From: a virus | UHGV virus genome: UHGV-0096542 | Strand: one strand, 5' to 3' | Length of the DNA: 11,607 bases | Part shown: positions 1 to 11,607 of the stretch, in pieces | Layout: the number at the start of each line of letters is the position of its first letter | Position numbering within the stretch: the stretch's first letter is position 1 | Program-made: the position numbers and the translations under genes | The notes under the pieces: model-generated | What the model was told of the DNA's origin: nothing | The model's input: the letters and a program-made list of their open reading frames with translations, nothing else | The model's database searches: none

Positions 1-262
1 CAGAACACTTGTGCGGCAATATCCCGGTCAACTCGGAAAGTTGCTCGTTGCTCACCCAATCCAGTTTTTTATTAAAGCCATATGTTTTGCGCATGACAGC
101 CAGGAAGACCAGAAGCTGGTGCTGTGTTAATCCGGCCAGCATCACAGCTTCCAGCAACTCATTTGCAATGCGCGTATAACCATCATCGAGATCTGCCACA
201 TTACGCTCCTGTCCGGCAAAGTTACCTCTGCCGAAGTTGAGTATTTTTGCTGTATTTGTCAT
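1..262 (-). CDS. O: Replication initiator O, N-terminal part (gene continues past window start); first ~29 aa match lambda O, then divergent but O-like
   Basis: Minus-strand translation from ATG at 262..260 gives MTNTAKILNFGRGNFAGQERNVADLDDGY..., matching the lambda O N-terminus as recalled; lies 32 nt downstream of the cII stop as in lambda. Confidence 0.8.
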   Translation of the reverse strand, partial: MTNTAKILNFGRGNFAGQERNVADLDDGYTRIANELLEAVMLAGLTQHQLLVFLAVMRKTYGFNKKLDWVSNEQLSELTGILPHKCS

Positions 263-272
263 AATGACTCCT

Positions 273-349
273 GTTGATAGATCCAGTAATGACCTCAGAA
301 CTCCATCTGGATTTGTTCAGAACGCTCGGTTGCCGCCGGGCGTTTTTTA
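273..349 (+). ncRNA. oop: oop antisense RNA (about 77 nt) with its intrinsic terminator; pO promoter just upstream (-35 TTGAGT 237..242, -10 CATAAT 260..265)
   Basis: Sequence GTTGATAGATCCAGTAATGACC...GCCGCCGGGCGTTTTTTATT matches recalled lambda oop RNA; GC hairpin plus T-run at 3' end; antisense to the cII 3' end (overlap 295..349). Confidence 0.65.
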
Positions 350-588
350 TTGGTGAGAATCGCAGCAACTTGTCGCGCCAATCGAGCCATGTCGTCGTCA
401 ACGACCCCCCATTCAAGAACAGCAAGCAGCATTGAGAACTTTGGAATCCAGTCTCTCTTCCACCTGCTGATCTGCGACTTATCAACTCCCACAGCTTCCG
501 CTGTCTTCTCAGTTCCAAGCATTGCGATTTTGTTAAGCAACGCACTCTCGATTCGTAGTGCCTCGTTGCGTTTGTTTGCACGAACCAT
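295..588 (-). CDS. cII: Transcriptional activator CII (97 aa)
   Basis: Translation MVRANKRNEALRIESALLNKIAMLGTEKTAEAVGVDKSQISRWKRDWIPKF...EQIQMEF matches lambda CII; the six-frame ORF 295..648 is an upstream extension, true start is the internal ATG (586..588 reads 'cat' on +). Confidence 0.95.
   Translation of the reverse strand: MVRANKRNEALRIESALLNKIAMLGTEKTAEAVGVDKSQISRWKRDWIPKFSMLLAVLEWGVVDDDMARLARQVAAILTNKKRPAATERSEQIQMEF
565..578 (+). promoter_or_regulatory. pRE -35 region with CII binding repeat TTGC-N6-TTGC (TTGCGTTTGTTTGC), directing transcription toward cI
   Basis: Direct repeat TTGC..TTGC with 6-nt spacer overlapping the cII start codon region, as known for lambda pRE. Confidence 0.6.
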
Positions 589-667
589 ATGTAAGTATTT
601 CCTTAGATAACAATTGATTGAATGTATGAAAATAAATGCATACACCATAGGTGTGGTTTAATTGGAT

Positions 668-699
668 GCCCTTTTTCAGGGCTGGGATGTGTAAGAGCG
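668..699 (-). promoter_or_regulatory. nutR (boxA CGCTCTTA + boxB GCCCTGAAAAAGGGC hairpin) N-utilisation site
   Basis: Reverse complement of 668..699 reads CGCTCTTACACATCCCAGCCCTGAAAAAGGGC; located between cro and cII as in lambda. Confidence 0.8.
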
Positions 700-707
700 G
701 GAATGTC

Positions 708-2062
<1,355 letters not shown>

Positions 2063-2112
2063 TCCCCACCTCAATCTCGATAACCAAAAAACAAACTATT
2101 TTCCGTTTAAAA

Positions 2113-2186
2113 ACAATGGAGTTTGTTTTTCACGCCCCTTTTTTACAATATTTCTTGTTTACAACATACAATCTTTCTTGTAATTT
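2113..2186 (+). promoter_or_regulatory. 434-type left operator sites (2113..2126, 2145..2158, 2168..2181) and pL promoter (-35 TTTACA 2158..2163, -10 TAATTT 2181..2186) reading rightward into N
   Basis: Three ACAA-N6-TTGT 14-mers (ACAATGGAGTTTGT, ACAATATTTCTTGT, ACAATCTTTCTTGT) overlapping a sigma70-like -35/-10 pair with 17-nt spacing, upstream of nutL and N. Confidence 0.7.
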
Positions 2187-2226
2187 TAAGCCATCAGCAG
2201 GACGCACTGACCACCATTGAAGGTGA

Positions 2227-2257
2227 TGCTCTTAAAAATTAAGCCCTGAAGAAGGGC
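2227..2257 (+). promoter_or_regulatory. nutL (boxA-like TGCTCTTA + boxB GCCCTGAAGAAGGGC)
   Basis: Sequence TGCTCTTAAAAATTAAGCCCTGAAGAAGGGC; boxB is a perfect 5-bp stem with GAAGA loop, matching lambda nutL. Confidence 0.85.
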
Positions 2258-2415
2258 AGCATTCAAAGCAGAAGGCTTTGGGGTGTGTGATACGAAACGA
2301 AGCATTGGCCGGAAGTGCGAATCCGGATTAGCTGCAAATGAGCCAATCGTGGGGTGTTTTCGTTCAGGACTACGACTCACACACACCACCAAAGCTAACT
2401 GACAAGAGAATCCAG

Positions 2416-2739
2416 ATGGATGCACAAACACGCCGCCGCGAACGTCGCGCAGAGAAACAGGCTCAATGGAAAGTAGCAAATCCCCTGTTGGTTGGGGTAA
2501 GCGCAAAACCAGTTAACCGCCCTATTCTCTCGCTGAATCGCAAACCGAAATCACGAGTAGAAAGCGCACTGAATCCGATAGACCTTACAGTGCTGGCTGA
2601 ATACCACGAACAGATTGAAAGCAACCTGCAACGTATTGAGCGCAAGAATCAGCGCACATGGTACAGCAAGCCTGGCGAACGCGGCATAACATGCAGTGGA
2701 CGCCAGAAAATTAAGGGAAAATCGATTCCTCTTACCTAG
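2416..2739 (+). CDS. N: Antitermination protein N (107 aa)
   Basis: Translation MDAQTRRRERRAEKQAQWK.ANPLLVGVSAKPVNRPILSLNRKPKSRVESALNPIDLTVLAEYH... matches lambda N (arginine-rich boxB-binding motif at N-terminus); the longer ORF from 2338 is an upstream extension. Confidence 0.95.
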   Translation: MDAQTRRRERRAEKQAQWKVANPLLVGVSAKPVNRPILSLNRKPKSRVESALNPIDLTVLAEYHEQIESNLQRIERKNQRTWYSKPGERGITCSGRQKIKGKSIPLT

Positions 2740-3294
2740 TTACTTAGATATTGGCCTTGGCTTTATCTCAATATTATATGGATCATAGCTGGCAACTAAT
2801 TCAGTCCAGTAAATATCCTCAATAGGGAATAATATATGCTTCCCGTTCCATCGGGAAAAAGTTTTGTTCAACACACCAAGCTCAATCAACTCACTAATGT
2901 ATGGGAATTGTTTTGATGTAACCACATACTTCCTGCCTTCATTAAGGGCTGCGCACAAAACCATAGATTGCTCTTCTGTAAGGTTTTGAATTACCGATCG
3001 CACTTTATCGTTTTGCATCTTAATGCGTTTTCTTAGCTTAAATCGCTTATATCTGGCGCTGGCAATAGCTGATAATCGATGCACATTAATTGCTAGCGAA
3101 AATGCAAGAGCAAAGACGAAAACATGCCACACATGAGGAATACCGATTCTCTCATTAACATATTCAGGCCAGTTATCTGGGCTTAAAAGCAGAAGTCCAA
3201 CCCAGATAACGATCATATACATGGTTCTCTCCAGAGGTTCATTACTGAACACTCGTCCGAGAATAACGAGTGGATCCATTTCTATACTCATCAA
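2740..3294 (-). CDS. sieB: Superinfection exclusion protein SieB (184 aa, membrane protein; contains the nested in-frame Esc start)
   Basis: Translation MMSIEMDPLVILGRVFSNEPLERTMYMIVIWVGLLLLSPDNWPEY... matches recalled lambda SieB; opposite strand to the pL operon as in lambda; length equals the lambda gene (555 nt). Confidence 0.9.
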   Translation of the reverse strand: MMSIEMDPLVILGRVFSNEPLERTMYMIVIWVGLLLLSPDNWPEYVNERIGIPHVWHVFVFALAFSLAINVHRLSAIASARYKRFKLRKRIKMQNDKVRSVIQNLTEEQSMVLCAALNEGRKYVVTSKQFPYISELIELGVLNKTFSRWNGKHILFPIEDIYWTELVASYDPYNIEIKPRPISK

Positions 3295-3418
3295 ACTGTA
3301 GGGGTTGTAATAGTTTATCCGATTTCTCGCTGTAGGGGTACACGAGAACCACCGAGCCTGATGTGGTTAAAAGACAGGCACAATCTTTACTACCGCAATC
3401 CACTATTTAAGGTGATAT

Positions 3419-3505
3419 ATGGAAGAAGAATTTGAAGAGTTCGAAGAGCATCCGCAGGATGTAATGGAACAGTACCAGGACTATCCGTATGACTACGACT
3501 ATTGA
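3419..3505 (+). CDS. orf28: Small acidic protein orf28 (28 aa, MEEEFEEFEEHPQDVMEQYQDYPYDYDY)
   Basis: Short ORF read manually (below six-frame length cut-off); position and length match the lambda orf28 locus immediately upstream of and overlapping ral. Confidence 0.55.
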   Translation: MEEEFEEFEEHPQDVMEQYQDYPYDYDY

Positions 3506-3668
3506 TAAGAATCAATGGTGTGGACAATTCAAGCGATGCAATGGATGCAAGCTGCAATCGGAATGCATGGTTAAGCCTGAAGAAATGTTTCCTGTAATAG
3601 AAGATGGGAAATATGTCGATAAATGGGCAATACGAACGACGGCAATGATTGCCAGAGAACTTGGTTAA
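3489..3668 (+). CDS. ral: Restriction alleviation protein Ral, apparently truncated to 59 aa by an in-frame TAA (lambda-length reading frame would end at 3689)
   Basis: Translation MTTTIDKNQWCGQFKRCNGCKLQSECMVKPEEMFPVIEDGKYVDKWAIRTTAMIARELG then TAA at 3666..3668, followed in frame by QNNKAA + TGA at 3687..3689. Confidence 0.8.
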   Translation: MTTTIDKNQWCGQFKRCNGCKLQSECMVKPEEMFPVIEDGKYVDKWAIRTTAMIARELG

Positions 3669-3825
3669 CAGAACAACAAAGCTGCCTGATAGTGGCCTTT
3701 ATTTTTGGCATAAATAACAGAATAAACACTGCACTGTGTATTCATTCCAACGAGTGAATACACGGAGCAATGTCGCTCGTAACTAAACAGGAGCCGACTT
3801 GTTCTGATTATTGGAAATCTTCTTT

Positions 3826-3851
3826 GCCCTCCAGTGTGAGGGCGATTTTTT
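3826..3851 (+). terminator. Intrinsic terminator-like hairpin (GCCCTC-N6-GAGGGC followed by T-run) within the pL operon upstream of ea10; expected to be read through under N antitermination
   Basis: Perfect 6-bp GC-rich inverted repeat 3826..3831/3838..3843 followed by GATTTTTTAT. Confidence 0.45.
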
Positions 3852-3871
3852 ATCTATGAGGATATGAACAG

Positions 3872-4240
3872 ATGTCAAACATCAAAAAATACATCATTGA
3901 TTACGACTGGAAAGCATCAATAGAAATTGAAATCGACCATGACGTAATGACAGAGGAAAAACTTCACCAGATTAATAATTTCTGGTCAGACTCTGAATAC
4001 CGACTCAATAAACACGGCTCTGTATTAAATGCTGTATTAATCATGCTGGCGCAATATGCTCTGCTTATAGCAATTTCGAAAGACTTAAATGCATATGGTG
4101 TTGTTTGTGAGTTCGACTGGGATGATGGAAATGGTCAGGAAGGATGGCCTCCAATGGATGGTAGTGAAGGAATAAGAATTACCGATATCGATACATCAGG
4201 AATATTTGATTCAGATGATATGACTATCAAGGCCGCCTGA
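3872..4240 (+). CDS. ea10: Ea10 early protein (122 aa; lambda Ea10/ssb-like)
   Basis: ORF with RBS-like GAGGATATGAACAGATG context; position and length (369 nt) identical to the lambda ea10 locus between ral and cIII. Confidence 0.85.
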   Translation: MSNIKKYIIDYDWKASIEIEIDHDVMTEEKLHQINNFWSDSEYRLNKHGSVLNAVLIMLAQYALLIAISKDLNAYGVVCEFDWDDGNGQEGWPPMDGSEGIRITDIDTSGIFDSDDMTIKAA

Positions 4241-4312
4241 GTGCGGTTTTACCGCATACCAATAACGCTTCACTCGAGGCGTTTTTCGTTATGTATAAAT
4301 AAGGAGCACACC

Positions 4313-4477
4313 ATGCAATATGCCATTGCAGGGTGGCCTGTTGCTGGCTGCCCTTCCGAATCTTTACTTGAACGAATCACCCGTAAATTACGTGACGGAT
4401 GGAAACGCCTTATCGACATACTTAATCAGCCAGGAGTCCCAAAGAATGGATCAAACACTTATGGCTATCCAGACTAA
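4313..4477 (+). CDS. cIII: CIII protease inhibitor (54 aa, anti-FtsH)
   Basis: Translation [54 protein letters not shown] matches lambda CIII; AAGGAG RBS upstream; the ORF from 4241 is an upstream extension. Confidence 0.95.
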   Translation: MQYAIAGWPVAGCPSESLLERITRKLRDGWKRLIDILNQPGVPKNGSNTYGYPD

Positions 4478-4589
4478 ATTCACTATCGCCACTTTTATTG
4501 GCGATGAAAAGATGTTTCGTGAAGCCGTCGACGCTTATAAAAAATGGATATTAATGCTGAAACTGAGATCAAGCAAAAGCATTCACTAA
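4446..4589 (+). CDS. kil: Kil host-killing protein (47 aa, FtsZ inhibitor), overlapping the cIII 3' end
   Basis: Translation [47 protein letters not shown]; length and overlap with cIII as in lambda. Confidence 0.85.
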
Positions 4590-4960
4590 CCCCCTTTCCT
4601 GTTTTCCTAATCAGCCTGGCATTTCGCGGGCGATATTTTCACAGCTATTTCAGGAGTTCAGCCATGAACGCTTATTACATTCAGGATCGTCTTGAGGCTC
4701 AGAGCTGGGCGCGTCACTACCAGCAGATCGCCCGAGAAGAGAAAGAGGCAGAACTGGCAGACGACATGGAAAAAGGCCTGCCCCAGCACCTGTTTGAATC
4801 GCTATGCATCGATCATTTGCAACGCCACGGGGCCAGCAAAAAAGCCATTACCCGTGCGTTTGATGACGATGTTGAGTTTCAGGAGCGCATGGCAGAACAC
4901 ATCCGGTACATGGTTGAAACCATTGCTCACCATCAGGTTGATATTGATTCAGAGGTATAA
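4544..4960 (+). CDS. gam: Gam RecBCD inhibitor (138 aa; internal start MNAYYIQ... at codon 41 gives the GamS form)
   Basis: Translation ...[98 protein letters not shown] matches lambda Gam. Confidence 0.95.
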
Positions 4961-4965
4961 AACGG

Positions 4966-5751
4966 ATGAGTACAGCACTCGCAACGCTGGCTGGGAAGCT
5001 GGCTGAACGAGTCGGCATGGATTCTGTCGACCCACAGGAACTGATCACCACTCTTCGCCAGACGGCATTTAAAGGTGATGCCAGCGATGCGCAGTTCATC
5101 GCATTGCTGATCGTCGCCAACCAGTACGGTCTTAATCCGTGGACGAAAGAAATTTACGCCTTCCCTGATAAGCAGAACGGCATCGTTCCGGTGGTGGGCG
5201 TTGATGGCTGGTCCCGCATCATCAACGAAAACCAGCAGTTTGACGGCATGGACTTTGAACAGGACAACGAATCCTGCACATGCCGGATTTACCGCAAGGA
5301 CCGTAATCATCCGATCTGCGTTACCGAGTGGATGGATGAATGCCGCCGCGAACCATTCAAAACCCGCGAAGGCAGAGAAATCACGGGGCCGTGGCAGTCG
5401 CATCCCAAACGGATGTTACGGCATAAAGCCATGATTCAGTGTGCCCGTCTCGCCTTCGGATTTGCTGGTATCTATGACAAGGATGAAGCCGAGCGCATTG
5501 TCGAAAATACTGCATACACTGCAGAACGTCAGCCGGAACGCGACATCACTCCGGTTAACGATGAAACCATGCAGGAGATTAACACTCTGCTGATCGCCCT
5601 GGATAAAACATGGGATGACGACTTATTGCCGCTCTGTTCCCAGATATTTCGCCGCGACATTCGCGCATCGTCAGAACTGACACAGGCCGAAGCAGTGAAA
5701 GCTCTTGGATTCCTGAAACAGAAAGCCACTGAGCAGAAGGTGGCAGCATGA
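4966..5751 (+). CDS. bet: Red beta single-strand annealing recombinase (261 aa)
   Basis: Translation [82 protein letters not shown]... matches lambda Beta; stop overlaps exo start. Confidence 0.97.
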
Positions 5752-6428
5752 CACCGGACATTATCCTGCAGCGTACCGGGATCGACGTGAGAGCTGTCGA
5801 ACAGGGGGATGATGCATGGCACAAATTACGGCTCGGCGTCATCACCGCTTCAGAAGTTCACAACGTGATAGCAAAGCCCCGATCAGGAAAGAAGTGGCCT
5901 GACATGAAAATGTCCTACTTCCACACCCTGCTAGCTGAGGTTTGCACCGGTGTGGCTCCGGAAGTTAACGCTAAAGCGCTGGCCTGGGGAAAACAGTACG
6001 AGAACGACGCCAGAACCCTGTTTGAGTTCACTTCCGGCGTAAATGTTATTGAATCCCCGATCATCTATCGCGACGAAAGTATGCGCACCGCCTGCTCTCC
6101 CGATGGTTTATGCAGTGACGGCAATGGCCTTGAGCTGAAATGCCCGTTTACCTCCCGGGATTTCATGAAATTCCGGCTCGGTGGTTTCGAGGCCATAAAG
6201 TCGGCTTACATGGCCCAGGTGCAGTACAGCATGTGGGTGACGCGAAAAGATGCCTGGTACTTTGCCAACTATGACCCGCGTATGAAGCGTGAAGGCCTGC
6301 ATTATGTCGTGATTGAGCGGAATGAAAAGTATATAGCGAGTTTTGACGAGATGGTGCCGGAGTTCATCGAGAAAATGGACGAGGCACTGGCTGAAATTGG
6401 TTTTGTATTTGGGGAGCAATGGCGATGA
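5748..6428 (+). CDS. exo: Lambda exonuclease (Red alpha, 226 aa)
   Basis: Translation [69 protein letters not shown]... matches lambda Exo; ATGA overlap with bet. Confidence 0.97.
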
Positions 6429-6607
6429 AACATCCTCACGATAATATCCGCGTAGGCACGATCACTTTCGTCTACTCCGTTACGAAGCGAGGCTGGGTAT
6501 TTCCCGGCCTTTCTGTTATCCGAAATCCCCTGAAAGCACAGCGGCTGGCTGAGGAGATAAATAATAAACGGGGAGCTGTATGCACAAAGCATCTCCCGTT
6601 GAGTTAA
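6425..6607 (+). CDS. orf60a: Early-left operon small protein orf60a (60 aa)
   Basis: [63 protein letters not shown]; position and length match the lambda orf60a locus, overlapping the exo stop. Confidence 0.75.
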
Positions 6608-6771
6608 GAACGAGTATCGAGATGGCACATAGCCTCGCTCAAATTGGAGTCAGGTTTGTGCCAATACCAGTAGAAACAGACGAAGAATTTCATACGTTAG
6701 CCGCATCCCTTTCACAAAAGCTGGAAATGATGGTGGCGAAAGCAGAAGCAGATGAGAGAGACCAGGTATGA
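6580..6771 (+). CDS. orf63: Early-left operon small protein orf63 (63 aa)
   Basis: [66 protein letters not shown]; position and length match the lambda orf63 locus. Confidence 0.75.
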   Translation: MHKASPVELRTSIEMAHSLAQIGVRFVPIPVETDEEFHTLAASLSQKLEMMVAKAEADERDQV

Positions 6772-7063
6772 CAACCACGGAATGCATTTTTCTGGCAGCG
6801 GGCTTCATATTCTGTGTGCTTATGCTTGCCGACATGGGACTTGTTCAATGACACCTCAGCAGGAAAACGCCCTTCGCAGCATTGCCCGTCAGGCTAATTC
6901 TGAAATCAAAAAAGCCAGACAGCAGTTTCCGGATAAAAACGTCGATGACATTTGCCGTAGCGTACTGAAGAAGCACCGCGAAACGGTAACGCTGATGGGA
7001 TTCACACCGACTCATTTAAGCCTGGCAATCGGCATGTTAAACGGCGTCTTTAAGGAACGATGA
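6752..7063 (+). CDS. orf61: orf61-like early protein, here open for 103 codons (lambda reference orf61 is 61 aa from the same start); alternative internal start at 6848 (MTPQQENALRSIARQ..., 71 aa)
   Basis: Start overlaps the orf63 3' end by 20 nt, the same arrangement as lambda orf61/orf63; codon 62 is AAA where the lambda-length gene would stop. Confidence 0.55.
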   Translation: MRETRYDNHGMHFSGSGLHILCAYACRHGTCSMTPQQENALRSIARQANSEIKKARQQFPDKNVDDICRSVLKKHRETVTLMGFTPTHLSLAIGMLNGVFKER

Positions 7064-7085
7064 ACATGAAAAGCAAAATCATCAG

Positions 7086-7106
7086 GGAGCTACAGGCTCC
7101 TTTTTT
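7086..7106 (+). terminator. Terminator-like hairpin (GGAGC-TACAG-GCTCC followed by TTTTTTATT) between orf61 and orf73
   Basis: 5-bp GC-rich inverted repeat followed by a T6 run; a 29-codon ORF (7066..7155) overlaps it but the hairpin plus T-tract fits a terminator better. Confidence 0.35.
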
Positions 7107-7161
7107 ATTATTCGCATTCACCCTCAAGCGTATTAACCAACAATTCAGGGATTAATGGAAG

Positions 7162-7383
7162 ATGGCAGACATCATTGATTCAGCATCAGAAATTGAAGAA
7201 TTACAGCGCAACACAGCAATAAAAATGCGCCGCCTGAACCACCAGGCTATATCTGCCACTCATTGTTGTGAGTGTGGCGATCCGATAGATGAACGAAGAC
7301 GCCTGGTCGTTCAGGGTTGTCGGACTTGTGCAAGTTGCCAGGAGGATCTGGAGCTTATCAGTAAACAGAGAGGTTCGAAGTGA
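7162..7383 (+). CDS. orf73: TraR/DksA-family C4 zinc-finger protein (lambda orf73-like, 73 aa), RNA polymerase secondary-channel binding regulator
   Basis: Translation MADIIDSASEIEELQRNTAIKMRRLNHQAISATHCCECGDPIDERRRLVVQGCRTCASCQEDLELISKQRGSK has the CxxC-N17-CxxC pattern (C-E-C ... C-A-S-C) and size typical of TraR-like proteins. Confidence 0.8.
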   Translation: MADIIDSASEIEELQRNTAIKMRRLNHQAISATHCCECGDPIDERRRLVVQGCRTCASCQEDLELISKQRGSK

Positions 7384-7535
7384 GCGAAATTAACTAGAAG
7401 CCAAAGATAAAATCATCGCTGAGCAGGAGAAAATCGCTAACGGAGAAAAGACAGTAAGTCAGTATATGAAAACCGCATGATATCATCAGATAAAAATCGG
7501 TCGTAGAGCAAAATATTAATACCAGAACAAACGAG

Positions 7536-7559
7536 TCGAGGTAAATTATATTACCTCGA
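7536..7559 (-). terminator. Hairpin (9-bp stem TCGAGGTAA / TTACCTCGA, 6-nt loop) immediately downstream of the minus-strand membrane-protein gene; candidate terminator for that gene
   Basis: Perfect 9-bp inverted repeat 7536..7544/7551..7559 about 35 nt beyond the stop codon at 7594..7596; followed on the minus strand by a moderately U-rich tract (CUCGUUUGUUCUG). Confidence 0.4.
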
Positions 7560-7593
7560 TAAATTAACTAAAACTTGCCCGCTATATACTATA

Positions 7594-8196
7594 TCATTCA
7601 GTATCATCACGCACGGTCTGTGCATATGTCACTACCGCACCTAATATATTAATTTTCTTTTCAACATAGATAATATTATCGTACTCATAATTGCCATACG
7701 GATAGCAAATGCGAATATTCTCATGTAGATCGGGGTCATCCACCTCAGCGCCAGAACAACTTTTTGAACTACCGGAAGTATACCGATACGGTGCAACATA
7801 AGACGATGTCTCTCCAGGCAAAAAATAAGTTAGTGTCGTAAGGGGTATAATCAGAAAAAATCCAGCAAATATGCACATCCCTGCATAAACCTTAAGGTAT
7901 GCTGACAGACTCTTCCAGCCTCTTTGTTTTACTATCCCCTTCTTAACCCAAAACAGAGATAACAGAAAAGCTATTCCCATGCTAAACAGAATGTAATAGT
8001 GGGATATACTCTGATTAAGAAACGTGACCCTGTAGATATCTGCCCGCCACCAGAAGAAAAGGAAAATAAAGATCAGCCCTGAAACTGTCATGCAAATCAA
8101 ATAAGGATACGAATCTTTTTTCATGTTTAGCGCCCATAAAATTTTTCCTGACCCGGACAAATTTACCATCCATTTTTTGCGCAGAAAATAACTCAT
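7594..8196 (-). CDS. Hypothetical integral membrane protein (200 aa from first ATG; alternative starts at codons 10 and 25), three predicted TM helices plus a ~75-aa C-terminal domain; antisense to the pL operon in the ea22/ea8.5 slot
   Basis: Long uninterrupted minus-strand ORF in a markedly AT-rich segment; hydrophobic stretches YLICMTVSGLIFIFLFFWW, YYILFSMGIAFLLSLFWV, VYAGMCIFAGFFLIIPLTTLTYFL; followed by a hairpin; no resemblance to lambda proteins I know. Confidence 0.7.
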   Translation of the reverse strand: MSYFLRKKWMVNLSGSGKILWALNMKKDSYPYLICMTVSGLIFIFLFFWWRADIYRVTFLNQSISHYYILFSMGIAFLLSLFWVKKGIVKQRGWKSLSAYLKVYAGMCIFAGFFLIIPLTTLTYFLPGETSSYVAPYRYTSGSSKSCSGAEVDDPDLHENIRICYPYGNYEYDNIIYVEKKINILGAVVTYAQTVRDDTE

Positions 8197-8438
8197 TACT
8201 TACTGCACAATAATACACAAAATTGCGTAAATTTTTTGCATGGATTTTAGCTCTTTCAGCCGACATTTAAGGGGTAAATAGCATTTCCTAAAAGCAACTG
8301 CACCAACCCAACAGAATGGGCTACCGCTTACGTTGAGAGCAAAAAAGTGTATAGCAGCAATGAACAGCATCCTCGCACTGACGAGGATTTCTTTTATCTG
8401 AACTCGCTACGGCGGGTTTTGTTTTATGGAGATGATAA

Positions 8439-8606
8439 ATGCACTTCCGAGTCACAGGTGAATGGAATGGAGAACCATTCAACAGAGTTATCGAAGCCGA
8501 GAACATCAGCGACTGCTATGACCACTGGATGCTGTGGGCGCAGATAGCACATGCAGACGTAACCAATATTCGAATTGAAGAACTGAAAGAACACCAAGCC
8601 GCCTGA
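8439..8606 (+). CDS. Small hypothetical protein (55 aa, MHFRVTGEWNGEPFNRVIEAENISDCYDHWMLWAQIAHADVTNIRIEELKEHQAA) immediately upstream of xis
   Basis: ORF read manually (below six-frame cut-off); GGAG 8 nt upstream of ATG; in-frame TAA directly upstream fixes the start; stop codon lies in the loop of the following hairpin. Confidence 0.45.
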   Translation: MHFRVTGEWNGEPFNRVIEAENISDCYDHWMLWAQIAHADVTNIRIEELKEHQAA

Positions 8607-8618
8607 TGGCGGTTTTTT
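8599..8618 (+). terminator. Intrinsic terminator-like hairpin (CCGCC-TGAT-GGCGG + T6) just upstream of pI/xis
   Basis: 5-bp GC stem 8599..8603/8608..8612 followed by TTTTTT at 8613..8618. Confidence 0.4.
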
Positions 8619-8619
8619 C

Positions 8620-8633
8620 TTGCGTGTAATTGC
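8620..8633 (+). promoter_or_regulatory. pI promoter -35 region with CII binding repeat (TTGCGTGTAATTGC) driving int
   Basis: TTGC-N6-TTGC direct repeat 12 nt upstream of the xis ATG, matching the recalled lambda pI CII site. Confidence 0.6.
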
Positions 8634-8645
8634 GGAGACTTTGCG

Positions 8646-8864
8646 ATGTACTTGACACTTCAGGAGTGGAACGCACGCCAGCGACGCCCAAGAAGCCTTG
8701 AAACAGTTCGTCGATGGGTACGCGAGTGCAGGATATTCCCTCCTCCGGTTAAGGATGGAAGAGAGTATCTGTTCCACGAATCAGCGGTAAAGGTTGACTT
8801 AAATCGACCAGTAACAGGTAGCCTTTTGAAGAGGATCAGAAATGGGAAGAAGGCGAAGTCATGA
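8646..8864 (+). CDS. xis: Excisionase Xis (72 aa)
   Basis: Translation MYLTLQEWNARQRRPRSLETVRRWVRECRIFPPPVKDGREYLFHESAVKVDLNRPVTGSLLKRIRNGKKAKS matches lambda Xis; overlaps int start. Confidence 0.97.
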   Translation: MYLTLQEWNARQRRPRSLETVRRWVRECRIFPPPVKDGREYLFHESAVKVDLNRPVTGSLLKRIRNGKKAKS

Positions 8865-9912
8865 GCGCCGGGATTTACCCCCTAACCTTTATATAAGAAA
8901 CAATGGATATTACTGCTACAGGGACCCAAGGACGGGTAAAGAGTTTGGATTAGGCAGAGACAGGCGAATCGCAATCACTGAAGCCATACAGGCCAACATT
9001 GAGTTATTTTCAGGACACAAACACAAGCCTCTGACAGCGAGAATCAACAGTGATAATTCCGTTACGTTACATTCATGGCTTGATCGCTACGAAAAAATCC
9101 TGGCCAGCAGAGGAATCAAGCAGAAGACACTCATAAATTACATGAGCAAAATTAAAGCAATAAGGAGGGGGCTGCCTGATGCTCCACTTGAAGACATCAC
9201 CACAAAAGAAATTGCGGCAATGCTCAATGGATACATAGACGAGGGCAAGGCGGCGTCAGCCAAGTTAATCAGATCAACACTGAGCGATGCATTCCGAGAG
9301 GCAATAGCTGAAGGCCATATAACAACAAACCCTGTCGCTGCCACTCGCGCAGCAAAATCAGAGGTAAGGAGATCAAGACTTACGGCTGACGAATACCTGA
9401 AAATTTATCAAGCAGCAGAATCATCACCATGTTGGCTCAGACTTGCAATGGAACTGGCTGTTGTTACCGGGCAACGAGTTGGTGATTTATGCGAAATGAA
9501 GTGGTCTGATATCGTAGATGGATATCTTTATGTCGAGCAAAGCAAAACAGGCGTAAAAATTGCCATCCCAACAGCATTGCATGTTGATGCTCTCGGAATA
9601 TCAATGAAGGAAACACTTGATAAATGCAAAGAGATTCTTGACGGAGAAACCATAATTGCATCTACTCGTCGTGAACCGCTTTCATCCGGCACAGTATCAA
9701 GGTATTTTATGCGCGCACGAAAAGCATCAGGTCTTTCCTTCGAAGGGGATCCGCCTACCTTTCACGAGTTGCGCAGTTTGTCTGCAAGACTCTATGAGAA
9801 GCAGATAAGCGATAAGTTTGCTCAACATCTTCTCGGGCATAAGTCGGACACCATGGCATCACAGTATCGTGATGACAGAGGCAGGGAGTGGGACAAAATT
9901 GAAATCAAATAA
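8842..9912 (+). CDS. int: Lambda integrase Int (356 aa, tyrosine recombinase)
   Basis: Translation MGRRRSHERRDLPPNLYIRNNGYYCYRDPRTGKEFGLGRDRRIAITEAIQANIELF...HELRSLSARLYEKQISDKFAQHLLGHKSDTMASQYRDDRGREWDKIEIK matches lambda Int including the C-terminal catalytic H-x-x-R...Y region. Confidence 0.97.
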   Translation: MGRRRSHERRDLPPNLYIRNNGYYCYRDPRTGKEFGLGRDRRIAITEAIQANIELFSGHKHKPLTARINSDNSVTLHSWLDRYEKILASRGIKQKTLINYMSKIKAIRRGLPDAPLEDITTKEIAAMLNGYIDEGKAASAKLIRSTLSDAFREAIAEGHITTNPVAATRAAKSEVRRSRLTADEYLKIYQAAESSPCWLRLAMELAVVTGQRVGDLCEMKWSDIVDGYLYVEQSKTGVKIAIPTALHVDALGISMKETLDKCKEILDGETIIASTRREPLSSGTVSRYFMRARKASGLSFEGDPPTFHELRSLSARLYEKQISDKFAQHLLGHKSDTMASQYRDDRGREWDKIEIK

Positions 9913-10005
9913 TGATTTTATTTTGACTGATAGTGACCTGTTCGTTGCAACAAATTGATAAGCAATGCTTTTTTATAATGCCAACTTAGTATAAAAAAGC
10001 AGGCT
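9913..10005. other. attL: attL (B-O-P') prophage/host junction: P' arm with Int arm-type site (reverse complement AGGTCACTATCAG at about 9925..9937) and IHF-like site, 15-bp core at 9986..10000, then host B arm
   Basis: Reverse complement of 9981..10008 reads TGAAGCCTGCTTTTTTATACTAAGTTGG, i.e. core GCTTTTTTATACTAA flanked by attB-type left arm (CTGC) and attP-type right arm (GTTGG). Confidence 0.85.
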
Positions 10006-10046
10006 TCAACGGATTCATTTTTCTATTTCATAGCCCGGAGCAACCT

Positions 10047-11330
10047 GTGAACACATTTTCAGTTTCCCGTCTGGCGCTGGCATTGGCTTTTGGCGTGACG
10101 CTGACCGCCTGTAGCTCAACACCGCCCGATCAACGTCCTTCTGATCAAACCGCGCCTGGTACCTCTTCTCGCCCGATTCTGTCGGCAAAAGAAGCGCAGA
10201 ATTTCGATGCTCAACACTATTTTGCATCCCTGACACCAGGTGCTGCAGCGTGGAATCCTTCCCCGATTACCCTGCCTGCGCAACCTGACTTTGTTGTCGG
10301 CCCGGCGGGTACTCCAGGTGTAACGCATACCACGATTCAGGCGGCGGTAGATGCGGCAATTATCAAGCGCACCAACAAGCGCCAGTATATTGCCGTGATG
10401 CCTGGTGAGTATCAGGGAACGGTATATGTCCCTGCCGCTCCGGGTGGAATTACTCTGTACGGTACAGGTGAAAAACCGATTGATGTGAAGATTGGGCTTT
10501 CCCTTGATGGTGGCATGAGCCCTGCCGACTGGCGTCACGACGTCAACCCGCGCGGCAAATATATGCCAGGTAAACCAGCGTGGTATATGTACGATAGCTG
10601 CCAGAGCAAACGCAGCGACAGTATCGGTGTTCTCTGCTCTGCGGTCTTCTGGTCACAAAACAATGGCCTGCAACTGCAAAATCTGACCATCGAAAACACG
10701 CTGGGCGATAGCGTAGATGCAGGTAACCATCCGGCGGTGGCACTGCGTACTGATGGTGACCAGGTACAGATTAACAACGTTAACATTCTCGGTCGTCAGA
10801 ACACCTTCTTTGTCACCAACAGCGGTGTGCAGAACCGTCTGGAAACCAACCGTCAGCCGCGTACGCTGGTGACCAACAGCTACATTGAAGGGGATGTGGA
10901 TATCGTTTCTGGTCGCGGCGCAGTGGTGTTCGATAATACCGAATTCCGCGTGGTGAACTCACGTACTCAGCAAGAAGCGTATGTGTTTGCACCGGCTACG
11001 CTGTCCAACATCTATTACGGTTTCCTCGCCGTAAACAGCCGTTTCAATGCTTCCGGTGATGGCGTGGCGCAACTGGGCCGCTCGCTGGATGTTGATGCCA
11101 ATACCAACGGTCAGGTGGTGATCCGTGATAGCGCCATCAACGAAGGTTTTAACACGGCTAAACCGTGGGCCGATGCGGTGATTTCCAATCGTCCGTTTGC
11201 GGGTAATACTGGCAACGTTGATGATAACGACGAAGTACAGCGTAATCTGAATGACACTAACTACAACCGCATGTGGGAATACAATAACCGCGGCGTGGGT
11301 AGCAAAGTGGTTGCAGAGGCGAAGAAGTAA
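10047..11330 (+). CDS. ybhC: Host outer-membrane lipoprotein YbhC (pectinesterase-fold; 427 aa, GTG start)
   Basis: N-terminal lipoprotein signal MNTFSVSRLALALAFGVTLTAC (lipobox LTAC); this gene flanks attB(lambda) on the gal side in E. coli; long ORF with host-like codon usage. Confidence 0.9.
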   Translation: MNTFSVSRLALALAFGVTLTACSSTPPDQRPSDQTAPGTSSRPILSAKEAQNFDAQHYFASLTPGAAAWNPSPITLPAQPDFVVGPAGTPGVTHTTIQAAVDAAIIKRTNKRQYIAVMPGEYQGTVYVPAAPGGITLYGTGEKPIDVKIGLSLDGGMSPADWRHDVNPRGKYMPGKPAWYMYDSCQSKRSDSIGVLCSAVFWSQNNGLQLQNLTIENTLGDSVDAGNHPAVALRTDGDQVQINNVNILGRQNTFFVTNSGVQNRLETNRQPRTLVTNSYIEGDVDIVSGRGAVVFDNTEFRVVNSRTQQEAYVFAPATLSNIYYGFLAVNSRFNASGDGVAQLGRSLDVDANTNGQVVIRDSAINEGFNTAKPWADAVISNRPFAGNTGNVDDNDEVQRNLNDTNYNRMWEYNNRGVGSKVVAEAKK

Positions 11331-11346
11331 AAGCGATTAACTTTTT

Positions 11347-11543
<197 letters not shown>

Positions 11544-11607
11544 AACATTTACATGGCGCTTTTTAAAGCTGACGATTTTTATTGAAGTTAATCAAACTAC
11601 CCGCTTT

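Follow-up and report, generated by a model that had tools for sequence, protein, structure and literature searches.

A recombinant O gene joins a lambda-type start to a P22-like DNA-binding allele in a 434-like Escherichia coli prophage

Introduction

Does a 434-like prophage that carries the cII and oop of lambda also carry the replication specificity of lambda? The question is raised by the O gene at the left end of an 11,607-nt stretch of the virus genome UHGV-0096542 (the window, by which we mean this whole stretch; positions given alone refer to it). An initial annotation, made from the sequence alone, had read the O translation as lambda O over its first 29 or so codons and as a different O allele thereafter, placed a recombination breakpoint near position 175, and proposed that the prophage probably replicates from a non-lambda ori. 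Here we examine the junction, the modules that it separates and the frequency with which it recurs.

Results

The O gene lies in the left arm of a 434-like prophage

Judged by its matches, the window comprises the left arm of a lambdoid, 434-like E. coli prophage and the junction of that prophage with the host chromosome (Table 1). Positions 177-10000 are about 98% identical by megablast to lambda imm434 and to phage 434, and the homology to phage 434 stops at position 10000, which is the annotated attP core. The prophage is 434-like, and not lambda itself, because its cI and cro are of the 434 type. The closest match found beside O is an imm434 prophage of E. coli S30, identical at 99.65% of positions 177-3600 without a gap.

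Several features of this arm lie apart from O. The only long prophage stretch without a match in phage 434, positions 2730-3711, adjoins N and constitutes another mosaic junction pair. A SieB superinfection-exclusion gene occupies 2743-3294 on the minus strand (PF14163, E=1e-29) and is present in the S30 prophage too; phage 434 has a Nun-C-terminal-peptide gene at this place. About 440 bp of phage 434, from xis to the downstream ORFs (2886-3323 of the 434 locus L125), is without a counterpart in the window, and the BLAST pieces to 434 meet at 8615-8618, pointing to a small deletion or replacement relative to 434. A 158-aa ORF on the plus strand (1586-2062), which is without a Pfam match, overlaps the end of the 434-type cI and corresponds to the 434 'Hex' repressor-protection gene, annotated in phage 434 as just 405 nt with its start codon noted as uncertain.

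Table 1 Features of the window, ordered by position
Feature	Position	Strand	Basis or remark
O, from its start to codon 87, where it runs off the window end	262..1	-	
O codons 30-87, non-lambda, 4C10/1W-type DNA-binding segment	1..176	-	100% nucleotide identity to 4C10-type O, 53.4% to lambda; inside PF04492
Crossover interval, O codons 22-29 (VADLDDGY)	177..199	-	Equals lambda 38749-38771; contains GATC/BglII site
O codons 1-21, lambda-type head MTNTAKILNFGRGNFAGQERN	200..262	-	Identical to lambda O; outside the Pfam domain
pO, promoter for oop RNA	237..265	+	-35 TTGAGT 237-242, 17-nt spacer, TG-extended -10 CATAAT 260-265
oop antisense RNA (presumed extent)	273..349	+	Terminator-like hairpin with T run 319-346; 98.9% identical to lambda
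cII, lambda-type, 97 aa	295-588	-	ORF translation with MVRANKRNEALRIESALLNK...EQIQMEF; cII at matching position in lambda and 434 records
434 cro	about 708-922	-	
Phage 434 repressor cI	1029-1661	+	
N	2338-2739		PF11438
bet and exo	4966-6428	+	
xis and lambda-type int	int 8842-9912	+	
Host gene ybhC	10047-11330	+	Prophage sits at att-lambda beside ybhC

Two O alleles meet in a 23-bp block

The minus-strand translation of the gene reads MTNTAKILNFGRGNFAGQERNVADLDDGY followed by TRIANELLEAVMLAGLTQHQLLVFLAVMRKTYGFNKKLDWVSNEQLSELTGILPHKCS (its opening quoted as MTNTAKILNFGRGNFAGQERNVADLDDGYTRIANELLEAVMLAGLTQHQ...), and lambda O (NC_001416 38686-39585) reads MTNTAKILNFGRGNFAGQERNVADLDDGY followed by ARLSNMLLEAYSGADLTKRQFKVLLAILRKTYGWNKPMDRITDSQ..., continuing after residue 29 as ARLSNMLLEAYSGADLTKRQ... 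Residues 1-29 are identical to those of lambda O (NP_040631). At the nucleotide level, the lambda match in megablast runs from position 700 to 177 at 98.9% identity, is perfect over 200-300, and ends at 177. The S30 match likewise ends at 177, where that prophage continues into a lambda-type O (297/300 identical to lambda O). From the other direction, positions 1-199 are identical at every nucleotide (199/199) to the O genes of phages 4C10, 4A7, 1W, 3W, Perceval, PhiR26_1 and PhiR47_2. In a three-way alignment of the hybrid, lambda and 4C10, both tracts share the 23-bp block GTGGCAGATCTCGATGATGGTTA at 177-199. Outside the block, the identity of lambda to 4C10 is 50.8% in the preceding 63 nt and 53.4% in the following 176 nt; inside it, 23/23 positions agree, and no other identity run of at least 8 nt joins the two alleles in that alignment.

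A lambda tract and a 4C10 tract that overlap in a block of identity are the signature of a crossover within that block, and the step from 100% to about 53% identity, mirrored on the other side, makes a chance pattern impossible. O in this prophage is a genuine recombinant gene, with a lambda-type start joined to a P22-like DNA-binding allele. The initial annotation was right in its essentials. Its first 29 codons match lambda O exactly and those that follow belong to another allele; its breakpoint near 175 agrees, within the resolution of the data, with a crossover interval of 177-199; the lambda O sequence that it had quoted, and on which its reading depended, is correct against NC_001416; and the cII and oop that it had called lambda-type lie within the 98.9% identical tract.

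The same alignment bears on an origin without recombination, in which an old O allele diverged independently while its N-terminus remained conserved with lambda. Members of the O family do keep a common start, M-x-N-(T/L)-A, and the residues VA(D/E)(L/V/I)(D/E)DG(Y/F) at 22-29 across many alleles, as such a history would have it. Divergence, however, gives no step function of the kind seen here, where 98.9% identity to lambda over 177-700 (100% over 200-300) drops to 53% over 1-176. Independent divergence is already refuted by the complete identity of 1-176 to another allele that shares only 50.8% identity with lambda in its own head, and we give this origin practically no credence.

The crossover falls at the edge of the DNA-binding domain

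The Pfam domain Phage_rep_O (PF04492) matches residues 22-87 of the hybrid with E=2.8e-25 and 89.1 bits against a cut-off of 28.7, spanning positions 2-67 of the 95 in the profile before the window ends. The domain begins at residue 22 in both the hybrid and lambda and at residue 21 in 4C10, and the residues encoded by the block, VADLDDGY (22-29), are its first conserved element. As delimited by this profile, the crossover falls exactly at the boundary between the head and the domain of O.

Taken from 4C10, and compared with lambda over residues 22-118, the domain of this allele shares 64.6% protein identity with P22 gp18, 50% with lambda, 48.9% with 933W and 37.8% with phi80. The allele occurs in 16 phage records, and its protein cluster (P0106) has 7,825 member sequences. 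The initial annotation had proposed a comparison with the O proteins of lambda, 82, 21, phi80 and HK97. None of these phages is among the 16 records, and the domains of lambda and phi80, which were compared directly, are not this allele. The native 4C10 head, MANTAEIFNFPVPD..., and the gene upstream of it are not found in the window, where the head is that of lambda.

Full-length relatives point to a non-lambda origin

The residues that follow the junction make up nearly all of the DNA-binding domain and full-length relatives carry TTACCYGAATCAGGTAA iterons, so the origin of this prophage is likely to be non-lambda, with P22-like iterons and a lambda-type P, and to lie left of position 1. This assignment, which agrees with what the initial annotation expected, is well supported but indirect. 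In the 4C10 O gene, five TTACCYGAATCAGGTAA iterons at 19-29-bp spacing are followed by an AT-rich ACAAAAGACAA repeat, and the four ATCCCTCAAAACGAGGGA iterons of lambda O stand at the equivalent place. Gene 18 of P22 resembles the 4C10-type gene in its iterons (TTTACCAGATCGGTAAA and variants) and shares its ACAAAAGACAAT repeat. Past the iterons, the 4C10-type O has a lambda-like C-terminus (SSENS...DQPENDL to the end) and is followed by lambda-type P and ren. The iterons, C-terminus and P of the prophage itself, left of position 1, are predicted from these full-length relatives. A literature search found no description of the iterons of this allele, and a search for solved structures related to O by sequence found none.

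The O genes compared here also vary in length. The 4C10-type proteins range from 310 to 339 aa (P0111, P0113-P0116, P0118) by loss or gain of LPESGKK/LPKSGK units, so that the number of origin iterons varies between otherwise near-identical alleles. One lambda-type O of 395 aa (P0105) has about 96 residues of its C-terminal domain tandemly duplicated (TAEDLTAAEWMF...GKPKL twice). In phage D2 (OM475427), the 4C10-type match covers only 160/176 nt and ends near window position 17, which suggests a further junction inside the DNA-binding domain.

The lambda-type head carries a predicted degron and the oop promoter

Residues 2-12 of the hybrid O (positions 227-259) read TNTAKILNFGR, identical to the tag of lambda O, an N-motif-1 ClpX degron (PMC12723719, PMC8138137). 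With this motif in place, the hybrid O is predicted to be degraded through ClpX. The same stretch of DNA holds pO, which a promoter scan placed opposite O codons 1-9 at a position homologous to lambda pO, in the tract that is 98.9% identical to lambda; pO has been implicated in the control of lambda replication (PMC3985674). The cII-oop-pO unit of lambda is thereby present in all its parts, namely a leftward promoter over the O start, a terminator in the 3' end of cII and a lambda-type cII, and neither pO nor the oop terminator reaches across the junction from the lambda side. The coordinates of oop in Table 1 were transferred from what we take to be its extent in lambda, 38675-38599. The phage 434 record annotates oop RNA at the homologous place, and an Rfam search of positions 1-3000 gave no match, oop included. 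An AlphaFold model of the 87-residue fragment, poor overall (mean pLDDT 59.8), gave pLDDT below 50 for residues 1-21, a hint that the head may be unstructured.

The native 4C10 head also has a pO-like promoter at the homologous position (TTGAAT-17-CATAAT with TG; 3935-3963 of L001, minus strand). An oop-like terminator was looked for upstream of 4C10 O and not found, and a gene other than cII lies upstream there. The similarity of the first nine or so O codons across alleles may be due to conservation of an antisense promoter.

Because pO is embedded in the head, the lambda head might be expected to travel always with lambda cII and oop. The IMG/VR loci reject this idea: among those with a lambda head, 21 cease to resemble lambda 50-100 nt upstream of the block and 20 do so 100-150 nt upstream. 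The head is therefore a small separate tile with a recurrent junction at either end. Of these two, the upstream one coincides with a conserved 33-bp pO/oop-start sequence that has been noted before (PMC3349717).

The combination is rare and occurs in two assemblies

The junction is absent from 50,697 phage records and from 5,426 complete E. coli genomes, though 3,415 of the latter match one side or the other. Searches with the junction pattern in IMG/VR, and with two patterns each in GTDB representative genomes and JGI metagenome contigs, returned 0 matches. No full-length hybrid protein occurs among 5.8 billion clusters; the protein database has just one partial copy, and the best full-coverage matches to the hybrid are 94% identical and carry the native 4C10 head. 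We used the 23-mer to draw 120 contigs from IMG/VR, added the window, the second instance described below and the reference loci of lambda and 4C10, and tallied which head goes with which domain. A lambda head preceded a lambda domain in 63 loci, a 4C10 head preceded a 4C10 domain in 56, and a third head preceded a lambda domain in 3. The 4C10-type domain had its native head in 56/56 IMG/VR loci and the lambda head only in the window and in the second instance (L003).

That second instance is a 1,430-bp contig, JAVUOW010000313.1, of E. coli GCA_032029315.1, which encodes the partial protein WP_312827337.1. The Cro encoded beside its junction is not that of 434 but a member of the lambda Cro family (PF09048). 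Against the window, the contig has 5 SNPs on the lambda side of the junction and 3 on the far side. Both sequences stop shortly past the block, after 176 nt in the window and 201 nt in the contig.

Short ends of this kind invite the reading that two prophages of one strain, one with a lambda-type O and the other with a 4C10-type O, were joined through the block by a short-read assembler. Both parental alleles are very common in E. coli, with protein clusters of 7,825 and 4,186 members, yet the junction turned up in none of the collections searched, whether complete genomes, phage records, IMG/VR, GTDB representatives or JGI metagenomes. Contigs as short as the one of 1,430 bp are typical of repeat-rich prophage regions in draft assemblies. 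Modern assemblers, on the other hand, commonly build their final contigs with k values of 55-127. A 23-bp repeat is shorter than these k-mers, and joining across it would normally need spanning reads. The same junction is moreover seen in two assemblies that differ by 8 SNPs over both sides and have different cro types, and real recombinants at the block, or within about 10 nt of it, exist inside long contigs. We consider a chimeric assembly decidedly improbable. That two independent assemblies have the junction beside different modules speaks for a real recombinant that is circulating or recurrent. A lambda head with a 4C10 domain is a rare combination and a new recombinant, and it is ordinary lambdoid mosaicism.

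Other lineages exchange modules at the same boundary

The three loci with a third head, MGVVKLADYRPLEPVVERN, come from IMG/VR contigs of 32-42 kb (L029, L043 and L056) in which the O gene is fully interior. Here the head is joined to a lambda-type domain at the block or at most about 10 nt before it. As aligned, these loci independently show natural exchange at the head/domain boundary. Their O proteins continue with lambda-like iteron-encoded residues and then a wholly different C-terminal domain (...MSESVRTKCEKSS...RWNDEKPETIQ...), which implies a different helicase-loading partner.

Three places in O have recurrent junctions, namely the O start/pO, the block and the region past the iterons. 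Past the block, IMG/VR loci switch at 250-300 nt in 10 lambda-type cases and at about 750 nt in 5 4C10-type cases. On these comparisons, O is composed of at least three tiles: a head (residues 1-21), a DNA-binding domain with the iterons (about 22-150) and a C-terminal domain.

The block itself is conserved beyond the two parental alleles. In P22 gene 18 (L124, codons 21-28), 20/23 block positions match, several identical synonymous positions included. The block also carries a GATC (Dam/SeqA) site within AGATCT.

Discussion

The hybrid O very probably arose by homologous recombination in the 23-bp block between two phages, of which one had a lambda-type O and the other a 4C10/1W-type O. Most likely, two co-resident or co-infecting lambdoid genomes would have exchanged DNA within the interval 177-199 by 'relaxed' homologous recombination. 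The S30 prophage, which follows the window closely over 177-3600 and then enters a lambda-type O, represents a near-parental left arm. From the lambda side, the recombinant would have kept cII, oop, pO and the 21-residue head with its ClpX degron; from the other, it would have received the foreign DNA-binding domain with its own TTACCYGAATCAGGTAA iterons (about five), the AT-rich region, the lambda-like C-terminus and, by extension from the relatives, lambda P. The resulting O is predicted to bind P22-like iterons within its own gene and to recruit DnaB via a lambda-type P. Its transcription would start at 434 pR and pass through lambda-type cII/oop/pO, and the lambda tag would mark the protein for degradation by ClpXP.

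Plausible agents of the exchange are the prophage's own Exo and Bet (Table 1), as Red promotes exchange between diverged sequences and so generates phage mosaics (PMC3945230). The quoted minimum for Red-beta recombination is about 30 bp (PMC3945230), and a block of 23 bp falls short of it, which makes the pathway uncertain. Both the functionality of the hybrid O and the recombination pathway are what we infer from sequence comparison.

How far the foreign DNA extends is a further matter on which the same comparisons bear. As a sub-variant of recombination in the block, a double exchange may have replaced only the domain and iterons (about codons 30-170), with P, ren, nin, Q and onward staying 434/S30-like. 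Of its two crossovers, the left would lie at the 23-bp block and the right in the C-terminal half of O, where the two alleles are nearly identical. The lambda-like C-terminal half of the 4C10-type O, with P next in both parents, would offer several hundred bp of homology for a second crossover, and the switches past the iteron region in 10 lambda-type and 5 4C10-type loci show that such exchanges recur among IMG/VR O genes. We regard a cassette of this extent as a plausible outcome, though we lean slightly against it. With either extent, recombination in the block remains our preferred account of the junction itself.

A broader proposal is that the block owes its identity to more than conservation of the encoded amino acids and serves as a 'linker' conserved at the nucleotide level at the head/domain boundary of O and as a preferred exchange point among lambdoid phages. 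We hold this proposal to be unlikely. If it were true, swaps at the block would reassort the head, with its ClpX degron and pO, independently of origin specificity, and a hybrid would differ measurably from both parents; an initiator for a P22-like origin might, for example, gain lambda-type ClpXP turnover, since Lys6 of the lambda tag is replaced by Glu in the native 4C10 head.

The hybrid O reveals neither a new mechanism nor a new protein family. In a textbook protein, it is a clean case from nature of mosaicism between domains, here the regulatory head of O and its origin-recognition domain, and it adds one more case to an old question, namely whether short conserved sequences at module boundaries are used for exchange. 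Intragenic junctions in O are not discussed in a 2022 Microbial Genomics paper on the mosaicism of lambdoid phages (PMC9836094). For annotation, resemblance to 434/lambda from int to cII is no guarantee that a prophage replicates with the specificity of lambda, and predictions of replication-based exclusion, compatibility with lambda-ori plasmids and recombination with co-resident prophages are affected.

Compared with known systems, the hybrid resembles the O genes of lambda, phage 434 and the S30 prophage in residues 1-29, in the upstream cII-oop-pO (98.9% nucleotide identity), in the PF04492 domain and in its position after cII. It differs from lambda O in that the domain from residue 30 is another allele (53% nucleotide identity in the window; 50% protein identity over residues 22-118, from 4C10), and lambda iterons ATCCCTCAAAACGAGGGA would not be expected in it. 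With the O genes of 4C10, 4A7, 1W, 3W, Perceval, PhiR26_1 and PhiR47_2 it shares the domain allele as far as this is visible, at 100% over 1-199. Those genes, in contrast, begin with a head of their own, MANTAEIFNFPVPDVAQKE(P/R)R, with 50.8% nucleotide identity to that of lambda and Glu at the place of the degron Lys6, and they follow a gene for a 179-aa protein, not lambda cII. Among classical phages, P22 gp18 is the closest relative of the hybrid's DNA-binding domain (64.6%), and its iterons and ACAAAAGACAAT repeats resemble those of the 4C10-type gene; the C-terminus of gp18, however, is unrelated to that of lambda O, and gp18 pairs with the DnaB-like gp12, whereas the 4C10-type O has a lambda-type C-terminus and is followed by lambda P. 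The nearest laboratory counterpart is the hybrid lambda cI857(18,12)P22 (lambda hy106), whose junction lies at -19 inside pO, at lambda 38694 (PMC3349717). Like the prophage, hy106 combines lambda-type cII and oop with a non-lambda replication module through a junction in the same small region. The hy106 junction falls about 55-75 bp upstream of the one described here and leaves a hybrid pO followed by wholly P22 genes 18 and 12, whereas in the window pO and the first 21 codons of O are lambda-type and the junction sits inside the coding sequence, at the domain boundary.

Follow-up and report, generated by a model that had tools for sequence, protein, structure and literature searches.

An early stop codon in the ral gene of a 434-immunity prophage is a naturally circulating short allele of lambdoid ral

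The window, i.e. the whole stretch of 11,607 nucleotides that was analysed (UHGV virus genome UHGV-0096542), is a prophage with 434 immunity that lies beside ybhC, in the lambda attachment site (attB) of an Escherichia coli chromosome. Its ral gene occupies 3489..3668 on the plus strand; the frame opens with ATG at 3489, runs for 59 sense codons and ends in a TAA stop (3666..3668), as given by the list of open reading frames, the Pfam match and database copies. The encoded protein is MTTTIDKNQWCGQFKRCNGCKLQSECMVKPEEMFPVIEDGKYVDKWAIRTTAMIARELG. Upstream lie sieB (2740..3294, minus strand) and orf28 (3419..3505, plus strand) and downstream ea10, which starts at 3872; all offsets are those of lambda, and ral is found between N/sieB/orf28 and ea10/cIII on the strand transcribed from pL, with lambda spacing. 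The orf28 frame encodes a very acidic peptide of 28 residues, MEEEFEEFEEHPQDVMEQYQDYPYDYDY, and shares 17 nt with the start of ral, as in lambda; it matches nothing in Pfam. At the nucleotide level orf28 departs from lambda at three sites, all of them synonymous in the orf28 frame, which hints at purifying selection on this tiny open reading frame. A terminator-like hairpin followed by a T-run (3824..3855, plus strand) separates ral from ea10 and is unaffected by the substitution described below.

The window is a relative of lambda and not lambda itself. Alignment of window positions 2192..7395 to lambda NC_001416 gives 98.08% identity with 98 mismatches in 5.2 kb, a divergence of about 1.9% across the pL operon. 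Only two single-base gaps occur, at 2218 and 6907, so that the interval from 2219 to 6906, N to exo, is free of indels; the claim of an earlier sequence-only reading that this region keeps the spacing of lambda is borne out. The window repressor is of the 434 type (210 aa, with HTH and Peptidase_S24 domains), and int and xis are followed by the host gene ybhC. A segment without lambda match (7396..8368) replaces the ea22/ea8.5 region; it contains a 200-aa open reading frame without Pfam match (7594..8196, minus strand), and just upstream of it lies a 73-aa open reading frame of the DksA/TraR zinc-finger type (7162..7383). The cIII gene has no nucleotide difference from lambda, compared with 1-21 in neighbouring genes, and the Rfam element Lambda_thermo, the cIII thermoregulator, is found at 4300..4358 (plus strand, 88.5 bits). 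The N reading frame (2338..2739, plus strand, 133 codons) has 8 amino-acid differences from 11 nucleotide differences, a replacement fraction far higher than that of bet (1 from 20). In the host flank beyond ybhC, an naRNA4 element (nucleoid-associated ncRNA, REP-type element) is located at 11399..11469 (minus strand, 71.9 bits).

Within ral, three sites differ from lambda: position 3509 (synonymous, K7), position 3599 (ATG to ATA, M37I) and position 3666 (K60 to stop). This number fits the background divergence of the window. The M37I change is the second coding difference and defines a sub-variant common to 4 IMG/VR contigs. Position 3666 corresponds to lambda 34110, where lambda reads GGT AAA CAG and the window GGT TAA CAG; the T is the sole difference in this codon, which specifies Lys60 in the reference. 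The former 3' end of the gene (3669..3689), now untranslated, still reads Q-N-N-K-A-A followed by TGA (3687..3689) and is identical to lambda, and the distance from the ATG at 3489 through this TGA is 201 nt. The frame had been described in just these terms from the letters alone, and a length of 66 residues had been given for lambda Ral; the annotation of NC_001416 (34087..34287, 201 nt, 66 aa) agrees with it, and the pairwise alignment that had been proposed as a check places AAA, not TAA, at codon 60 of lambda. The same reading saw here a single nonsense substitution removing the C-terminal residues rather than a different allele. The first part stands, since relative to lambda a single AAA-to-TAA change removes residues 60-66 (KQNNKAA). 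The second part does not, because the short form is a widespread natural allele, and the window copy also carries M37I.

The 59-residue product belongs to the Ral family (PF11058). Its residues 1-59 match profile positions 1-59 of 66 (E 1.7e-43), with a score of 146.5 bits against a cut-off of 25; the profile C terminus, positions 60-66, is absent from the protein, which stops at 59. It is a small family, for which 1.84 billion proteins yield 37 representatives at 50% identity. When 30 close and 10 more distant members are aligned, the conserved features are the cysteines C11, C17, C20 and C26, the residues G40, D44, W46, R49 and I54, and a stretch ending in R56-E57-L58. The core residues C11, C17, C20, C26, G40, D44, W46, R49, I54 and E57 are all present in the window protein. 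Beyond L58 the family shows tails of 3 to about 10 residues without conserved sequence, for example GKQNNKAA in lambda, EKIKTA or EKLKAA in Salmonella-type homologues and ENQKKQQAA in others, and one member carries a 75-residue extension. Since positions 60-66 are conserved neither in sequence nor in length, they do not strictly define family membership. The window protein retains a single residue (G59) after L58, the shortest tail seen, whereas the other full-length members examined have at least three. The lost segment, K60-A66, is hydrophilic.

A search of the PDB by sequence returned no relative of Ral, and no solved Ral structure was found. The 66-aa family member P0002, which is lambda Ral carrying the single substitution A47E, was modelled with AlphaFold2, with moderate mean pLDDT (68) and a pTM of 0.34. 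Residues 45-65 are modelled in one C-terminal helix, with confidence dropping at its end (mean pLDDT 61 for residues 61-66 versus 79 for residues 51-60). According to this model, the truncation trims about two turns of an unconserved helix end and leaves the whole conserved core in place.

The TAA codon is not peculiar to the window. Two independent GenBank entries for the wild lambdoid phage mEp332 contain it (EF120456 and PV340541, from 2007 and 2025); each annotates a 180-nt CDS, named ral in EF120456. Over 401 nt, the window is 100% identical to twelve complete E. coli genomes, whose sources are human, pig, frog and seawater. Among complete E. coli records that include this part of ral, 58 of 796 carry TAA, those twelve included, as counted by exact matches to a 61-mer centred on the substitution. 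In IMG/VR, a 32-mer with TAA occurs on 28 contigs and the AAA version of the same 32-mer on 81. At the protein level, a collection of 15 billion proteins records the exact 59-aa sequence of the window for 370 contigs and its M37 counterpart of equal length for at least 1000, as it does the 66-aa lambda form. DNA identical to the window ral is annotated by PGAP as WP_023156163.1, an intact 'antirestriction Ral family protein' and not a pseudogene. The short allele is already represented under the Ral name in GenBank (EF120456, mEp332) and in RefSeq genomes, and the early stop is an ordinary, naturally circulating short allele of lambdoid ral. Searches of the literature on mEp332, Ral and HsdM brought up no mention of it, no data on C-terminal deletions and no functional test of a 59-aa form.

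Within 467 bp around ral, TAA is found on at least 10 local haplotypes, several of which equal AAA haplotypes except at the substituted base, and TAA-bearing loci differ in their cI (repressor), N and sieB modules. The many haplotypes and differing flanking modules point either to an old polymorphism that recombination has shuffled or to a mutation that has recurred; in both cases TAA is a standing natural allele. The diversity of haplotypes, hosts and flanking genes also makes it unlikely that the database copies all derive from one contaminated source. Among the GTDB species representatives, the TAA 32-mer had no match, and an allele-neutral 26-mer matched the AAA form only, in 18 assemblies of unrelated taxa (loci L115-L132, including Pseudoxanthomonas, Nocardioides, Shewanella, Pseudomonas, Kitasatospora and Segatella assemblies). 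Several of these matches lie on contigs of ~48.4-48.5 kb and several on low-coverage contigs. They are almost certainly lambda control-DNA contamination in public genomes and thus teach nothing on host range.

Signs of decay were sought in the part of the gene that is still translated. Codons 1-59 are open in 26 of 27 IMG/VR copies with TAA and in 72 of 73 with AAA. The ratio of nonsynonymous to synonymous variants is 4:6 for TAA and 10:6 for AAA copies (Fisher p = 0.42, a comparison of very low power). These sequences give no hint that the short allele drifts like a pseudogene, although such a test is very low in power. The abandoned tail is unchanged in all 27 IMG/VR TAA copies, a figure uninformative on decay because most of its bases are fixed by the search pattern. 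Other damaged ral alleles do circulate, among them G19* in a copy with TAA and W10* in a copy with AAA (IMG/VR loci L012 and L099). A 49-aa Ral fragment is found on 87 contigs, and short fragments in general on up to 87. Clearly disruptive alleles are thus much rarer than the short allele (at most 87 contigs versus at least 1000 plus 370). Several IMG/VR copies (e.g. loci L035, L056, L078 and L082) show an internal deletion; their alignment to ral is limited to its first ~47-63 nt and its last 66 nt, and on the contig these two stretches overlap each other.

The Ral protein of lambda is made early from pL and targets the type IA restriction-modification enzymes EcoKI and EcoBI, turning a maintenance methyltransferase (M.EcoKI) into one active de novo, so that unmodified incoming DNA is methylated and not cut (PMC3874165, PMC12707154). 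The activity known for the 66-aa protein comprises restriction alleviation and modification enhancement (PMC3874165, PMC12707154). As regards the short form, the most likely course of events is an ancestral A-to-T change that turned Lys60 (AAA) into TAA, giving a protein that ends at Gly59 and lacks KQNNKAA. Recombination would then have carried this allele into many lambdoid phages and prophages of E. coli. The whole conserved core is kept, and the loss is limited to a hydrophilic tail of unconserved length and sequence. Since only this tail is lost, short Ral most likely still works like lambda Ral. We infer, with a probability of about 0.6, that it fulfils this function with its 59 residues, perhaps at somewhat lower efficiency.

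The principal alternative, which we consider rather unlikely but by no means negligible, is that ral has lost its function in the short form or is strongly weakened there, which would be tolerated because the gene is accessory. Ral would be needed only when unmodified phage DNA enters a host with type IA restriction, and the frequency of the allele would reflect drift and hitch-hiking with successful prophages and clones. Indeed, ral is dispensable unless the host has active type I restriction (PMC10695390), so that a weakened or dead allele could also persist and hitch-hike in prophages. Moreover, other null alleles segregate (W10* and G19*, besides short fragments that tens of contigs carry), a tail of just one residue after L58 is unique among the full-length family members examined, and the C-terminal helix is predicted to lose about two turns. 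However, the residues removed are the unconserved ones, and the short allele is far commoner than clearly disruptive ones and is carried by many haplotypes and mosaic phage backgrounds as well as by mEp332, a plaque-forming phage. The absence of further decay in codons 1-59 points the same way, within the very low power of that test. A functional difference of another kind is improbable: the tail might tune which HsdM variants Ral acts on, or how strongly, in which case the 59-aa allele would be a balanced functional polymorphism. The short form would then be kept at about 7-25% of lambda-type ral copies through an altered target range or an avoided cost to the lysogen.

An effect of the substitution on DNA or RNA instead of protein is still less probable. 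The T at 3666 creates a GTTAAC sequence (HpaI/HincII site) and a better -35-like hexamer, TTAACA. A consensus scan gives TTAACA-17-GATAGT from 3665, with 9 of 12 matches, and a weak 5-bp hairpin with a T-run (3681..3696) lies over the lambda-type ral stop, so that translation ending earlier, 13 nt upstream of this hairpin, could alter local termination or polarity. Nevertheless, promoter-like hits in the region are below chance (1 found versus 2.4 expected), and a promoter or terminator created by the substitution was rejected, since matches to the consensus are no more frequent than chance predicts. Downstream genes stay clear of the site, as ea10 starts only at 3872, and pL transcripts are antiterminated by N. 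The related idea of stop-codon readthrough to the 66-aa form shares this low standing, UAA being the least leaky stop codon in E. coli. As for the T itself, the sequence-only reading had implied a possible read error or a private mutation of the source genome. Such an origin is hardly credible and was rejected: the 401-nt identity, including the T, extends to twelve independently assembled complete genomes, the TAA recurs in the two independent mEp332 records and on 28 IMG/VR contigs, and the exact protein occurs on 370 contigs.

The ral stop of the window therefore calls for no correction and no pseudogene flag, and there is no sign of sequencing error. The 66-aa Ral of lambda is just one of two common natural lengths. 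The short form represents a ready-made natural deletion mutant that could show whether the tail matters when Ral interacts with type IA methyltransferases, a process that is still poorly understood.

Among known systems, lambda Ral (RAL_LAMBD, NP_040622.1, 66 aa; PF11058) belongs to the Pfam family of the window protein, and its gene lies at the corresponding place in the pL operon, with equal spacing between sieB/orf28 and ea10; apart from M37I, 57 of the 59 residues present are identical. It differs in that the window protein ends at G59, without K60-A66, and in M37I plus one synonymous change. The 59-aa Ral of mEp332 (ABO40669.1 in EF120456; XSB41010.1 in PV340541) agrees with the window in its TAA at codon 60 and in the 180-nt length of its CDS, and the surrounding 401 nt are 99.5% identical. 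The mEp332 protein has M37 and I53 whereas the window protein has I37 and M53, and the immunity modules differ, the mEp332 locus having no match to the 434-type cI of the window. WP_023156163.1 of E. coli prophages is the same allele in other strains, with no difference at the ral locus: over 401 nt its DNA does not differ from that of the window, the 59-aa protein is the same, and these prophages share the gene order N, sieB, ral, DUF2528 (ea10), cIII, kil, gam, bet. Some Ral homologues of Pantoea and Erwinia (P0041 and P0058) are by nature short, likewise 59 aa long, and end soon after R-E-L. However, they are 67-74% identical, have a shorter N terminus and end in RELAAM or RELAAK, thereby keeping three residues (AAM/AAK) after L58 where the window protein keeps one, and their short tail is the native end of the gene and not a nonsense codon inside a longer frame.

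Follow-up and report, generated by a model that had tools for sequence, protein, structure and literature searches.

A conserved gene for a small membrane protein, lying antisense to the pL operon of a 434-immunity lambdoid prophage, very probably constitutes a portable single-gene cassette (a moron) of the 434-type lambdoid phages, and its product is, with the same high probability, a protein of the inner membrane. The prophage, inserted at the lambda attachment site, was analysed in a stretch of 11,607 nucleotides (UHGV virus genome UHGV-0096542), which as a whole is called the window in what follows. A first-pass annotation of this DNA had already described the gene as a candidate moron. 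This view is supported at the sequence level by the absence of the gene-bearing module from lambda, by the contrast in GC content between the module and its flanks, and by a unit of candidate promoter plus gene that recurs in P2-like prophages, in decayed prophages and in islands. Regarding its role, the most plausible picture is that of a moron expressed from the prophage, whose product would act in the inner membrane and periplasm and would impose a block of the superinfection-exclusion type; about this reading taken as a whole we are slightly more doubtful than convinced. Several other explanations have been weighed against it, and they are considered below together with the data on which each of them depends.

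The module and its prophage setting

Within the window, the open reading frame at 1029-1661 is that of the 434-type repressor, identified from its sequence as 434 cI. It is followed by sieB (2740-3294, minus strand; PF14163/SieB profile match at 1e-29), by bet and exo (4966-6428), and by orf73 (7162-7383, plus strand; Pfam PF01258, PHROG 54), which codes for a DksA/TraR zinc-finger protein and is the final gene of the pL operon ahead of the module. The first lambda-type gene past the module is orf55 (8439-8606, plus strand; PHROG 676, lambda lambdap35), after which come xis (8646-8864), int (8842-9912), the att core GCTTTTTTATACTAA (9986-10000) and the host gene ybhC, starting at 10047. Over positions 7000-8900 the nearest sequenced phage is mEp332 (99.1%), then 2B8 and 434 (98%). 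Phage 434 has an ORF114 between orf55 and xis, whereas the prophage in the window lacks it.

The first-pass annotation had described flanks collinear with lambda and, between them, an AT-rich replacement of the ea22/ea8.5 genes, and blastn comparisons bear out both statements. The left flank (6401-7395) aligns to lambda at 98% and the right flank (8369-9000) at 97%, whereas 7396-8368 has no lambda counterpart: blastn returned no alignment of this interval to lambda 29356-30379 on either strand, and searches of Pfam and PHROG gave no match to the Ea22 family. The near-identity to lambda ea22/ea8.5 which the annotation itself had named as contrary evidence is thus not seen in the alignment. These limits define a foreign module of 973 bp with a GC content of 38.0%, against 46.8% in 6401-7395 and 46.0% in 8369-9912. 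The lambda stretch that it displaces (29356-30379) comprises ea22 minus its first 16 nt, the whole of ea8.5 and 18 bp further. Because lambda homology breaks off within ea22 after these 16 nt (at 7395), the five-codon stub GTG-S-E-I-N-stop noticed earlier (7380-7397, plus strand) can be identified as the retained start of ea22, which runs into foreign DNA and finds its stop codon there. At the right junction, where lambda homology restarts, the terminator scan detected a terminator-like hairpin (8369-8388, plus strand), which is the 't-L4' of the old 434 record M60848.

The module contains one real gene, which is located on the minus strand and is convergent with pL, as had been proposed. On the plus strand no ORF longer than 30 aa is present in the module, and Rfam gave no match across 7000-8800. 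Two other small reading frames were considered and rejected. The 27-aa frame at 7397-7480 (plus strand; EAKDKIIAEQEKIANGEKTVSQYMKTA) was tried as a remnant of an Ea22-like C-terminus, and its tblastn matches are confined to 434, mEp332 and 2B8. A 56-aa ORF at 8200-8370 bears the label 'membrane protein' in the 434 annotation but is unlikely to be a gene: it is unconserved in the P2 copies, overlaps the promoter region and is not called by RefSeq.

This arrangement of the module is not new. It is native to phages 434, mEp332 and 2B8, in which orf73 and orf55 likewise enclose this gene (98-99% identity). In GenBank OL657226 (phage 434) the gene is CPT_434_36, a 'putative membrane protein'; a partial version, 'ORF-22+', is annotated in M60848, an earlier record of the 434 int-xis region. 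The announcement of the 434 genome goes no further than to note that 434 and lambda have different morons (PMC9119081). No functional study of the protein came up in literature searches by accession, phage or topic, and no experimental record of anti-phage protection by the gene was found in the literature either. The existing records consulted for the gene do not mention the start that gives 176 aa, the conserved candidate promoter or the connection to the old/tin locus of P2, all of which are described below. In summary, the element is a genuine and ordinary-looking moron, and is not categorically new.

The gene, its start codon and its candidate promoter

The longest ORF over the gene (7594-8196, minus strand) corresponds to the protein of 200 aa that had been read from the sequence in the first place. 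This ORF is present as described, but the conserved protein is shorter. Relatives at 77% identity or less all begin at the equivalent of Met25 of the 200-aa ORF (ATG at 8124), and a Shine-Dalgarno sequence is recognisable ahead of this ATG in the more distant copies. The 72 nt upstream of the ATG are conserved as DNA, yet in the P2-like copies of Salmonella and a KpLE1-like copy of E. coli they are interrupted by stop codons; therefore, the 24-codon extension of the open frame (8125-8196, minus strand), whose coding is unconserved, is noncoding and represents 5' UTR and promoter DNA. The common start of the relatives, the stop codons in the extension and the Shine-Dalgarno sequence together place the coding sequence at 7594-8124 (minus strand), with 176 aa plus a stop codon. 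By comparison, the 434 record uses a start that gives 188 aa.

The gene evolves under purifying selection: dN/dS amounts to 0.09 in the comparison with the Salmonella copy (71% identity) and to 0.21 with an E. coli copy of 97% identity. These values bear on the explanation that the gene is a functionless passenger, that is, an ORF that is decaying or selfish and serves no role under selection. The protein has no known domain and no literature, and truncated or frameshifted copies exist among those in the databases, as would be expected of such a passenger. On the other hand, a dN/dS of 0.09-0.2, invariant cysteines and motifs, a confident AlphaFold model and the intact state of the gene in degraded prophages all speak against this explanation and make it barely credible.

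For the comparison of promoters, the upstream regions of eleven copies were aligned. A candidate extended -10 element (TGGTAAATT; 8160-8168, minus strand) lies about 36 nt upstream of the ATG at 8124, and the corresponding pattern TGnTAA(A/G/T)TT recurs in the lambdoid, KpLE1-like, five P2-like (of three homologue types) and Cedecea copies, where it precedes the start codon by about 36-45 nt; in the K. michiganensis copy, TACAAT takes its place. A generic scan of the window for -35/-10 consensus promoters did not report 8160-8168, because the element has no good -35. The DNA similarity to the Salmonella P2-like prophage, which amounts to 71% identity over 7626-8257, includes about 130 bp upstream of the ATG. 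Judged from these alignments, the extended -10 would be a promoter that travels with the gene.

Upstream of this candidate promoter there is a direct repeat TTGT-N6-TTGT (8207-8220, minus strand), which forms part of a series of TTGTGCA-type repeats with a 10-nt period; two to three copies of these repeats are kept in the P2-like versions. Because 8207-8220 lies shortly before the gene and carries the label of a CII consensus site in the 434 annotation, a function in phage development has to be considered. According to this explanation, CII would switch the gene on through TTGT-N6-TTGT during the establishment of lysogeny, and either the protein would target FtsH or another membrane factor of the host, or the transcript, which is antisense to the distal pL operon, would serve as an antisense brake on the pL-operon genes. 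However, the site reads TTGT/TTGT, and the more general motif TTGY-N6-TTGY occurs five times in the window: at 566 (presumed pRE), at 8620 (presumed pI), at 8207-8220, at 785 and at 10673 (in ybhC). Those at 785 and 10673 have no evident role and may be chance occurrences. In addition, the same repeats accompany the same gene in P2-like prophages, which to our knowledge have no lambda-type CII. Assignment of 8207-8220 as a CII site is statistically uncompelling and was rejected, and the TTGTGCA-type repeats are treated here as a putative regulatory element. The protein cannot be merely a template for antisense RNA, because it is under purifying selection. Overall, a developmental function of this kind appears quite improbable.

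Downstream of the gene, the first-pass annotation had proposed a hairpin of its own. A 9-bp stem-loop is indeed present 35 nt past the stop codon (7536-7559, minus strand), as detected by terminator scan and folding; the 86-nt region folds at -20.1 kcal/mol (z = -2.6), but the U-tract (CUCGUUUGUU) is weak for a terminator. It is best described as a candidate, rather weak intrinsic terminator, and its assignment to the minus-strand gene is plausible but weak. The hairpin lies beyond the homology to the P2-like copies, in which the alignment ends at 7626, and no terminator-like site was found downstream of the Salmonella copy.

Protein architecture and distribution of the family

The three hydrophobic helices and small C-terminal domain of the original description are confirmed by hydropathy, which shows three membrane segments, and by an AlphaFold model in which three helices precede a barrel of five strands; its pLDDT is 82.7 over the whole chain, and the domain modelled by itself reaches 90.8. 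Charge counts in 19 homologues assign the N-terminus to the cytoplasm together with loop 2, which has a net charge of +2.9; the C-terminal domain, which is acidic, is assigned to the outside. The sole sizeable soluble part of the protein is this domain, a 75-residue OB-like beta-barrel which by prediction faces the periplasm and which is the most conserved portion of the protein. The family alignment shows that Cys123 (motif CSGA) and Cys140 (motif ICYP) are invariant, the two cysteines and their motifs being unchanged across 36-99% identity, and the pair is compatible with a periplasmic disulfide. A lipoprotein or signal-peptide N-terminus was also considered and discarded (Cys11 is unconserved and a lipobox is absent).

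Searches for known relatives of the membrane protein gave little. No match was obtained in Pfam or NCBIfam, in a sequence-profile search of the PDB, or with the SieB profiles (Pfam PF14163 and PHROG); none of the 5027 models in PADLOC-DB v2 matched at E <= 1, and Foldseek against viral structures returned nothing below E = 0.19. PHROG 1416, a family of unknown function, matches only the last 88 residues (113-200) of the 200-aa ORF, with E = 3.5e-50. A word-indexed search of 5.8 billion proteins yielded 74 relatives, each of them named 'hypothetical' or 'transmembrane protein', and an exhaustive profile search of 1.84 billion representatives yielded 61 clusters, in which all the named members are Enterobacterales, including Proteus, Providencia, Erwinia and Phytobacter. 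A profile match to a 3074-aa repeat protein (P0122) was put aside, as it looks like a low-information match to Cys-containing Ig-like repeats.

Among 50,697 sequenced phage genomes, the gene is found only in 434, 434B, mEp332 and 2B8. At least 80% of the 1,055-bp segment between orf73 and orf55 is held by 905 of the 5426 complete E. coli genomes (about 17%), and about every sixth E. coli genome, those of O157:H7 and Shigella among them, has a member of the gene family. In O157:H7, the gene is intact inside an IS-disrupted and internally deleted prophage remnant at ybhC; in strain SCU-113, it is intact in a KpLE1-like remnant next to torI and dsdC. Another group of homologues resides in P2-like prophages, between the portal gene Q and gpA, and comprises five clusters: P0039 (77%), P0044 (71%), P0048 (59%), P0050 (57%) and P0054 (56%). 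Their hosts are E. coli, Salmonella, E. hormaechei and K. michiganensis, and the neighbouring genes vary, including those for a YafO toxin, ParM/StbA and an AAA_16 protein. The copy in the window itself sits in a lambdoid phage and not in a P2-like one. The portal-gpA (old/tin) position of P2 is a hotspot of anti-phage systems (PMC9122126). In the corresponding hotspot of P4, six out of eight tested unannotated loci were antiviral, and 15-32% of the P2 proteins of unknown function have been predicted to be antiviral (PMC13586616).

More distant copies (36-55% identity) are singletons on the chromosome. For example, one chromosomal locus is syntenic across five Enterobacter species; the copy of Cedecea adjoins an integrase fragment; and other chromosomal copies, in Klebsiella, Citrobacter and Pseudescherichia, are located among housekeeping genes. 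Since the distant homologues at 36-48% identity are plain singletons of the chromosome, one of them syntenic, a role in the cell envelope that has nothing to do with phages is conceivable for the family. In that case the gene would be a lysogenic-conversion gene for a host-fitness or immunity factor, whose periplasmic domain would counteract a toxin acting in the periplasm (a bacteriocin, a CDI effector or a T6SS effector, the protein then being an orphan immunity protein) or envelope stress. Periplasmic binding would suit a small protein that crosses the membrane several times and has a periplasmic domain and a conserved pair of cysteines, and the retention of the gene in decayed prophages is also in keeping with a benefit to the host. 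Nevertheless, no gene for such a toxin, for a T6SS, for CDI or for a bacteriocin adjoins any of the examined copies, and the closer homologues are all found in the P2 anti-phage hotspot rather than in effector-immunity islands. A host factor of this kind is therefore considered unlikely.

Possible function and comparison with known systems

For the protein itself, a function of the superinfection-exclusion type is proposed tentatively, our confidence in it falling somewhat short of even. It is the most likely function in view of the homologues in the P2 old/tin hotspot, the maintenance of the gene in decayed prophages and the precedent of SieA. In the lysogen, where pL is repressed, the gene would be transcribed from its own candidate promoter; during lytic growth, N-antiterminated transcription from pL would run head-on through it. 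The protein would act at the periplasmic face of the inner membrane, because it has essentially no cytoplasmic mass, and it would block the entry of the genomes of other phages. Its target might be a conserved component of the entry route, either a tape-measure or ejection protein of the phage or an inner-membrane receptor of the host; the finding that the periplasmic domain is the most conserved part suggests that the target is conserved as well. Two counterpoints should be mentioned. If the protein were engaged in an arms race with phage proteins, its periplasmic domain would not be expected to be so strongly conserved, and H-NS could silence a cassette as AT-rich as this one.

An alternative use of the membrane location is that of an abortive-infection effector, which would depolarise or permeabilise the inner membrane when the envelope is perturbed by a phage, the cell dying before progeny are produced. 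The product is a membrane protein encoded in a defence hotspot, and the transmembrane proteins of known systems are often suicide effectors (PMC9122126). However, the gene is always solitary and its neighbours vary, so it has no sensor partner; PADLOC gives no match; and almost no residues of the protein are available in the cytoplasm to sense an infection. Such an effector is accordingly improbable. With only about 20 cytoplasmic residues, the protein would not be able to sense intracellular infection, and for this reason an entry block is favoured over a sensor-effector abortive system. A broader proposal, about which we are rather doubtful, is that exclusion by this protein would define a new single-gene family of inner-membrane exclusion or defence proteins, encoded by a promoter-plus-gene cassette that is traded between lambdoid and P2-like prophages, with a disulfide-stabilised periplasmic OB-like domain acting on a conserved step of genome entry.

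If the exclusion reading is true, phage 434 and about 17% of the complete E. coli genomes hold a one-gene barrier to phage entry, which would bear on the host range of phages in therapy. It would also bear on how defence genes pass from one temperate phage to an unrelated one, here from the ea22/ea8.5 position of lambda-type phages to the old/tin hotspot of P2. If, alternatively, the protein has an envelope function unrelated to phages, the gene would be a widespread case of lysogenic conversion. In either case the gene is simple to experiment on, being small, solitary and already present in a laboratory phage, 434.

Several known systems resemble the gene in part. Like the window gene, that of HK97 gp15 is a moron within a conserved lambdoid gene order, and a putative terminator is annotated directly downstream of it. 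HK97 gp15 is reportedly an inner-membrane protein responsible for superinfection exclusion. In contrast to the protein described here, gp15 has 62 aa, is encoded in the same orientation as its neighbours and has no comparable periplasmic domain. A closer likeness in size and topology is offered by SieA of P22, a protein of 162-164 aa with three predicted TM helices, which resides in the inner membrane and blocks DNA injection alone (PMC10883804). The sieA gene, which runs antisense to the operon beside it, is served by a promoter of its own; the window gene is likewise antisense and preceded by a candidate promoter. In P22 SieA, unlike the window protein, TM1 and TM2 are separated by a long loop and a C-terminal beta domain is lacking; comparison with the P22 protein, which represents type A only, gave an hhalign probability of 0.2%, and no SieA PHROG was matched. 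The comparison therefore suggests that the window protein may work like SieA or gp15, and membership of either group is not claimed, because homology to SieA is absent and gp15 has only 62 residues.

The relation to the P2 old/tin cargo is one of location: the five homologues of P2-like prophages lie in exactly the portal-gpA locus described for that cargo (Rousset et al., 2022), and the window protein shows no sequence relationship to Old, to Tin or to the catalogued defence systems. With respect to structure, the best, though tentative, neighbours of the C-terminal domain are DUF1093 and other small OB-fold extracytoplasmic proteins (PDB 3npp and 2k5q); among them is a five-stranded barrel from a protein described as membrane-associated. 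Finally, bor and lom of lambda and sieB of the window are, like this gene, accessory genes of prophages that encode envelope proteins, Bor and Lom being proteins of the outer membrane. None of the three is homologous to it, and sieB shares with it a position antisense within the pL operon.

Upstream region and right junction of the module

Upstream of the conserved -10 of the membrane-protein gene, a candidate extended -10 element, lie direct repeats of the TTGTGCA type with a 10-nt period (window 8207-8220, minus strand), which are labelled as a CII site in the phage 434 record. Two copies of the repeat are present at this site of the window and in the compared locus L005, and three in each of the P2-like prophages L006, L024 and L031. 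The presence of such repeats in P2-like prophages as well suggests a regulator other than CII. The phage 434 record also lists a minus-strand ORF of 56 aa (8200-8370) as a "putative membrane protein". This ORF is unlikely to be a gene: it shows no conservation in the P2-like copies, it overlaps both the promoter region of the membrane-protein gene and the lambda junction, and no gene is called for it in the RefSeq annotation. At the right end of the module, a mosaic junction and a terminator-like hairpin coincide: two such hairpins are located on the plus strand (8369-8388 and 8400-8419), exactly where lambda homology resumes, and the first matches the feature named "t-L4" in GenBank M60848.

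The membrane-protein family in other genomes

Homologues with 36-45% identity to the membrane protein have been found in Enterobacter (loci L034-L037, L041 and L015-L017). In five species of this genus the gene occupies a syntenic chromosomal locus and adjoins the same GGDEF gene, with a neighboring LysR gene that is present, partial or absent, and inheritance along this branch appears to be vertical. The gene also occurs in the heavily decayed ybhC prophage of E. coli O157:H7 strain 2159 (L019, 660-8530), in which the nin region is joined to a bet fragment and IS1203 lies within exo; despite this decay, the membrane-protein gene, orf55, xis and int are intact. The C-terminal beta domain is also found in P0091, a 106-aa protein from an ENA metagenome contig, fused there to another N-terminal part with no resemblance to a membrane segment, and this suggests that the domain is able to function, or at least to be encoded, without the three helices. 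A P2-like prophage of Salmonella (L025) carries, together with its membrane-protein homologue, a gene of the PagK family (PhoP-activated gene K, PF15284; 114-338) adjoining the tail-fibre genes.

A further candidate accessory gene and the relationship to phage 434

A plus-strand ORF (1586-2062) takes the position of lambda rexAB immediately downstream of the 434-type repressor gene; it matches PHROG 2651, and no match for it was obtained in Pfam, PADLOC or NCBIfam. Its translation probably starts at an internal Met, which would yield a signal-peptide-like N-terminus (21 residues), and the ORF is a candidate for a second accessory gene of the prophage, besides the membrane-protein gene, that would be expressed from the prophage. 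Finally, an insertion of 436 bp (ORF114) lies between orf55 and xis in phage 434 (L001 3120-3555 versus window 8615-8618). Since this insertion is missing from the window, as it is from lambda and mEp332, the window is a 434-immunity relative and not phage 434 itself.

Follow-up and report, generated by a model that had tools for sequence, protein, structure and literature searches.

A lambdoid phage orf55 gene with a t'I-type terminator over its stop codon, a probable compact unit insulating pI and xis

The DNA analysed in this work, a stretch of 11,607 nucleotides from the virus genome UHGV-0096542 (hereafter the window), represents an early-left region of a lambdoid phage, shown in the sense in which pL transcription runs. 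Its positions 8300-8700 are 100% identical at the DNA level to phage mEp332 and 96-98% identical to lambda and 434, and the annotated gene order of mEp332 is cI, ea10, kil, gam, bet, exo, orf60a and further genes, then xis and int. The gene under study, orf55, is the last gene of the exo-xis block and lies on the pL strand directly upstream of xis; it was found in the same place in loci L028-L033, which carry three different excisionase/integrase types. Compared with lambda, two opposite-strand ORFs of 200 aa and 56 aa stand in place of ea8.5/ea22, the same arrangement as in 434 and mEp332, and a PADLOC search gave no match for either of them. In the 434 genome a CII-consensus site is annotated inside the 56-aa opposite-strand ORF. 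The features of the region are listed in Table 1.

Table 1. Features between the opposite-strand ORFs and int in the window
Feature	Position	Strand	Basis or annotation
ORF, 200 aa	7594-8196	-	Annotated as putative membrane protein in 434 and mEp332
ORF, 56 aa	8200-8370	-	Annotated as putative membrane protein in 434 and mEp332
tL4 intrinsic terminator, ATCCTCG-CACTGA-CGAGGAT plus TTTCTTTT	8369..8396	+	Scan, fold; homologous annotations
Second terminator-like hairpin, GAACTCGC-TACG-GCGGGTT plus TTTTGTTTT	8400..8427	+	Scan, fold
Shine-Dalgarno GGAG	8428..8431	+	Sequence; ribosome-binding site annotated at the same place in OL657226.1
orf55 coding sequence, 55 aa, ATG start	8439..8606	+	Sequence and ORF list; equivalent to lambda lambdap35, 434 ORF55 and PHROG 676
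t'I-type intrinsic terminator	8596..8618	+	Scan, fold, annotations at homologous places, conservation and compensatory change
CII-binding repeat TTGC-N6-TTGC of the pI promoter	8620..8633	+	Sequence; CII site and pI promoter annotated in OL657226.1 at the same offset from xis
xis, excisionase, 72 aa	8646..8864	+	ORF list, lambda RefSeq, mEp332 annotation
int, integrase, 356 aa	8842..9912	+	ORF list, lambda RefSeq, mEp332 annotation

The orf55 reading frame ends in TGA (8604-8606). Its Shine-Dalgarno GGAG is separated from the ATG by a spacer of 7 nt (ATGATAA), and an in-frame TAA at 8436-8438 directly abuts the ATG. A previous sequence-only reading of this DNA had described the start as GGAG-N8-ATG with an in-frame TAA upstream of 55 codons; the ORF, the GGAG and the TAA stand, and the spacer is one nucleotide shorter than given there. 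The same reading knew of no annotated lambda gene at this place and proposed a comparison with the lambda reference, which in fact carries one: lambdap35 (NP_597778.1) is annotated in the lambda RefSeq record at 29118..29285c, between ea8.5 and xis. The gene is named ORF55 in the 434 int-xis record M60848.1 (protein AAA67903.1) and orf55 in the exo-xis literature (PMC3824215, PMC8614690), where it is counted as the seventh ORF of the exo-xis region (PMC3824215). The product encoded in the window shows 96.4% protein identity to lambdap35, from which it differs by two amino acids (N24S, I32L), and the PHROG 676 profile matches it over residues 1-55 of 55 (E = 5.5e-40). It shares with lambda orf55 and 434 ORF55 its length, its ribosome-binding site, its place directly upstream of xis and a terminator over the stop codon. 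We concluded that, judged by sequence, this ORF is the lambdoid phage gene orf55, which is already named and was not left unannotated. It has been suggested that orf55 may act jointly with orf73, ea22 and ea8.5 to block the initiation of host replication (cited in PMC9239242), and the orf55-orf60a block is deletable (PMC12318184). The "ORF55" of the EVADES preprint was set aside; it is a DNA ligase of phage DruSM1 and is unrelated to lambda orf55.

The ORF could also be a chance open frame over a regulatory spacer in which only the RNA or DNA elements matter. Three points are compatible with such a reading of orf55: the product belongs to no Pfam family, the annotation of lambdap35 says only "Predicted by GeneMark", and lambdap35 was not included in the CRISPRi essentiality map (PMC10695390). 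The substitution pattern argues against it. In 71 unique 168-nt coding sequences, taken from about 180 loci, variable sites are distributed over the three codon positions as 21/10/44, third positions dominating; dN/dS is 0.07-0.12 (about 0.1) in comparison with the Klebsiella-type copies, where synonymous sites are saturated, and for the 481 pairs with 10 or more differences the median is 0.24. Distant homologs in other phages and prophages, at 35-53% identity, are 51-64 aa long and share the core motif F-x-x-T-G-x-W-N-G-E-x-F-x-R-V-I-E-A-E-D in addition to their length. Structure prediction gave a confident fold, and the ORF is present in 2549/5426 complete E. coli genomes (about 47%). The codon-position variation and dN/dS values already effectively refute the chance-frame reading, which we regard as hardly credible, and they indicate that orf55 is a genuine protein-coding gene under purifying selection. 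The frame is kept among lambdoid phages, a point on which the sequence-only reading had let its ORF stand or fall.

The orf55 family is small: clustering gives 98 groups at 90% identity and 51 representatives at 50%, and many of these are fragments or chimeras. Searches of Pfam, of PDB sequences and of PADLOC returned no meaningful match. Among the exo-xis genes, only the five conserved ones are named in PMC8614690 as supported by ribosome profiling. When viral contigs were scanned with the family alignment, the top 80 loci showed 96-100% identity throughout, and the contigs were queried again with the Klebsiella allele to obtain diversity; a scan of viral contigs with the Flyfo homolog as query gave no match. 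A scan of genome contigs returned almost exclusively the lambda allele of orf55, from assemblies that include Shewanella, Pseudomonas, Chromatium, Kitasatospora and Oceanobacillus (L007-L022), and several of these contigs span about 48.4-48.5 kb; the occurrences in unrelated bacterial assemblies look like lambda DNA contamination. "Campylobacter phage CJLB-4" (MW057783.1, 48,361 bp) resembles lambda as well. In a lambda-like contig assigned to Ancylomarina sp. (L014), a second copy of the first 17 nt of orf55, together with the ribosome-binding site, stands upstream of tL4 and is joined to sequence that is found upstream of tL4 in lambda; this contaminant contig derives from lambda, perhaps by way of a cloning vector, and has undergone a small rearrangement. 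Fused or extended orf55 proteins occur in the databases (P0099, P0100, P0102), for example as read-through into an AlpA-like excisionase, and another entry carries an N-terminal fusion to a different small protein. The fused entries are probably frameshifts, assembly errors or recombinants.

A terminator scan of positions 7400-9000 found 7 terminator-like sites compared with 1.5 +/- 1.4 in shuffled sequences, the hairpin at the orf55 stop codon among them, and three terminators stand in tandem within 250 bp upstream of xis. The first hairpin (8369-8388) is tL4, annotated at the homologous position as "t-L4" in M60848.1 (434) and as "tL4 terminator" in X51962.1 (HK022). At least six versions of the tL4 hairpin (L003, L109, L125, L186 and L076 among the loci) join one and the same T-tract, ATTTCTTTTATCTG, and the mosaic joint at which upstream modules meet the orf55 cassette is within tL4. 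The second hairpin (8400-8419), followed by UUUUGUUUU, abuts the Shine-Dalgarno sequence of orf55 and opens the conserved unit. It folds at -12 kcal/mol (z = -3.0) and is constant in nearly all lambda-type loci, with one pair-preserving G/A variant; it carries no annotation in the 434, HK022 and lambda records examined. No promoter-like site was found on the + strand from 8011 to 8439, the interval from tL4 to the ATG included, where the scan returned terminators only.

The third hairpin holds the stop codon of orf55. Its core consists of CCGCC (8599-8603), the loop TGAT (8604-8607) and GGCGG (8608-8612), followed by T6 at 8613-8618, and can be extended from five G-C pairs by a G.U and two A-U pairs to 8 pairs (8596-8615). 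The TGA makes up the first three bases of the 4-nt loop, and the 5' arm is formed by the last two Ala codons of orf55, GCC GCC. The predicted folding energy is -14.6 kcal/mol, with z = -2.9 against dinucleotide shuffles. Sequence, scan and fold thus bear out the GC hairpin with T6 that the sequence-only reading had placed over the stop codon, directly upstream of the CII site of pI. A bidirectional terminator at this place was considered and rejected, since the minus-strand fold (z = -1.1) is no better than shuffles and lacks a T-tract. Fold and Rfam searches around orf55 found no alternative structures, no Rfam family (only a chance snoRNA match at E = 0.55) and no regulatory codon runs. A terminator t'-I is annotated just before xis in M60848.1 (434), the 434 genome record OL657226.1 has a terminator annotated upstream of pI/xis that cites PMID 6305007, and the HK140 annotation places a rho-independent terminator over the orf55 stop. 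By position, the stop-codon hairpin corresponds to the already annotated t'I terminator and is not new.

We then looked at the stop codons of orf55 homologs for hairpins with a T-tract, requiring a stem of 5 bp or more that includes 3 or more G-C pairs; stem pairs were counted by script and by eye, the MAFFT alignment having misplaced loop-length differences among the terminator variants. A hairpin and T-tract with the loop overlapping the stop codon were present in 178/185 loci carrying an orf55 homolog, and T-tracts of 5-8 residues were retained with the hairpin. A rough control took in 96 terminator-like sites from ten diverse loci; in only eight of them did the loop contain the stop codon of an ORF of 40 aa or longer, and six of these eight were orf55 homologs. 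The stop-in-loop arrangement at orf55 exceeds chance. In the Flyfo siphovirus Tbat2_3 (L034), the stop codon of another small gene, which lies two genes upstream from the orf55 homolog, likewise falls in a hairpin loop followed by a T-tract (2166-2185), and the arrangement is therefore not unique to orf55.

The stems vary in ways that mostly keep the pairing. Phage 434 has GCCGCC/GGAGG with one mismatch; in L148 a compensatory G-C to U-A change (GCCTCC/GGAGG) restores the pair that is lost in 434 and turns an Ala into a Ser. One-sided changes that preserve pairing occur as a G.U pair in L132 and as an improved outer pair in L158 and L030. In more distant copies the hairpin is rebuilt with the stop codon again in the loop: GCCGCC-CACUGA-GGCGG-U5 in the Klebsiella-type copies, GUCGC-UAACUA-GCGGC-U6 in the Flyfo Tbat2_3 homolog and GCCGC-CUAACAA-GCGGC-U6 in L188, a cI-proximal metagenomic homolog. 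Such rebuilt terminators extend to homologs of about 45% identity, and those of Flyfo Tbat2_3 and L188 are kept although the genes sit away from xis/int. The hairpin is absent where the next gene overlaps orf55 (L190, L192, a Morganella phage).

Sequence identity among the orf55 loci stops right after the T-run of this terminator, and at least six unrelated modules follow it in different loci: lambda-type pI/xis, ORF114 (434), an AlpA-type excisionase (HK140), two other classes in E. coli phages and Klebsiella-type modules. Since identity ends after the T-run at one end and varied tL4 hairpins sit on one T-tract at the other, both borders of the orf55 cassette fall in terminator T-tracts. Phage 434 (L001, M60848.1) has two terminators in this part, at 530-555 and 960-991. 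The one at orf55 carries the stem mismatch given above; the pI-proximal hairpin, GCCGCA-TCAA-TGCGGC, follows the inserted ORF114 and joins the same TTTTCTTGCG sequence of pI. It lies about 58 nt past the nearest stop codon, that of ORF114, and so is not coupled to any stop codon. The presence of a second 434 hairpin at pI after ORF114 supports the need for a terminator right at pI.

In lambda, N-antiterminated pL transcripts supply both xis and int, and CII-activated pI supplies int alone. The N-modified polymerase ignores intrinsic terminators, and the pL transcripts that get this far are N-modified. We propose, with a probability of roughly 0.85, that orf55 and its terminator form a compact gene-plus-terminator unit that insulates pI and xis and in which the stop-in-loop geometry is inherited and is not a control point. 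The terminators around orf55 would stop unmodified RNA polymerase; xis and int would be reached only by N-antiterminated pL transcription, which passes over terminators, and int alone would be made from pI, so that pI and xis would be insulated from stray transcription from upstream. Flanked by tL4, the second hairpin and t'I, orf55 is a terminator-bracketed cassette; the unit is passed on together with the gene, and its T-tract serves as the joint to which different downstream modules are attached. A ribosome trailing closely would be expected to weaken t'I, apparently as a side effect. The simplest account of the geometry is that a compact unit is inherited, with a 5' arm made of Ala-Ala codons in a disordered tail; low confidence in the last 6 residues of the protein model (see below) fits C-terminal codons that are free to encode the hairpin stem. 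The retention of the stop-in-loop in four divergent lineages could mean that the geometry itself is selected, which the insulator model does not need.

The sequence-only reading had likened the coupling of stop codon and terminator to a translation-sensitive terminator gating pL read-through into xis/int: ribosomes finishing orf55 would cover the 5' arm and the loop, and read-through would depend on orf55 translation. The part of this claim that concerns sensitivity to ribosomes is to be expected. With the stem starting 5 nt ahead of the stop codon, folding would be blocked by a ribosome that occupies about the last seven codons. The stop lies in the loop and the 5' arm is the last two codons, which places the stop codon within the distance of about 10 nt from a hairpin at which a ribosome can prevent folding (PMC4824070). 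In vivo, termination at lambda tR2 fell from about 90% to under 10% when a stop codon was shifted from 28 to 5 bp upstream of the terminator, and was restored without translation (PMC4824070); in the orf55 family the stop-in-loop is retained in lineages with 45-75% protein identity. The part that concerns gating is not supported. The pL transcripts here are N-modified and pass terminators regardless, as is established for lambda, and unmodified polymerase would meet tL4 and the second hairpin first, both of them in untranslated RNA. The 434 pI-proximal terminator stands apart from the ORF114 stop, and the orf55 hairpin of the same phage is mismatched. Genes other than xis follow the orf55 terminator in many phages, and no element modulating orf55 translation was found. 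With 168 nt, orf55 is also short, and coupling of ribosome and polymerase is weak early in genes (PMC4824070). Dependence of downstream genes on read-through from orf55 is likewise not borne out, given at least six unrelated following modules and the uncoupled 434 terminator. We consider translational gating of xis/int unlikely. A related proposal is that the stop-in-loop is under selection as a ribosome-sensed valve, through which a non-antiterminated polymerase reads into the next module (xis/int in lambda) when a coupled ribosome follows, and otherwise stops. It is raised because the stop-in-loop is kept despite saturated synonymous divergence and at different genomic positions, and it would tie downstream expression to the translational state of the cell; we hold it to be improbable. 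Were the stop-in-loop regulatory, it would act as a translation-sensed checkpoint upstream of xis/int, and N antitermination makes its relevance in lambda unlikely.

The hairpin might instead serve mainly as a 3'-end stabiliser or processing barrier that protects the orf55 mRNA from 3' exonucleases, with insulation of pI/xis playing no part. It accompanies orf55 at every location, including those far from xis/int (L034, L188), and is missing only where the next gene overlaps orf55 (L190, L192), both of which would suit a stabiliser; a hairpin kept purely for stability needs no T-tract, whereas one of 5-8 residues is kept, and the separate 434 terminator directly before pI argues for a role at pI. 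We therefore judge the stabiliser a doubtful alternative to the insulating gene-plus-terminator unit. In lambda, the pI-adjacent terminator is the 3' end of a mobile orf55-plus-terminator cassette. The gene and the terminator themselves were already known, and the importance of the result is small: it corrects the impression that there is no lambda gene here and ties the hairpin to annotated terminators. The new points are modest: gene and terminator are inherited together like a cassette, mosaic joints fall in T-tracts, and a second, unannotated hairpin lies upstream of the ribosome-binding site.

The AlphaFold2 model of Orf55 has a pLDDT of 90.6 and a beta-beta-alpha-beta topology, with low confidence only in the last 6 residues. 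Its best fold match in the PDB is T7 Gp2, the inhibitor of host RNA polymerase (PDB 4lk0, 4llg, 2wnm): in a Foldseek search the Gp2 structures reached TM 0.57-0.62 with 23-25% identity over 44-47 residues, the top match being 4lk0_M (E = 0.041, TM 0.57) and 4llg having TM 0.62, weak matches of which none is at E <= 0.001. Matches in BFVD include several viral "RNA polymerase inhibitor" models, again none at E <= 0.001. The family profile compared with the Gp2 sequence by hhalign, after that sequence had been verified against PDB 2wnm/4lk0/4llg, gave a probability of 2.0-2.2% and thus no significant homology. Orf55 has previously been modelled by docking as a possible T7 Gp2-like binder of RNA polymerase, in a model that its authors call speculative (PMC8614690), and the Foldseek match reproduces that proposal. 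A Gp2-like role of Orf55 in binding RNA polymerase is a lead only, suggested by the modelled fold; for a gene carried by about 47% of complete E. coli genomes, this weak Gp2-like fold is the sole functional lead.

Compared with known systems, the orf55 terminator is like t'I of lambda and 434 in being a GC hairpin with a T-run that ends directly at the TTGC-N6-TTGC CII site of pI; here, as in lambda, a single hairpin is both the terminator of orf55 and the one next to pI, in contrast to 434. Relative to T7 Gp2, only one of the two critical arginines of Gp2 has a counterpart in Orf55 (N43/R45) (PMC8614690). The stop codon within or next to a hairpin that a trailing ribosome should prevent from folding is shared with ribosome-repressed terminators (Li et al. 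2016, PMC4824070, and the pyrBI attenuator cited there). Unlike those systems, orf55 has no regulatory input that we found, and N antitermination already overrides terminators in this operon. Lambdoid phages also carry morons, which are autonomous promoter-gene-terminator insertions. Like a moron, orf55 is a small accessory gene with its own terminator at mosaic joints; the moron reading was rejected for want of a promoter-like site on the + strand between tL4 and the ATG. Unlike morons, which bring their own promoter, orf55 runs in the same direction as the pL operon and seems to rely on it.
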